A stretch of DNA of 64,000 bases from a virus. How positions within the stretch are numbered: the stretch's first letter is position 1; every line of letters starts with the position of its first letter. The stretch spans positions 1 through 64,000 of IMG/VR virus record IMGVR_UViG_3300031787_011371. One strand, 5' to 3'. Below, piece by piece: positions 1 through 64,000 of the stretch. The notes under the pieces were generated by a model. The model was given only the letters and a program-made list of their open reading frames with translations, was not told the origin of the DNA and did not search any database. The position numbers and the translations under genes were made by a program.

Positions 1-669
1 ACATCAGGCGCTAATGGTTCATCAGGAACTTCTGGAACTGCAGGAAGTTCTGGAACAAGCGGAACTGCAGGAAGCTCTGGCTCTGCAGGAAGTGCAGGCT
101 CTTCAGGTACATCAGGCGCTAATGGTTCATCAGGAACTTCTGGAACTGCAGGAAGTTCTGGAACAAGCGGAACTGCAGGAAGCTCTGGCTCTGCAGGAAG
201 TGCAGGCTCTTCAGGTACATCAGGTGCCAACGGTTCATCAGGAACTTCTGGAACTGCTGGTTCTTCTGGAACAAGCGGAACTGCAGGAAGTTCTGGTACA
301 AGTGGTACTGCTGGCTCTTCAGGTACATCAGGTGCCAACGGTTCATCTGGAACTTCTGGGACAGCTGGTTCTTCAGGAACAAGCGGAACTGCAGGAAGTT
401 CTGGTACAAGTGGTACTGCTGGCTCTTCAGGTACATCAGGTGCTAATGGTTCATCAGGAACAAGCGGAACTGCTGGTTCTTCAGGAACAAGTGGTACTGC
501 TGGTTCTTCAGGTACATCAGGAACTAGAGGTTCATCAGGAACTTCTGGAACAGCAGGTTCTTCAGGAACAAGTGGAACTGCAGGAAGTTCTGGTACAAGT
601 GGTACTGATGGTTCTTCAGGAACTTCAGGAACTTCAGGAACTGCAGGAAGCGCAGGCTCTTCTGGTACT
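1..669 (+). repeat. Gly-X-Y coding repeat, including a 108-bp tandem duplication (1-108/109-216)
   Basis: 9-nt periodicity; acatcaggcgctaatgg recurs at 1 and 109. Confidence 0.9.
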
Positions 670-1260
670 GGATTTAATACTATAACAAATCCATTAAATG
701 ATAGAGTATTAACTTCTTTAGGAACAACAAATACTGCAAATGCAGAAGCGAATCTTACATTTGATGGTACTCTATTACAAATTAGTGGTACAACTAGTGG
801 TGCAACTCTATTTAATATTATTGGTACACAAGGTCAATTGTTTAGTGTAAACGATAATCTTATAGGAGACATTTTTTCGGTTAATGATATTTCTGGTATT
901 CCAATATTAACTGTTAACTCTAATGATAGGGTAACTATTGATGGAACTTTAGTTTTAAATTCAACTTTATCAACTGGATTGGGTGCAGCAACTCATACTG
1001 TTGCAACAGTTGATATGTCATTAGGTCAAGCTGCTTATTTTGATTATTATGTTATGAGTGGAACAACATTAAGGTCTGGTGTTGTATTGGGAGTTTGGAA
1101 TGGAACATCTGCAAAATATACAGAAGTTTCAACAAAAGATTTAGGAGGAAACACAAATGCAGTTGATTTATCTGTTGATGTATCAGGTTCTGATGCTAGA
1201 CTTAGAGCAACAATTTCCAGTGGTACTTGGACAATAAAAACAGGTGTAAGAATAATTTAA
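1..1260 (+). CDS. 5'-truncated Gly-X-Y (GSS/GTS/GTA) repeat fibre protein with C-terminal beta-rich domain
   Basis: Frame 1 is open from base 1 (TSGANGSSGTSGTAG...) through to the stop at 1260. The listed 838..1260 ORF is only its C-terminus. It shares the GFNTITNP...NAEANLTFDG segment with 3461..8431. Confidence 0.85.
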   Translation, partial: TSGANGSSGTSGTAGSSGTSGTAGSSGSAGSAGSSGTSGANGSSGTSGTAGSSGTSGTAGSSGSAGSAGSSGTSGANGSSGTSGTAGSSGTSGTAGSSGTSGTAGSSGTSGANGSSGTSGTAGSSGTSGTAGSSGTSGTAGSSGTSGANGSSGTSGTAGSSGTSGTAGSSGTSGTRGSSGTSGTAGSSGTSGTAGSSGTSGTDGSSGTSGTSGTAGSAGSSGTGFNTITNPLNDRVLTSLGTTNTANAEANLTFDGTLLQISGTTSGATLFNIIGTQGQLFSVNDNLIGDIFSVNDISGIPILTVNSNDRVTIDGTLVLNSTLSTGLGAATHTVATVDMSLGQAAYFDYYVMSGTTLRSGVVLGVWNGTSAKYTEVSTKDLGGNTNAVDLSVDVSGSDARLRATISSGTWTIKTGVRII

Positions 1261-1264
1261 TATT

Positions 1265-1999
1265 ATGAGTAGCATTGGAGGGCCGAATATAATTAGAGAC
1301 GGATTAAAGGTTTTTTATGATTTTTCAAATACAAAATCATATCCAGAATCTGGCATGTCAATTATTGACTTAAGTCACAATCAAAATGGAACAATAAACA
1401 CAGCTACATATGGAGTTTATGGCGGAATTAAATCACTTTATTTTGACGGCACTTATGGGACTAGTGGTTATGTTGAATCAAATTCCTCAGTTGTATCAAA
1501 TTCATCTTTTTCTGTTTTAGCTTGGTGCAGAACGACTGATTCAAATAGAAGTGGTGGAACTCAGGGTAGAATGGTTTCGTCTACTTATGCATATCAAGGC
1601 AATGGAGTTAGCAAAGACACTGGTTGGATTTTGGGCACCACTTGGACTGGCACAAACTTTAATTTTTCTATATATGATGGAAATGGAGCATCTGCAACAG
1701 CAATTTTTTCAAATAATTGGTATACTCCAAATTTAAATAATTGGATTTTTGTTGTTGGTGTTTTTAGTGCTGGAACTTATGTTAGAAGTTTTCAAAATGG
1801 AATCAGAATAACAAATACAAACACAACAATATCTTTTTTAAGTGCACAAACTTCATCCCTCAAATGGGCAAGAAGAAGTGCTCAATCACAATCTAATTGG
1901 CTAGGTCAAATAGCAACTTGTATGTACTATGATATAGCTCTTTCAGATGAAGAGGTGTTACAAATTTATAATGCTACAAAATCACGTTTTGGTTTATAA
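1265..1999 (+). CDS. LamG/concanavalin A-like lectin domain protein
   Basis: GPNIIRDGL..YDFSNTKSYP start, FDG, W.FVVG and YDIALSDEEVLQIYNATKSRFGL end, typical of phage Laminin_G_3 proteins. Confidence 0.8.
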   Translation: MSSIGGPNIIRDGLKVFYDFSNTKSYPESGMSIIDLSHNQNGTINTATYGVYGGIKSLYFDGTYGTSGYVESNSSVVSNSSFSVLAWCRTTDSNRSGGTQGRMVSSTYAYQGNGVSKDTGWILGTTWTGTNFNFSIYDGNGASATAIFSNNWYTPNLNNWIFVVGVFSAGTYVRSFQNGIRITNTNTTISFLSAQTSSLKWARRSAQSQSNWLGQIATCMYYDIALSDEEVLQIYNATKSRFGL

Positions 2000-2013
2000 A
2001 TATATTTATAACT

Positions 2014-2664
2014 ATGAGTTTCTTTAGAGGTCCAAAAATAACAACAAGCGGTCTAATTTTATATTTAGATGCAGGAAATATTAAAAGCTATCCCACAAGT
2101 GGCACTTCTTGGTCTGATTTAACTAATAATTCATTTAATGCTACATTAGTTAATAGCCCAACATTTAGTAATGGCAATATTACATTTGACGGTCTGAATC
2201 AATATGTTAATCTAGGAAATATAGCACAAATAGCTCCTGGAACTGGGGATTTCACTATTTGTTTTTGGATTAACCCGACTAATTGGTCTAGCACCTATTC
2301 TCCACTATTTACTACAACTACAACAAATGGTCTTTGGATAGGGAAAAATCAGGGTAATTTTGTTTTGAGAGCTTATAATGTGGCAGATGATTTACAATAT
2401 TCAACATTTCCAACAGTAAATACCTGGACTTACGTTACAGTCACAAGAAGTGGAACAAGTGCTAATATTTATTACAATACCGCATCAGTAGTTAATAATG
2501 TGGTTACTAGAAATTATGTCACAGGAACTAGTGAAATTTGTCGTGATGGTACAACAAATGTATTTACTGGGAAATTTTCAATATTTAAATATTATAATAG
2601 AGCATTATCACAATCAGAAATAGAACAAAACTACAATGCTCTAAAAACAAGATTTGGATTATAA
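2014..2664 (+). CDS. LamG/concanavalin A-like lectin domain protein
   Basis: GPKITTSGLILYLDAGNIKSY...YNRALSQSEIEQNYNALKTRFGL. Confidence 0.85.
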   Translation: MSFFRGPKITTSGLILYLDAGNIKSYPTSGTSWSDLTNNSFNATLVNSPTFSNGNITFDGLNQYVNLGNIAQIAPGTGDFTICFWINPTNWSSTYSPLFTTTTTNGLWIGKNQGNFVLRAYNVADDLQYSTFPTVNTWTYVTVTRSGTSANIYYNTASVVNNVVTRNYVTGTSEICRDGTTNVFTGKFSIFKYYNRALSQSEIEQNYNALKTRFGL

Positions 2665-3326
2665 TGTACACAGGACCTAAAATAATTACAGATAATTTAA
2701 TTTTATGTTTAGATGCTGCAAACATAAAATCATATACAAGCGGTTCTACTTATTGGTACGATTTGAGTAAAACTATCAGCGGTTCTACATTAATAAACAA
2801 CCCTTCTTTTGATAGTAGTGTTAATGGAAGTTTATATTTTAATGGAACAGATGAATACGCTAATTGTGGCAACTTTTCTTCACAACAAATAACAAGTGGA
2901 ACTATTTTATGTTGGTTTAAAGGACAACAACAAGGCAATGACTACAATGGAATAGTTGTTAAATCTGGAGCTTGGGGAATTTTTATATTTCAATCTAAAT
3001 TATACCTATATGATTGGGGTAATGGCGTTGGCAGAGACACAGGAGTAAATGTATCAGATAACACTTGGAGAAATGTAGCTTTTACATTTTCTAGCACAGA
3101 ATTAGGACTGTCAAATAACTCTTTTGTATATATAAACGGCAATCAAGTTTTAAATACCACAGTAAAACATTCAACACATTCATCTCCATTGCTTGTTGGA
3201 TATGGAAATTGGTTGTCCCAATATTTCCAAGGCAATATATCTTATTTACAAATATACAACCGTGTACTTACAGGTGTAGAAATTAAACAAAATTATAATT
3301 CAACAAAATCCCGTTTTTCTTTATAA
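2664..3326 (+). CDS. LamG/concanavalin A-like lectin domain protein
   Basis: GPKIITDNLILCLDAANIKSY...IYNRVLTGVEIKQNYNSTKSRFSL; TAATG coupling with the upstream gene. Confidence 0.85.
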   Translation: MYTGPKIITDNLILCLDAANIKSYTSGSTYWYDLSKTISGSTLINNPSFDSSVNGSLYFNGTDEYANCGNFSSQQITSGTILCWFKGQQQGNDYNGIVVKSGAWGIFIFQSKLYLYDWGNGVGRDTGVNVSDNTWRNVAFTFSSTELGLSNNSFVYINGNQVLNTTVKHSTHSSPLLVGYGNWLSQYFQGNISYLQIYNRVLTGVEIKQNYNSTKSRFSL

Positions 3327-3343
3327 TTTTTATTTTTATAATA

Positions 3344-3351
3344 TATTTATA
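3344..3351 (+). promoter_or_regulatory. Putative late promoter TATTTATA
   Basis: The same octamer lies on the coding strand upstream of several other genes (see findings). Confidence 0.5.
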
Positions 3352-3364
3352 AAGTGCAATTGCT

Positions 3365-3456
3365 TTGGACAGTGAAGAAGTAATTAGTCTATATTAAAAG
3401 CATATTAATTTATGTTTATAGATACTTTTTTATTGTCCAATTTTAAAAAAAGTATC
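3365..3456 (+). promoter_or_regulatory. Structured 5' leader with two mutually exclusive stems
   Basis: 3365-3382 pairs with 3423-3440 (18/18 bp, 3 G-U). Alternatively, 3421-3431 pairs with 3446-3456 (11 bp), next to the ATG at 3461. Confidence 0.65.
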
Positions 3457-3460
3457 GAAA

Positions 3461-6400
3461 ATGTCTAACGAATTTATTGCTAGAAAAGGTTTGGTAGTTC
3501 AGTCTCTTACAACAGGTACGACTGAAACTGAAATCCTTGTTGTTGATAGTGATGGATTAGTTAAAGTAAGAACAAGTATAGCTTTAGGTGGTTCTTCTGG
3601 GTCTTCTGGTACAAGTGGTACGTCTGGTTCATCAGGAAGTTCTGGTACATCAGGTTCTTCAGGAACTTCTGGTACGGCTGGAAGTTCTGGTACTAGTGGT
3701 ACAGCAGGTTCTTCTGGAACTTCTGGTGCTAATGGTTCTTCAGGTTCTTCAGGAACTTCTGGTACGGCTGGAAGTTCTGGTACTAGTGGTACAGCAGGTT
3801 CTTCTGGAACTTCAGGAACTAGAGGCTCATCAGGAACTTCTGGAACTGCTGGCTCATCAGGAACTTCTGGAACTTCTGGCTCATCAGGTTCTTCAGGAAC
3901 TTCTGGTACAGCAGGTTCTTCTGGTACTAGTGGTACAGCAGGTTCTTCTGGTACATCAGGCGCTAATGGTTCTTCAGGTTCTTCAGGAACATCAGGCGCT
4001 AATGGCTCTTCAGGTTCTTCAGGAACTTCTGGTACAGCAGGTTCTTCAGGAACTTCTGGTACAGCAGGTTCTTCTGGAACTTCAGGAACTAGAGGCTCAT
4101 CAGGAACTTCTGGAACTGCTGGCTCATCAGGAACTTCTGGAACTTCTGGCTCATCAGGTTCTTCAGGAACTTCTGGTACAGCAGGTTCTTCTGGTACTAG
4201 TGGTACAGCAGGTTCTTCTGGTACATCAGGCGCTAATGGTTCTTCAGGTTCTTCAGGAACATCAGGCGCTAATGGCTCTTCAGGTTCTTCAGGAACTTCT
4301 GGTACAGCAGGTTCTTCAGGAACTTCTGGTACGGCTGGAAGTTCTGGTACTAGTGGTACAGCAGGTTCTTCTGGAACTTCTGGTGCTAATGGTTCTTCAG
4401 GTTCTTCAGGAACTTCTGGTACGGCTGGAAGTTCTGGTACTAGTGGTACAGCAGGTTCTTCTGGAACTTCAGGAACTAGAGGCTCATCAGGTTCTTCAGG
4501 AACTTCTGGTACGGCTGGAAGTTCTGGTACTAGTGGTACAGCAGGTTCTTCTGGTACATCAGGCGCTAATGGCTCTTCAGGAAGTTCTGGCTCTGCAGGA
4601 AGTGCAGGTTCTTCAGGAACTGGATTTAATACAATAACAAATCCTGCAGATAACAGAGTATTAACATCACTTGGCACAACAAACACTGCTAACGCAGAGG
4701 CTAATCTTACGTTTGATGGTTCTCTTTTAGATGTGACTGGAGGTGTTAATGTTCAAAATGGAAATAACATTACTTGGGGAGGTACATATGCAGCTGGAAG
4801 CCCAACTATTTCTTCATCAAATGCTGGAGCATCCTCTTATATTGGATTTTATCCACAAGGAGTTACATCAGGTGAGATTGTAAGAATACAAGCATCTGGA
4901 AATACGACAATAAACGGCACTTTAACAGTTCAAACTATTGCATCAGGTACTACAACCGATGTATTAGTAAAAGAATCGACAGGAAGAGTTACATATAGAA
5001 CTCTTGCTTCTATAGGAGGTACTTCAGGTTCTTCTGGCACAAGTGGTACGGCAGGCTCTTCTGGTACAAGTGGTACGGCTGGAAGTTCTGGTACTAGTGG
5101 TACAGCAGGCTCTTCAGGAACTTCAGGAACTAGAGGCTCATCAGGAACTTCTGGTACGGCTGGAAGTTCTGGTACTAGTGGTACAGCAGGCTCTTCAGGA
5201 ACTTCTGGAACTGCTGGCTCATCAGGTACATCAGGCGCTAATGGCTCTTCAGGTTCTTCAGGAACTTCTGGTACAGCAGGTTCTTCAGGAACTTCTGGTA
5301 CGGCTGGAAGTTCTGGTACTAGTGGTACAGCAGGCTCTTCAGGAACTTCAGGAACTAGAGGCTCATCAGGAACTTCTGGAACTGCTGGCTCATCAGGAAG
5401 TTCAGGCTCTTCAGGAAGTTCAGGCTCTGCAGGAAGCGCAGGTTCTTCTGGTAGAAATAATCCTCAATATTGGACTTCTGGTTCAACTTGGAACGGAACA
5501 AACTATCCAATTAAAGCAGATAATAATAGTGGTTTAGATTCTACTGGTTCATATGCTGTTGCTGAAGGATTTAAAACATCAGCATTTGGAGATTATTCTC
5601 ATGCTGAAGGTCGTGATGGAACATCACTAGGTCGTTCTTCTCATGCAGAAGGAGAAAACACAAAAGCTCTTAGTGCATATACTCATGCAGAAGGCTTTCA
5701 AACAATTGCATCAAACATTGCTGCACACGCAGAAGGAAGTGGTACAACGGCAAGTGGACAATATTCTCATTCTGAAGGCCATAAGTCAACTGCATTTGGA
5801 GATGGTTCACATGCTGAAGGTGGTGCGGTAATAAGCTTGACACCTTTTAGTGGAGGTACTGCTATTGGTGCAAGTTCACATGCGGAAGGTATTGAAACAA
5901 CATCTTTTGGTATAGTATCACATTCTGAAGGTGTATATACTACCGCATTTGGAGAAGGTTCACACGCTGAAGGACTTTACTCTTTTGCTTATGGAACATA
6001 TTCTCATACTGAAGGTGATAATACAACTGCTAGTGGAAATTCATCTCATGCAGAAGGACTTAATAGTGTTGCATTTGGAAATAATTCACATGCTGAAGGG
6101 TATAACACAACGGCAATAGGTGCGTTTGGTTCACACTCTGAAGGTGATTATACAACTGCATTTGGAGATGGTTCACATGCTGAAGGAAGCGGTACACTTG
6201 CTTTTCAAGAAAGGTCTCATGCAGAAGGTAGTTTTACCACATCTGTAGGATTAGCTTCTCACTCTGAAGGTCAATATACAACTGCTATTGGTAATTACTC
6301 TCATGCAGAAGGTAGTGGTACTACAGCAGTTGGAATTAGTTCACATGCAGAGGGTTATCAAACAACAGCTTTTGGCCTTTATTCTCACACAGAAGGTTCT

Positions 6401-8431
6401 GGAACAACTGCAAGTAACACACATTCTCATTCTGAAGGTACTAACACAAAAGCAACTGGTTTAGCAGCTCATGCTGAAGGTGATTTAACACTCGCTAGTG
6501 GTTCAACATCACATGCCGAAGGTTATCAAACAATAGCTGGTGGTGATTATTCACACTCAGAAGGTTATCAGACAATTGCTAGCGGCTTATATTCCCACGC
6601 TGAAGGTCAGTCATCAAGAGCAACTAATAATGATTCACATGCTGAAGGTTTAGGTACATTAGCAAGCGGAGCAAATTCACATACTGAAGGTCAATTAACA
6701 ACCGCCAGTTCCTCAAATTCACATGCTGAAGGTATACTAACAACAGCCGCTGGTTCACCATCACACGCTGAGGGTACTGCAACAAAAGCTATTGGTGATG
6801 CATCACACTCTGAAGGTAATACTACATTTGCAAGTGGTGCAAGTTCACACGCAGAAGGTTGGTTAACAACAGCGGCAAACACAGCATCTCACGCAGAAGG
6901 TTATCAAACAACAGCTTTTGGCCTTTACTCTCACGCAGAAGGTTCTGGAACAACTGCAAGTAACACATATTCTCATTCCGAAGGTACTAATACAAAAGCA
7001 ACTGGTTTAGCAGCTCATTCTGAAGGTGATTTCACACTCGCTAGTGGTTCATCATCACACGCTGAAGGTATTCAAACTACAGCGTCAGGAAATTATTCAC
7101 ACGCTGAAGGTGCGTCAAATACAGCTATTGGTTCACAGTCACACACTGAAGGTGCATTAACAAGTGCTATCGGTCAATCATCACACGCTGAGGGTGAACT
7201 TACAATAGCAAGTGGTCAAGGTTCTCATTCTGAAGGTGCTGGAACTATAGCTAGTGGTGGATTCTCGCATGCTGAAGGTAGAATAAGTACAGCATTTGGA
7301 TTATATTCTCACGCAGAAGGCTCTGGAACAACTGCAAGTAACACAGCGTCTCATTCTCAAGGTGCTAATACAAAAGCAACTGGTTTAGCAGCTCATGCTG
7401 AAGGAGAATCCACAATAGCTTCAGGAGATTATTCACATGCACAAGGACTTTCAACAACAGCTTCTAGCACATATGCTCACGCTGAAGGAAGATTGACAGT
7501 AGCAAGCGGTTTATTTTCACATGCTGGAGGAGATGGGTCTCTTGCTGGAACTGCAGCATACACTTTCGCTCATGGACTTTCGTGTATTGCATCTGGTCAG
7601 TCCTCTGTAGCTATGGGTGCATATGCTAGAGCAACTTCTTTAGGTGCAGTTGCCATGGGAAGAGGTCCTAGTGTATCTTCTCCTTTAGTAGCAGGAGCGC
7701 AAGGTGCTATAAATTTAAGTTATAGAGCTTCTGCAACTGCAGGTCTTGGAGAAATTTATGGATTATACTCATCATTGGTTGGTGGATTAAATAATTTGAT
7801 AGATATAAATGGAGACCAATCTGGTATATTTGTAGGTACTACTAATGCAATAAGTGCATCAACATCTGCTATAATAGCAGGAAATAGTTGTGTTATTGGT
7901 ATAGGTCATAGTAATAGTATAATATTAGGTGGAACCTCTCAAACTACAGATGGTTCTGGTCAAGTTGTATTAGGTGGAATAAGAAGGCTTGGGTGGGTAT
8001 ATTCTAATACATTAACAGCAGCAATAGCAAATACATCTAACACAAACTACACTCAAATATTCAACTTTACAGCAGTTGCAAACTCCATTTATAGGGCTAA
8101 CATTATAGGTACATATCAAACTGCAGCTTTAACTACTGGAATAAAGGTTAGACTAAGTGGTACTGCAACTTGTAACGTAGTAGGTAGAATGTATGGTGCA
8201 ATATCAGCTAACGCAGTTGCTACAGAATTAGCTTTTCCAGCAACAACAATGACTTCAGAACTTGTAACGACTGATGTGTCGGCTACAAACACACCTCACC
8301 ATATTGGTGCAGATATTATTTTTAGATGTACGGTGGGAGGTACAGTTATAGTCGCAATGGCATCTGAGGTTAACGCCTCATCTGCACAATTAAATATAGG
8401 AACTTCAATGATTGTAGAACGAATAAATTAA
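3461..8431 (+). CDS. Large tail fibre/adhesin: two Gly-X-Y Ser/Thr tracts, about 45 14-aa SHAEG (YadA-head-like) repeats, C-terminal domain
   Basis: 1656-aa ORF; the repeats are read directly from the translation. Confidence 0.85.
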   Translation: MSNEFIARKGLVVQSLTTGTTETEILVVDSDGLVKVRTSIALGGSSGSSGTSGTSGSSGSSGTSGSSGTSGTAGSSGTSGTAGSSGTSGANGSSGSSGTSGTAGSSGTSGTAGSSGTSGTRGSSGTSGTAGSSGTSGTSGSSGSSGTSGTAGSSGTSGTAGSSGTSGANGSSGSSGTSGANGSSGSSGTSGTAGSSGTSGTAGSSGTSGTRGSSGTSGTAGSSGTSGTSGSSGSSGTSGTAGSSGTSGTAGSSGTSGANGSSGSSGTSGANGSSGSSGTSGTAGSSGTSGTAGSSGTSGTAGSSGTSGANGSSGSSGTSGTAGSSGTSGTAGSSGTSGTRGSSGSSGTSGTAGSSGTSGTAGSSGTSGANGSSGSSGSAGSAGSSGTGFNTITNPADNRVLTSLGTTNTANAEANLTFDGSLLDVTGGVNVQNGNNITWGGTYAAGSPTISSSNAGASSYIGFYPQGVTSGEIVRIQASGNTTINGTLTVQTIASGTTTDVLVKESTGRVTYRTLASIGGTSGSSGTSGTAGSSGTSGTAGSSGTSGTAGSSGTSGTRGSSGTSGTAGSSGTSGTAGSSGTSGTAGSSGTSGANGSSGSSGTSGTAGSSGTSGTAGSSGTSGTAGSSGTSGTRGSSGTSGTAGSSGSSGSSGSSGSAGSAGSSGRNNPQYWTSGSTWNGTNYPIKADNNSGLDSTGSYAVAEGFKTSAFGDYSHAEGRDGTSLGRSSHAEGENTKALSAYTHAEGFQTIASNIAAHAEGSGTTASGQYSHSEGHKSTAFGDGSHAEGGAVISLTPFSGGTAIGASSHAEGIETTSFGIVSHSEGVYTTAFGEGSHAEGLYSFAYGTYSHTEGDNTTASGNSSHAEGLNSVAFGNNSHAEGYNTTAIGAFGSHSEGDYTTAFGDGSHAEGSGTLAFQERSHAEGSFTTSVGLASHSEGQYTTAIGNYSHAEGSGTTAVGISSHAEGYQTTAFGLYSHTEGSGTTASNTHSHSEGTNTKATGLAAHAEGDLTLASGSTSHAEGYQTIAGGDYSHSEGYQTIASGLYSHAEGQSSRATNNDSHAEGLGTLASGANSHTEGQLTTASSSNSHAEGILTTAAGSPSHAEGTATKAIGDASHSEGNTTFASGASSHAEGWLTTAANTASHAEGYQTTAFGLYSHAEGSGTTASNTYSHSEGTNTKATGLAAHSEGDFTLASGSSSHAEGIQTTASGNYSHAEGASNTAIGSQSHTEGALTSAIGQSSHAEGELTIASGQGSHSEGAGTIASGGFSHAEGRISTAFGLYSHAEGSGTTASNTASHSQGANTKATGLAAHAEGESTIASGDYSHAQGLSTTASSTYAHAEGRLTVASGLFSHAGGDGSLAGTAAYTFAHGLSCIASGQSSVAMGAYARATSLGAVAMGRGPSVSSPLVAGAQGAINLSYRASATAGLGEIYGLYSSLVGGLNNLIDINGDQSGIFVGTTNAISASTSAIIAGNSCVIGIGHSNSIILGGTSQTTDGSGQVVLGGIRRLGWVYSNTLTAAIANTSNTNYTQIFNFTAVANSIYRANIIGTYQTAALTTGIKVRLSGTATCNVVGRMYGAISANAVATELAFPATTMTSELVTTDVSATNTPHHIGADIIFRCTVGGTVIVAMASEVNASSAQLNIGTSMIVERIN
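3588..4623 (+). repeat. Gly-X-Y tract 1 with an exact 270-bp tandem duplication (3791-4060 / 4061-4330)
   Basis: Line-by-line comparison shows the two 270-nt blocks are identical. Confidence 0.9.
5016..5451 (+). repeat. Gly-X-Y tract 2
   Basis: Continuous GTS/GSS/GTA triplets. Confidence 0.9.
5590..7580 (+). repeat. 42-nt/14-aa SH(A/S/T)EGxxTxAxG repeat array
   Basis: Recurrent tc(t/a)ca(t/c)gc(t/a)gaagg at about 42-nt spacing. Confidence 0.9.
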
Positions 8432-8436
8432 AAAAT

Positions 8437-8841
8437 ATGATAAATAACTGGATAACATTAGCAGAACAAAAAAACGGAATTAATATTCAAAGAAAATTTG
8501 CAGGACTTCATACAGAGGTAGATGAGGAAAATAATGTATTGTTTTGTAGAATAAACTATTTTGAAAGGGAATTGTATCCGAATGGCTTAATTATGAAAAC
8601 TACAAAAAAAACATATTCTCTTGAAAATTTAAGTGAAGAGTTTTATAATGATGAAAATGGTGTTCCATATAAATTAAGTGCTACAACTAGTTTAAATTAT
8701 TATATAGAAAATGTTGGTCAACCATCTATAATAAATCCTGTAAATGAAATATTACAAAATACAACATTACTTCCAGCAATTGTAGAAGATAATTATCCTC
8801 TTAATAGAGATACAAGGACAAGAGAATATAATTACGAATAA
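8437..8841 (+). CDS. Hypothetical protein, possible fibre assembly chaperone
   Basis: 134-aa ORF 5 nt after the fibre gene; the function is a guess from position only. Confidence 0.5.
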   Translation: MINNWITLAEQKNGINIQRKFAGLHTEVDEENNVLFCRINYFERELYPNGLIMKTTKKTYSLENLSEEFYNDENGVPYKLSATTSLNYYIENVGQPSIINPVNEILQNTTLLPAIVEDNYPLNRDTRTREYNYE

Positions 8842-8844
8842 TAA

Positions 8845-10977
8845 TTATATTATTTTTTTTATCTTTTCTATTACTATATTCCCAGTAATAGATTTACTAC
8901 ATTCAAATTGTCTACTTGTTCCCTTATGTAATGGACACCAGTTCCAATCGCCCTTGTCAAACCTAAAATCAGGTTTCATCCAACAAGAATTGCACACTGA
9001 TTCATTTACTATTCTAGTACAATTACTTGAAAATTCATGTTCTTTATTTGTAAAATTAGAAATCAAAAAAACATGTTTAGACAAAGACCAGGCAAGCCAA
9101 GAAAGACCGCTAGATAATCCTATGAAGAATTTACATCCTTTAATACACCTAATTATTTCTTCCATAGAATATTCAGATAAATTTTGTACTCCCTTTAAGT
9201 CAGTTCCTTCTTTTGAAACATTATAAACTTTAAATCCTTTTGATATTAAAAAATCAACAACTTCTTGCCAACCAGTAGGATTATTCCAATACTTTAATCC
9301 TGCAGTTGAATGAGGAGCTATAACAACATAATCACTAAACATAAATGGCCATCGATTTATGTTTTTAGTATCTACAATTGGTTTTATTTCTTTGTAATCT
9401 AAACCTAAAATGTTAGTTGCAACTTTTTGTAGTGGTATTGTATTACAAAGTTCTGGTTCTAAATTAGAATCATAAAAACAGCCAACTTTATACATTGCAT
9501 ACAAATTTTCGACAACATCTCCTGGATTTATAAATTCTAATTCTTTATAAGAGCCTTTAAATAAATCATTTAAAAATGTAGAAACAACAACTTTACAATT
9601 GTGTTTCTTTCTAAATTCTTCAACATATGGAATCCAAGCAAGATTATCTCCAATAGAAGACGAATCAATTGCTATATAAACTTTTTTATTATTTAAATCT
9701 ATTTTTTTATCATAAACAATGTTTCCTTCTGTAGAAACCTTTATATGCCAATCGGTATAATATTGTTTATTTGGCTTACACCATTGACCAACTCCTATTT
9801 CTGTTGAAAATACTAATTCGTTATTAATAGAATCGAAAAACTCTACTTTATATTTTCTATTACTAATACCTTTTAATTCTACTTTTGCACCCATAACAAG
9901 ATTTATATCTATACCAATCTTTTCTATAGGTTCTCTATATACTTCACCTTTTCTTTTCTTGCTTGAATTGTATACATTTTTATATAATTCTTTAGTTTCT
10001 TTTGAATTATATTCTTTTTTAATGTTTATAATTGATTTATATGAGTCTATCAATCTATTAACTATTTTAGACCAATCGAAATTCTGCCTATCATCGTTAC
10101 ATTTATCAAGATAGCTAGGGTAATTTAATACAACTTTATTAATACCCTTAACAATAGATTCTGTATTTCTTGTCGTATTAACAAATGCTTTAATTTCTAA
10201 ACTGCCATCATAAACTCCAACGACTGGCATAAGACAAGAAATTGCCTCTAGTATCGTTAAATTAGGATGTCCCGCCTCTAATTCTGATGGATGTATAAAT
10301 ATAGAGTGACTTCTATATATTTCTAACAGCTCATCTTCAGATACGTTTCTTGTAATTAAATTCAACCCTTCATATTCCAATAAATCCTTATTGTTTTTAA
10401 AAAAGTTTAGATTATTTTCAGGTCCAACAATAGTAATTGGTAATCCCAACTCTTTAGCTGCCTCTATTGCATATCTAAAACCTTTTCTATCATAAGAATT
10501 GTCATCAGAATATCCGTTATTTGCAACACAAAGTAATTTAATATCCTGTTTGAACTTATCTTCATTTGAAGGGGTGAAATAAGTAATATCAACACCATGA
10601 CTAATATAGAACAGCTTATCTGTATTTTCAAAAAAGTCTACAAGAAATTCTGCATGGCAAAATGAAACAATAGAACCTTTAATGGCTTCTAAATTTTGTT
10701 TATATAATTCAGAATCTTTTCCATATCTATAAACATGATGGTCATGCAAAGAAAAAATATATGGAATTCCCATTTCTTTTGCTTCTAATGCTAAATTCGC
10801 AACATGAATATGTACTATATCGTATTCATTTTGTTTTATCTCATTTAAATATTTTATATCACATATATAACCTTTTGATTCAAAATTTAATTTATAATTC
10901 CAAATCACTTTTTCAATTGCCCCCCATCCATTAGGTGGTATTGTTATTATTCCTGGTGTTATTTGTGTTATTCTCAT
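8845..10977 (-). CDS. GT4 glycosyltransferase fused to a TibC/Aah-like (autotransporter strand-loop-strand O-heptosyltransferase) module
   Basis: N-half GT4 (GWGAIE, PSELEAGHPNLTILEAISC). C-half has SSSIGDNLAWIPYVEEFRKKHNC, FIGLSSGLSWLAW and the Cys cluster CNSCW..CPLH..FECSK typical of iron-binding TibC-family enzymes. Confidence 0.75.
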   Translation of the reverse strand: MRITQITPGIITIPPNGWGAIEKVIWNYKLNFESKGYICDIKYLNEIKQNEYDIVHIHVANLALEAKEMGIPYIFSLHDHHVYRYGKDSELYKQNLEAIKGSIVSFCHAEFLVDFFENTDKLFYISHGVDITYFTPSNEDKFKQDIKLLCVANNGYSDDNSYDRKGFRYAIEAAKELGLPITIVGPENNLNFFKNNKDLLEYEGLNLITRNVSEDELLEIYRSHSIFIHPSELEAGHPNLTILEAISCLMPVVGVYDGSLEIKAFVNTTRNTESIVKGINKVVLNYPSYLDKCNDDRQNFDWSKIVNRLIDSYKSIINIKKEYNSKETKELYKNVYNSSKKRKGEVYREPIEKIGIDINLVMGAKVELKGISNRKYKVEFFDSINNELVFSTEIGVGQWCKPNKQYYTDWHIKVSTEGNIVYDKKIDLNNKKVYIAIDSSSIGDNLAWIPYVEEFRKKHNCKVVVSTFLNDLFKGSYKELEFINPGDVVENLYAMYKVGCFYDSNLEPELCNTIPLQKVATNILGLDYKEIKPIVDTKNINRWPFMFSDYVVIAPHSTAGLKYWNNPTGWQEVVDFLISKGFKVYNVSKEGTDLKGVQNLSEYSMEEIIRCIKGCKFFIGLSSGLSWLAWSLSKHVFLISNFTNKEHEFSSNCTRIVNESVCNSCWMKPDFRFDKGDWNWCPLHKGTSRQFECSKSITGNIVIEKIKKII

Positions 10978-12725
10978 CTTAAAACAATATATGAATTTAT
11001 GTCTTTATTTTCTTTTGCAAATATAAGATTTTCTTTTTCAAAAATCTCTATTTTTTTTGTGTTATTAGGCAATAAATTATAAGACCAAGTATTTTTGCCG
11101 TATAAAATATGCTCTATTTTCAATTCTTCTCCATTATCGTCATTGTACTTTATTACTCTATTTACGTCTGAATCTCTGTAATTATAGCTTAAAACTGCTA
11201 TTCCATCAATTGGATTCATATTTATATCAAAAACTTTATAAAACTCAGTTGTACATCCATTATATTTACTGTTTAAGCTACTTTCAGAAGTTACTGTATT
11301 CCATTTTGTTTCTCCAAAATCTGTAATCATGTCAGAGTTAGTTCTAATTATTAAATCATCAACAACAGAATTAAGGTTAAGTCTAACATATTGTTCTACT
11401 ATTTTAAAAACTCTTGGCTCAAAATTTCTTTCAAGATATTGAATATAATCATCTTCTGAATAAATGTTTTTTACGTTTTTAACAAAAAAATCAATTTCAC
11501 AAAAGAAATAATGAAATGAAATATCATCTTCATTAAAATAAAACAAACCTTTTTTATTATAATTATCACATAAGTTTGGAATGTTTTTCATAAAATTAAA
11601 TCCTTCTTCTCCTATAATTGCGTCAACTTCTATTCTTTGAAAATATTTATAACCTAAACTTGAAGCTATATTTAAAGCTCTAAATAAATTTATCATTACA
11701 GATAATCCATGCTTCTGTAAACCATTATTTATTATTTCATATATATCTATTGTATCATTTCTTTTCCATAAAACAAATGGTTCAGTATCAAATTTTTCTT
11801 CAGAAAATAATTTATTATTTTTATCATAGAAATAAAAATCTACTAAATCTATTATTTCTTTTTTAATTGTTGTATTTGAAATTAATAATACATCATTATT
11901 ATTTTCTTTTAATGATTTTACACATTCAAAAAGTCTATTTTCTATTTCTTCAGAATGTACATAACAATCTATTATTGTAATTGGTTTAAGTTTTAAATTC
12001 ATACTATTTTTATGTCTTTCTTTTAATAAATTCTTCATTGATTCATGAGTTTTTTCTTTTTCATCACTATTAAGAGAAGTTAGTACTCCTCCAAAATGTT
12101 CTCTATAAACTCCACCATACCAATCATCATTTTTAATTAATCCATGTAAAGACAATTCATAATTTAATGCGTAATCAAGATAAGGTAATTTATCCATATA
12201 ATCTTTATATATGCCTTTTATGTTTCTAAATACTCTTCCGAAACCAACATAATTGTTATCAAAAAGTTGTTCAGTTTTTACCGTTTCAAATAAAGACCAA
12301 AATGTAGAAACTCCATCTCCTGGTATATATTCATTTTCACCCCTTAATATACAATATCCAGTTCCATACATAACATAATCTTTATTTTCATCAAGAAAAT
12401 CAACTTGTTTTTGAAGTTTATATGGGTCTACATAATAGTCATCTCCATCCAAATATGCTACATATTCTCCTTTGGCTTGCTCAAGTAAAAATCTAATATT
12501 TTTATGAACTCCCCAATTTTCTGTAGCTTCATGAACTATTAAATTTGGAAAATAATTTTTTAATCTTAATAATATTTTATCAGAACCATCTTTAGAAAAA
12601 TCATCTCTAACTATAACTTCATAGTCAAAATTAGTTTTTTGATTAAGAACAGTCAATAAATTTACTTCTAAAAATTTAGCAAATTTATAAGCTGGTATTA
12701 TTACGCTTAATTTTATGGTCTCCAT
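10974..12725 (-). CDS. GT2 glycosyltransferase with an additional C-terminal domain
   Basis: SVIIPAY, DDFSKD, AYLDGDDY, KLQKQVDFL. Confidence 0.85.
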   Translation of the reverse strand: METIKLSVIIPAYKFAKFLEVNLLTVLNQKTNFDYEVIVRDDFSKDGSDKILLRLKNYFPNLIVHEATENWGVHKNIRFLLEQAKGEYVAYLDGDDYYVDPYKLQKQVDFLDENKDYVMYGTGYCILRGENEYIPGDGVSTFWSLFETVKTEQLFDNNYVGFGRVFRNIKGIYKDYMDKLPYLDYALNYELSLHGLIKNDDWYGGVYREHFGGVLTSLNSDEKEKTHESMKNLLKERHKNSMNLKLKPITIIDCYVHSEEIENRLFECVKSLKENNNDVLLISNTTIKKEIIDLVDFYFYDKNNKLFSEEKFDTEPFVLWKRNDTIDIYEIINNGLQKHGLSVMINLFRALNIASSLGYKYFQRIEVDAIIGEEGFNFMKNIPNLCDNYNKKGLFYFNEDDISFHYFFCEIDFFVKNVKNIYSEDDYIQYLERNFEPRVFKIVEQYVRLNLNSVVDDLIIRTNSDMITDFGETKWNTVTSESSLNSKYNGCTTEFYKVFDINMNPIDGIAVLSYNYRDSDVNRVIKYNDDNGEELKIEHILYGKNTWSYNLLPNNTKKIEIFEKENLIFAKENKDINSYIVLR

Positions 12726-13348
12726 ATTCCTATGCCTCCAAATCCCTGTGAGTGTACACCGTTTAACTTAACCTTTCCAGACGATTTTGTACAAACTAAA
12801 TTTGTTTTTGTGCCTTCATTTAAATCTTCCCAAAACTTATATACTTGTCCAGCATAACTATCTGCAAATATATGATTTGGGTCTATATCGTGAAATGCTA
12901 TTACACCTCTTGGAGATAGTAATTTTTTGTAAATTTCAAAATCTCTTCTTACTCCATCATATGTATGGTCTCCATCAATAAAAATAAAATCAAATTGTGG
13001 GCAAAAATCTTTTACTTTATTAAACATTTCTTCAGTTTGAGAATTGCCTTGAAAAAATTTCCATTCTTCACCATACATAAAATGATGTATTATAGCCTCT
13101 CTTGGCTCTATGTCTATTGATACTTTTTTTCCTGTGGACAATTTTGACATAATCCAAAAGGTTGAACCCATAGTTCCAATCTCAAGAATGTTATGAGGCT
13201 TAAATCCTTTCATCCAATATGATAAATTTAATATTTCTTCATATACCTGCATAAATATGCATCTATCCATTAATTCTGCATTTAAACAGTAGTCAACCAA
13301 TTTTTTTGGGTCTAATAGCAATTTGTCTTTTTCTTTTTCTTCATTCAT
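12713..13348 (-). CDS. Class I SAM methyltransferase (Methyltransf_24-like)
   Basis: ILEIGT, FDFIFIDGDHTYDGV, IAFHD. The ATG at 13348 is preferred over the TTG at 13378. Confidence 0.8.
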   Translation of the reverse strand: MNEEKEKDKLLLDPKKLVDYCLNAELMDRCIFMQVYEEILNLSYWMKGFKPHNILEIGTMGSTFWIMSKLSTGKKVSIDIEPREAIIHHFMYGEEWKFFQGNSQTEEMFNKVKDFCPQFDFIFIDGDHTYDGVRRDFEIYKKLLSPRGVIAFHDIDPNHIFADSYAGQVYKFWEDLNEGTKTNLVCTKSSGKVKLNGVHSQGFGGIGIWRP

Positions 13349-13383
13349 TTTTATTAATTTTAATATTTTATAAATCAATTTTA

Positions 13384-14193
13384 TTAATTACAATTATTTA
13401 GAGTATAAGAACTTTGGCTTTCGTCCCAAGCCAAATTTATTACCATAAATTTTTCGTGACAATATGTTTTCCATTTTTTAGACCATCTTATTGCAAATTC
13501 AAGTTCTGTCCTCATATTGTTTATGTCATAACTTGTAGAAAACTCTCCAATTGACAAAAGTTTGTTTACATCATGAATACCAGGCCTTAAAGAAAAATGT
13601 GGCCAATTTATATACATCATCCAAAAATTATCTCCATTAAGAGCTTGTATTGCAGAAGATTCGTCTTTGAATAAATGCATATTTAATGGTAATTCTGGCT
13701 TATAAATCCATTCCCAAAAACAAATATTATTAACACGGAAAGTTTTAGGTTTATATTCATTTGGGAATTTTTTGTATGATTGAAAATAACTTACATAACC
13801 ACAATCATCATTAAAATTTAAAACTCTAATACCAGTTTCTATATCAAAAAAATCAACAAACAAATAATCGTCTTCAAGATGAAAACAAAAATCTGTATTT
13901 GTTTCATCCAAAACTTCTCTCCATCTATTTAATATTCTTGAATGTCTATAAGAATCTGGGAATGTGTCTTGATAAAAATGTTCTATTATTAAGTTTTTTT
14001 CTGGAAATAGTTCTTTTAATAATTTTTCCATTTCTAATTTATCTTCTTCTTTTGAAGAATCATCAAAAAATATTACATTGTCTATCTCATCTAAATCTCT
14101 ACAAAAAACAACGAAAGACTTAAGCACTCTTTTAAGTAGAGGTAATCTTTTACATGAAGTTATTGAAAGTGATACTGTTTTATTTAGAATCAT
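13384..14193 (-). CDS. GT-A fold glycosyltransferase-like protein
   Basis: ITSCKRL, FDDSS and HLEDDY motifs; lies in the GT operon. Confidence 0.6.
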   Translation of the reverse strand: MILNKTVSLSITSCKRLPLLKRVLKSFVVFCRDLDEIDNVIFFDDSSKEEDKLEMEKLLKELFPEKNLIIEHFYQDTFPDSYRHSRILNRWREVLDETNTDFCFHLEDDYLFVDFFDIETGIRVLNFNDDCGYVSYFQSYKKFPNEYKPKTFRVNNICFWEWIYKPELPLNMHLFKDESSAIQALNGDNFWMMYINWPHFSLRPGIHDVNKLLSIGEFSTSYDINNMRTELEFAIRWSKKWKTYCHEKFMVINLAWDESQSSYTLNNCN

Positions 14194-14199
14194 AATTAT

Positions 14200-14784
14200 T
14201 TATTTTATTTTTGCTGGCACACCTACGTAAATTCCTGATTTAATAGCATCTTTAACTAAGCATGCTAAAGCTCCTACTGTTATATTATCTTTAATTGAAA
14301 CTTTTTCTTTTATGACTGAATTTGAGCCTAAATATACATAATTGCCAATTTCAACATTCCCAGAAACTATTGACCCTGGCATGGCGCTAAAAAAATCTCC
14401 TATTTTAGAGTCATGACCTATTTGAACTCCTCTGTTCAATATTGCATGTTTACCTATGTTTACATTACAAGTTATCATACTGTTAGCTCCAATGAAACTT
14501 CCTTCTCCTACCTTAAAATCTTGTCCAAATATTTGTGCGCTTGGATGTATAAAAGTAAAAAATTTAGTTTCTTTTGGTAGTTTGTCAAAAATTTTTTTTC
14601 TATCTTCTGAATCTCCAACAGCTATCATTATTGTATATTTATTTGGGTCAAATTCAGACAATGGTTTAACGTTTGAATCCGAATTATCCCAATATTCATC
14701 ATCAACAAATCTAATCATTGTTTTTAAGTTCATCTGAGCTATAACTTCTCTAGCATGACCTCCGTTTCCTATTAATGCTTTCAT
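14200..14784 (-). CDS. Sugar acetyltransferase, PglD/NeuD family (hexapeptide repeat)
   Basis: IGNGGHARE, IHPSA, hexapeptide repeats, IGHD, GVPAK. Confidence 0.9.
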   Translation of the reverse strand: MKALIGNGGHAREVIAQMNLKTMIRFVDDEYWDNSDSNVKPLSEFDPNKYTIMIAVGDSEDRKKIFDKLPKETKFFTFIHPSAQIFGQDFKVGEGSFIGANSMITCNVNIGKHAILNRGVQIGHDSKIGDFFSAMPGSIVSGNVEIGNYVYLGSNSVIKEKVSIKDNITVGALACLVKDAIKSGIYVGVPAKIK

Positions 14785-15410
14785 TGTTTATAAATTTCAT
14801 ATTTTGATAAATCTGGATATGGCAATTCTAAGTCTTCCATTTGTTTTTTTGAACCGTCTAAATTATAAAATTGAGGCATCATATGTAGACCTCTTGCGGC
14901 CAACTCTGGAATCATGTAAAAGTTCCATCCTAGCATATCAAAATAATCATCATGATAAGAACACTCCCTTCTACCGCTAAACCTTGCTCTTTTGAACCAT
15001 AGATATGCTTCATAGTCATCTGTTAGTATTGCACCTCCTTTTGATAATTTTAAATGCTTATATGGACCTGTAAAAGATATACACATATGAGTTCCTTTTA
15101 TGTACATGTCTGCAGTAAATCTAAGTGCAGAATCCCAAACTTTTGTTGGCTTAAGTTGATAAGCTCCTTTTATTGTTTTTTTATTTGTTTTTATAAATTT
15201 TACTTTTCCTCCTGCATGTATTATTTCGCAAGGAACAGAAGGGTATGTTCTTGATGGTATTTCAATTTCTTGGTCTTTTATCTTCTCGTAATAAAGTGCC
15301 AAAAATAATGCGTTACTCATATTATCAAGAGCGATAACATAAGGTGCTCCAGTATAATCGCTTAAAGCTTTTTCGAATTCTTCTGTTATTTTATGTACTC
15401 CGTTTGCCAT
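14781..15410 (-). CDS. Short DegT/DnrJ/EryC1-type PLP sugar aminotransferase
   Basis: EFEKALSDYTG, ALFLAL, DSA, SF..(P)YKHL, GGAILTDD, GWNFYM; only 209 aa. Confidence 0.75.
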   Translation of the reverse strand: MANGVHKITEEFEKALSDYTGAPYVIALDNMSNALFLALYYEKIKDQEIEIPSRTYPSVPCEIIHAGGKVKFIKTNKKTIKGAYQLKPTKVWDSALRFTADMYIKGTHMCISFTGPYKHLKLSKGGAILTDDYEAYLWFKRARFSGRRECSYHDDYFDMLGWNFYMIPELAARGLHMMPQFYNLDGSKKQMEDLELPYPDLSKYEIYKQ

Positions 15411-15434
15411 AATATTAAAAATTGTTAAATATTT

Positions 15435-16712
15435 TTAATTCTTACAAAAAATTAAATTATCTATAGTTTTATGAAGTAATTTAAAATTCATATCTTTTAG
15501 GTATGAAATAATTTGTAACTCAGTATTTTCATCTATGAATTCAATACAAATTAATTTAACATTAAATTTTATTAAATCTATTTGTTTTAAAACTATAAAA
15601 TCATAACCTTCACAATCAATATTTATAAAATCAAAATTATATTCTTCTAAATTTTCTTTTTTTATAAAATCACTAAAAGTATAGAAGTCACAAAAAACTT
15701 CAGTCCAATTCATGCCTGTAAATCTATTCCTTTCATCAGAAATTAGAGTTGATAGAATTGATGCTGGAGCTTCACTGTTAACCCAGTCTCCGCTTTCGTA
15801 AAATTTTAATTTACCTGTTATATCAGATATTCCATAATTACACAGTAATATTTTTTCATTATTAATGTAATTGTCTTTTAGTTTATTAAATGCTTTAACG
15901 CTAGGTTCAAGGCAGACTCCAGACCAACCATTTAGTGACAAACTGTATGTATTACTAAAAGAAATTCCATCATTAGCTCCAATGTCTAAAAATCTTAATT
16001 TAGATGAGTCTTGATTTTCAAAATATTTTTCTATTATTTCTTGTTCTTCATTTTGAGAATAAATTATTTTTTCGGTAGACTTTATATAATAATTGTCGCC
16101 CCAAGAACCTCCATTAACAACAAACCAATATTCTTTGTGGAATCCAAATTCTTTTAAATAATCACTAATTTCTTGTTCTGTAGGATTTCCCACATACATT
16201 TCTCCAAAATTTATTTCAACCTTAATAACTTTTAAATTTTGACTTTTTAATAAATCGCCCATACCATTTAAAATTTTCAAATCGGCACCTTGACAATCTA
16301 AAACAAGCATATCTATTTCATTCCAATAAAAATCATTTTGCTTTTTTATATATTCATCAAACCTTTTTGCTATAGAAAACATTTTATCGGTAACACATAT
16401 TTCTGGATATGATTCAATGCATTTTTTGCCAATATCCATAAAAGAAGAACTTTCTTCATTATTTGTAATATTAAAAACTACTAATTGGTCATTTGAATCA
16501 GAAAGAACTAAAGGTATATAAACATTTTCAAAATTAAATTTTGAAGTATTTTTAATAAGTCTATTTAATAAATTATAGTTTCCCTCAACCCACACAACTT
16601 TCTCAACACCCAAAGTATCATATGAACTAGATTCTTGTCCAATACAAGCTCCTATATGACAAACATTTTTAATGTTATAATTTATAATTATATCTTTTTC
16701 TATCTGCTCCAT
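15435..16712 (-). CDS. Tandem FkbM-family methyltransferase (two domains)
   Basis: HIGACIG...LDCQGADL and FLDIGANDG...IDCEGYD. Confidence 0.85.
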   Translation of the reverse strand: MEQIEKDIIINYNIKNVCHIGACIGQESSSYDTLGVEKVVWVEGNYNLLNRLIKNTSKFNFENVYIPLVLSDSNDQLVVFNITNNEESSSFMDIGKKCIESYPEICVTDKMFSIAKRFDEYIKKQNDFYWNEIDMLVLDCQGADLKILNGMGDLLKSQNLKVIKVEINFGEMYVGNPTEQEISDYLKEFGFHKEYWFVVNGGSWGDNYYIKSTEKIIYSQNEEQEIIEKYFENQDSSKLRFLDIGANDGISFSNTYSLSLNGWSGVCLEPSVKAFNKLKDNYINNEKILLCNYGISDITGKLKFYESGDWVNSEAPASILSTLISDERNRFTGMNWTEVFCDFYTFSDFIKKENLEEYNFDFINIDCEGYDFIVLKQIDLIKFNVKLICIEFIDENTELQIISYLKDMNFKLLHKTIDNLIFCKN

Positions 16713-18649
16713 TATTTTTTTCTTTTTGTAACAAGAACTCCGTGTTCACAATTAATATCAACTTTTAATTTATTTGCCATATCTAATTTATAGAATTCAC
16801 ATTCAAAACCATAAGATTCAAGCTTATCTACCATATCTCTAAGTTGACCTTTGTTTTGGTGGAATTCTATTAAAAATTTATCAATAATATTCATATGTTC
16901 AGGAGTTAAGGATTTAATTAAATCATATTCCCCTCCTTCAATATCACATTTAAATAATGATATTCTTTCAATATTGTTTTCTGCTACAATTTCATTCATT
17001 GTAACTGTTTCAAGTTCCATTGTTGAGTCTAATTCTTCATAGCCACTTACACTAGAATCCATCACTATTGTGCCTATTGTTGAATTTGAACTTGAATAAT
17101 TGAAATTTACAATTTTCTTTTCCTCAAACAGCGGAGCTAAATATACAGGAGACCTCTCTAAATCTGAACCCATAACAGTCTCTATACTCTTCTTTATGAG
17201 TGGATTTGCTTCTACTAATATAACTTTCTTTGCATTTTTGCTGTACATATACTTTGCAAATAAACCGATATTTGCCCCAATATCCAACACTAAATCTAAA
17301 TCATTAAGATTGAAACCACCGTAAATATCATCCGCAAAAAACTCTATATAATTTCTATAGCTACAATCAAATGGCATAAAACTTATAGGAGCAAGTCTTG
17401 GTAGTATATCGTTTACAACAATTGTCTCCGAGTGCTTTAGATTATTGTTTTCATCATAGAAATCAAGTAAAAAACCTCTAAAGTTTGGGTTTTGATAAAA
17501 TTTAAAGATGTGAGCTGGGATTGGGATAATAAACCAACCAGTATCTTTTGAAGCTTGAAATTCGAACCAATACATCGGTGCTCCAGAAGTCATACATTTC
17601 ACAGAAACATTCAATTTTATTGGAGTTTCTCCATGATAGTTTATTGTTATTTTATTTTCATCTCGCTCGTAAGCAGTACTAAATAAGCCATTCATATTTT
17701 CTAATTTAAATAATTTAATAATTTTTTGTGCATCCTCATCTAAGTCACCACTTAAGAACGTTATATTTTCATAGTTATCATATTTGCCACAATAGACATC
17801 AAGATTAAACATCATCATTGGCATATTATATTCTAGAGCCTCTTTTATAGCTATAGGGTTTAATTCTTTATTATTTTTATCTCCTCTTGAAGTAAATAAA
17901 AATAAATCACTAGCTTCTAAAAAGTCATTTACATCTGACCTTTCACCCCAAACAATACAATTTTCTGGTTTATTTGTCATTAACGGCTTCCAATAATCTG
18001 CAAAATTATCAGCTTGATTTCCTATAAAATGAAATTTAATTTTAAAGTCTTCTAACTTTTTAGCTAACTCAAAAATATATTTTTGGTTTTTTCTTGGAGT
18101 AAACAATCCAACATTTACAACATGCTTCCAGCTTTTATCAAATGACAACTTATCTTTAGCATAAGGATTTTTGTTTCTAAAATTTACAGGATATTCAATT
18201 ATATTATATGGAATATCAAAATTTAAATATCTAAGAGCGTTAAAAATAGAAACAAAGATAAAACTATCAGGAAGCCATCTTTTATGTTCAGGATTAAAAG
18301 AAGAATCATGAGTTGTTTCGTATATTACATATTTCCTATCATTTTTGTAAATTTTTTCAGTTAATGAGTCATTCATGAAAAATTCAGGAAACTCTTCCAT
18401 GGATATTATGTCTGGTTGGAAATCTTCTATAATATCAATCAAATCAAATTTATTTTCTCCTAAAGATATAAATTTATTTCCTAATATAGATGAAATTTTA
18501 TTTCTTTGTACAACGAATTCAGGAGCAACGAAATCATGCTCAATACACATAATTTCATATTCGTCTCTAAGCATTTCTATTTTACTTAAAGTAAATTGTG
18601 GAGCTCCGCCAGTAGATAAATGTGGTGTTATGAATAATATTTTTTTCAT
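16712..18649 (-). CDS. GT4 glycosyltransferase - FkbM methyltransferase fusion
   Basis: PHLSTGGAPQ, RKNQ, ELNPIAIKEA; C-terminal LDIGANIG...KCDIEGGE. Confidence 0.85.
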   Translation of the reverse strand: MKKILFITPHLSTGGAPQFTLSKIEMLRDEYEIMCIEHDFVAPEFVVQRNKISSILGNKFISLGENKFDLIDIIEDFQPDIISMEEFPEFFMNDSLTEKIYKNDRKYVIYETTHDSSFNPEHKRWLPDSFIFVSIFNALRYLNFDIPYNIIEYPVNFRNKNPYAKDKLSFDKSWKHVVNVGLFTPRKNQKYIFELAKKLEDFKIKFHFIGNQADNFADYWKPLMTNKPENCIVWGERSDVNDFLEASDLFLFTSRGDKNNKELNPIAIKEALEYNMPMMMFNLDVYCGKYDNYENITFLSGDLDEDAQKIIKLFKLENMNGLFSTAYERDENKITINYHGETPIKLNVSVKCMTSGAPMYWFEFQASKDTGWFIIPIPAHIFKFYQNPNFRGFLLDFYDENNNLKHSETIVVNDILPRLAPISFMPFDCSYRNYIEFFADDIYGGFNLNDLDLVLDIGANIGLFAKYMYSKNAKKVILVEANPLIKKSIETVMGSDLERSPVYLAPLFEEKKIVNFNYSSSNSTIGTIVMDSSVSGYEELDSTMELETVTMNEIVAENNIERISLFKCDIEGGEYDLIKSLTPEHMNIIDKFLIEFHQNKGQLRDMVDKLESYGFECEFYKLDMANKLKVDINCEHGVLVTKRKK

Positions 18650-18653
18650 ATAA

Positions 18654-18684
18654 CAAATATACGAAAAAAATATATGTTTTCAAA
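18654..18684 (-). promoter_or_regulatory. Bacteroidota-type sigma70 promoter of glycosylation operon 1
   Basis: The minus strand reads TTTG-N19-TATATTTG, 5 nt from the ATG at 18649. Confidence 0.75.
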
Positions 18685-18698
18685 TGTTTATAAAGAAT

Positions 18699-19580
18699 TT
18701 AACCAGGTATACCTTGAGTTATTGAATCAAAATTTTGATTATTATTAATTGTATTCCTTTTTTCTCTTATATCTATACTTCCTTGACTAAATTGTTTTTT
18801 TCTTGTATATAAATTATATTGTCTATAAACATTATTATTTTCGTCAAAATAAGTTAATATTCCAGTCTCATTATCTCTTGTTGTATTTCCATATAGAGCA
18901 TAAGAAAGGGTTTTTATATCATGTTCTACCATTTCTACTTCTATATGAACTGGGTCAAAGTAAGTGTTAGTCATTAATATGTTTTGTCCAGCATATCCTA
19001 TATCTGGAATACCTTCACCAGACACTAAACTTCCTTCATCTGGAGTTACTGTTAAAAATAAATTACTTCCTGTAGAGTCAAGAACATATGTAGTCGCCCC
19101 TCTATTTACAGTTGTTGTATTTACAGCTGGACTTACAAGGTCACTACTAGTAACTATTCTGTTTAGATTTTTTACCTTTAAACCATCTCTATCAAAATAC
19201 TCAATTGACCATCCAACTAAAGAATTTGTACCTCTAAATTGAGCTGCTGGTATTATTATACCTTTTTTAGAAAGTTGTACACCATTTTCATCTTCAGTTA
19301 CAACATAAGAACAGTCTCTAATTGTTACTTGAAAAGTTTTAGGCTTTATAAGAACTGAATAAAAACCAATTTGATTAAAAGTATTTGCTGGTAATCTTAA
19401 TTTATACATGCCATCAGCTCCAAGCATTTTTAATAAATCGGCTTCTGAAATTGAATTAAAAAGAGGCTTAAATGTAACTTCTCCCAAATCCTCTCTACTT
19501 GGACTATACGCATATAGAACATCAACATCTGATGCTGTAACGTCTGCTAATTTTTTAGTACCATATATACCAACACTCAT
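18699..19580 (-). CDS. Hypothetical protein, probably structural
   Basis: 293-aa ORF; TATTTATA upstream at 19599-19606. Confidence 0.6.
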   Translation of the reverse strand: MSVGIYGTKKLADVTASDVDVLYAYSPSREDLGEVTFKPLFNSISEADLLKMLGADGMYKLRLPANTFNQIGFYSVLIKPKTFQVTIRDCSYVVTEDENGVQLSKKGIIIPAAQFRGTNSLVGWSIEYFDRDGLKVKNLNRIVTSSDLVSPAVNTTTVNRGATTYVLDSTGSNLFLTVTPDEGSLVSGEGIPDIGYAGQNILMTNTYFDPVHIEVEMVEHDIKTLSYALYGNTTRDNETGILTYFDENNNVYRQYNLYTRKKQFSQGSIDIREKRNTINNNQNFDSITQGIPG

Positions 19581-19625
19581 AATTCTTTTTTATTTAATTA
19601 TAAATATAATCAATTAAAATTATTT

Positions 19626-20258
19626 TTAAACAATTAATCTATTGTTGTTCCAAAATTCAAATGGGTTTGTTTTTTTGTTTAAATTTACAAATAAATTTTT
19701 TAATGTTATTCCATTTTCATTTGTGTCTTTTATGTATTTAGAATAATCTTCAACATCAATTTGTTTTTGATTTGATTCTATTTTAAAATTTATATAATAA
19801 TTTTGATTATTATCCTCGTCAACAACCTCTATTAAATCTGTTATATTTATATAATCTCTTCTATTTCCTTCAATTAAATTAAAATTGTTGTCAGTAAAAT
19901 CTATTCTAGAAGTATTTTCTAATGCGTCTCCTATTAAAATTGGATTTGGCTCAGAATTAAATCTTATAACTTCATTATAAAAATCATTTAATATAGGAGC
20001 GACTTTATTTGGTTTATAATAAATTTCATTAAACTCAACACTATCAGTAAAGGCGCTTAAATAATCTTTGAATCTGGAAACAACTGATTGATTGTTTGGG
20101 TTATTTAAAAATTCAACAACATTATTTTCATTAACAAGAGAATTTGTTTCTATTATAGAATTATTGTAAACTAAATAATTATTAAAATTTAACAATCTAC
20201 TTTCTACATTTTGTGCAGCAGCAAAAGAAGGCTTTAAAACTATTTTAAATTTTAACAT
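19626..20258 (-). CDS. Hypothetical protein
   Basis: 210-aa ORF in the operon. Confidence 0.6.
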   Translation of the reverse strand: MLKFKIVLKPSFAAAQNVESRLLNFNNYLVYNNSIIETNSLVNENNVVEFLNNPNNQSVVSRFKDYLSAFTDSVEFNEIYYKPNKVAPILNDFYNEVIRFNSEPNPILIGDALENTSRIDFTDNNFNLIEGNRRDYINITDLIEVVDEDNNQNYYINFKIESNQKQIDVEDYSKYIKDTNENGITLKNLFVNLNKKTNPFEFWNNNRLIV

Positions 20259-20260
20259 TT

Positions 20261-20581
20261 TTATCTATTAATTGTTATTCCATATTTTTCTGCCTTTTCT
20301 TGAACAGAATTATTATTATTAGAGTTTTGTGATAAAACTGAATCTATATCTTCAAAAAAACCAAGCTCAATAAAGTATGGGTTTATAAATTGTCTTTCAA
20401 CAACTAATCTTAATGGGTCAACATCAACATTAACATAGCCTTCAACTTTATTTTTCTTAAATATAGAAACTGTTATATAAAAATCTTTATCATAAGTATT
20501 TGCAATTACACCGTCACTTCTTACTATAGAACTTTCTCCTATTTTATTTAATCTTATTTGATATTTTTTAACATCTTCCAT
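20261..20581 (-). CDS. Hypothetical protein
   Basis: 106-aa ORF; TATTTATA upstream at 20586-20593. Confidence 0.6.
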   Translation of the reverse strand: MEDVKKYQIRLNKIGESSIVRSDGVIANTYDKDFYITVSIFKKNKVEGYVNVDVDPLRLVVERQFINPYFIELGFFEDIDSVLSQNSNNNNSVQEKAEKYGITINR

Positions 20582-20604
20582 ATTATATAAATATATTACA
20601 CAAA

Positions 20605-22812
20605 TTATAATGGTTCAACTGGCGGCAATATTGGATTTAATGAATTATTAATATCACAATATGTATAAGTTACTGGTTCTGATTCAAATTTTGATTCTAT
20701 TATTTGAGTTGTGTTATTGCTAAAATTAGAAGATAATAATGACAAAAATTGATTTGCTTGATAGTTTTGTAGCTGCCTGTATCCATTATTAAATAATAAC
20801 AAACCATTAAACTTAAACGATAAAGTATTATTGCCCAAGTTGTTATTACACAAATAAAGTGGTGACTCACTATTTTCTTCTTGATAATCATTATTTATAG
20901 TCAATCTAGTAAAGGCGTTACTCAAATTTGTAACTAGATAATATTTATTCTCTCCAATAATATCAGAAGACGGTAGAGATTGTATGTTTAAATTAAAGTC
21001 ATCTACAATACTGCTTGAAAAATTTTGTAAATAATTATTATCTGAAGATAAAGTGTTTTCTATTTCTGAAAATATTATTTCATATTTTGTGTTCTGGTAT
21101 CTCTTATTTAATGAATCAAAATTGTCATTAGAAGGCAAATCTATATAAAAAGGAGTGTATCCATTTTCAAATTCTTTTTCTAAAACTATTCCATTAAAAC
21201 CTACTAACTTATCTTCATAAATTATATTAACTCCTTTATTTATTATTTTTATATTATACTTAAAATTTGAAGTTATATAATATGGGCTTGGTGGGTTTGA
21301 AGAATTTATTGATTCTTGATTGTATCCAAAATTTATAGGTATGCTAGATGTAGCAGCAACATCTAGTCTAAAAATACCTTGACCTTTCTGTTCATTATTG
21401 TCTATTATATAAGTAGAATATTTTGGAATCATACTGTCTTGTATGTTTAAAATAAACTTATTTTTTATTTCATCTATTTTAAAGTTTTGACTTGGATTTT
21501 CTAAGTAAAAAATTGCAGTTTTTTCAAACTCATAATCAAAATCGTCAAATATTTGTATATCAAAACTAGCTATGCTTGAACCTTGAGTAAATGATATTGT
21601 CTTTCTAAATTCTGGCTGTTCATCTGTACCAGTATTCTCTAAATCTTTACCTAATATTGCAGTACTTAAGTTATTATCAAAAACAACGTCAACTGTTTGA
21701 TTTGGAACATTCATTGCTTTTTCTAATTCTAAATATACCGATATAGTAGTTGCACTTTCTGTTAATGTTTTTATTGGATTTAAAAAACCACCAACTATTG
21801 GAACATCTAGCTCATTAATATTTACTAAAAAATTATTGTTTGTTTCAGATTTTTCACAAAACTCTAAATTTCTAATACCAAAAGTAATAGTTTCTGCGCT
21901 TTCAACGAATAAATCATCTAAAAGTTCAAGTGAAATTGTTTTAAATTGTTCACCCTTTTCCCACTTCAATATTTGAGGCTCAAAATTATAGTCTTTATTT
22001 GGATTTTCTACTGTTCCATCTGATTCTATATAAACTTCAGCAGATTCTTTACCATATGAACTAGGGTAATCAAGACTAACCATAAAATCAATATTTCCAG
22101 ATTCTTCTTCTACAGTAACATTATTAACATTTTCTTCCAAGTTTCTTCTGAATGATAAAAATCTTGGTCTATCAACATTTAATTCTCTTTTAATCCAATG
22201 TGTATCATATAGAAACGGATAATCATTTTCAATTCCTTGTTCATTTCCATCTAAATCAAAATCTATTGTATCAGTACCATAAGGAATTTTATTTCCGTTT
22301 GAATCGTAAAATAAAAAAGGTATTTCTATTTCTGAGTATATTTTTTTTACAGAGTCATTTATATTTAAAATTAACGATTTTGTTTCTCCTTGATTATTAA
22401 AAAAAGGACTTAATTCAAATATAAAATAAAATGAAGATTTATTTTTTTTAAATATATTTTTACTTAAATTATTATTTTTAGATAATGGTATTGTTTTTAT
22501 TTTATGAACTGTATTTCTAATAGCATTTCTTTCTATTCTTGGTGTAATTAATATATCATCATGATTTGTTTTTATTTCTATTTCAACATTATCAGCATCT
22601 GAGTATATTGAATTTAATGTACCATATAAACAAAATTTTAGAGACTGTTCTCTTTCTGTATTAAACTGTTGAGTTAAATTAAAATTATTATCTATAATAC
22701 CTTTTGTTAATTCATCAGAAGACATTGAAAGTTCTACATTCAAAAAAATATCATTATTTTCTTGAGGTAAAACATCTTTAATTCCAAGTACTATTTTTCT
22801 TTTATCCTTCAT
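20605..22812 (-). CDS. Structural protein with two Calx-beta domains
   Basis: VEEESG..DY..LKWEKGEQFKTISLELLDDLFVESAETITF and TES..ISFTQGSSIASFDIQIFDDFDYE..F.LENPS. Confidence 0.65.
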   Translation of the reverse strand: MKDKRKIVLGIKDVLPQENNDIFLNVELSMSSDELTKGIIDNNFNLTQQFNTEREQSLKFCLYGTLNSIYSDADNVEIEIKTNHDDILITPRIERNAIRNTVHKIKTIPLSKNNNLSKNIFKKNKSSFYFIFELSPFFNNQGETKSLILNINDSVKKIYSEIEIPFLFYDSNGNKIPYGTDTIDFDLDGNEQGIENDYPFLYDTHWIKRELNVDRPRFLSFRRNLEENVNNVTVEEESGNIDFMVSLDYPSSYGKESAEVYIESDGTVENPNKDYNFEPQILKWEKGEQFKTISLELLDDLFVESAETITFGIRNLEFCEKSETNNNFLVNINELDVPIVGGFLNPIKTLTESATTISVYLELEKAMNVPNQTVDVVFDNNLSTAILGKDLENTGTDEQPEFRKTISFTQGSSIASFDIQIFDDFDYEFEKTAIFYLENPSQNFKIDEIKNKFILNIQDSMIPKYSTYIIDNNEQKGQGIFRLDVAATSSIPINFGYNQESINSSNPPSPYYITSNFKYNIKIINKGVNIIYEDKLVGFNGIVLEKEFENGYTPFYIDLPSNDNFDSLNKRYQNTKYEIIFSEIENTLSSDNNYLQNFSSSIVDDFNLNIQSLPSSDIIGENKYYLVTNLSNAFTRLTINNDYQEENSESPLYLCNNNLGNNTLSFKFNGLLLFNNGYRQLQNYQANQFLSLLSSNFSNNTTQIIESKFESEPVTYTYCDINNSLNPILPPVEPL

Positions 22813-22817
22813 AATTA

Positions 22818-25784
22818 TTAACTAAGTCTAAAAATGCTAAATCCACCTTTAGAAGAATCAGTTCCTTTAGGTGATGCGTCAAAATATAACAACCAATTAT
22901 CAGTTCTTGTTGCCTTTTCTAATATTAAACCATTTACTTCATAAGTTCCTTCTTTTCCAAAAGAGTCTTTTTCCGTTTTTTCACCATCTTTTATTTTAAT
23001 GTTACCATCAGCAGTCCATACTCTAGTTATGGCATAATATACAGTTGGACTATTAGAAGCACCTGCTTGCTTGTTAAAAGTTATAAATTCTTGTTTAACT
23101 TCACCAGCGTTTTCTATTTCAGATGTCTTAAAGGCAAAAGTATAATTACAATTAGCATAATAGTTTTCATCTAAATTTAAATTAGAATTTGATTCTAACA
23201 ATATAGAAGAATTACTAAAAATAGAAAATTCTTTAGTTTCTGCTGGCTTTAACATTTGTTTAACACCATTTACAGTAACGTTACTATTTAATGAACCATT
23301 ATTTCTTATTTCTATTATTACAGCTGCAGCAGGCTTCATCTCGTCCTTTTCACTTCCATATTTAAGCTTTAATTGTTGATTAACCTTTTTGTTGTTAACT
23401 AGAACATAGTTGAATTTTATTTCAGAGAATCTTTTCTTTAAAGGTGGCCTTCTTTCAGATACATCTTTTGGAGTATCATGTATTATTCTGTAAATATCTA
23501 AAGAACCTTTTTGTAGCCACTTAGGAGTTATTGAAGTGTCTAATTTCAAAGTTAAATCTTCACCCTGTCTACTCATGGCTTGGATATAAGTTGGTGGTAT
23601 TAAATTTTGAGGAGCAGAAAATGCACTATTTATATCACTACTTAACATGAAATCTCCCCATCCTTGTGCATTAATTCTTCCCCATCCTTCTGGTTTAAGC
23701 CAATACATGAATCCAGCTTCTACTCTTTGATATTTTTCTCCATTTAATACATTGAATGATTTTCCTGGGAAAAGTCCTGAATGTTGTGATTTTCTAAAGC
23801 CGTTAGAATATTCTTCGTGCCAAGAAACATCATTTTCATATTTATATATTGTTTTGTTAGTTACTGCTTGAGCAAATTTATTATATATTATTTCTCCATC
23901 TTCCAAGGCCTGCATTGCACCATAGCCAGTCGATATATCTTGACCATAATAGAATCCAGCTGAATCTCCATCAAAATATCTAGGCTCTACTATATTTGAA
24001 AAATTTTTACTTTCATTTGCTTGAAAAGGTCTTGATGGTATTTGATATGGCTCTGGATAATTTATTGTCCAAGGTTTTTCGTATGGAAATTTACCTATAG
24101 AAGAGTCTTCTGGCAATCCGCTAACAGAGTCTGGTCCAAATCCTAAATTTCTATTTAAATCAAAATGATTAGAACTCTTAGCATTATCATTTAATGAGCT
24201 TCTAACGAAACCTGTTGACCTAAAAACAGAAAAGGCGTCATTGTAGAAAAATTTAAATTCGTAAGAGCAAAGCCAAACTCCATTTGATGACCTTATTTGA
24301 CTTCTTTCGCTATTTTTTGAAGCATTACCATTTGGGTCATATAGATTTGCTGGAACTTTGAAGGCTTGGAATTGATTGTTTCTAAATTCTATCTTTGGCT
24401 TTCTTGTTTTAAATTCATTAAACCATTCCAATCTCTGAGTTTGAACTCTATCAAAAACATCACTAATTTCAACAATTTCAGATGCCAAAGGATATCCTTG
24501 TCTTGTCATATCTCTAGCTAATATTGTTAAAGGGTCGAATCTACCTGTCTCAAATAATTCTTCTATATTTTTCCCACCAAAAGAAATTGGAGACACAAAA
24601 AATGTTGACCACTTTCTCATGTCAAGATTGGCAGTAATATTTACTTCTGTATATCCAGTTTGAAAATCACCCCAAGAAGAAGTAATTCCTATTGGTATTT
24701 GTCTAAAATAAAAGTGTGGTATTTTATCTACATTTGGTTCTTCTTCGGTTGCATAAGGATAAAAATTTAAAGAAACTTCATCTTTAGTCATTCCTTGCTT
24801 TAGTAAATCTACTTCAAACATTAATATTTGATTACCTATTGGTATATCGTGTATAATAAATTCTCCTTTTTCATTAGTTATTGTTGAGTATTTATACTGT
24901 TCTGGTATATTTAATGTATTATAACTTTTTAATAAAGGTTGAAAATTTTCATAATTTAAGTCTAAATTATTTTCACCAATTTCTTTTTTGGCATTTTCTT
25001 TTCCGACATCAAGAACATAAGATGCTATGTCAGCATAGTCTTCTGGCTTTGAGTTTTGTATTAAATTTAACGTAACTCTATCACCAATTTCATCTACAGA
25101 TGAAACGTTTGGAAAAGTATCTGAAGGGTTAAAAATTACTATTGGAACATTTGAAAGTGGAATTAAAACTCTTTCTCCGTTTTCATCTTTTACTATTTGT
25201 TTAGCATACAGAGTACCAGTAACAATACCAGTGCTTGATTCTTGATTTGGAAATTCTGATAAAGGATTGTTTTTTACACTTAAAGTATCTAAAGTGTCAA
25301 TAGTTCTATGTATGCAAATATCAACATTATAATCTTCTTGACTCTTTGTATTAAAAAATACTTTTGCAACAGCAGAATTTCCAGAGTAAGCTTTTGCTTC
25401 TAATAAAAATCTATTTTGATTAAAATTTTTTACATTATCTGGTATAATAGTTCTTCCGTTATTTTTTATTAAAAAGCCTTCTACAACATTTTCTACTTCA
25501 TTATCATTTAAGAAAATAAATTGAGAAGAATATCCATCTCTTCTATAGAAAGAGTTATCTATCTTATCTATTAATTCTACTACATTTCCGTCTTCACCTT
25601 TTAAAGCATATGCTTTTTTTCCATTTCTTTTAATAGTTTTCCAAATAGAAGTAAAGGTGCTTCTTTCTATGCCTTTTTCATCTAAAACAGCAACCATTTG
25701 ACTAGTATCGGCATCAACATTTGTAAAATAAATTGACTCTTCTACAGTTCTACCAGATTTTATTTTTATTACTTCTTCTATCAT
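22818..25784 (-). CDS. Large structural protein with a carboxypeptidase-regulatory-like (transthyretin-like) segment
   Basis: GIVTGTL..IPLSNVPI...TITNEKGEFIIHDIPIG; lies in the baseplate region. Confidence 0.55.
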   Translation of the reverse strand: MIEEVIKIKSGRTVEESIYFTNVDADTSQMVAVLDEKGIERSTFTSIWKTIKRNGKKAYALKGEDGNVVELIDKIDNSFYRRDGYSSQFIFLNDNEVENVVEGFLIKNNGRTIIPDNVKNFNQNRFLLEAKAYSGNSAVAKVFFNTKSQEDYNVDICIHRTIDTLDTLSVKNNPLSEFPNQESSTGIVTGTLYAKQIVKDENGERVLIPLSNVPIVIFNPSDTFPNVSSVDEIGDRVTLNLIQNSKPEDYADIASYVLDVGKENAKKEIGENNLDLNYENFQPLLKSYNTLNIPEQYKYSTITNEKGEFIIHDIPIGNQILMFEVDLLKQGMTKDEVSLNFYPYATEEEPNVDKIPHFYFRQIPIGITSSWGDFQTGYTEVNITANLDMRKWSTFFVSPISFGGKNIEELFETGRFDPLTILARDMTRQGYPLASEIVEISDVFDRVQTQRLEWFNEFKTRKPKIEFRNNQFQAFKVPANLYDPNGNASKNSERSQIRSSNGVWLCSYEFKFFYNDAFSVFRSTGFVRSSLNDNAKSSNHFDLNRNLGFGPDSVSGLPEDSSIGKFPYEKPWTINYPEPYQIPSRPFQANESKNFSNIVEPRYFDGDSAGFYYGQDISTGYGAMQALEDGEIIYNKFAQAVTNKTIYKYENDVSWHEEYSNGFRKSQHSGLFPGKSFNVLNGEKYQRVEAGFMYWLKPEGWGRINAQGWGDFMLSSDINSAFSAPQNLIPPTYIQAMSRQGEDLTLKLDTSITPKWLQKGSLDIYRIIHDTPKDVSERRPPLKKRFSEIKFNYVLVNNKKVNQQLKLKYGSEKDEMKPAAAVIIEIRNNGSLNSNVTVNGVKQMLKPAETKEFSIFSNSSILLESNSNLNLDENYYANCNYTFAFKTSEIENAGEVKQEFITFNKQAGASNSPTVYYAITRVWTADGNIKIKDGEKTEKDSFGKEGTYEVNGLILEKATRTDNWLLYFDASPKGTDSSKGGFSIFRLS

Positions 25785-25843
25785 TATTTATTTGGTTGCT
25801 CAATTAATATATTAAAACCATTAAAAAAGTCAATATTTTATTA

Positions 25844-27250
25844 TTAACTTTCAACTCTAAAATAAATTAATTCATCAATTATTTTTTTTGTTCCCAATTC
25901 ATTAATTCTTAATTCAATTTTATAATTTTGATTATCAAGTAACCAACTTGTATCTAAATCAATATATTCTTTATTGCAATTATTTAAAACTATAGTATTG
26001 AAAGCTGTCCATGGAACTATTTCAGTTACTTCATTTTGTATCAATCTATATTCTAAACCATAATATTCAGTTGGAGCCTTTGTACTATAAGCGACTCTTG
26101 TGTCTGCATATATTCTTATCAATTCTCCTTTTTTTAGTATTTCATTATTAGATAATCCATATAGACTAACTGCATATTCATTTGTTTCTGTTGGAAAATT
26201 TGTATAGTAATTACCTAAAATCTGGAGCTGCTGTTCGAAGTTTTGTTGGTCAATTCCTGGATTAAATGTAACTCCCTGCCAAACATCTTTATATTTTTGA
26301 TTCTTTGTACCTCCAGTCATTAAAATGTCAACATAATAAATTCCTTTTGTTAAATGTTGTGGAGTCAATCCAGTTATAACATCTATATTAGAAATTGTTT
26401 TTATTGATACAGTTCCTGCGGAAAAATAGTTTACTGAAGTATTTCCGCTAAAAACATTTAAAAGAAGTCTTGAAGTTCTATTATTTGCCACTCTCAACCT
26501 ATCATCTCTAACTATTTGATTATCATATATAACTTCTATATAAGGTTTGAAAGATGTGTTTGTTTTTTCCGTATAAAATCTCGACAAATATCTTGTTGAA
26601 CCAGTATTTGACTCAAAATCAGAAGAGTATGCTATTGCTAGACCATTGTTCATGGAACCTCCACTTAACCAATCATTAACTATGTCAGTTATGTCCATAT
26701 CAATATCTTCATCTCCTTTGTCAAAATGTTGAGTAGAATAATGTGTTACTGCAGTTGTACCAGTTGGGTTTGAAAATATTCCAGGCTCATCCCATAAAAC
26801 TGTACTTGTTGCATAATTCCAATTAGAATAACCAGTTAAATTGGTGTCACAAAATTGAGAAATTTTTACATATTGAGTTCCCATTAAATCATATCCTCTT
26901 CCTTGGTCCCATTCTTTGTTTATTGGAAAAGTAATTAAATCAAAAGAAGATGCAATTTTATTTTCTCTTTTACTGAATTCAAAATCTGATTCTAACAATT
27001 CATCATCTGGTACAACGTTTTTTAATTTTAATCTATAAGAAGATATAAAATCAGAATTTATCTCTTTAGAATTTAATTTTTGCTGCAATTCTGCTAAATC
27101 AAATTTCAACAAATATCTAGAAATACTATTTCTTGTATTTTCTCCTCCATACCACAATAAAGCTGCTGGATTAAAGCCAGAATTAAAGTTTTCATAAAAC
27201 CCAGATGCAATAGTATTGCTTTTTTCAGGATATATTCTAAATCTTCCCAT
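25844..27250 (-). CDS. DNRLRE/CBM96-like domain virion protein
   Basis: SRYLLKFDL, W..PG, DITDIVNDWLSG..NNGLAI, PYIEVIY. Confidence 0.55.
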   Translation of the reverse strand: MGRFRIYPEKSNTIASGFYENFNSGFNPAALLWYGGENTRNSISRYLLKFDLAELQQKLNSKEINSDFISSYRLKLKNVVPDDELLESDFEFSKRENKIASSFDLITFPINKEWDQGRGYDLMGTQYVKISQFCDTNLTGYSNWNYATSTVLWDEPGIFSNPTGTTAVTHYSTQHFDKGDEDIDMDITDIVNDWLSGGSMNNGLAIAYSSDFESNTGSTRYLSRFYTEKTNTSFKPYIEVIYDNQIVRDDRLRVANNRTSRLLLNVFSGNTSVNYFSAGTVSIKTISNIDVITGLTPQHLTKGIYYVDILMTGGTKNQKYKDVWQGVTFNPGIDQQNFEQQLQILGNYYTNFPTETNEYAVSLYGLSNNEILKKGELIRIYADTRVAYSTKAPTEYYGLEYRLIQNEVTEIVPWTAFNTIVLNNCNKEYIDLDTSWLLDNQNYKIELRINELGTKKIIDELIYFRVES

Positions 27251-27374
27251 CTTTTATAGTTTATTTTTATTTTAAATTATATATATTATTTCATATTTAT
27301 TATATATGTAAATAGTTAACGAAAAAAGTCTTTATTTTTTTGATAACACTATTTATTTAATATTAAAAAGAAAT

Positions 27375-27773
27375 ATGGCTAAGGGTGTTAATATAAGATT
27401 TCCTTTTAAAGAAACTAATACAGGTGGTGTTTTTGATACATTAAAAACAACAGATAGCGCATTGCGTTCTGATTTAATTTCTTTACTAACAACAAGAAGA
27501 GGTCAAAGGCCTATGAGAAGCACATTATATTCACCAATATATGATTATATTATGGAGCCTTTAGATGAATATACAAAACAAGAATTAAGTAAAGAAATAG
27601 AAGAAAAAGTTAGTGAATTTATACCTCAAATAACAATAACTAATATGTATTTTACTGAAAGAGAAGAAGAAAATTTATTAACAATAGAAATAGTCTTTAG
27701 AATTGATAGCTTTTTTGGGATTGAAGATTCTATAATACTTAATATACCAAGAGAACATGATGCCGCTTCATAA
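27375..27773 (+). CDS. Baseplate wedge protein, gp25/GPW-like
   Basis: IRFPF, LISLLTTRRGQRPM, YIMEPLD, FIPQI; 132 aa. Confidence 0.85.
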   Translation: MAKGVNIRFPFKETNTGGVFDTLKTTDSALRSDLISLLTTRRGQRPMRSTLYSPIYDYIMEPLDEYTKQELSKEIEEKVSEFIPQITITNMYFTEREEENLLTIEIVFRIDSFFGIEDSIILNIPREHDAAS

Positions 27774-27803
27774 TGAGGTAATTTAATACAACCATAATAA
27801 GAT

Positions 27804-29666
27804 ATGCCACAAATAAAAAAACAAGATTATTTAAAAAGAGATTTTGAGACAATAAGAAAAGACATTGAAAGTGTTTTAAAAGTTTATTTCCCAAATGAAT
27901 GGCAAGACTTTAACGTGGCCAGTGCTGGTATGGCGTTGATAGACCTTCTTGCGTATGTTTCTGATTTATTATCATATTACACAGATAAAAGATTCAATGA
28001 ATTATTTTTAGATGGAGTAAGCGAAAGGGAATCGGCAATTAGAATAGCAAAAACTTTAGGTTACAAAGTTCCAGGAGTTAGAGGTTCTTCTACATTAGTT
28101 GACATTACAATAACAGTTCCAGCCATTTCGACTGGACCTGACACTCAATATTTGCCAATATTTAGGCCAGGAGTTAGGTTTAAGGCTAACAATCAAACTT
28201 TTGAGACATTTAATCAAATTAATTTTGCTGATGACTTCTCTGAAACTGGTGCGGCTAACAGAATAATTAATCCTATTTTTGACGCTTCTCAAAACATATT
28301 AGGATACAATATAACAAAAAGAGAATTTTGTGTAGCTGGGCAAACTACTATATATAAAAAAGTAATTACCGAAGAAGAAGCTAATACTCCTTTTTTAGAA
28401 ATATTTTTACCAGAAACAAATATTTTAGAAATTTTAGATATTATAGCAATACCTGGTACTAATATTACTGTGCCTCCAACATATACTGATTATAAAAATC
28501 CTAATTATAAATTTTATGAAGTAGACCATTTAGCAGAAGATGAAATATTTTTAGAAGATACTGGTTCTTCTCCAAATAGTTATGCTTACGGTAGTTGGAC
28601 TAAAGTAAATAAAAGATTTACAAAAGACTTCATGTCTGATGGTTCTTGTAAAATAACCTTTGGTTCTGGTACACCTGACTATGATGCTTATCAAGAATAT
28701 TTAAATAATTTATCAGTAACTAATTCTGGTGAAATAAATTATCAAAAAATATTTGACAATACTTCTTTGGGAGAAAAATTGCCAGCGAATTCAACTTTGT
28801 ATATAAAATATAGAGTAGGAGGAGGAGAGTCTTCAAATTTAGGGTCTAATGTTTTAAATAGTATTTCAAATATAAGTGCAGTTATAAATGGTATAGATGC
28901 AACTAAAAACGATGAAGTTTTAGCATCATCCAGAGGAACAAATATAGTTCCAGCATTAGGAGGTAAAGGTCTTCCTACTGTTGATGAAATAAGATATGCA
29001 GCATCAAGCAATTTTGCAGCACAAGAAAGATGTGTAACTTTAGAAGATTATATAGCTAGAGCAAAACAATTGCCAGGCAAATTTGGTGCGCCATTTAGAA
29101 TAAATGGAAGAGTAAATGATAATAAGGTACAACTATACGTCCTTTCAAAGGATGGAAATGGAAAGCTTACTTCTGATGCTTCTGGTTTAGTTAAAGATAA
29201 TCTAGCAGAATACTTATCTAAATTTAGAATGATTAATGACTTTATAGAAATTAATAATGCTAAGTTTGTCAATTTAATGTTTGAAGTTGATTTATTTACA
29301 GATAAAAGCTTCAATTCAAATGAAATAAAATTAACAGCCTTAAATCAATTAAAAGATTTCTTTAATATTGATAATTGGGATATGGGTCAACATATTTACA
29401 TATCTCAAATAGTTGATGTCCTAAGAGAAATACCAGGAGTTATAAATGTTACAGACATAAGAGCTTTTAATTTAGATGGAGGAAATTATTCTTCAACATT
29501 AATTTCTCAGGCAGACGGTCTTACTGAATTCTTAAGTGCTGATTCTGTAAATACTGGTACAAGAAGAACTGCAATAACATATTTAGACAATACAATATAC
29601 TCTACTCCACTTTCAATGTTTGAAGTTAGATATCCAGAAGTTGATATAAGAGTTAGAACTAATTAA
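27804..29666 (+). CDS. Baseplate wedge subunit, T4 gp6/baseplate J-like
   Basis: RDFETIRKD, DFNVASAGMALIDLLAYVSD, LGYK, ITFG.G, YRVGGG, QERCVTLEDY. Confidence 0.85.
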   Translation: MPQIKKQDYLKRDFETIRKDIESVLKVYFPNEWQDFNVASAGMALIDLLAYVSDLLSYYTDKRFNELFLDGVSERESAIRIAKTLGYKVPGVRGSSTLVDITITVPAISTGPDTQYLPIFRPGVRFKANNQTFETFNQINFADDFSETGAANRIINPIFDASQNILGYNITKREFCVAGQTTIYKKVITEEEANTPFLEIFLPETNILEILDIIAIPGTNITVPPTYTDYKNPNYKFYEVDHLAEDEIFLEDTGSSPNSYAYGSWTKVNKRFTKDFMSDGSCKITFGSGTPDYDAYQEYLNNLSVTNSGEINYQKIFDNTSLGEKLPANSTLYIKYRVGGGESSNLGSNVLNSISNISAVINGIDATKNDEVLASSRGTNIVPALGGKGLPTVDEIRYAASSNFAAQERCVTLEDYIARAKQLPGKFGAPFRINGRVNDNKVQLYVLSKDGNGKLTSDASGLVKDNLAEYLSKFRMINDFIEINNAKFVNLMFEVDLFTDKSFNSNEIKLTALNQLKDFFNIDNWDMGQHIYISQIVDVLREIPGVINVTDIRAFNLDGGNYSSTLISQADGLTEFLSADSVNTGTRRTAITYLDNTIYSTPLSMFEVRYPEVDIRVRTN

Positions 29667-30706
29667 CTTGTTCTAACGTTTTTAGATAATATTTCTGTTA
29701 TTTTAGCATTAACATCTTCTGCTGAACTTAAATTATCACTTGAGTTACTAACGCCTAAATATTCTTTTAAAATATTTATTTCTTCTGTTGTCCCATAAGG
29801 TTTATCTTGTGGTGTATGTTTATGATTTAAACAAAATCTTATCATAACCTTTAGAAGTTTAACTAATTCATCTCCTAATACTAATGGATGTAATTGCTTT
29901 GCTGTATCGCCATAAGTGTTTAAGTCTGGATTTGTATTATATTCTATATTTGATGGATTTATATTTCCATTTTCATCTAATGCTCTAAACTTTCTGGAAG
30001 ATGTGTTTGATGATATTAGGTTTATATTTGAACCAACTATGTTAACTTGTGAAAATGCTGGTCTTTCTAATTGGCCATTTTCGGAAACAATTTCTAAATT
30101 ATCTTTTAATTGTATAAAACATTCAGTTGATGTATTTTTGGTATAAGTTTTATTATTGTAATATCCTGCAGTTATTAAAACTTCTCTTGATTTTAATGTT
30201 ACATCAGCATCATTTTTTCCTCTTAAACAAATAAAATCATTGTTTGCATTATTTCTTTTGTCATCCAGATTTATATTTGTTGCATCTGATGCCCTATAAC
30301 TATTTTCATTAAAAAGATTGTTAGCGGAAGCTGTACTCTCTTCTTCTGAAAAACTTCTTTTTACACTTCTTATTGGTCCAATATAAAAACGTCTTGATGA
30401 TTGGTCTTTTGGATTCTCTAATATTATATAAACCAATTCTCCTATTCTTGGCATTAGATTAACAAAATGAGGAAATAAAGGATATGCAATTTTTGGAAGA
30501 ACATCATTTCTATCTTTTCCAGGTTGCTCTTCTCCATTTTTATCATTGAAATCTATTATGGAAGCTGTTATTCTACCCATATTAGACCTATCATCATTAG
30601 ATTCAACTCTCGCTAAATAAATTATTTTACCACGAGTAGTTCCATTACTGTGAAAAGAGCCTTGACCGCCCATTATATTTAAACTATTAGCTAAATCGTT
30701 TATCAT
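29663..30706 (-). CDS. Baseplate hub/central spike protein (gp5/gpV-like)
   Basis: OB-fold-like N-terminus (ARVESNDD..MGRI..P..GELV) and C-terminal HxH (NHKH) motif. Confidence 0.65.
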   Translation of the reverse strand: MINDLANSLNIMGGQGSFHSNGTTRGKIIYLARVESNDDRSNMGRITASIIDFNDKNGEEQPGKDRNDVLPKIAYPLFPHFVNLMPRIGELVYIILENPKDQSSRRFYIGPIRSVKRSFSEEESTASANNLFNENSYRASDATNINLDDKRNNANNDFICLRGKNDADVTLKSREVLITAGYYNNKTYTKNTSTECFIQLKDNLEIVSENGQLERPAFSQVNIVGSNINLISSNTSSRKFRALDENGNINPSNIEYNTNPDLNTYGDTAKQLHPLVLGDELVKLLKVMIRFCLNHKHTPQDKPYGTTEEINILKEYLGVSNSSDNLSSAEDVNAKITEILSKNVRTS

Positions 30707-30871
30707 TTAATTTCCTTTTATTTCATTTCTTAATATATGATACTTTTTTGCTAGTTCATCGATTTCATCTAGAACTGTATCTACTAATTTTTTCTTTTCG
30801 TAAAATTTATCAACAACATCTTGTAATTCTCTGAGTAATTGAGTTTTACTTTTCTTTTTTATTTCTTCCAT
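30707..30871 (-). CDS. Small coiled-coil protein (54 aa, absent from the ORF track)
   Basis: MEEIKKKSKTQLLRELQDVVDKFYEKKKLVDTVLDEIDELAKKYHILRNEIKGN*; fills the gap, with its stop abutting the next ATG. Confidence 0.7.
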   Translation of the reverse strand: MEEIKKKSKTQLLRELQDVVDKFYEKKKLVDTVLDEIDELAKKYHILRNEIKGN

Positions 30872-30881
30872 AACTTTTTTT

Positions 30882-31298
30882 TTAACTTGCTAAACCAGCT
30901 CCAGAATGTGGAGTTATATTGCTACCAGTTGTAACCACTGGACCACCAGCGTTTCCTCCTGTAGCCGTTACTATCATGCCAGTATCAACTGCAACATCTA
31001 CTCTCATATCATTTTGTATTGCAGAAACTATTTCATCCATCATTACCTTTGTATATTCTTCCATTACATTTGGCTTTCCATTTTCAAGAGGGCCAGAAGG
31101 TATTCCTATTTTATCAAATTTTGAAATAACTTCAGAACTTATAGAATCGCTATCTAATCCTGGCCTTAACTTTGCTAATAATATTTCAAAAAGACTAAAG
31201 TTAGGAAGTTTCATTTTATTTTCTTGAAACAAAAATAATATAAAATTAGACAAACCGTCTGATATTTGTAGTTTTTCATCAACTTTTATACATCCCAT
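30882..31298 (-). CDS. Hypothetical baseplate-associated protein
   Basis: 138 aa with a Gly-rich C-terminus (TATGGNAGGPVVTTG); next to the spike gene. Confidence 0.55.
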   Translation of the reverse strand: MGCIKVDEKLQISDGLSNFILFLFQENKMKLPNFSLFEILLAKLRPGLDSDSISSEVISKFDKIGIPSGPLENGKPNVMEEYTKVMMDEIVSAIQNDMRVDVAVDTGMIVTATGGNAGGPVVTTGSNITPHSGAGLAS

Positions 31299-31303
31299 AA
31301 CTA

Positions 31304-33898
31304 TTATTTTTCTTTATTTTTTTTAACATATTCAAAAACGCCTTTTATACCACTATTTTTAAATGCTTCTCTATATTGTTCGATTTTATTGGTTGCGTTT
31401 TGAATTTTTTGCAAAGATTCAAATTGTCTTTTACGCCTCTTTAATAACTTTAAAATCTTTTCTTTTGCTTTTTCTTGTATCAATTTTCTAATTTGCACTT
31501 TTGCTTCGGCTATTAATTTTTGTATTAACATAGATAAAACCAAAGAATAAAGTGAATTTATTATACTTCTTGAAAAAGCTGACTTTTTCTCGAAATCTTC
31601 TTTGTTTCCAGAGCCACATGCTTGTGTTATTTGGCAAGGACTAGACAACAATTCCTTTGGATTTAAAGGGCTCTGTCCAGTCTTGTCTAGTTCAGTATTT
31701 ATAAAATCGAATACTTGACCTATTTCTGGACTATATGCAAATGCAACACTTATATATTGCATAATTTTGTCTATCAAAATTTGGAAAAAACTTTTACTAA
31801 CAGCATTTGCATCTTCTTCATTTCTTTGTCTTTGCATTTCTGTTGTTACATAATTTTGCAACAATATAAATGAATTGGCTGGATTAGGTCTATTTTCTTC
31901 TGGGATGCCCAATTCCTCAGAACTGATTAAATCAAATTCAGACTCAAAGTTTTCTGGTAATTTTATTTCAACTTTTTGACAAGAAATTGTTAATTCAATT
32001 TTCCCAGATTCTAACTGTTTTTTAAGTTGAACTCTATTAAATTCTAGTTCAGATTCTGTTATACTTGGATTATTGGTTACTGAAAACATTTTCTCTCCAC
32101 AAGCAGCAGAGTTTAATAGAACTTCAGCATCTTGTTCGTTGTTACTCATTATTTCTTTTGGACCAAAAATCATTTTAATTATTTGTGCAGCCAAAATACG
32201 TTTACCAACATTTAAAGATGGTCTTAAATATTTTTCTAAATATTCTTTATTTGACAATCCAACATCTTCTGGATTAAACCCAAAAGATAAAACATTATCA
32301 AACTCTCCACTTTCATTAAATTTAAAAGACGTATCTCCTGAAGTTTGACCACTTTCACTTATTGTGCCTACAACTGTAGTTCCTGAATCTAAATTTACAT
32401 CAATTTGGTTAGGTAAAAATTCTATTGAAGTAGTAGTATTACCAGATGAGTCAGTTAAGTTATTAATTACAAATTTTGAACCTTGTGGAGGATATTCTAT
32501 TCCATCTATATTTCTTGTACTTGGAAATTCGTTTGTTGTTAATAATTCTTCAGCCTCCAATAAAGAATCAACTGAAACAGTTTTTAAATACTCTGGTAAA
32601 TTTGCATTGTTTTTTATTGTAAAAACATAATTAGGACTTACAAATGGATATCTTGTATTTCCAGAAGCACTAGAAATTATTTTTCCATTATCAATTAAAT
32701 CTTGTTTCCAAGAATTATAGTTATTTATTATTTCATTATAAGTCTCATTACTATTATCAATTTGCTCTTCAAATAAAATAGGTTGTAAATCAATATTATT
32801 TTCTACATTAGACCTAATTCCAATAAAATCAGATGTTGCGTTTGTTGGTAAATTTTGTTCATTAAAAATATATTGAACTGGCTGCCCTATTAATTCATAA
32901 CTATAAATTATCTCATTGTAATTATTTATATTATTTTGTGTATCTCCAGTTGAGTAAATTGTATTTCCAATGTAATTTATTTGTAATTTTAATTCGTTTC
33001 TGGTATTATAATTTACTTTTACGTCTTTTACTATTTTTTCCTCATAAGCATCAGAATCGTGATAAATTTTTACGTCGTAATTTTTAGCTTCTATATTTTT
33101 AAATTCGTATTTACCATTTATGTCAACAACAATTTTTAATTTAGAATCTGAATTTAATAATTCTACCTTTGCGCCAGGTATTGTAACACCAGTTTCATCA
33201 ACAACTTCTCCATATAGGTCTCCTATTAAAATTTCTACATCATCAACCTTTGTTCCAGTAACTGGATATTTTATTCCATTTTCAAAGAACCCTTCATTGT
33301 TTGCTGTTATTTTTAAATCTGTAAGAATAACGTTTTTATCACTATTCTCATCCAGCAAATAAGTTTTTTGAAACTCTGGGAGTCTGTCTGGAATGTTTGT
33401 TGATATATCTACTATTAAAGTGGCGCCACTTATATTTTCTTCTCTTGAAATAAAAGAATATTCTACAACTTCAAATTGTGAAAAAGATTTATTTGAAGTT
33501 TCACCTGTTAATTCTGCGTTTTCAACATTTGAAGTAGTGGCAGATAGATTGTTTTCGGTAGTTGCTGTTTTTGGTTGTGGCGCTAACTTTATATTATTAG
33601 CATCTAAAGTGTCTGCTAAACCTTTTATTATAATGTCTTCTAATAAAAAATTGTCTGGGCCGACAGTGGCAAATATTTTATTTAAAAATTGTGTCATTAC
33701 ACCTTCAGATGTCCCAGGACCAACTAATGAATCTAAAAATTTAACAGATAAATCAAAAGAGCTTATTTGTTGTTCTTTTGATAAATTTTGAAATTTATTT
33801 TGAGGCAAAGTTGTATACGTTCTAAGCGAATTTAATTTCGATAGAGCCTGCTTTTGCACATCAGTTAGTGCTGAATTTATTGGTGCTTTGAATGACAT
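31304..33898 (-). CDS. Large structural protein containing a CarboxypepD_reg-like domain
   Basis: GEVVDETGVTIPGAKVEL..GKYEFKNI.A.NYDVKI internal domain. Confidence 0.6.
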   Translation of the reverse strand: MSFKAPINSALTDVQKQALSKLNSLRTYTTLPQNKFQNLSKEQQISSFDLSVKFLDSLVGPGTSEGVMTQFLNKIFATVGPDNFLLEDIIIKGLADTLDANNIKLAPQPKTATTENNLSATTSNVENAELTGETSNKSFSQFEVVEYSFISREENISGATLIVDISTNIPDRLPEFQKTYLLDENSDKNVILTDLKITANNEGFFENGIKYPVTGTKVDDVEILIGDLYGEVVDETGVTIPGAKVELLNSDSKLKIVVDINGKYEFKNIEAKNYDVKIYHDSDAYEEKIVKDVKVNYNTRNELKLQINYIGNTIYSTGDTQNNINNYNEIIYSYELIGQPVQYIFNEQNLPTNATSDFIGIRSNVENNIDLQPILFEEQIDNSNETYNEIINNYNSWKQDLIDNGKIISSASGNTRYPFVSPNYVFTIKNNANLPEYLKTVSVDSLLEAEELLTTNEFPSTRNIDGIEYPPQGSKFVINNLTDSSGNTTTSIEFLPNQIDVNLDSGTTVVGTISESGQTSGDTSFKFNESGEFDNVLSFGFNPEDVGLSNKEYLEKYLRPSLNVGKRILAAQIIKMIFGPKEIMSNNEQDAEVLLNSAACGEKMFSVTNNPSITESELEFNRVQLKKQLESGKIELTISCQKVEIKLPENFESEFDLISSEELGIPEENRPNPANSFILLQNYVTTEMQRQRNEEDANAVSKSFFQILIDKIMQYISVAFAYSPEIGQVFDFINTELDKTGQSPLNPKELLSSPCQITQACGSGNKEDFEKKSAFSRSIINSLYSLVLSMLIQKLIAEAKVQIRKLIQEKAKEKILKLLKRRKRQFESLQKIQNATNKIEQYREAFKNSGIKGVFEYVKKNKEK

Positions 33899-33900
33899 CT

Positions 33901-34257
33901 TTAACTATCACCTTTATTTTTGCCTGTTTGTAGATATTTGAATATTTCTTTTTTAAAGTTATCATTTAAGCCTCCAGGCATATTATTGCTATTATCACCA
34001 GAGCCATCTTTATAGATTATATCTTTTAACATTTTTGCCACTCCAATCATTGCGTTTGAACGTTCTGCTGCTACCTTTAAGTAATCAACTGCAAACTTTC
34101 CTTGCAATACAAAATCTTCAGGACCAAGAATTGTTTCATCTTGTCTCCTATATCTTTCAAGAGACAAGTCTCTTTCTTCTTCCATGTTTTTAAGAGATTT
34201 ATTTAATAATTCTCTAAACATAGATTCTAAATCTTTATTTTCAGGTGAATCTCCCAT
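33901..34257 (-). CDS. Hypothetical helical protein
   Basis: 118-aa ORF; TATTTATA upstream at 34270-34277. Confidence 0.6.
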   Translation of the reverse strand: MGDSPENKDLESMFRELLNKSLKNMEEERDLSLERYRRQDETILGPEDFVLQGKFAVDYLKVAAERSNAMIGVAKMLKDIIYKDGSGDNSNNMPGGLNDNFKKEIFKYLQTGKNKGDS

Positions 34258-34294
34258 ATGTCAATTTATTATAAATATAATTAACAAAAAAATG

Positions 34295-35200
34295 TTAATC
34301 TAAATCTTTTAAAAAATTTTCTTTAAAAACTTTATACATATTTCTTATTCTTGTTAATGAATATGTTATGTCTTTAGTCTGTAAATCAGTCTTTTCTTTA
34401 ATTAAGTGATATAAAAGATTTTTATTGTATATATTTAGGACTTCGTGACTTTTAAATATGTAAATTATAGCTTCCATCACTTTTTTGTCATTAGGAAGAA
34501 TTTTAGGATTATCTAATTCTCTTTCTAATTTAATTACTGTTTCTCTAAAAACAACACTATTAATTTTTTCAGATTCTACATCAACTTTTCTTTCTTCATC
34601 TTCTTCTTCCAGACTAGTTTCGGCATTAGATTCTTCTATATTTATGTTTATTTGCATATTTTTATAAGATACTTTCTTTTCTCCCATTAAATAATGCTTG
34701 GCTATTGTTCCTAAAAATGCGAATGCTCTAGTTCCTTTTGATGGGTCATATCTATCTATTTTAGTTATAAGAAAAGACATGCAATCCTCTTGAAGTTCTC
34801 TAATTTCTACATCAGTTCTAAATAGTTTATATGTAAAAATTATATTTTCAATTAATTTTTTTAGAGGTTTGTATAATTTTTTTCTAAATATTCTATTTCT
34901 TACGTTTTGGTCAGTTTCACTTGCATATTCAACTATAGCCCTTTCTTGTTCGACGGTCCAATAAACAGATTTTTTTTCATATTTTTCGTCTATTTCTTCT
35001 TCGTTTACAAGTCTAGAATATTCTTCTCTTAAAAATTCTAAAGTTATTTCTTCTTCTTCAAACTCATTTTCTTCATTATCAGAATCTTCTTCTGATAACA
35101 TTGGATTGTCCTCTAAAACTATTTTATGTAGATATATAAATTCTTCACCTAAAGAATCAAATTTTAATTCCTTTAAAGGTTTTAATTTTTTGTTTGCCAT
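34295..35200 (-). CDS. Phage sigma factor (sigma70 region 2; T4 gp55-like late sigma)
   Basis: LQEDCMSFLITKIDRYDPSKGTRAFAFLGTIAKHYL resembles the region-2 core (FDPxK..FxY); acidic N-terminus. Confidence 0.7.
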   Translation of the reverse strand: MANKKLKPLKELKFDSLGEEFIYLHKIVLEDNPMLSEEDSDNEENEFEEEEITLEFLREEYSRLVNEEEIDEKYEKKSVYWTVEQERAIVEYASETDQNVRNRIFRKKLYKPLKKLIENIIFTYKLFRTDVEIRELQEDCMSFLITKIDRYDPSKGTRAFAFLGTIAKHYLMGEKKVSYKNMQININIEESNAETSLEEEDEERKVDVESEKINSVVFRETVIKLERELDNPKILPNDKKVMEAIIYIFKSHEVLNIYNKNLLYHLIKEKTDLQTKDITYSLTRIRNMYKVFKENFLKDLD

Positions 35201-35214
35201 TATTCATAATATTA

Positions 35215-35246
35215 TTTGGTTTTTTTAATGGCATTTATTATATTTG
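35215..35246 (+). promoter_or_regulatory. Bacteroidota-type promoter pointing away from the sigma gene
   Basis: TTTG(35215-18)-N20-TATATTTG(35239-46). Confidence 0.6.
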
Positions 35247-35249
35247 TAA

Positions 35250-35337
35250 ATGCCCTACAATTATCGTCTCTATTTGTTGGGGGTATTTTGATAAGTAAAA
35301 ATAGCAGACCTCTGCAAAGGTCTGCTATTTGTTTTTT
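35250..35337 (+). ncRNA. Candidate small RNA (or leaderless 13-aa peptide mRNA)
   Basis: Promoter, G-U-containing 5' hairpin and terminator all lie within an intergenic gap. Confidence 0.4.
35297..35337. terminator. Intrinsic terminator, probably bidirectional
   Basis: 13-bp stem AAATAGCAGACCT/AGGTCTGCTATTT with A and T tails. Confidence 0.8.
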
Positions 35338-36286
35338 AAGCAACTGGTGCTTCGTATTCGATTTCTCTATCTTCAGACATGAAATATTCACTTTTAGCTT
35401 GTTCCATCCAAAATCCTATCTCATGAGATGTCATTCCTCCATTTTCTTTTGATAAAGTAGTAATATTTGAAGGTACTTTTGATGATAATTTATCAAAAGA
35501 TAAACTGTTTACATCCCTTCTCATTTGATAACCATATCTCGGAATTGTATAAGCTTTTAAATCCTCATAAATCATTCTTAAAAAGAATTCATAAGAAGAA
35601 GCTATATTCATATTCTCTTTGAAAGGATAATACTTTCCATCTCTCTCTTCACTATATTCCTTAACATCTTCAACTCTAAACATACATCCAGAAGGAGAAA
35701 GACAATTCCAAGTCATAAGTAATTGTAAATCTGCATGTCCAGCAACTTCTGCTCTACCTTCAAGCCATGTAGCCTCATTTAGATGACCAGTCATATTTCC
35801 AGCAGTTACTTGTCTAACTAATGGTAAAAAAATTGAAACTTCTTCTTTTTCTGCAGAATATCGCTTAAAATTATGAATCCAATTTCCTTCTACTATATCA
35901 TCACTTTCAACTAAAGCAAACCACTTGTAGCCATTTTCTAAAGCTAAATTAAAGCCATAATTAAATGCTTCACTATATTGTTTTGCATTAACTTTTTCGA
36001 TTGCATAATTAAGAGTTTTTTCTGAATCAACCATATTAACAACAGGAGTTCCGTCTTCATTTTTTTCGAAAACTCTTTTCTGTGGTTTCTCTGCAATTCT
36101 ATCTAATTCTTTTAAACTTTCTTCGCTATTATCTTCAGAAACAAGCAAGACAACGTCTGCCCCTTCTGTTTGCATAGCTAATGCATAAAGAGATTCATTT
36201 AATATTTCTCTATCAATTTTATTGATTGGTAAAACGACTAATAAATTTTTATTGTCTAATGTTTTCAAGTTCTTTAATTCTTTCAT
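35336..36286 (-). CDS. Divergent GT-A (GT2-like) glycosyltransferase
   Basis: VVLPI, FNYG, LVESDD, YEFFLRM, IPRYGY. Confidence 0.55.
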   Translation of the reverse strand: MKELKNLKTLDNKNLLVVLPINKIDREILNESLYALAMQTEGADVVLLVSEDNSEESLKELDRIAEKPQKRVFEKNEDGTPVVNMVDSEKTLNYAIEKVNAKQYSEAFNYGFNLALENGYKWFALVESDDIVEGNWIHNFKRYSAEKEEVSIFLPLVRQVTAGNMTGHLNEATWLEGRAEVAGHADLQLLMTWNCLSPSGCMFRVEDVKEYSEERDGKYYPFKENMNIASSYEFFLRMIYEDLKAYTIPRYGYQMRRDVNSLSFDKLSSKVPSNITTLSKENGGMTSHEIGFWMEQAKSEYFMSEDREIEYEAPVA

Positions 36287-37463
36287 CTTCTATTTGTTTA
36301 TAAATGTGTAAAATTGTTTCTGTTTCTTTTTGTTTTGTATAATTTGATAATGTTTTCTCGTATTCATTGATAACTTCTTCACTATCAAGCATACCAGAAA
36401 AATATCTGTCTAATGCCATTCCAATTAGTTCAGCTAATTGAAATACGTCTCCATTAACTGCCCAGAATCCATTTTTTTCATTAATATATTCTTTACTTCC
36501 AAATGGTGTCCAACCGATTAAGTGAGTACCGCAAGCCATAGCTTCTAATGGTAAAGTACCAAAGCCAGCAATTTCATCAGTATATAATGCAAATGCAGAA
36601 TTTTTAAGCTGTTTTGCAAAATCTTCTTTTGTCAAACCTTGCAGCGGAGCAAAACGAATCCATCTATAGTGCGGATAAAATTCATAAAAAGTTCTAATAA
36701 CTGCATTTGTTTTCATTTGAGACTCTGGACCTCTTCCAGGCATATATGAAATCATAGGGGCTTTGTCTGATAATTTTTCTGGGATATTGAACAATTCTCT
36801 ATCAATTCCTTGCTTATAATTTCTAATTGTCAACCCAGGCATTACTGCATTTAAATATTCAGATATTCCATCTGAAACAGAAATTACATCTTTAATTCCA
36901 AAATGTTGCCATTTTTGGCCAACTTTCATACCAGACAATATATAGTACCAACTTTGAGCAAGCACTACTCTTTTACAAGAAAGATTTGCTGTATTTTCCA
37001 TTATATTTGGAAATCCTTCTGGAATAACCATTATGTCTTCTGGATTCATTAAAAGACTTTCAAACTTTTCAGTTGTTCCATCAGAATAAGTTAGTTCTCC
37101 TTCGGCAAGACATCTCATATTGACTTCGTCTTTTAAGTCTCCTAGCCAAGATGGGTTGAACTTATCAAAAATAACGACTGGCTGTTTTGCGCCTTTTAAT
37201 CTAGCTTTGTTAGTAGCTTCCAATGAAGCTCTACTATTTTGTTGCGGTTCATAAATAACCGTAACATTATATCCAGCATCTTTTAATGTTTTTGCGTGTT
37301 CAAATAAAACAGAAATACCACCACTAGGCGTACTCATGGCTGGACAATACATGTAAATACTATAATCCTTTTTTTCTAATTTAGAAATTACACCATTTAT
37401 AATTTCTTCTCTTTGTTTTTTTGCTTCTTCTTGAGAAACTTCTTGAGAAACCATTTCTTCCAT
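36249..37463 (-). CDS. GT4-like glycosyltransferase
   Basis: PSGGIS, IPEGF, DEIAGFGTLPLEAMACG. Confidence 0.75.
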   Translation of the reverse strand: MEEMVSQEVSQEEAKKQREEIINGVISKLEKKDYSIYMYCPAMSTPSGGISVLFEHAKTLKDAGYNVTVIYEPQQNSRASLEATNKARLKGAKQPVVIFDKFNPSWLGDLKDEVNMRCLAEGELTYSDGTTEKFESLLMNPEDIMVIPEGFPNIMENTANLSCKRVVLAQSWYYILSGMKVGQKWQHFGIKDVISVSDGISEYLNAVMPGLTIRNYKQGIDRELFNIPEKLSDKAPMISYMPGRGPESQMKTNAVIRTFYEFYPHYRWIRFAPLQGLTKEDFAKQLKNSAFALYTDEIAGFGTLPLEAMACGTHLIGWTPFGSKEYINEKNGFWAVNGDVFQLAELIGMALDRYFSGMLDSEEVINEYEKTLSNYTKQKETETILHIYKQIEDERIKELENIRQ

Positions 37464-37518
37464 ATTAAATTATTTTTTTATTTAAAAATAATAATGTTTT
37501 TCAAAAAGTAAATGATAA

Positions 37519-37551
37519 CAAAAAAAAAGCCCCTAAATTTTAGAGGCTTTT
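37519..37551 (-). terminator. Intrinsic terminator
   Basis: AAAAGCCCCTAA..TTAGAGGCTTTT hairpin with a long U tract on the minus strand. Confidence 0.7.
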
Positions 37552-37566
37552 AGAAAAAAAATTAAA

Positions 37567-38244
37567 TTAAATAAATAGTTCTCTTATGAACTTTTCATTT
37601 TTAATCTCATTTAAAGAATTAAATGAGTAATCAGCTTCTGAATATTCATTGTAAAGATGGTTAATTTTTATTGATTTTTGTTTATCTTTTTTTGTCTCAA
37701 AAACTTCTGGACAATCAGATATTACAACATCGGCAAAATCCCAAACTTCTTCATATTCTTTTATAAATTTAATGTTTCTTATTTTACAAGCATGTTTTGC
37801 TAGAAAATGATATGTAGAAACAATTGAACTGTCTTTACATTTTGCAAAAAGAACAACATCAAAAAGATTTGTTGAATCTCCAAAAATTTGTAAAAAGTTT
37901 ACTGAATCCATTGTTTTTGGAAATGCACTTGCTGATGCAAAAATTTGAAAAGAATAATCGTTATATAAAAAACTTTCTAATTCTTCTCTGTTTTCAAATT
38001 GGTAATGATTTAATAAATCAAAAGTATCTAAAGGTAAATTTATTTTTTCATCAATAATTTTTTGTATTGCAAAAAAATCATCCTCAGTTTCTTCTGGACT
38101 TTCTAGATAATTAAAATTTTCATCCATTTGAACTAGTGAATCATTTTTAATAAATGCTTTTCTGTACCAAGTGTCAAATTGAGAATATAAATCTCTAATT
38201 ACACCATCAATACTTATTGCTAAAACTTTTTTTGATTTTGACAT
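37567..38244 (-). CDS. 5'(3')-deoxyribonucleotidase (NT5C/HAD)-like protein with degenerate catalytic motifs
   Basis: AISIDGVIRD (DxD altered to SxD), VVISDCP, YN.. Confidence 0.55.
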   Translation of the reverse strand: MSKSKKVLAISIDGVIRDLYSQFDTWYRKAFIKNDSLVQMDENFNYLESPEETEDDFFAIQKIIDEKINLPLDTFDLLNHYQFENREELESFLYNDYSFQIFASASAFPKTMDSVNFLQIFGDSTNLFDVVLFAKCKDSSIVSTYHFLAKHACKIRNIKFIKEYEEVWDFADVVISDCPEVFETKKDKQKSIKINHLYNEYSEADYSFNSLNEIKNEKFIRELFI

Positions 38245-38291
38245 AATTTTATTTTTGTATATAATTTATATAATAAAAATAAAATGTAAAT

Positions 38292-38318
38292 AAAAAAGCC
38301 TCTTTTCAGAGGCTTTTT
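38292..38318. terminator. Intrinsic terminator
   Basis: AAAAAAGCCTCT-TTTC-AGAGGCTTTTT. Confidence 0.8.
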
Positions 38319-38319
38319 A

Positions 38320-38817
38320 TTAATTTACAGCAACGTTTTCTTCTTCTTCATCATATTCGAAAGCAGAATCTTCTTTTAGAATAAGATTAAAACCATAAAG
38401 TTCATAATCATCTTGAACTGTTTGTGATTTTACAGAACCTTTTCCTTTTGGAACAACAGAATAAGTATCTAAAACAGAATCGTTTTTGTAAATTTCTTCT
38501 GTTAGATTATTGCAATATTCTGGTAATTTAAATTTCACTGTCGCATAAAGAACATTGTCATCTATTCTAAGATTAGAAACTACACCGCAACTTAGAGAGC
38601 TAACAATGAACTCATTTAAAACATCTCTTTCAATCACTTCTCCATTTTCATCAATTTCATCAATTGCATATTCCAATTCAAACAAATTGTTTTCATTGTT
38701 TTTTTCCATTTCAAGCCAACTGTTTACTACAGAAAATGGATAAGTTCTGTGATTTTTGTTCTTTTTTCCTACTTCAAGGATTTTGAATTCTTTTTCTATA
38801 ACTTTTAATTCAGACAT
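38320..38817 (-). CDS. Prohead protease (T4 gp21/S77)-like protein, apparently non-catalytic
   Basis: NKNHRTYP, VSNLRIDDNVLYA and PKGKGSV..VQDDYELYGFNLI parallel the NxNGRxYP / SSRGxGS / VQDDFxL..FD motifs. Confidence 0.5.
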   Translation of the reverse strand: MSELKVIEKEFKILEVGKKNKNHRTYPFSVVNSWLEMEKNNENNLFELEYAIDEIDENGEVIERDVLNEFIVSSLSCGVVSNLRIDDNVLYATVKFKLPEYCNNLTEEIYKNDSVLDTYSVVPKGKGSVKSQTVQDDYELYGFNLILKEDSAFEYDEEEENVAVN

Positions 38818-38838
38818 AATGTTTTGTTTTTAATAATA

Positions 38839-38869
38839 CAAATGTATAACTATTTTTAATAATTTCAAA
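38839..38869 (-). promoter_or_regulatory. Bacteroidota-type promoter
   Basis: Minus strand TTTG-N19-TACATTTG. Confidence 0.75.
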
Positions 38870-38882
38870 AAAAAAATTAATT

Positions 38883-40178
38883 TTATGGGAGTTTTGGTAA
38901 ATCTTCTATGTTTATTTCATAAGATTGCAAAACTTGACAGATTTCTTCTGGGGCCTCGCATTCATATTCTTCATTAATACAACTATCTTCATATTCTTTT
39001 TCTACAATATTATCTTCTTCTTGTTGAATTATATTTTCAGCATTACGCCTCATAGCAATAAAAACATCTCTTACATCTCTTAAAGTTTCATTATCCTCAG
39101 CTAAAACTTCAGTCGCTTCTACGCCAAACCTTCGGTCTTCAACTGGAATTGGGATTGGAAAATCTAGACCCTCTTCTTCCATTAAAATCATTGGATATTT
39201 TTCTGAATTTATGATAAATTCTATTTTTTCATTTTTGTCAAAAAATATTTTTCCATAAATCTTTTTAATTATTTCATCAGACAATACAAAATAATTTTCT
39301 TTGGTATTTTTTATTGATAAAATAATTTCGTCTAAAGATTTATTAATATAATTTTTGAAATTATTTAATTCTTCTTCTATCTCTTTTATGTTCATTCTTT
39401 TATTTTTGTCAAACTTATATGTGTTTGTATTTGAGTATTCTTTCAAAAATATAAAAGAACTAAATTCTTTATTTTCAGAATCAAATATAGAAGTTGAATA
39501 TTTTGTAGGAAAAATTGAGTTTATTGTTGGCAAATTATTAAAGTTACTTCTGTTTATTGAGTATAAATTTTGAAGATTACTATTTTTTATTTTTTGATAA
39601 AATTCTTTATCTTCATATTTTTTAAAAAACTCATTTATATATTCCCAACGTTTAAAACTTACTGGCATATTCGCTTTTTGATAATGCTGACATAGTGTAC
39701 CAGCCCTATCAATTTCAATGTGACAAACAGTTTTGTGTTTACTATCTTTTAATGCTATTAAGGCTTTAATTTTATTTCTTAAAGAATATGACATCTCAGA
39801 AACACAATTACTCATTTGAAAAGCCTCAAATCCCAACTCCTTTTCTGTCAAGTTTATAAAATAATGCCCATCTGAAAATTTATGTAGAATCCTTGAATTT
39901 ACACTACTTTCATATTCAATATTTTTTTCTGCATATTCTATTGCATCAAAAATATTATTAAATTTTTCTTTATAGCCTTTAGTTCTTTTGAATAACTCTA
40001 AAAGAATTTTTATTTTTTCTTTTGAATTATGTGAATTGATTTTAAAATTGTCTTTTTCAATCCTATCAACGAACCAAACTAAATTATCCATTTTTACTCC
40101 GCATTCTTTACAGAATTGAATTGTTTGCAAAGACCTTCCGTTATCTATTAAGTGCTGTTCTTTTTTTGTTAATTTCAT
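38883..40178 (-). CDS. PcfJ-like domain protein with an acidic tail
   Basis: EL..EAFQMSNCV..., I.LKD..TVCHIEI, Q.AN. Confidence 0.5.
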   Translation of the reverse strand: MKLTKKEQHLIDNGRSLQTIQFCKECGVKMDNLVWFVDRIEKDNFKINSHNSKEKIKILLELFKRTKGYKEKFNNIFDAIEYAEKNIEYESSVNSRILHKFSDGHYFINLTEKELGFEAFQMSNCVSEMSYSLRNKIKALIALKDSKHKTVCHIEIDRAGTLCQHYQKANMPVSFKRWEYINEFFKKYEDKEFYQKIKNSNLQNLYSINRSNFNNLPTINSIFPTKYSTSIFDSENKEFSSFIFLKEYSNTNTYKFDKNKRMNIKEIEEELNNFKNYINKSLDEIILSIKNTKENYFVLSDEIIKKIYGKIFFDKNEKIEFIINSEKYPMILMEEEGLDFPIPIPVEDRRFGVEATEVLAEDNETLRDVRDVFIAMRRNAENIIQQEEDNIVEKEYEDSCINEEYECEAPEEICQVLQSYEINIEDLPKLP

Positions 40179-40189
40179 ATTTTATAATT

Positions 40190-41854
40190 TTAAAATGTTG
40201 TATAACCAATTATTCCTTCTTTATCTTTTATAAAGTTTATGTGTTGTGATTTTGCGTTTTTGTGAATTATAACATGAGATTGTAACCAAGAGCTTGGGCC
40301 CATATTGTATCCAACTCTTCTATGAGTTGATGTTCCTACAGATAATGCTCCATCCATTCTTCCTGGAGAATGATAATGTCCAACAACTATCTTTGTGTTT
40401 AATGTTCTCATTTGTAACAATGAACCTCTAGTTCCATTTGAGCCAATATCACCATGTTGTCCTAACTCCCATCCTAACACTTTATAAGAATCTCTTCTGC
40501 CTAAAGTTTTAAAATTAGGAAATCTATTTGTTATTATTTCTGGGATTATGCCTTTTACATCACTTAGGCTATTTGCGTACTGTCTTAACAACATTGCTGA
40601 ATACTCCATATAAAGAGGAGAATTTTTTGGTGTGGGCTGTTTTTTCCAATCTTCATTTTTTACCCACCTATCTAAAAAGTCATCGTGATTACTTCTGACT
40701 ATTACTACATTTTTATAATTTTCAAATTCAGAAAGACCTTCAAGCATTTCATCAACCTCTTTTTTCAAACAATTCATATTGTTTACCTCTTTCGCATATT
40801 GCATAAAAGGGTCTTTCATTGTGTGATGAGATATTGAGTAACCATCAAAAACGTCATGCAGCACAACGTGTTCTGGTTCTAGCTTTGTTAATAATTCATG
40901 TGTTTTACTGATTACTTCTGGGTCATGATGTCCCCAATGTAAATCTCCCAAAACACATGCTTCAATATTATTTAAATTATTAATTTTACAATCACCTTTA
41001 AGTTCTAAAGGTTTATAAAATTCTTCATTTTCTGTCTCCCAAGGATATTCATCTTCTCCTATAAAATTTACTTCATTATATAAATCACAAAAATCACCAT
41101 TATCCTCTGCAGAAACTTGTCTGACATAAAAAGTTTCTTCATCTTTTATTTCAACTACAGCAAATCCTAAAACGTGATGAAATTCTCCTTTTTTACCAGC
41201 TTTAGAATCTGTATAATTTTTGACAGTACAAGCTCCAGTTGTTAACATCATTTTTGGTTTATCACCTTCTAATACTGGTATCATTTGTAGTTGCATTTTA
41301 GGTGAGCCAAAAATACAAGAATTTACACCTGACATAGAATGCATTCCAGTCATAGGATTAACTGCTGTTGGATGTATTTTAACGTCAGACATAATAGAAA
41401 CAAACTTATGAATATCATGTCTATTTGCATCCAAATAAGGAGTAACTATTACAGACCATCTTTCTTCAGCTTGTTGGTCTATAGTCCAAATTGATGTTGG
41501 ATTTTTATATCTTCCAGCTATAACGTGTATATCTGCATCAATATGCTTTGCGTATTGTGTTAAATTATAAAAGAATTTTCTATGTACTGGAGTATTGTTT
41601 TGAGCCCAAGTTATAATGAATCTTTTTTTATTTTCATTAAAAACTCTCTTTTTAGCTTCTTCGTATTGTTGTGGTATTTGCTCTTCTTTTTCGCTCAATT
41701 CCAATTTTTCAGAAGCCCACTTTCTAACGGTTCTTTCTGATTTGTTGGTTAATTTCATTAAGAGCTTCATTCTTTCGTCCCAAGAAATTTTTTTGTTTTT
41801 ATAAATTTGAACAAACTTTTTCTTGTCTTTATCTGACATCTCTTTAAACTTCAT
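40190..41854 (-). CDS. Calcineurin-like metallophosphoesterase with N-terminal HTH (possibly T5 A1-like nuclease)
   Basis: GDLH, HDVFDG, SNHD, QHGD and GHYHS motifs; KSERTVRKW HTH; ITWAQNNTPVH. Confidence 0.65.
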   Translation of the reverse strand: MKFKEMSDKDKKKFVQIYKNKKISWDERMKLLMKLTNKSERTVRKWASEKLELSEKEEQIPQQYEEAKKRVFNENKKRFIITWAQNNTPVHRKFFYNLTQYAKHIDADIHVIAGRYKNPTSIWTIDQQAEERWSVIVTPYLDANRHDIHKFVSIMSDVKIHPTAVNPMTGMHSMSGVNSCIFGSPKMQLQMIPVLEGDKPKMMLTTGACTVKNYTDSKAGKKGEFHHVLGFAVVEIKDEETFYVRQVSAEDNGDFCDLYNEVNFIGEDEYPWETENEEFYKPLELKGDCKINNLNNIEACVLGDLHWGHHDPEVISKTHELLTKLEPEHVVLHDVFDGYSISHHTMKDPFMQYAKEVNNMNCLKKEVDEMLEGLSEFENYKNVVIVRSNHDDFLDRWVKNEDWKKQPTPKNSPLYMEYSAMLLRQYANSLSDVKGIIPEIITNRFPNFKTLGRRDSYKVLGWELGQHGDIGSNGTRGSLLQMRTLNTKIVVGHYHSPGRMDGALSVGTSTHRRVGYNMGPSSWLQSHVIIHKNAKSQHINFIKDKEGIIGYTTF

Positions 41855-41929
41855 AAATTTAAAAATATAAATTATTTATGAGCAAATAAAGGTAAAAAGA
41901 TTTATAAAAACAAGATTTTTTAGATAAAA

Positions 41930-42937
41930 TTATTTTAATGAAGATAAAATTGAATTTACACTATCAATAATTGTTCTTTTTGGAGACCAACTCATAACGT
42001 CTTTTGCTTTTGATATATCTCCATATATTTTTTGTATATCACCTTCTCTTCTTGGGTAAAACTTATAAGGAACTTCGACTCCCAAATCTTTAAAGGCATT
42101 AATTATTTCTAGAACAGAATAACCATTTCCAGAACCAACATTAACTACTTGATAATTATTATTTTCAACTATTGACAAAGCTGAAGTATGAGCGTCAGCC
42201 AAATCCATTATGTCTATATAGTCCCTTATTGCTGTTCCATCTGGAGTATCATAATCATTTCCAAAAACTCTTAAATGCTCAAATTCTCCTTTTATTGTTT
42301 TTAGTATATAAGGCATTAAATTTTCTGGTACTCCTTTTGGTTCATCAGACAACAGTCCACTTTCATGTGAACCTATCGGATTAAAATATCTAAGAGAAAC
42401 CACATTTATACCATCAACTTTTGATGTATTATTTAAAATGTTTTCACAAATTTGTTTAGTTTCACCATAAGGAGATTCTGCTTTTTTTGTTGGCATCAAT
42501 TCATTTACTGGATAACTATTTGGCTCTCCATATACAGTACAAGAAGATGAAAATATAATGTTTTTAACTCCAAATTGTTTCATGAATTTCAATAATGAAA
42601 TTGTATTATTTACATTATTGTCATAATATTTTAATGGATTTTTTACTGATTCATTAACAGATTTATGTGCTGCGAAATGAATTACTGCATATATAGGATA
42701 GTTTTTCATTATATATGCAACATTATTTTTATCACTTTCGTCTGTTATGTCTCCATAAAAATAAGTTACTTTTTGACCAGTTATTTTTTCTATGTCTTTA
42801 AGTCTACTATAAATACCATTAGAAAGATTGTCTATAATTATAGGTTTATAACCATTTTTAATAAGACTAACAATCGTATTGCTTCCTATATAACCAAGAC
42901 CACCAGTTACTAAAATGTTTTTTACTTTACTATCCAT
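41930..42937 (-). CDS. galE: UDP-glucose 4-epimerase
   Basis: TGGLGYIGS, HFAAHKSVNES, YGETK, LRYFNPIG, DGTAIRDYI. Confidence 0.92.
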   Translation of the reverse strand: MDSKVKNILVTGGLGYIGSNTIVSLIKNGYKPIIIDNLSNGIYSRLKDIEKITGQKVTYFYGDITDESDKNNVAYIMKNYPIYAVIHFAAHKSVNESVKNPLKYYDNNVNNTISLLKFMKQFGVKNIIFSSSCTVYGEPNSYPVNELMPTKKAESPYGETKQICENILNNTSKVDGINVVSLRYFNPIGSHESGLLSDEPKGVPENLMPYILKTIKGEFEHLRVFGNDYDTPDGTAIRDYIDIMDLADAHTSALSIVENNNYQVVNVGSGNGYSVLEIINAFKDLGVEVPYKFYPRREGDIQKIYGDISKAKDVMSWSPKRTIIDSVNSILSSLK

Positions 42938-42957
42938 TTGTGTAATGTGTGATTTTT

Positions 42958-43446
42958 TTAATCTAAAACTTCACCATATTCAATTCTTTCTAAATGGTTT
43001 AATTCATCTTCCAGATTATCTAATACCATACAAATTTTTTCACATCCTTTATCTAATGAACTCAATTCGTTTATCCAACTTTCCCAATTATCACTTACAA
43101 GTTTAATAAACCCTTCTGGATTACCTCTTTCTTTGTATCTTTTAATGAATTCTTCTTTTCTGCCTTTGTCTGGGTAAACTATGTAGAAGAAAATAAAACT
43201 TTCAAGCAAAGCGTCTCTAACCTCTTTGTGTGATGAAACAAATATGTATTTATATTTTCCAATATTTGATTTTATATGTTCTATATAATTTTTAGGGAAC
43301 TCTGGATTTCTTTCTTTTGTGTTATTGCCAACTTCATCTTTAATCCAACTAAAATTACTTGAATCACTATCAAGTGTATCATTTGGAAATTTTTTGTGAT
43401 AAAAACTTTTTCCAGTACCTGGGAATGCTGATATAATTTTTGTCAT
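42958..43446 (-). CDS. Small P-loop NTPase/kinase-like protein
   Basis: ISAFPGTGKS Walker A. Confidence 0.65.
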   Translation of the reverse strand: MTKIISAFPGTGKSFYHKKFPNDTLDSDSSNFSWIKDEVGNNTKERNPEFPKNYIEHIKSNIGKYKYIFVSSHKEVRDALLESFIFFYIVYPDKGRKEEFIKRYKERGNPEGFIKLVSDNWESWINELSSLDKGCEKICMVLDNLEDELNHLERIEYGEVLD

Positions 43447-43452
43447 AATATT

Positions 43453-44052
43453 TTATTTATTTTCTTTTAAAAATTCATTAATCATTTCTTCAGTTACATT
43501 AAAATTGTTTTTTCCAAATTTTTCATAATATGCTTCTTGTAAATCAATCGGTATAGCTTTACTATTCATTTTCATATTTAACAAACCTTCCTCATTTCCT
43601 TCTTCTTTTGTCATATAAAAAACCATTCCATATTTTGGTTCAGAGTCCATGTCAACATCATAGGTATTATTGTTTTTAATTTCTCCATTTATTTCCCATG
43701 ATTCGAATAAGCCTCTTACTATAACTCCTTGTTCAGAATTTTGAATAGAATATAAGTAACATCTATCTTTAAATTTTAAACCTTCTTGTAAAAATAAAGT
43801 TAAAACCTGTAAAGGACTTCCTTCTTTATCTTCAAGTAAAGGTCTAGATACAATAAAAATTTCACAATCCTCAAACTCTTCACATTCTTTAATTTTTGAC
43901 AAATTTGTTCTAATCAAACTATGATTCATTATATTTTCTCTATAATTAAAATCAAAATTACTTGATGAATTTAATATGTTTATTAAATTTTCCTCTTTAT
44001 TTGATGGAGCTTTATATGGAGCTATTACATCTAACAATTCTTTAATTTTCAT
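43453..44052 (-). CDS. Hypothetical protein
   Basis: 199-aa ORF in the operon. Confidence 0.6.
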   Translation of the reverse strand: MKIKELLDVIAPYKAPSNKEENLINILNSSSNFDFNYRENIMNHSLIRTNLSKIKECEEFEDCEIFIVSRPLLEDKEGSPLQVLTLFLQEGLKFKDRCYLYSIQNSEQGVIVRGLFESWEINGEIKNNNTYDVDMDSEPKYGMVFYMTKEEGNEEGLLNMKMNSKAIPIDLQEAYYEKFGKNNFNVTEEMINEFLKENK

Positions 44053-44059
44053 AATTTAT

Positions 44060-45004
44060 TTATTTTCTAGCTGTTTTATAATTTTCAATAAACCAATCAA
44101 TAGTTTTATTTATACCATCTTCTAATGGCGTAAAAACAAATTCTTTTGGAATATCGCTTTTTGCTGGTTTTCTAAATTGGCCTTTAGGTTTTGTTATGTC
44201 ATATTTTATTCTGTCTTCAGAAATATTAAATCTTCTTGCAATAATATCGACAATTTCTTTGATTGAATGTTCAGTTTCGTTCACTGCCATAAAAGGCATA
44301 TCACTTTTCCAATTATCTATTGCCCATAATATAACTTTTGCTAAATCTTCTGAATATATAAATTGTCTTAAAGGTGTTCCGTCTCCCCAAACTTCAAAAT
44401 CTTTACCTGACAAACTTGCCTCATATCCTTTCCTAATTAAAGCTGGCACTAAATGACTATCTTCTAAATTAAAATTATCATTTGGACCATAAATATTAGT
44501 TGGAATAATTGAAATCCAATTGGAATCTGGAATCATCTTTCCATATATTTTAGTTTGATAACCTAGTAATCTTTTAGCATAAGAATAACCATAATTAGAA
44601 TTATGAGGAGGTCCTTGGTCTATTTTATCTGCAGTTAATGGATAATCTATTTTATCTGGAAATACACATGTAGACAATATAGAAACAAAATTTTTATATT
44701 TTGCTCTGTAAGCAACTTCTAATAAATTATTGTTAATTTCTAAATTTTCATTAAAAAACAATTCATTATTATCCATGTTGGCTTTTACTCCACCAACTTT
44801 TGCTGCACAATGTATTATTGTGTTATATTCATTTTCTATACCATCTTCAAAACACCTCCGTACAGAATTTATATTTAAAAGATTACAATCTCTACTTGAC
44901 AAAAACTCATGACTATTATCATTATTTAGTTGTCTTTTTATTGCAGAGCCCAATAACCCACTAGCCCCTGTTACTATTACTTTTTTATTGTTTTGCACTT
45001 GCAT
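44060..45004 (-). CDS. fcl: GDP-L-fucose synthase
   Basis: [58 protein letters not shown]. Confidence 0.92.
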
Positions 45005-46058
45005 AAAATTGATATCCCTTTTTTTCTAATTTTTCTTTGTCGCTTCTAATCATTAGTGCGGCAAGCTCTTTAAAATCTATTTTTGGTTGCCAATCAAGTT
45101 TTTGTTTAGCTTTTGAATAGTCTCCTAGCAAAACTTCTACTTCTGAAGGTCTAAAATATTTTTCATCAACCTCAACTAAAAGTTTTCCGCTTAATTTATC
45201 ATAACCTTTTTCATTAATACCTTCACCCTTCCAGACTATTTCAAAACCAAGATAAGGAACAACTTCTTCTATAAATTCTCTTACTGAATGTGTTTCATTT
45301 GTTGCTAAAACAAAATCTTCTGGCTTGTCTAATTGTAACATTTTCCACATTCCTTCTACATAATCTCTTGCATGACCCCAGTCTCTTTTTGCGTCAAGAT
45401 TTCCTATCTTTAAAACATCTCTTTTTCTACAAGCAACTTCAGCAAGGTTTATTGTAATTTTTCTTGTAACAAAAGTTTCTCCTCTTCTTTCAGATTCATG
45501 ATTAAACAAAATTCCATTACAAGCAAATAAATTATAAGCCTCTCTATAATTTTTCACAATCCAATAACCATAAAGTTTTGCTACTCCATACGGACTTCTT
45601 GGATGAAAAGGAGATTCTTCATTGTAACCATTTTCTGGCATGTTATAAGCCATTCCTCCATATAATTCTGATGTGGAAGCTTGGTAAAATTTAGCATTAG
45701 GACAATGATTCCTCATTGCTTCTAAAATGGCTAACGTACCTAACGCGTCTGTTTGTGCAGTATAATAAGGTAATTCAAATGAAACTTTTACGTGTGATTG
45801 CGCAGCCAAGCTATATATCTCATCTGGTTGTATTTTAGATATAAGATTTGATATAACAAGAGGGTCAGTTACATCACCATAATGAAAATGAAATTTTGGA
45901 TGATTATCTATTAAATGGTCTATTCTTTTTGTGTTGAATGAACTAGAGCGTCTAATCATACCATGTACATCGTACCCTTTTTCGAGAAGTAATTCTGCCA
46001 AATATGAACCGTCTTGACCGTTAACTCCAGTTATGAATGCTATTTTTGTTTTTGACAT
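44985..46058 (-). CDS. gmd: GDP-mannose 4,6-dehydratase
   Basis: [49 protein letters not shown]. Confidence 0.95.
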
Positions 46059-46074
46059 ATAAAATGTTTTAAAC

Positions 46075-46104
46075 CAAAAATAACTTTTATTATAAAAAAG
46101 TAAA
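46075..46104 (-). promoter_or_regulatory. Bacteroidota-type promoter (variant -33)
   Basis: Minus strand TTTA-N18-TATTTTTG upstream of gmd. Confidence 0.45.
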
Positions 46105-46111
46105 TATTTTA

Positions 46112-47224
46112 TTAAGAATATTTACCATGTAATTTTGCTTCTTTTAATAGTTTTGTTAATTTATCAATTTGACTTTCCAGTGAATAGTTCAACAAATAGC
46201 GATTAAAACCTTTTAAAGATTTTTCAATATAATATTCATTGTCATTCATTAATTTTAACATTTCTTTTGAATAACTTTCTATATCATTTCTTTCAAAAAC
46301 CATTCCTCCATCACCTATAACTTCTACATGCCCATTTGAATTTGCTTTATGACTTATACATGGTTTTTTGTGAAACATAGCTTCAGTAAAAACTGCACCA
46401 AAAGTTTCGCCATCACTTCTTCCGTGAGAAAAAACATCTAAAGTTTCTAAAAATGAATGTATTATTTCACTATTACCAGTATGTTCTAATTTAATGAAAT
46501 TTTTTAACTGTAATTGCTTTGCTTGATTTTCGTATTTTTCTTCTCCTCCAAGCAATATAAAACAAGTGTTATCATTTTCTATTTTTTTATATGCAGACAA
46601 TGGAACTTCAGAAAATAATCCTTCGGAATTTCTTTGATGAAAACCAAAAACAAATTTATTTCTAATATTAAGATTGTCTCTCATACAAAAAAAAGGAGGA
46701 TTTGGCATTTCTTGTATAACTGGTATTATGTCTAATTTGCCTGAATCTCCACCAGAATTTACCCAAATATTACCGCTTTCTTTTGTTATATGTATGCTTT
46801 TAAATACATTTTTTTGATTGTCAACTCCAGCATTTAATGTTAATATATTTATTATTGGAGTTCTTTTTATTAAATAAAATGGATATTCAGGATGACCAGC
46901 TCTACCAGTTATAATTACATCATAATTATCCTCATTAAAAACGTTCCAAAAATTTGTATTCACCCAATCATGATTAGCCGTTCTTACATCTTTATATTGT
47001 ACTTCAAATTTTATTAAATTAACTTTCTTATCTTCTAAATATTTTTTTCTAAAAATATCAGTATCTGGATGTTTCCAGGTTGAACCTAAATATGGAGCTG
47101 CATCACAATAATAAAAATCTACTTGAAATTCTTCTCTAGGTAAATTGGCTGCTATAGTGTGTAAAAACCTTTCTGTTCCTCCTGCTGATAATCCTCCAAA
47201 TTTTATAAATGCCACTTTAATCAT
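46112..47224 (-). CDS. GT4 glycosyltransferase
   Basis: [17 protein letters not shown]. Confidence 0.85.
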
Positions 47225-47225
47225 A

Positions 47226-48077
47226 TTATATATTTTTTAAATTATTAATTTCATCAACGTGCCAAATGTTTAAATCTCTAAAATAATCAACACCATATTT
47301 TTCAAACCAATTGTTTATTTCCTTGATTCTCCAATTGTTGTTTTTGTAAATTTCATCAATATTAGGCAATATAACATTTTCATACCATTCAGATGGTGCT
47401 TTAGTTGTTTTGCAATTTCCATCATATAAAGTTATGGAATATGTACTATTAATTTCACTTGTTGATTTATTGGGGTTTTTAACTCTTTCTAGACAACGAT
47501 ACCATGACTGCTTTATTTGAAAAGCTTCCCAGCAAGAAAATTGAAAATGAAAAACTGCCCCAACATTTGAAGGTATTTGCTTTGTTTGATTAACTATAGG
47601 CAATCTTGGCTCATGTATCCAGTTTCCAGAATAATTTATTTTACCATCATCACAAATAATAAAATCTTTATAACTATTAGACCAAGCACTATTATCGTCT
47701 CTGTATTCATAAAGACTTCTCCACATTGGAAGCCAATGCATTGTACATCTTTCTCCTGGTTTAATGCTTGATGTTATTAAATCAAAATTTTTAATTGCAT
47801 TAGAAGTGAAAGATTCATCAGCATCTAAACTAACAATATGTGTTGCTGAACAATCTCTTGCCAAATTAAAAAGATGTCCTCTTTTAGAGCTCCAGCCATC
47901 ATTGTTTTCTAATTTTACAACTTCTATATTTTTATATTTTTCTAATAATTCTACAGAATTATCAGTAGAACCATCATCTAAAACAATTATTTTATCACAC
48001 ACTTTACTTACAGAAGAAGCAAAAGAATCTATAAATGGTGATTCATTTTTTATTGGCGTTATTCCTATAATTTTCAT
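47226..48077 (-). CDS. GT2 glycosyltransferase
   Basis: KNES, LDDGSTD, LDADE, IHEP. Confidence 0.8.
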   Translation of the reverse strand: MKIIGITPIKNESPFIDSFASSVSKVCDKIIVLDDGSTDNSVELLEKYKNIEVVKLENNDGWSSKRGHLFNLARDCSATHIVSLDADESFTSNAIKNFDLITSSIKPGERCTMHWLPMWRSLYEYRDDNSAWSNSYKDFIICDDGKINYSGNWIHEPRLPIVNQTKQIPSNVGAVFHFQFSCWEAFQIKQSWYRCLERVKNPNKSTSEINSTYSITLYDGNCKTTKAPSEWYENVILPNIDEIYKNNNWRIKEINNWFEKYGVDYFRDLNIWHVDEINNLKNI

Positions 48078-48079
48078 AA

Positions 48080-48691
48080 TTAATTTTTTATTTTAAAGCA
48101 TCCAAATCCAGATTCATGAGCCCAAGAATCCAAACTATATTTTTCTCCAATCCATTCATCAAAAAATTTGCCTTTATCATTTATTTTTATGTCATCAACA
48201 AATAATAATGAATTGTTTTTCATTTTATTTTTATAAACATCAAATTCTTTACTTATTTGATGATAATGATGAATTGTGTCAGAAAATAAAAAATCTATAG
48301 AATTATTTAAAAACATAGATAATACATTAGGATTAGTACAGTTATCGTATACTATATTTACTCTATCATCTTCAAAAAATTTTTTAGGTAAAAGCCTTAA
48401 ATCTTGAACAATGTCTATTGTATAAAATTTTTGTTTTGGTTTTAATGAATCGTAAATTGCCAAAGTACTCATACCCTCTCTGTTTCCCAATTCAACAATA
48501 ATGGCATCTTCTGGCAAATTTTTAATTACATTATGTATCAATGTAAAGTATCCACAAACTTTTCCTTGAGGAAAAGAAAAATTTGTTAGATATTTTTTAT
48601 ATTCCTCATCAATACCATAAATAAAATCAGAATTATTCCAAATGATTTCTTGATTTTTTTCTGTGTAATCTATTATTTCTTTTAAATTCAT
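48080..48691 (-). CDS. SAM methyltransferase (Methyltransf_24-like)
   Basis: IVELGNREGMS, DFLFSDT.H, FVDD. Confidence 0.7.
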   Translation of the reverse strand: MNLKEIIDYTEKNQEIIWNNSDFIYGIDEEYKKYLTNFSFPQGKVCGYFTLIHNVIKNLPEDAIIVELGNREGMSTLAIYDSLKPKQKFYTIDIVQDLRLLPKKFFEDDRVNIVYDNCTNPNVLSMFLNNSIDFLFSDTIHHYHQISKEFDVYKNKMKNNSLLFVDDIKINDKGKFFDEWIGEKYSLDSWAHESGFGCFKIKN

Positions 48692-49368
48692 ATTTCATTT
48701 TTTGAAAGTCCATCTCTAAACATTTTTATGACTTCACTAGAACCTGGCCCCATAAAATCATTATTAATTATATTTAATTCTAATTTATTTTCCCACATAA
48801 AATTCAAGTCTCTTATGCTTAAATCTAATTTGGCTATTGAATCAAAAAAATCATCAGCATCCAAAAAATTTAATTTTGGATAAGCAATAAACTTATTATT
48901 TTCTATTTGAAATATCCATCTATGATGAATATAGCCTCTAAAACCTTTGCCGTTTATATTAACTTCTAATCCTGTTTGTGAAAGTCTTGATAATTCTATA
49001 AATTTACTTGGTATAGCAACATATCCAGATTTTGCTATTTTGCTTATTTGTTGACAAACTAATAATGGATTTGATAAATCCTCTAATGTATGAGTGCAAA
49101 TTGCAAAATCAAATTTACCATTTTGTTTTACATAATCAATCAAATCAGACCAAGAATCATGGTCACATATATTAAATTGAAATTGCTTTACTCTATTGTC
49201 TTGGCATTTATTTATATCCACTATTGCATCTAATACTGGCCAAGACCATCCGTCATAAGTTCCTCCAATATCTATAATTTTAAAATTTTTATTATTTTCT
49301 TTTATAGATTTTAAATAGTTTAAAATTTCACTTCTGTCACCATTACCATATTTAACGTTACTAATCAT
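48688..49368 (-). CDS. SAM methyltransferase-like protein
   Basis: IIDIGG, FDFAICTHTLED, HHRW. Confidence 0.65.
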   Translation of the reverse strand: MISNVKYGNGDRSEILNYLKSIKENNKNFKIIDIGGTYDGWSWPVLDAIVDINKCQDNRVKQFQFNICDHDSWSDLIDYVKQNGKFDFAICTHTLEDLSNPLLVCQQISKIAKSGYVAIPSKFIELSRLSQTGLEVNINGKGFRGYIHHRWIFQIENNKFIAYPKLNFLDADDFFDSIAKLDLSIRDLNFMWENKLELNIINNDFMGPGSSEVIKMFRDGLSKNEI

Positions 49369-49375
49369 ATTAATA

Positions 49376-50179
49376 TTAATTTATAAAATTTTTAAAATTT
49401 ATCTTTTCTCCAAAATTTGTAATATTTTCTATATCATAATTTAATATATCACATAAAAATTTATTACAATCTTCTTTTTCAATCTTATCTTCAATTCCAT
49501 ATCTTTTATAGATGAAAGTCTTCTCTATTCCTTGTAGGTTTCCGCTTGTACTTGCACCCTTTCCTTCATCTAAGTAAAACCCAGTATTACCTTCAGAAAA
49601 TTTTATTTTTCCATTGTATGCCAATCTTATCGCAAAATCAAAATCAGCACCAGACCTTAGTTGTTCATCAAAATATCCAGCTTTATTACAAATAGATTTT
49701 CTGAACATAAAAAAAGGCCCTAAAATCATACCTCTTTTATATTCTGAATCTGGATGTATTGTATGGTCTATTTGTCTGCCAGATTTTAAGCCAAAAGAAT
49801 TAACAACCTGATAATTAGAATTTACAATATCAATATCATCATTTTGTTCTAAAATTTTCATTTGACTTTCAAGTGAATTTGGTTCTCTCAAATCATCGAT
49901 ATTCCATATTGTTAAATATTCACCAGAAGATTCTTTTATGCACTTATTCATTGATGTGCCAATCGGTTCTACTGGCCTTGTTATTATATGCTTTATTACT
50001 CCATCTGGATATTTGTTAATGTATTCTTTTACTAATTCAACTTCCCAATCTTCTGGGTCATTGTGGTCTAAAACCAACTCAAAATTTGGGAAAATTGTTT
50101 GATTTTCTAATTCTTCTAAAAATTTAGGAAGATATTTTCCCATTTTATAACATGGTGTTATTGTACTTATTTTTTTCAT
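49376..50179 (-). CDS. GT2 glycosyltransferase
   Basis: TITPCY, WNIDD, GYFDE..ADFDF. Confidence 0.8.
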   Translation of the reverse strand: MKKISTITPCYKMGKYLPKFLEELENQTIFPNFELVLDHNDPEDWEVELVKEYINKYPDGVIKHIITRPVEPIGTSMNKCIKESSGEYLTIWNIDDLREPNSLESQMKILEQNDDIDIVNSNYQVVNSFGLKSGRQIDHTIHPDSEYKRGMILGPFFMFRKSICNKAGYFDEQLRSGADFDFAIRLAYNGKIKFSEGNTGFYLDEGKGASTSGNLQGIEKTFIYKRYGIEDKIEKEDCNKFLCDILNYDIENITNFGEKINFKNFIN

Positions 50180-50820
50180 TTTTTATAAAAAATTAAATCT
50201 CTTTGAAATATTTCTCCTTTTTTAAAAATTCCGTCTTCTAGCGGCCAAACATGATTCTCTATTACTTCATAATTTAAAAAATTGTTTTCTTTCATATTTT
50301 TAATAATCTCATCTTCAAGAGGGGCTCCTTCATTATATTCTTTTAATGAAGTTTCTATTATTACATATTTTGCTTTTTCTAAAATGTTTTTTGAACCTTT
50401 TAAAATATCAAGTTCAGAACCTTGAGTATCTAATTTTATTAAATCAAATTCATCTAATTTAAATAAAGAATCAACTGTTTTTGTTATTCTTTTTTCAATT
50501 ATTAAATTTTCTATTGAATAATGTTTTGTTTTTTCTAAATATAAAGAATTGCCAGTACATATATCATTTTCTTTTGTTAAGAAAAAGTCAACCTCTTTAT
50601 CGTCTACATCAGATAAAACTTCAATAAAATACAAGTTTCCAGTATTTTTTAAATAAATTTCACAATTTTTATTAGCTTCAACCATATATAAAATAGAATC
50701 TTTCCAAACGTTTTTACATAATTCAGAAAACTCACCAACATTAGCACCTATGTCTAATATCTTATTTGGAATAAACCCTTTATTTTTTAAAGTTTGTAAA
50801 TAGTTGTTAATTTTGCTCAT
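50176..50820 (-). CDS. FkbM-family methyltransferase
   Basis: LDIGANVG, KLDTQGSELDIL. Confidence 0.85.
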   Translation of the reverse strand: MSKINNYLQTLKNKGFIPNKILDIGANVGEFSELCKNVWKDSILYMVEANKNCEIYLKNTGNLYFIEVLSDVDDKEVDFFLTKENDICTGNSLYLEKTKHYSIENLIIEKRITKTVDSLFKLDEFDLIKLDTQGSELDILKGSKNILEKAKYVIIETSLKEYNEGAPLEDEIIKNMKENNFLNYEVIENHVWPLEDGIFKKGEIFQRDLIFYKK

Positions 50821-51604
50821 TATTTAAATTTTTAATCATTTTTTTTATACCTTCTTCTAAAGATATTTTTGGCTTCCAATTTGGAACATATTCTTTATTT
50901 TGTATAATAAGAGACTCTCCTTTTTTATTTCCTTTAATAATAGAACAGTTAGTGTTTTTTTGGATTATTTTTGCTATATTATATAAATCTACCCATTCTC
51001 CAGTAGATATGTCATAAGTTTTACTTTTATCTTTTATATTAAATGCAGCCAATAAAGCTTCACAAACATCATCTATATGAATAAATTGTCTAACCTCACT
51101 TCCATCCGTTAAAATTTCAATTTTTTCATTTTTTACTGCTTGAAAAACAAAGTCTGATATTACATGGCTTCTTTCGCTTACTTCTTCATTATATCCATAT
51201 ATATTCCAAAGTCTAACTGCTATACCTTTTTCTGAGAGTTTTGTCCAAACTTCTCCAATTCTCTTTTGTGAACCATAAACTGTATCTACATTTTCTGATA
51301 ATTGACTTGAAATAAAAATGAAAGGCAAATTTATAATTTGTGGAAAAACATTATTCATTATTGCATTATTCCATTCCATTTGAAATATTTGACTATCTTT
51401 TTTATATAAATATTTTGCGCCACCAACATCCCAAGCTAAAAAGAAAACTCTATCAACACCTTCTAATGGCAAACTTTCAAATCTAGCATCTTGTTTTGTG
51501 TTGTTTTTTATGTCGAACTCTATAACTTCATCCCCTTTATTCTTAAGAAAATCGCAAAGCCTTTTTCCTAAAAAGCCGCTTGAACCTATGATTAAACTTT
51601 TCAT
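50807..51604 (-). CDS. NAD-dependent nucleotide-sugar epimerase/reductase
   Basis: GSSGFLG, YGSQK, NIYG, RQFIHIDD. Confidence 0.8.
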   Translation of the reverse strand: MKSLIIGSSGFLGKRLCDFLKNKGDEVIEFDIKNNTKQDARFESLPLEGVDRVFFLAWDVGGAKYLYKKDSQIFQMEWNNAIMNNVFPQIINLPFIFISSQLSENVDTVYGSQKRIGEVWTKLSEKGIAVRLWNIYGYNEEVSERSHVISDFVFQAVKNEKIEILTDGSEVRQFIHIDDVCEALLAAFNIKDKSKTYDISTGEWVDLYNIAKIIQKNTNCSIIKGNKKGESLIIQNKEYVPNWKPKISLEEGIKKMIKNLNNEQN

Positions 51605-51605
51605 A

Positions 51606-52538
51606 TTATTTACCTAAATAGTTTATATACCAATTAATAGTTTTTTTTAAACCTTCCTCAAAAGAATATTTTTTAGTCCATCCTAATTTTTTTAATTTAT
51701 CAGCAGACATATATTGAAAAGGAATTTCTATAAAATCTTTTTTTACAATTTCACTTCCTCCAGAGTAATTCATTAAACTAGAGATTGTAGAAACTGTTTC
51801 TTCTATTGTATGAAATTCATTATCTCCGATGTTATAAATTTCCCCAGGCTTTCCATTTTCTGAAAGCAATTTATAAGCATTACACACATCATCAATAAAA
51901 ACAAACTCTCTTTTAAAGCCTAGAACCCCAGAGTAAATTCTTGGTTTGTTATTTTTATGTATTTGTATTATTGTATTTGGTATTATTCTGGAAATATTCA
52001 TATCTCTAGGCCCATAAATGTTAGCACATCTAATGACATTAACGTTTATTCCATAAGTTTTGTAGTAAGATTGAGAAATTAGGTCGGCACAGGCTTTTGA
52101 TGTTGAATATGGGTCATCTGGTTGCAACTTCATATCTTCAGTGTAAGGTAGTACATCGTGAGTCCCATATGATTTATCTGAAGAAGCAACTATTATTTTT
52201 ATGTTTGGATTAATTTTTCTAATGGCATCTAAAATATTTATTGTTCCAATTATATTACTTTTATAACAACTTACAGGGTTTTTATTTGCTATTTTAACTA
52301 TAGACATCGCTGCTATATGATATATTAAATCAATTTCGTAATCAGAAATAATTCTTTCTACTAATTCCGAATCTAATATGTCTCCATATATTATGGTACA
52401 TTTATCTAAAATATCTTTTTGAGTTTTTTTATTTTTATCTCTAATTATACCTATAACATTATTTCCACTATTTAACTCTTTTTCTGCCAATGATGAACCG
52501 ACAAACCCATTTATTCCTGTTATTAAAATATTTTTCAT
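51606..52538 (-). CDS. NDP-sugar 4,6-dehydratase (extended SDR)
   Basis: TGINGFVG, SSDKSYG, PYSTSK, NIYGP. Confidence 0.85.
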   Translation of the reverse strand: MKNILITGINGFVGSSLAEKELNSGNNVIGIIRDKNKKTQKDILDKCTIIYGDILDSELVERIISDYEIDLIYHIAAMSIVKIANKNPVSCYKSNIIGTINILDAIRKINPNIKIIVASSDKSYGTHDVLPYTEDMKLQPDDPYSTSKACADLISQSYYKTYGINVNVIRCANIYGPRDMNISRIIPNTIIQIHKNNKPRIYSGVLGFKREFVFIDDVCNAYKLLSENGKPGEIYNIGDNEFHTIEETVSTISSLMNYSGGSEIVKKDFIEIPFQYMSADKLKKLGWTKKYSFEEGLKKTINWYINYLGK

Positions 52539-52541
52539 TTT

Positions 52542-53369
52542 TTATAATTTTATTATTTGTTTTGACTGTTTTTCTAAATTTAAATTTTCTAATATATAAT
52601 TTCTTGGTTTATATGATTCCAAATTTCTAATAAAATGATTCCACTTACTGTAAATTTCTTCTTTTTCATAAAAATAAATTCCACATAATGAATTAAAATA
52701 AGGTATTGATGTTGCTTCTACCTTATATTCTTCACCTCTATCGTTCCAATATTTTACGTCCCAAACAATTAGTGGCAAATTACAACTCATCATTTCTTGT
52801 ATTGCTATTCCTTGACTTTCACAATTATCTATAATAAAACCATATTTACTTTTCGATATTAAATCTAAAAAATTTGACTCATTATAATGGCCGTATTTTA
52901 TTACATTATATGTTTGATTTGATTCTTTTAAAAAGTTTTCTACAAATTTTAAATCTTCTTCATTTCTCCTTTTAAAATATACTAAACAATCAAATTCTTT
53001 TTTGTCATTAGATTTGTCGGCAAATAATTCAGTATCAATACCTACTGGCCAAATCTCTATTTTTTCTTCTGGGAGCCATTTCATATATAATTTTTTTACC
53101 CATTCTGATGGAACTAAAATTTTTTTATATTTCTGCTCCATAACATATTTATTGTCTATAGGTAAAGTGCATATATTTGGGCCTATTATAGAATTTTCTA
53201 TTTTTAAACTTAACATATTATGACTTTGAAGAAAAACATTTTTTTCATCGTTTTTATTTTCTGATGAATTAATTGTGTAATTTTCTTTCAAAATTTCCAG
53301 TCCACTAATAAAGTTGTCAATAACTTTTTTTGGACCCATATTTCTATATTCAAAATAAATATTAATCAT
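52542..53369 (-). CDS. GT4-like glycosyltransferase
   Basis: VPSEW, PVGID, ESQGIAIQEMMSCNLP. Confidence 0.75.
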   Translation of the reverse strand: MINIYFEYRNMGPKKVIDNFISGLEILKENYTINSSENKNDEKNVFLQSHNMLSLKIENSIIGPNICTLPIDNKYVMEQKYKKILVPSEWVKKLYMKWLPEEKIEIWPVGIDTELFADKSNDKKEFDCLVYFKRRNEEDLKFVENFLKESNQTYNVIKYGHYNESNFLDLISKSKYGFIIDNCESQGIAIQEMMSCNLPLIVWDVKYWNDRGEEYKVEATSIPYFNSLCGIYFYEKEEIYSKWNHFIRNLESYKPRNYILENLNLEKQSKQIIKL

Positions 53370-53994
53370 TTTTTTTCATATAAAATGCATCACCCCATTG
53401 ATATTCAGTCATTTTAGTTTCTACCCTTTCAAAACCAAATTTACTTAAATACAAGTCAATTTCTTCTATTTTTGCACAATCCTTATAAAGATAATCAGTA
53501 TTAACTTCTGTATAAATATAATCTATATCATTTAAAGAATTCTCCATACCTTTTAAAGCTAAAAGTTCTGCTCCTTGAATATCTAAATTTAAAAAATTAA
53601 AATCACATGGATTAAATTTCTCATCATTAAAGAAAGTGTCAATCTTTTTTGTTTTAACAGTTTTTTTATTAACAACAGAAATGTGTGGATGATGAATTTT
53701 ATGTTTATCCATTTCAAGAATAGAAGAAGATTCTCCATTACTTGCAACATGAAAATCTACTTCCTGTCCATCTATATCAGATGCTGCAAAACAGTAAGAT
53801 TTATGATTTTTATAGTTACTTATTTTATTTTGCAATTCATTAAATGTATCTGGGTCTGCTTCTACCCATATAACATTATCAACACCACAAGTTCTATATG
53901 ATTCAGCTTCTTCTGCGTGATGTGCACCAACATGTAAAATTCCTTTAATGTTGATTTTATATTTATTTCTTATATCTCTAAAATTAATTAACAT
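53362..53994 (-). CDS. FkbM-family methyltransferase
   Basis: HVGAH, NLDIQGAELLALKG, WGDAFY. Confidence 0.85.
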   Translation of the reverse strand: MLINFRDIRNKYKINIKGILHVGAHHAEEAESYRTCGVDNVIWVEADPDTFNELQNKISNYKNHKSYCFAASDIDGQEVDFHVASNGESSSILEMDKHKIHHPHISVVNKKTVKTKKIDTFFNDEKFNPCDFNFLNLDIQGAELLALKGMENSLNDIDYIYTEVNTDYLYKDCAKIEEIDLYLSKFGFERVETKMTEYQWGDAFYMKKND

Positions 53995-53996
53995 TT

Positions 53997-55328
53997 TTAA
54001 TTTTTTATTAGTTTAGTTACTTGATTTTCATGTATTCTATAATAAAGAAGAATGTCTTCACAAATATAAAATTTAAAACCTTTTTCAATTGAATCTTGCC
54101 AAAGTTTTAAATCTTCCATTGGTATATCTTCCTCATTATATTTATTATTATCCCAAAAGTTTTTACTATACGCAACACATGGATGAGCTATAACATTATG
54201 ACCAACTCTTAGATTTTCTATTATTTCTCCTTTTTTTGTCATTAAAAAATCCTTAACACTTTCATCTTCATAATTATTTTCTTTTATATGAGAAAAGTTT
54301 GATGAAACTATATCATAACCTTCTTTTAATTTTTCAAATTGTCTTTCTATTCTGTTTTCTTGATAATAATCATCTACATTAGTATTAAATACAAAATCAC
54401 ACCCATCCTTAAATGCTTCTTCTATAATATAATTCATTGCTTGAGCATGATTATCCATTTCAATTTTGTAAAATTTACCATTTTCAAAATGGTAATCTCC
54501 AAGAAAAGAATAATTATCATCTCCATAATTTAATTCGTAAATAAAATAGTCTTTATATGTTTGACTTACAATTGAATCAAAAAATTTCAATAACCATCTG
54601 TCATTATATATTTTTTTAGCATTTTTATGAAAAATTACTATACCAATTTTATATTTACACAAGTCGTGTTTTTTTAATAAAAAATTTATATCATATTTTT
54701 TTGTATTAAAATTACTTTTATTATGTATTCTATGCAAAACTAGTTGTTTTTTGTCATTTATAAATTTACAACTTTTTTTCATAAGTTTCAACCAAAAATC
54801 ATAATCTTCTATTCCAACAATAGACTCATCCCATCCATTAACCTCTTCTGCTATTTCTTTCTTAAATATTGCTGAAGTATTTGCCACTTGATTTACACCA
54901 GACATTGAAAGTCTTAATATTTCTTCATGTTCTAAAGAAAGATTAGGCTGACCTGTTATTTTTTCCAATTCATCACAGTAAAATATTCTAGAACCTATTA
55001 CATCATATAATCCAGTGTTCGCAAGTTCTATTTGTATTTCTAATTTTTTTGGCAACCAAACATCATCATCATCTTGTATTGCCAACCATTCTCCTTTAGC
55101 TTCTTTTAATAATTTATTTAAAGTTTTAGACTTCCCAGCATCTAAACCATAATCAAAAATTCTAATTCTTTCATCGTCAAATTCTTTAACAATTTCTTTG
55201 CTATTGTCAATAGTTCCATTAAAACCTATTAATAACTCAAAATCTTTGTATGTTTGATTTAAAACCGATTCTATAGAACGTCTTAAATATTTTTCACCAT
55301 TATAAACTGCTAATAATATTGATACCAT
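53997..55328 (-). CDS. Tandem double GT2 glycosyltransferase
   Basis: SILLAVYN..QDDDD..EDY and NVDD..HP..ED..YRIH. Confidence 0.85.
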   Translation of the reverse strand: MVSILLAVYNGEKYLRRSIESVLNQTYKDFELLIGFNGTIDNSKEIVKEFDDERIRIFDYGLDAGKSKTLNKLLKEAKGEWLAIQDDDDVWLPKKLEIQIELANTGLYDVIGSRIFYCDELEKITGQPNLSLEHEEILRLSMSGVNQVANTSAIFKKEIAEEVNGWDESIVGIEDYDFWLKLMKKSCKFINDKKQLVLHRIHNKSNFNTKKYDINFLLKKHDLCKYKIGIVIFHKNAKKIYNDRWLLKFFDSIVSQTYKDYFIYELNYGDDNYSFLGDYHFENGKFYKIEMDNHAQAMNYIIEEAFKDGCDFVFNTNVDDYYQENRIERQFEKLKEGYDIVSSNFSHIKENNYEDESVKDFLMTKKGEIIENLRVGHNVIAHPCVAYSKNFWDNNKYNEEDIPMEDLKLWQDSIEKGFKFYICEDILLYYRIHENQVTKLIKN

Positions 55329-55330
55329 GA

Positions 55331-55921
55331 TTAAATATGTTTTTTTAATTCGTTTTTAACATATACTGTATTTCCAATATGAACACTTCCGTCAGACATA
55401 TGATTTATTAACATTCCATTTTCATCAGCATAATATTGATATATATCTATAAAATTTATATCATTTTCTTTACATAATTCTTTTAATATAGAATTAGCCT
55501 TAATAGTATATCTAGACCTATCTTCGTCTAAACCAAGAAATGGAAAATTTATATTTTCTATATTTCTATTCTTTTTTGAAGGTGGGGTTATGCTTAAAAT
55601 TCCAATTTTTTCAAAAAATATTTTTTGACTTTTAATATGATTAACATAATCAATTATTAAACTATTTATTATTTCATCTTCTGTTAAATCATTTAATTGT
55701 ATTTGATTAAAAATATGACACCTAATATCTATTTCTCCAAAACAAAAAATAACAAATGAGTTATATGATATATCAACATTTCTACTTTTAAAAATATCAT
55801 AAAAATTAATTTTATCACGTCTAACTTTATGCATAGTCATAGGCGCAATATTGTGTCTATCTTCTATAATATTTCTAAACGAAAAATCAGAATGTGAATC
55901 TCCTATTGTATAAATTTTCAT
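55331..55921 (-). CDS. SGNH/GDSL-like protein (sugar O-acyl esterase/transferase)
   Basis: IGDSH, GEID, DGSVH. Confidence 0.65.
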   Translation of the reverse strand: MKIYTIGDSHSDFSFRNIIEDRHNIAPMTMHKVRRDKINFYDIFKSRNVDISYNSFVIFCFGEIDIRCHIFNQIQLNDLTEDEIINSLIIDYVNHIKSQKIFFEKIGILSITPPSKKNRNIENINFPFLGLDEDRSRYTIKANSILKELCKENDINFIDIYQYYADENGMLINHMSDGSVHIGNTVYVKNELKKHI

Positions 55922-56454
55922 ATTTTTTTAGCTTGAATATTTAAACTCATTAAAACTCCTTTTTCTTTTTCCATATGTGGAAGATATGCTTGACTAAAAT
56001 CATCTATAGAACCATGTTCAACCGTTTTCCAATCCCAAATATGAACGTCTATAAATCCTAAACCTTCTAAATCTTCTTTTAACATATTAAAATCAAAACC
56101 AACATAATGAAAGTTTTCATTATAATTTTGACCTCCATATAAAAATCCCATCAATTGTTTAAGAGTGTATCTTTTTGTGTAATGTAACTCCGAAACTTTA
56201 TATAAATCAGGAACTGATATTCTCAATATTCCACCGCTTTTTAAAATTTCATTCCACCTTTTTAAAACATCTAGATATGTTTTTCTATTAAAATGTTCAA
56301 GAACATGACAAGCATATATCATTTCTGCAGATTCATCTTTAAAGTTTTTTAATGTTGCAACATTATCAACAATGTCACATTCTGTTTCTGGTCTTATATC
56401 AACATTTACAAAACCATCCAACTTTTTAAAGCCGCATCCTAAATGTAATTTCAT
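55918..56454 (-). CDS. SAM methyltransferase (Methyltransf_11-like)
   Basis: LHLGCG, HVLEH, LKSGG.LRISVPD. Confidence 0.8.
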   Translation of the reverse strand: MKLHLGCGFKKLDGFVNVDIRPETECDIVDNVATLKNFKDESAEMIYACHVLEHFNRKTYLDVLKRWNEILKSGGILRISVPDLYKVSELHYTKRYTLKQLMGFLYGGQNYNENFHYVGFDFNMLKEDLEGLGFIDVHIWDWKTVEHGSIDDFSQAYLPHMEKEKGVLMSLNIQAKKI

Positions 56455-57281
56455 ATTAAAGTTTTTATTTTATTAATAAGCCTTTCATTGTAATCAACCC
56501 AATTCATAGCCAATCTTCTATTTATCTCTATGACATCTTTTTTGGATTCATAAAACTCAGGAGTTAGTTCGTTGCACTTTTCAATTGCCTCATTAAAAGA
56601 ATTTACAATAATAATCCCATTTACATCAAAATATTCTACTATATTAGGACAGCCTATATAAATAGGAATGGTTTTGCACAGTAAACAATCTATCAATTTT
56701 TCCGTAAAGAAATTCTGCTTTGATACGTTTTCTATACATATATGAAACATACTATCAAATAGAGGTTCTTTTCGCTCTCCTAGTATAGGGTTATTTCCAA
56801 AATTTTCAACACCGCCTAATCTACTTAAAAAGAATTTTTTCGGTATGCTTATTTTATTTTGTTTATACCACAACTTTTGTCTTATTTTATGATTCTCCGT
56901 AATTGTCTTGTGACCACAAACCGTAGATACAGAAAACTCTTTTGGCTTATTCAAATCATATTCATCTAAATGAATCCATTTTGTTCCATATTCAAAAAGT
57001 ACTCCGTTTGGTATAGCATCTAAAACTTCTTGTTCATATGTAAGCACATAATCAAAACGATTCCAATTGTCTATAATGCGTTTATTCAAACCCATAATTT
57101 CGTTTGGCTCAATTTGAACAAAGAATTTTTTTAAAAGCCTTCTTCCTGCTGAAGCTTCAAACTGTTCAATCGTTGGATTGTCTAAATTTTGAAAATTATC
57201 AACCCAAATATCTATTGGCATTGAACTATCAAAATCATAGTTCAAGGACATGCCAAAATTAGAATTTACATTTGCTTTCAT
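56451..57281 (-). CDS. GT10 alpha-1,3/4-fucosyltransferase-like
   Basis: FHICIEN...FFTEKLIDCLLCKTIPIYIG (GT10 alpha-1,3-FucT motif). Confidence 0.75.
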   Translation of the reverse strand: MKANVNSNFGMSLNYDFDSSMPIDIWVDNFQNLDNPTIEQFEASAGRRLLKKFFVQIEPNEIMGLNKRIIDNWNRFDYVLTYEQEVLDAIPNGVLFEYGTKWIHLDEYDLNKPKEFSVSTVCGHKTITENHKIRQKLWYKQNKISIPKKFFLSRLGGVENFGNNPILGERKEPLFDSMFHICIENVSKQNFFTEKLIDCLLCKTIPIYIGCPNIVEYFDVNGIIIVNSFNEAIEKCNELTPEFYESKKDVIEINRRLAMNWVDYNERLINKIKTLI

Positions 57282-57964
57282 TAACCTCTTATTTCTGAAT
57301 GATTTTTGTCTAAAGCTAAAAGCTTCTTTTCAAATGGTATTTGCCAAGATTCTGGATAACAATAACTTGGATTAAGCTTTTTTGGTGGATTATCAATAAA
57401 ATATCTATTCATTTGACTTTCATCATGCCAAACAGCAATAATTCCATTTTCTAAATCCTTATCTACTCTTTCCTTTATTGTTTTTGACATTTCAAGAAAA
57501 GCTTCTGAAGTTCCTCCATTAAATCCACCAGCATAATAACATTCACCTTCTTCTTCTGAAACATATGCTGTTGAACTTTTGTTAGTTTCATAACTTCCTC
57601 TTCTTCCTCCAAAAAATCCTGGGTGTTCTGTGCCAACAAGTTCAGTTTCTGTATCTGGGAGTATTTCTTCGTTTACATCTTCAACAAATCTCATATCAGC
57701 ATCACAATAAAAAAGATAATCCATGTTAGATAGCAATTCTTTATTTTTATCAAAAACATGATAACGTTTTAATGTGGCGTAAGGCCATCCCAAATGTTCT
57801 TGTTCAATTCTAATAATGTCATCATTTTCTGGCACATTACCATCTGTAAAAACAAACATTTTAACTTCATGATTTTTCATAAAATGTTTTTTTACAGATT
57901 TATATAATGGAGGTATAAATTGAGTGTATTTACCTGTTGCAATGACTAATAAGCCTATTTTCAT
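57281..57964 (-). CDS. GT6 alpha-1,3-Gal/GalNAc transferase (ABO-like)
   Basis: IATGKY, FVFTD, DAD, YYAGGFNGG, WHDESQMN, KNH..IR. Confidence 0.9.
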   Translation of the reverse strand: MKIGLLVIATGKYTQFIPPLYKSVKKHFMKNHEVKMFVFTDGNVPENDDIIRIEQEHLGWPYATLKRYHVFDKNKELLSNMDYLFYCDADMRFVEDVNEEILPDTETELVGTEHPGFFGGRRGSYETNKSSTAYVSEEEGECYYAGGFNGGTSEAFLEMSKTIKERVDKDLENGIIAVWHDESQMNRYFIDNPPKKLNPSYCYPESWQIPFEKKLLALDKNHSEIRG

Positions 57965-58287
57965 ATACTATAATTTTTTTCTATTAACAATATTTGTTTC
58001 GACAAAAAAGGCATTCTATCTAAAAGCTGTTCAGTTTCAAAAATTAATTTTTTACTTGATTGTTTTAATTTCTGTATTACTTTGTCGTTTAATGTAATAA
58101 TGTTTGGAGATAACATTTCTACTTTAGTTTCTCCTTCTCTTGTTGGAATTACAATTCTATGATAGTCATTTTCAAGATATATTGTTGATTCCTTTACTGT
58201 CTCAACATAAATGGCTACATCTCTTTCATCTAAATTTCCAACGTATATATAAAATACTATTACTGGTTTTGCCATAACTTTATTCAA
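57961..58287 (-). CDS. Hypothetical protein
   Basis: 108-aa ORF overlapping both neighbours. Confidence 0.6.
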   Translation of the reverse strand: MNKVMAKPVIVFYIYVGNLDERDVAIYVETVKESTIYLENDYHRIVIPTREGETKVEMLSPNIITLNDKVIQKLKQSSKKLIFETEQLLDRMPFLSKQILLIEKNYSI

Positions 58288-59080
58288 ATGGTAATTCTAA
58301 TTCTTGATGACATCCAACAATATTAGAAAAATCTATTTTATTTAACTTAATCTCTCTCCCAGACAAAAAATTATCATTCAATTCTTGTGCTGAAATCCCA
58401 TGAAATTCACCTTCTCTGTTTGGAAATACACTTTGAACAACATTAGAAGGAGAATTTACTAATTTACTTTGTTTGTAAGACCACATTGTTTTTTTAGGAT
58501 AGTTTCCAAACATTTGTAATGCCGCCTCAAAAGTATTTGGATTTTGAAACATAACTTTTTTTGAAAGTTTATGAATTTCTTTTGTTTTAAAAATATGTCC
58601 ATCAACTGACAGTGGATAGCCAAAATCCATATAATGAACTGACCAGTTCCATTTTATAAATTTATCATCCTCATAATCAGGCATTATAACATTGTCACAT
58701 CTCATAGTGTAACATTTGTTTGTATTTAAACCTAATCTCATAGAAAAACAAAAAGCGTCATTATCTGTCTCTAATTTTGAAATCATTTCATTTTCATCAA
58801 CTCTTCCATAAATTATGTCATCATCAGTAAAGAATGATGTATAATTATATATTGAATTTTCTAAAATAGCTAAAGTTTGTTCTCTAAAATCTATTTCTTT
58901 AATCCATTTTACTTCTGGGAATTGCTCCATCAATTTATTATACCCTTTTTCAAATTCATCATTTGAATAAGTATATAAAACATTTAAAGAAAAAACTCCA
59001 TTAGCATTTTTTTCAACACTATCAAGAAATAGTTTTAATTGTGCTGCTCTATCTTTTGAAAATACTATTCCATTAATCAT
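58280..59080 (-). CDS. GT-A fold glycosyltransferase-like protein
   Basis: FSKDRAAQL, FFTDDD. The ATG at 59080 is preferred. Confidence 0.6.
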   Translation of the reverse strand: MINGIVFSKDRAAQLKLFLDSVEKNANGVFSLNVLYTYSNDEFEKGYNKLMEQFPEVKWIKEIDFREQTLAILENSIYNYTSFFTDDDIIYGRVDENEMISKLETDNDAFCFSMRLGLNTNKCYTMRCDNVIMPDYEDDKFIKWNWSVHYMDFGYPLSVDGHIFKTKEIHKLSKKVMFQNPNTFEAALQMFGNYPKKTMWSYKQSKLVNSPSNVVQSVFPNREGEFHGISAQELNDNFLSGREIKLNKIDFSNIVGCHQELELPFE

Positions 59081-59930
59081 TTTTATTTGTTTTATAAGTT
59101 TCAATTTTTTGAAAAGGCTTCTTTTTGTTTATTTCTGAATGTATACTCCACTGAAGTTGCTGATTTACTTTATCGTCAGAAATAGGATTTTCTCTATTAT
59201 AAACATAAAGTGGAGTTTCATTATAAAAAACATGCTCTTTCCCAGCCATTTCAAGCATTGGAATAAACATTGCAACATCATATGTCATTTGATACCAATT
59301 GCCATTAGAATCTTTCATACATGAATAATTTTCATCCTGCTCTGCAATTTTAGCATAAAGACCTGCCCTAAAAGTTCTTATGTGAGAAACTTTAAATTGA
59401 GATTTTCTTAAATCTTTAAAATCATCTTCTGTATATTCTCTCGCACAACATTTCATGCCATTAGTCCATTTTGAACTGCCATACATCATCCAACATTCTG
59501 GATTTTTATTGTAGAAATCGTTTATGTATGATAATACATCCTTTTTAAATAACCAGTCATCTCCATCTACTATTACAACAATATCATCTGGGTCTATAGC
59601 AAATCTCATTATACCATTATGCAAATTTGGGAGTGCACTCATTCTTTCGCTTGACCTCCAAGCTAAAATATTTTGACATTTCGTTTTTTCTAATAGAGGA
59701 TGTTTATATTCAACTATAGGTTCTCCGTTTTCATCTTTTAATAAATCACCATTATCATCTCCTTTATATTTTACTGCTGGTATTTTGCTAAATGAACCAT
59801 CTGTAGAACTGTCATCAATAAAAAGGATTTCGTAATTTTCATAATCTTGAGTCAAAAGAGAATTTACACATCTGTCCAAAAATTTTCCAGGATTATAAAA
59901 TGGAACTATTACTTTAATTTTATTGTTCAT
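59073..59930 (-). CDS. GT2 glycosyltransferase
   Basis: VIVPFYN, DDSSTDGS, VDGDDW. Confidence 0.85.
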   Translation of the reverse strand: MNNKIKVIVPFYNPGKFLDRCVNSLLTQDYENYEILFIDDSSTDGSFSKIPAVKYKGDDNGDLLKDENGEPIVEYKHPLLEKTKCQNILAWRSSERMSALPNLHNGIMRFAIDPDDIVVIVDGDDWLFKKDVLSYINDFYNKNPECWMMYGSSKWTNGMKCCAREYTEDDFKDLRKSQFKVSHIRTFRAGLYAKIAEQDENYSCMKDSNGNWYQMTYDVAMFIPMLEMAGKEHVFYNETPLYVYNRENPISDDKVNQQLQWSIHSEINKKKPFQKIETYKTNKND

Positions 59931-59947
59931 TTTTTATTTTGTTTTAA

Positions 59948-59978
59948 CAAACATACGATTTTTATTTAAAAAAATAAA
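59948..59978 (-). promoter_or_regulatory. Bacteroidota-type promoter of glycan island 2
   Basis: Minus strand TTTA-N19-TATGTTTG. Confidence 0.6.
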
Positions 59979-60047
59979 TGGATAATTTAAAAAAGATTTT
60001 TTCAAACTATTTATCTTAAAAATTATAACAATTCTAATAATTTAGAA

Positions 60048-60449
60048 ATGAAAAAAGAAGCAAAAAAACTAAACAAGTCTAACATTCTTAATCTAATTAA
60101 GGAAGAAGCTGAATTTATTCTTAAAAAAGAAGAATATCATGATAAAATAGTTAAACTAAATGATGAATTAAAAAATCTTTACGAAAATAGAGATTTTGTT
60201 GGAACTTTTGGTTTTGCTGGTGATAACAAAAAAAGTGTTTCTGGATTTAAAGAAACTCCAAACATTTCTTATATAGCAATGTTAGAAAAAGAATTTAATG
60301 CTCAAGATTCATTAAAAGCAAACAAAGAAGAGGCTATTCTTAATGAAGACCAGCTTAATGAAATTGACAAATTAAAAGAAGAAAATTCAAGCTTGAAAAA
60401 ACAAATAGAAGAAATTTCAGCATTCATTTCAGAAATGAAAAAAGGTTGA
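60048..60449 (+). CDS. Coiled-coil protein, putative head-internal protein
   Basis: KLNKSNILNLIKEE N-terminal motif; CTATTTAT upstream. Confidence 0.6.
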   Translation: MKKEAKKLNKSNILNLIKEEAEFILKKEEYHDKIVKLNDELKNLYENRDFVGTFGFAGDNKKSVSGFKETPNISYIAMLEKEFNAQDSLKANKEEAILNEDQLNEIDKLKEENSSLKKQIEEISAFISEMKKG

Positions 60450-60485
60450 TTCTATAATTATAAAATCATTTAAAAATTAAAAAAG

Positions 60486-61220
60486 ATGAAAATTACTAAA
60501 GAAGAATTAAAGCAAATCATTAGAGAGGAAGCTTATAAATTTAAAAAGAAATTACAGCTAGAAAGTGAACTTGCAGAAATAGAATCACAACTTAATGAAG
60601 TCGAAGCTGGTAGCCTTTATGATGCTGGAGAATCTGCTGGCAAAAAATATAAAGCAGAATTTGAACATTTAGATAATGAATTTGGTATTCCAGGAGAAAC
60701 TGAAACTTATATGGAAGAAGTTGAAATGGAAGAAGAGGCATATGAAGATGTTCAAAATGAAGAAGATTTGAACTTAGAAGCTATCTTAGCTGAAATTATG
60801 TCAGAAGATTCAAATGAAGAAGTTGCTGAAGAGTGTGGTACATATGAAGAGACTTATATGGAAGAATCTGATGATAATGATGCAGATGACTTAACTAATG
60901 AACTTTATAAAGAAGAAACTCTTTCAGAAGGTGAAATTAAAAAAGCAACTATTTTAATCTCTGAGCAAGCTAGAATGAAAAGATTGGCTGGTGTAATTTC
61001 TGAATCTGAAGAAAAAATGTTACAAGAAATTACTTGGATGCAAGAGTTGATGGGAGATGAAATATTAACTTTTGGCAAAGGATTAATCGGTATGCTTGGA
61101 ACACTTTCTTTACCAGGATTACTTTGGTTTTCTCAATGGATAAAAACTAAAAAAGAAAAAGGCGTAAAAGCTACTAAAGAAGAATTAGACGATGCTTTAA
61201 AAACAGCAAAATCAAAATAA
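60486..61220 (+). CDS. Acidic protein, putative head-internal protein
   Basis: MKITKEELKQIIREE; RMKRLAGVISE; Glu-rich. Confidence 0.6.
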   Translation: MKITKEELKQIIREEAYKFKKKLQLESELAEIESQLNEVEAGSLYDAGESAGKKYKAEFEHLDNEFGIPGETETYMEEVEMEEEAYEDVQNEEDLNLEAILAEIMSEDSNEEVAEECGTYEETYMEESDDNDADDLTNELYKEETLSEGEIKKATILISEQARMKRLAGVISESEEKMLQEITWMQELMGDEILTFGKGLIGMLGTLSLPGLLWFSQWIKTKKEKGVKATKEELDDALKTAKSK

Positions 61221-61229
61221 TTAAATTAT

Positions 61230-61275
61230 AATCAAAAAAAACCCTCAGCAATTAAGTTGAGGGTTTTTTTTGATT
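61230..61275. terminator. Bidirectional intrinsic terminator between convergent genes
   Basis: AATCAAAAAAAACCCTCAGC / GTTGAGGGTTTTTTTTGATT. Confidence 0.85.
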
Positions 61276-61287
61276 TAAAAATTAAAA

Positions 61288-61503
61288 TTACAAAACCATT
61301 TTTCCTGACATATTACCTTCTGATATTTCAAAAGAATTATGACAACAATTACATGTATATACTTTTACATTTTTAGTTTGTTGTATTTGTTGGCCTTGTG
61401 AATCTAACAATAAATTACTTCCGTTTTCTATAACGGTTTTTACACTTTCCAAAAAAGTTGCACTATCACAACCATGTGGACATTTCATTTTTTGAATTAA
61501 CAT
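61288..61503 (-). CDS. Small zinc-ribbon protein
   Basis: CPHGC ... CNCC. Confidence 0.65.
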   Translation of the reverse strand: MLIQKMKCPHGCDSATFLESVKTVIENGSNLLLDSQGQQIQQTKNVKVYTCNCCHNSFEISEGNMSGKMVL

Positions 61504-61547
61504 AACTTATAATTTTAACTATTAATTATAATTATAAATAGTTTAAA

Positions 61548-62258
61548 TTATTCATTTTTATAAGATTCTAATATTTTAGCAATTACTGGATTTCTTACCA
61601 CATCTGTTTCTTCAAACTTAAAAATTCCAACTTCTGTCATATTTGAAAGTCTTTTTAAAGCATCATAAAGTCCAGTTTCAGATGTGTCTCTATACCTGTC
61701 TGACTGTTCCAAATCTCCAGAAATTATAAATTTACTTTTCCATCCAATTCTTGTTAACATTGTTTTCATTTGTCTTTTGGTAGAGTTTTGAAACTCTTCT
61801 GCTATTAATATTGAATGGTCAACATTTATACCTCTCATATATGCTAAAGGCATAATTTGTATAATTTCAGATTCCATTAAATTATGAACTGCTTGTTTTC
61901 CTATAATTTTTTCAAATAAATATAGTGTTGAATAAGTGTATGGCGCCATTTTTTCCAAAATATCACCAGGCAAAAATCCTAACTTTTCATCAGCTTCTAC
62001 TGCTGGTGTTGTTATTACTATTTTATAAAATTCATTATTTGGTGATGATAATAATTGTAGAGCTTTTAACGCTGTTAGATAAGATTTTCCTACTCCTGCT
62101 GGACCTGAACATATGATTATTTCTTTGTTTTCAATCAGGTCATAAAATTCTTTTTGTTTTTGATTTTTTTCTTTAAAATAAATATCTCCTATTACTGTTT
62201 TTAAAAATTGTTTTGTGTCGTTTCCTTTTCCTTTTTTAATTGTTTTTTTGTTTGTCAT
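61548..62258 (-). CDS. phoH: PhoH-family ATPase
   Basis: GPAGVGKS, LGFLPG, LAYMRG, EEFQN, LTRIG, GDLEQ, VVRNP. Confidence 0.93.
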   Translation of the reverse strand: MTNKKTIKKGKGNDTKQFLKTVIGDIYFKEKNQKQKEFYDLIENKEIIICSGPAGVGKSYLTALKALQLLSSPNNEFYKIVITTPAVEADEKLGFLPGDILEKMAPYTYSTLYLFEKIIGKQAVHNLMESEIIQIMPLAYMRGINVDHSILIAEEFQNSTKRQMKTMLTRIGWKSKFIISGDLEQSDRYRDTSETGLYDALKRLSNMTEVGIFKFEETDVVRNPVIAKILESYKNE

Positions 62259-62360
62259 ACAGTTAAAATTTATTTTGTTTATAAATAGTTTGATAATTTA
62301 TAATATTTATTATTGTCAAGTTAATTTTACTTTATATTTATTTTTAAGAAAAAGAATTTT

Positions 62361-63308
62361 ATGGAAAAAATTACAACATCACAACTGGAAGAAATGATAA
62401 AGAATAAGTTTTTAGAAAAAGGTGTTTCTAAAGACGATATAACAAATGAAATATTAAAAAACATTTCAGAAAGAATAAAAACTGAAGTCAAGAACTCTTT
62501 GCCAACAAATGTAAATAGTGGTGGTGGAGAAATTGTAAATGTTGATATTTCTAAACAAGAAGTACCTAAAGATATGCCTGGAGAAAAGCCTGAATCTATA
62601 ACTACATCTGTTGAATCAAATGAAGAATTTCAAGAGATGTATAAAAAAGAAGGAGAATTAGAAGCTAAAGAAAGAGCTTTACTTGAAAAAGAAGAAGAAC
62701 TTAGAAGAAAAGAAGAAGAACTTAGAAGCAAAGAAGAAGAATTACAATATAAGCCAGAAGTTCCAGAAAAACTTGAAAACCTAGGTTGTGAAAAATTATT
62801 TGTTTTCAATGAAAACGATTTAAGTGTTGGTGCAGAAAAACTTTCAAATACTTACATGAACTTAGTTGAAGACCCAGAAAACAAAACAAGCATGAAAGAC
62901 TTGTGGCTTAAAGATGGAAAAAGAGATGCTGAAGTATTTATTGTAAATTTTGAAAAAATAGGCAGAATAGAATTTGACCCATTTGAAGGGATTTCTAATT
63001 TTATAAATGAAAAAGAAAATTCAGAATTAGAAGGTCCAACTTCAACAGATGATTATGAAAGTTCTGAAAATAATTCTAATGGTAATATGATTGACTCTAT
63101 AGCGCCAGTAAAAGATGTGATTAGACCAATGTCTAATGATATGGGGCTTGATGTGCAAAATAGTACAGGAGAATATCAAAATTTAGAAACAGGTGCATCA
63201 GTACAAAATGTAGATGAAGAAAGTTTTGAAGAATTATTAAATTCTAAATTAAAAGAAATAATTAAAAATTATTTGAGTGGTCAAATTGTTTTAGGACAAA
63301 AAAAATAA
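62361..63308 (+). CDS. Acidic coiled-coil protein with short EEEL repeats
   Basis: MEKITTSQLEEMIK; KEEELRRKEEELRSKEEEL. Confidence 0.6.
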   Translation: MEKITTSQLEEMIKNKFLEKGVSKDDITNEILKNISERIKTEVKNSLPTNVNSGGGEIVNVDISKQEVPKDMPGEKPESITTSVESNEEFQEMYKKEGELEAKERALLEKEEELRRKEEELRSKEEELQYKPEVPEKLENLGCEKLFVFNENDLSVGAEKLSNTYMNLVEDPENKTSMKDLWLKDGKRDAEVFIVNFEKIGRIEFDPFEGISNFINEKENSELEGPTSTDDYESSENNSNGNMIDSIAPVKDVIRPMSNDMGLDVQNSTGEYQNLETGASVQNVDEESFEELLNSKLKEIIKNYLSGQIVLGQKK

Positions 63309-63796
63309 TGATTAAAGAATCTTATAAAAATAGAATCAAAAAATTGGCAGGCTTAATTTCTGAAGAGGAAGTTAAGCTTTCTGCTAATACTGGTAGAAGT
63401 GATGATGGTACTTTGAGTTGGTATTCTGAAAACTATCTTCTTGATTTGGGTTCTAAAATATTAAGTGAATTAGATAATATTGTTGAAAAAGACAATTCTT
63501 TAACTTTAAAATTATTGAAAAGTTCAACTAAAATGAATGCAAATTCACTTTTTATTAGTTTATCTATTTCTGGGTATATTGGAGAAAAAGAAATAGATGA
63601 AAATTTTGAAATAACATTATCTGTTCAATTCTCAAATGATTCCAACACTGTTTCCTCAGTTAATTATAGAGGTGTAACAAATAGGTTTAATTTAAACTCA
63701 AAACACTCTTCTGATGACCTAAAAATGTTTGTATCAGAAGTTACTGACAATATAATGAATTCAATTAAATTGTCAAATTTAAACCCAAAATCTTAA
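63308..63796 (+). CDS. Hypothetical protein with a RIKKLAG motif
   Basis: MIKESYKNRIKKLAGLISEE; TAATG coupling. Confidence 0.6.
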   Translation: MIKESYKNRIKKLAGLISEEEVKLSANTGRSDDGTLSWYSENYLLDLGSKILSELDNIVEKDNSLTLKLLKSSTKMNANSLFISLSISGYIGEKEIDENFEITLSVQFSNDSNTVSSVNYRGVTNRFNLNSKHSSDDLKMFVSEVTDNIMNSIKLSNLNPKS

Positions 63797-63871
63797 TTTT
63801 TTTTTCTTTTTTATTTATTATTTACTTTATTTAAAAATAAAGGTATATTCGAACATATTTAAAAAACAATT

Positions 63872-64000
63872 ATGAATACTTGGAAAATTTTAAACAAATC
63901 AAATCAAGAGGTTAAGGTTGCTTGCAAAACAGCTTCTATGGCCTCAAAAGGAATAATTTTACAACCTAATGAATTTTGTATTTCAGAAGCACAATTAACA
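63872..64000 (+). CDS. 3'-truncated hypothetical protein
   Basis: ATG at 63872, open to the window end (MNTWKILNKSNQEVKVACK...). Confidence 0.55.
   Translation, partial: MNTWKILNKSNQEVKVACKTASMASKGIILQPNEFCISEAQLT

Follow-up and report, generated by a model that had tools for sequence, protein, structure and literature searches.

A conserved, covarying hairpin in the leader of a jumbo-phage tail-fibre gene and its possible role in a lineage-specific RNA relay

The leader of a tail-fibre gene in an A+T-rich jumbo myophage (27% G+C) contains a small hairpin, P1, with a covarying stem and a nearly invariant loop, and in this lineage the 134-nt spacer also holds a long hairpin that draws on the same nucleotides (Table 1). 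The window analyzed is a stretch of 64,000 nucleotides (positions 1 to 64,000) from the 73-kb IMG/VR record IMGVR_UViG_3300031787_011371. Based on the folding models and the comparison of relatives, the structure of the leader probably controls fibre synthesis. We propose that P1 is a gene-specific post-transcriptional operator and that the long hairpin is a lineage-specific add-on that would relay the occupancy of P1 to the start region, a reading to which we give a probability of roughly 0.4. Little is known about the control of fibre dose and timing in large uncultivated phages, and post-transcriptional control has been documented mainly in T4-like models. P1 offers a concrete and testable handle on this control: it is supported by covariation, has an invariant loop, occurs once per genome, and is tied to one structural gene.

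Table 1. Features of the fibre-gene leader and its neighbours, in positions of the window.
Feature	Position	Strand	Basis
LamG-type (concanavalin-A-like) gene, upstream neighbour	2664..3326	+	ORF list; Pfam Laminin_G_3, E 1e-16
Stop codon of the LamG-type gene	3324-3326	+	ORF list
TATTTATA, possible -10-like promoter element, 6 nt 5' of P1	3344..3351	+	tentative
P1, conserved small hairpin	3358..3385	+	local fold; covariation; covariance model
Long hairpin	3365..3440	+	RNA fold, shuffles, pair probabilities
Lower stem of the long hairpin	3365-3381/3424-3440	+	MFE
Inner helices of the long hairpin	3387-3393/3417-3423; 3399-3404/3411-3416	+	MFE
Upstream ORF (uORF), 18 codons, uncertain	3412..3468	+	ORF inspection
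Alternative hairpin, mirror copy of P1	3421..3456, stem 3421-3431/3446-3456	+	inverted repeat; fold
A-rich initiation region without Shine-Dalgarno, plus fibre ATG	3441..3463	+	sequence
Tail-fibre gene, 1656 aa	3461..8431	+	ORF list; Pfam Collagen, E 2e-65; PHROG tail-fibre families

P1 consists of a 9-bp stem (3358-3366/3377-3385, two G-U pairs) and a 10-nt loop (3367-3376, GGAHAGUGAA) in which all columns but one are invariant among 15 distinct sequences. In these sequences, 89.6% of the cells were paired and eight of the nine pairs had changed on both sides (score 0.844 vs 0.288 shuffled, 0 of 500 shuffles as high; slid controls 0.095-0.268). The same held for a smaller set of seven sequences, with 91.4% of cells paired, both-side changes at 7 of 10 pairs and none of 500 shuffles reaching its score. 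G-U pairs make up roughly 20 of the 135 stem cells, which is consistent with the sense strand, and the records that carry P1 span 31% to 61% G+C. The pairing of a conserved loop with a covarying stem, as expected for an operator, was thus found in all 15 sequences taken together. Within P1, the 5' arm of the long stem corresponds to the loop and 3' strand; P1 itself did not figure in the first-pass annotation's reading of that arm. Complements to the P1 loop in trans showed no excess over a reversed-pattern control in four records, and their number in the window was not significant (7 vs 3.3 expected, with 7 of 100 shuffles having as many).

The covariance model detected exactly one copy of P1 in each of five whole records, two of which are 97-100% complete, and one copy in the window, where the exact core motif also occurs once; no further significant match was present in 573 kb of loci. 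The core motif in record G005 lies inside a coding region and was set aside as chance, and the pattern of motif plus start had 0 matches in prokaryote genomes. In 11 of the 15 leaders, all preceding MSNEF-type fibre genes, the end of the loop is 8-14 nt from the ATG (11 nt in six), and in eight of these close-set leaders the whole gap between upstream stop and ATG measures only 25-62 nt. The distance is larger in the remaining four (84 nt in the window, 77 nt in L028, 74 nt in L033, and 86 nt in L050). Since the L050 group has this wide layout without any complement in cis, P1 may act without touching the start region. At two loci (L061 and L065), P1 abuts the upstream stop codon. Nine of the 15 sequences came from a search pattern combining the motif with the fibre N-terminus, and one more (L033) from an arm-pattern search, so that the constant position before MSNEF genes is partly built in; an unbiased protein search found P1 in 10 of 17 metagenome loci and not in the other 7. 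A query with the fibre C-terminus matched 25 loci on SHAEG-type repeats only, and the one comparable N-terminus among them was that of a 140-aa MANEF gene (L025) with a short plain leader.

The fibre protein begins with MSNEFIARKG and continues with collagen-like and then SHAEG-type repeats. Paralogue alignment places the upstream LamG-type gene as the third of three in tandem, and its protein retrieved no relative when used as a query against viral contigs. Of the 72 gene starts in the whole record, just 7 are preceded by a Shine-Dalgarno-like tetramer, and there is an excess of A at -3 and at -10 to -12, which suggests that the host may not use standard signals. The element TATTTATA lies 12-18 nt ahead of the P1 loop in 7 of the 15 leaders. 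Genome-wide, TATTTAT occurs upstream of genes 13 times in sense and 8 times in antisense orientation, and because this bias is only modest, we keep the promoter reading as tentative. A sigma-70-like pair at 3366-3395 was set aside: it is one of 30 consensus matches where 19.8 are expected, and the host signals are probably non-standard.

The long hairpin had been proposed in the first-pass annotation from two arms (3365-3382/3423-3440), and these read as described, with 18 of 18 positions paired, three of them as G-U; they are also listed as an 18-nt inverted repeat with 83% Watson-Crick pairs. All but one of these pairs are in the MFE structure; the exception, 3382:3423, reached a probability of only 0.46 because 3387:3423 competes with it, whereas the core pair 3374:3431 reached 0.999 in the full leader. 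Both enclosed helices were also recovered, the first somewhat extended. In keeping with an RNA structure on this strand, the + strand of 3327-3480 folded at -31.9 kcal/mol compared with -20.47 +/- 3.03 for shuffled sequences (z -3.77, 0 of 200 shuffles as good), while the - strand folded weakly (-17.7, z -1.95, 7 of 200 as good). On its own, the long hairpin, which consumes the loop and the 3' strand of P1, has -28.6 kcal/mol (z -7.7). Its position ranks 34th among about 14,650 windows of 90 nt on both strands of the whole record, and everything ranked above it is either G+C-richer collagen-repeat coding DNA or one of four other intergenic hairpins. Contrary to the first-pass annotation, the leader is not unusually long: 11 of the 24 gaps of at least 35 nt in the record reach at least 100 nt, one of them (686-837) being an artefact of the ORF caller. 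An exact search for the 18-mer in viral contigs gave one match, in a coding region of an unrelated contig, and was put down to chance.

The 3' arm has a second possible partner, and the alternative pairing proposed earlier proved to be an exact 11-bp inverted repeat ending 4 nt before the ATG at 3461 (-8.6 when folded alone, z -3.65). Its loop holds the complement of the P1 loop and the reverse complement of 3421..3456 aligns with the P1 region; the 3' arm looks like an inverted copy of P1. Once formed, this alternative hairpin is predicted to cover most of the start region. The first-pass view of a two-state structure therefore stands insofar as 3421-3440 can pair with either 3365-3382 or 3446-3456, two exclusive partners, with P1 competing for 3365-3385, but the two states are far from balanced. 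At equilibrium in the full leader, their probabilities are about 0.999 for the long stem and about 0 for the alternative hairpin, which rises to 0.95 when the RNA starts at 3383; in these folding models, its formation requires a 5' arm that is missing or held. In energy, the long stem stands at -29.1 and the combination of P1 and mirror hairpin at -18.9, a gap of about 10 kcal/mol. With populations so far apart, a switch needs a trigger, which the first-pass annotation left unnamed. Because the 5' arm corresponds to a small conserved hairpin in its own right, a factor holding P1 is a plausible trigger, and a protein-controlled translational switch of this kind is possible; given the lead of the long stem, the factor would need to act during transcription. 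The mean unpaired probability of 3441-3463 is 0.61 when the long stem is in place.

Among homologous leaders, the pairing was conserved in the two closest (L028, and L033, which equals L044), despite different inner sequence, but not in the other 12. Only three of the 15 leaders, those of the window, L028 and L033, had a significant complement in cis (in each case, 0 of 200 shuffles did as well), and in the 12 other P1 leaders no downstream loop complement was better than shuffles. The long stem is present in all three of these leaders and the alternative hairpin in two, three sequences being too few for covariation. Long stem versus P1 plus mirror hairpin came to -21.0 vs -16.2 in L028 and -20.1 vs -8.8 in L033. 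The mirror hairpin of L028 is retained with changed flanking pairs (12 bp, -8.8, z -3.55), and that of L033 is essentially lost (-1.2 kcal/mol, z +0.43). MAFFT misaligned the 3' parts of these three long leaders, and its alignment was therefore not used for counting pairs. A scan with the arm pattern returned six stretches, of which two were true (L033 and L035, the latter being the L028 contig) and four were unrelated coding DNA. When 25 nt upstream of P1 were included in the RNA, the accessibility of the start region fell from 0.49 to 0.18 in L028 and from 0.435 to 0.31 in L033, with 0.17 and 0.29, respectively, for RNA beginning 300 nt upstream. The window gave 0.54 from P1, 0.54 from 25 nt further upstream and 0.56 from 300 nt upstream.

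We suggest the following mechanism for these observations. The spacer would be transcribed as leader or intercistronic RNA of the fibre gene, with P1 as its functional core, whose reader would most likely be a phage protein that restricts fibre translation or sets its timing; in most relatives, the purine-rich 3' strand of P1 would sit at the place of ribosome binding. The 84 nt that separate P1 from the ATG in the window make direct occlusion impossible, and a relay is needed. We infer that a factor binds P1, that control is exerted at the level of translation, and that the relay comes from an inverted copy of the P1 region which this lineage gained on the ATG side of P1. Three helices would then exclude one another: P1 by itself, the mirror hairpin (3421-3456), and the long hairpin (3365-3440). 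By default, it would adopt the long hairpin, leaving the start region open for the fibre to be made. If a factor held P1 as it emerges from the polymerase, the freed 3' arm would pair with the start region and translation would be turned off. It counts against the relay that its second helix is essentially lost in L033, and that complementarity between the arms comes free with an inverted duplication.

The likeliest rival is that P1 alone is functional and that the long and alternative hairpins are tolerated by-products of the inverted duplication, with no switch involved. Such tolerance would be expected, as the default fold leaves the start region open, and every mismatch is a G-U, the outcome that C-to-T drift would give at 27% G+C. 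In L028 and L033, the match between the reverse-complemented 3' part and the P1 region extends past the core; L033 has a decayed alternative hairpin; and 12 of the 15 P1 leaders do without any complement. Against this, the core of the 3' arm is identical in all three leaders and each has a continuous extended helix, even though the enclosed sequences can no longer be aligned, and the long stem has z-scores of -3.5 to -7.7 in all three. We consider this explanation unlikely on balance.

Somewhat less credible is a role of the long hairpin in processing or stability, either as an RNase III-type site, at which a cut would part the fibre mRNA from the upstream message, or as a hairpin at the 5' terminus that would shield the long fibre mRNA against 5'-end-dependent decay. 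An RNase III site would call for about two turns of near-continuous duplex. The structure is strand-specific, the predicted helices of the window (17+7+6 bp) would stack into a near-coaxial helix of about 30 bp, and the spacing between P1 and TATTTATA is such that P1 may be the extreme 5' end of the transcript. However, uninterrupted pairs number only 13-14 in L028 and L033, a stabilizer needs no invariant 10-nt loop, and the loci at which P1 abuts the upstream stop place it inside the message.

A further rival, which we hold to be improbable, makes the uORF the controlling element: ribosomes would melt the 3' arm, which the uORF crosses, and terminate on the fibre ATG, which its stop overlaps, so that initiation on the fibre gene would depend on translation of the uORF. 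The window, L028 and the L050 group each have a uORF of 18-27 codons that begins with ATG and extends into the start of the fibre gene. Such ORFs are rare in shuffled spacers (83, 80, and 170 of 2000, respectively, or about 4-8.5%), and indels within this stretch between the window, L028 and L033 are multiples of three. In the L050 group, the uORF ATG is 10 nt after the P1 loop, the position that the fibre ATG has in simple leaders. Yet the start in L033 can only be GTG or TTG, the substitutions among relatives are all non-synonymous, the stop is dictated by the first codons of the fibre gene itself, and the uORF ATG of the window lies inside an inner helix, 35 nt from P1.

P1 could also act on transcription, as a leader hairpin through which RNA polymerase acquires an antitermination or processivity factor for an unusually long fibre gene. 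This would fit its single copy per genome in leaders of 2.5-5 kb genes and the fact that, in the two lineages with expanded spacers, P1 has kept to the 5' side, but the tightly fixed distance from loop to ATG points to initiation and no candidate factor emerged. We rate this explanation as quite improbable. The hairpin is most improbably a terminator of the upstream LamG-type operon or a DNA element (cruciform, operator, or invertible segment): four U follow the stem in the window and the inverted repeat is present in the DNA, but a terminator scan reported nothing here, and an intrinsic terminator would have a compact G+C-rich stem followed directly by at least five U. The four U are followed by seven A, an A-run follows the stem in L028 and L033, and 6-9 U follow the short G+C stems that are clear terminators elsewhere in the record. 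RNA is favored by the G-U pairs and by the weakness of the - strand fold, and the 40-57 nt between the arms are fewer than known invertible segments need.

A bolder version of the operator reading would make P1 a new and widespread class of phage RNA operator, present once per jumbo-phage genome, through which a phage protein would keep fibre synthesis in step with virion assembly, with a cis 'anti-operator' in the window's lineage relaying its occupancy over 84 nt. The reader could possibly be free fibre, through its co-conserved N-terminus, or an assembly partner of the fibre. We regard this version as doubtful. The 32-nt P1 RNA suffices as bait for a binding partner, P1 conveniently marks the 5' boundary of fibre genes of this family in metagenomes, and the window suggests that an inverted duplication can rewire such an element into a structure with alternative folds.

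Protein-read leader hairpins that set translation, processivity or processing include the MS2-type coat-protein operators, the leader elements of NusG paralogues, and the RNase III sites of T7 and lambda; to our knowledge, none of these element types occurs before tail-fibre genes. The leader differs from them in having no sequence or covariance-model similarity to any Rfam family. The Rfam comparison suggested in the first-pass annotation found no family at gathering score, with 0 matches to Rfam 15 in the 64-kb window and, within 3300-3500, 13 matches of E 1.4-9.4 and 11.6-17.8 bits, compared with gathering scores of 35.7-140. A full-text search of the literature did not turn up any account of a conserved hairpin ahead of tail-fibre genes. 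The 8,495 candidate structured RNAs that PMC10690425 catalogues in intergenic regions of IMG/VR share our data source and are objects of the same kind; in the main text of that paper, which this comparison covered, 'tail' and 'jumbo' each occur 0 times.

The closest anatomical parallel is the operator of gene 43 in T4 and RB69, an autogenously controlled DNA polymerase gene. In the relevant passages of PMC3014915, this operator is a small hairpin upstream of and overlapping the ribosome-binding site, and a phage protein recognizes its loop bases, which related phages have in common. P1 shares this anatomy in 11 of the 15 leaders but differs in the class of gene (a structural fibre), in loop size and sequence, in having a putative reader only, and, in the window, in its remoteness from the ATG. 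The same passages describe T4 gene e and I-TevI, in which a hairpin sequesters the start region and a late promoter lies in its 5' strand (PMC3014915). The likeness is that the start is open or closed depending on the presence of the 5' strand in the RNA, and gene e-type behavior, closed in read-through RNA and open in RNA from the proximal promoter, is predicted for L028 and L033 but not for the window, where loss of the 5' arm is predicted to close the start region instead of opening it. In T4 genes 25 and 38, whose initiation regions are split, as described there, conserved leader hairpins bring the Shine-Dalgarno near the AUG (PMC3014915). These resemble the present case in that a hairpin in the leader of a virion gene reshapes the geometry of the start and arose in one sub-lineage, whereas our phage is nearly without Shine-Dalgarno sequences and has its conserved element inside the stem, not beside it.

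The two 18-nt arms that the first-pass annotation placed in the leader of the large fibre gene are correct as quoted and pair fully, three G-U pairs included, and a pair-probability fold puts the inner helices where they had been described. Assignment of the structure to RNA of the + strand is borne out by a fold of -31.9 kcal/mol (z -3.77, 0/200 shuffles as good), next to an unremarkable - strand (z -1.95); folded alone, the long hairpin reaches -28.6 kcal/mol (z -7.7). Among about 14,650 segments of 90 nt scored over the whole record, the one with this hairpin stands 34th; all those above it come from repeat coding DNA of higher G+C or from four other intergenic hairpins. The alternative hairpin is an exact 11-bp helix ending 4 nt before the ATG. 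Both pairings of the proposed two-state element are possible, but they are not balanced: the full leader is computed to form the long stem with a pair probability of 0.999 and the alternative with one of about 0, the latter reaching 0.95 only in RNA without the 5' arm. Any fold leaving the 5' arm to itself is at best about 10 kcal/mol less stable than the long fold, and with the long stem formed the fibre start region has a mean unpaired probability of 0.61.

Unexpectedly, the 5' arm proved to be a widely conserved motif. In every leader that carries it, it forms a small local hairpin, which we call P1, with a stem that varies by phage and the 10-nt loop GGAHAGUGAA. Relatives were found in IMG/VR and metagenomes by a protein search with the fibre N-terminus, which takes no account of the leader; in this unbiased search, P1 was present in 10 of 17 metagenome loci and absent from 7. 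In three relatives (L045, L046 and L055) the motif is 11 nt upstream of the fibre ATG, and in another set of leaders (the L050 group) 10 nt before an ATG opening a short upstream ORF (uORF), which begins 10 nt after the P1 loop. A motif-plus-start pattern yielded nine further leaders in viral contigs, eight of them distinct (L059 = L060), and no matches in prokaryote genomes. Among the resulting 15 distinct sequences, nine of which came from the pattern requiring both motif and fibre start, homologous leaders covary in P1: 89.6% of stem cells are paired and 8 of 9 stem pairs have changed on both sides. P1 scores 0.844 for covariation; shuffled controls score 0.288 +/- 0.044 (0/500 as high) and slid controls 0.095-0.268, and the first seven sequences alone give the same picture. 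Since many of its pairs are G-U, P1 is a sense-strand RNA. With the 15 sequences turned into a covariance model, a single copy was recovered per record in all five whole records searched, of which two are 97-100% complete, and 573 kb of DNA from the retrieved loci gave no further significant match. Records hosting P1 leaders range from 31 to 61% G+C. The loop lies 8-14 nt from the ATG in 11 of 15 leaders, and in eight the upstream stop is only 25-62 nt from the ATG, so that P1 nearly fills the intercistronic spacer. Given this conservation, copy number and position, P1 is a gene-specific, single-copy, conserved RNA hairpin and not a promoter or terminator of general use.

Related loci fall into several leader types. 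The long hairpin is common to the window and two of these, represented by L028 and by L033 (identical to L044), the latter recovered by an arm-pattern scan; the arm cores are the same in all three, and the inner sequence is unalignable yet still forms one continuous helix. At 67% identity, the nearest N-terminus is that of L036 and its copies, which follows an 84-nt leader lacking any element of this kind. Another group (L029, L047, L048, L049 and L056) has a distinct conserved leader. This second, unrelated type precedes MSNEF-type fibre genes, and in L029, L047 and L056 pairing joins a U-rich stretch to a G-rich element near the ATG. A downstream complement of the P1 loop occurs only in the window, L028 and L033 (0/200 shuffles each); in the other 12 P1 leaders it is no better than in shuffled sequence. 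Read as its reverse complement, the 3' part can be aligned to the P1 region; this makes the hairpin at 3421-3456 a mirror copy of P1, with a loop complementary to that of P1. An inverted duplication inserted downstream of P1 and ahead of the ATG would be its simplest origin. L028 has retained the mirror hairpin well, with flanking pairs changed (12 bp, -8.8, z -3.55), and in L033 it has decayed (-1.2, z +0.43).

Across the record, a Shine-Dalgarno-like tetramer precedes only 7 of 72 gene starts, and the starts are A-rich (A enriched at -3 and -10 to -12); local structure should therefore dominate initiation. The pattern suggests a host initiating without Shine-Dalgarno pairing, such as Bacteroidota, an assignment that we infer from these signals. 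In three of four expanded leader types, an ATG-started uORF runs through the 3' arm and stops atop the fibre ATG, as happens in 4-8.5% of shuffled spacers. The four uORFs share one frame relative to the fibre gene and stop 7-10 nt into it; their peptides are not conserved. Words resembling ATATTTAT / ACTATTTAT stand in sense orientation 4-50 nt upstream of many start codons, some only 4-5 nt before the ATG, and may be a phage promoter element of modest enrichment.

Beyond the helices, their energies, and the conservation, copy number and position of P1, we infer, tentatively (probability about 0.4), that P1 is read by a factor controlling fibre translation, and that in the window its occupancy is relayed to the start region. 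In simple leaders the purine-rich 3' strand of P1 lies within the start region, an anatomy matching the T4 gene 43 operator as described in PMC3014915; a factor reading the invariant loop and stabilising the stem would repress the fibre gene. In the window the same logic would be preserved only through the relay: P1 held would free the 3' arm to close the start region, and P1 free would allow the long stem to form, perhaps by loop-on-loop nucleation, leaving the start open. Against the relay, its helix is lost in L033, arm complementarity would come free with a duplication, and P1 lies 86 nt from the ATG in the L050 group without any complement. As the L050 arrangement suggests, P1 could act from a distance, via stability, processing or polymerase loading. 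In L028 and L033, RNA starting upstream of P1 is predicted to bury the start codon region (accessibility falling from 0.49 to 0.17-0.18 in L028 and from 0.435 to 0.29-0.31 in L033), resembling T4 gene e as described in PMC3014915; in the window, by contrast, accessibility is constant at 0.54-0.56. In both relatives the palindrome extends outward and brings a TATTTAT-containing segment into pairing with the start codon region; by prediction, the fibre start is closed in RNA beginning upstream of this segment and open in RNA beginning at P1.

An intrinsic terminator at the leader hairpin is rejected, as a terminator scan reports none there and the L028 and L033 leaders have an A-run after the stem. 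Unlike the leader hairpin, the terminators evident in this record have short G+C stems with 6-9 U after them; these stems measure 8-13 bp, or about 20 bp at the 61.2-kb site, in which the A and U runs pair too. A-runs and U-runs flank them, and several are apparently bidirectional.

We class the element with phage leader hairpins acting as operators or switches; its P1 / anti-P1 arrangement is unusual. No Rfam family matches it, and full-text literature searches returned no account of such an element preceding tail-fibre genes. It may be among the 8,495 unnamed candidate RNAs of a 2023 IMG/VR catalogue (PMC10690425), which that article lists in its supplements only.

Coordinates of features in the window and related loci
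Feature	Locus	Position	Strand	Remark
LamG-type gene	window	2664-3326	+	upstream neighbour of leader
Tail-fibre gene, 1656 aa	window	3461-8431	+	downstream of leader
P1	window	stem 3358-3366/3377-3385, loop 3367-3376		
Alternative (mirror) hairpin	window	3421-3431/3446-3456		
uORFs, 18-27 codons	window	3412-3468		
	L028	2943-3011		
	L033	13018-13083		
	L050	1425-1508		
Extended palindrome	L028	2877-3003		
	L033	12952-13075		
Second leader type	L029	2892-3000		
Canonical terminator hairpins	window	35201-35335, 37464-37566, 38245-38319, 61221-61290		
	genome	71982-72042		
ATATTTAT / ACTATTTAT-like words	window	2001-2013, 20582-20604, 27348-27356, 33.9-34.3 kb, 60006-60014, 62281-62289		and others
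LamG/ConA-like paralogues	window	1265-3326		three in tandem
Glycan-enzyme block	window	8845-59930	-	nearly continuous, 51 kb

The parent IMG/VR record has 73,366 bases, is an estimated 23% complete, and contributes its first 64 kb as the window. G+C is 24-29% outside two collagen-repeat genes, and is raised to 36-43% at 1-8000 because of long GSS/GTS collagen-like repeats; these account as well for the record's most stable predicted RNA folds and its sole DNA-level matches to other phages. Its genes include those for baseplate wedge proteins and PhoH, along with a very large block for sugar-modifying enzymes; with its A+T-richness, the record is therefore a fragment of a jumbo myophage. The leader occupies a 134-nt spacer between the LamG-type and tail-fibre genes, and in L029 a LamG-type gene likewise precedes the fibre gene. 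The tandem LamG/ConA-like paralogues, which share 39-40% identity with the first, end in a similar C-terminal motif and are flanked by two collagen-like fibre genes. Adjoining these fibre genes, the 51-kb block holds glycosyltransferases, FkbM- and other methyltransferases, GDP-mannose dehydratase/epimerase-type enzymes, an aminotransferase and an acetyltransferase, with baseplate and unknown structural-size genes scattered among them. For a phage, such a capacity to build glycans is very large, and it may serve to decorate virion fibres.
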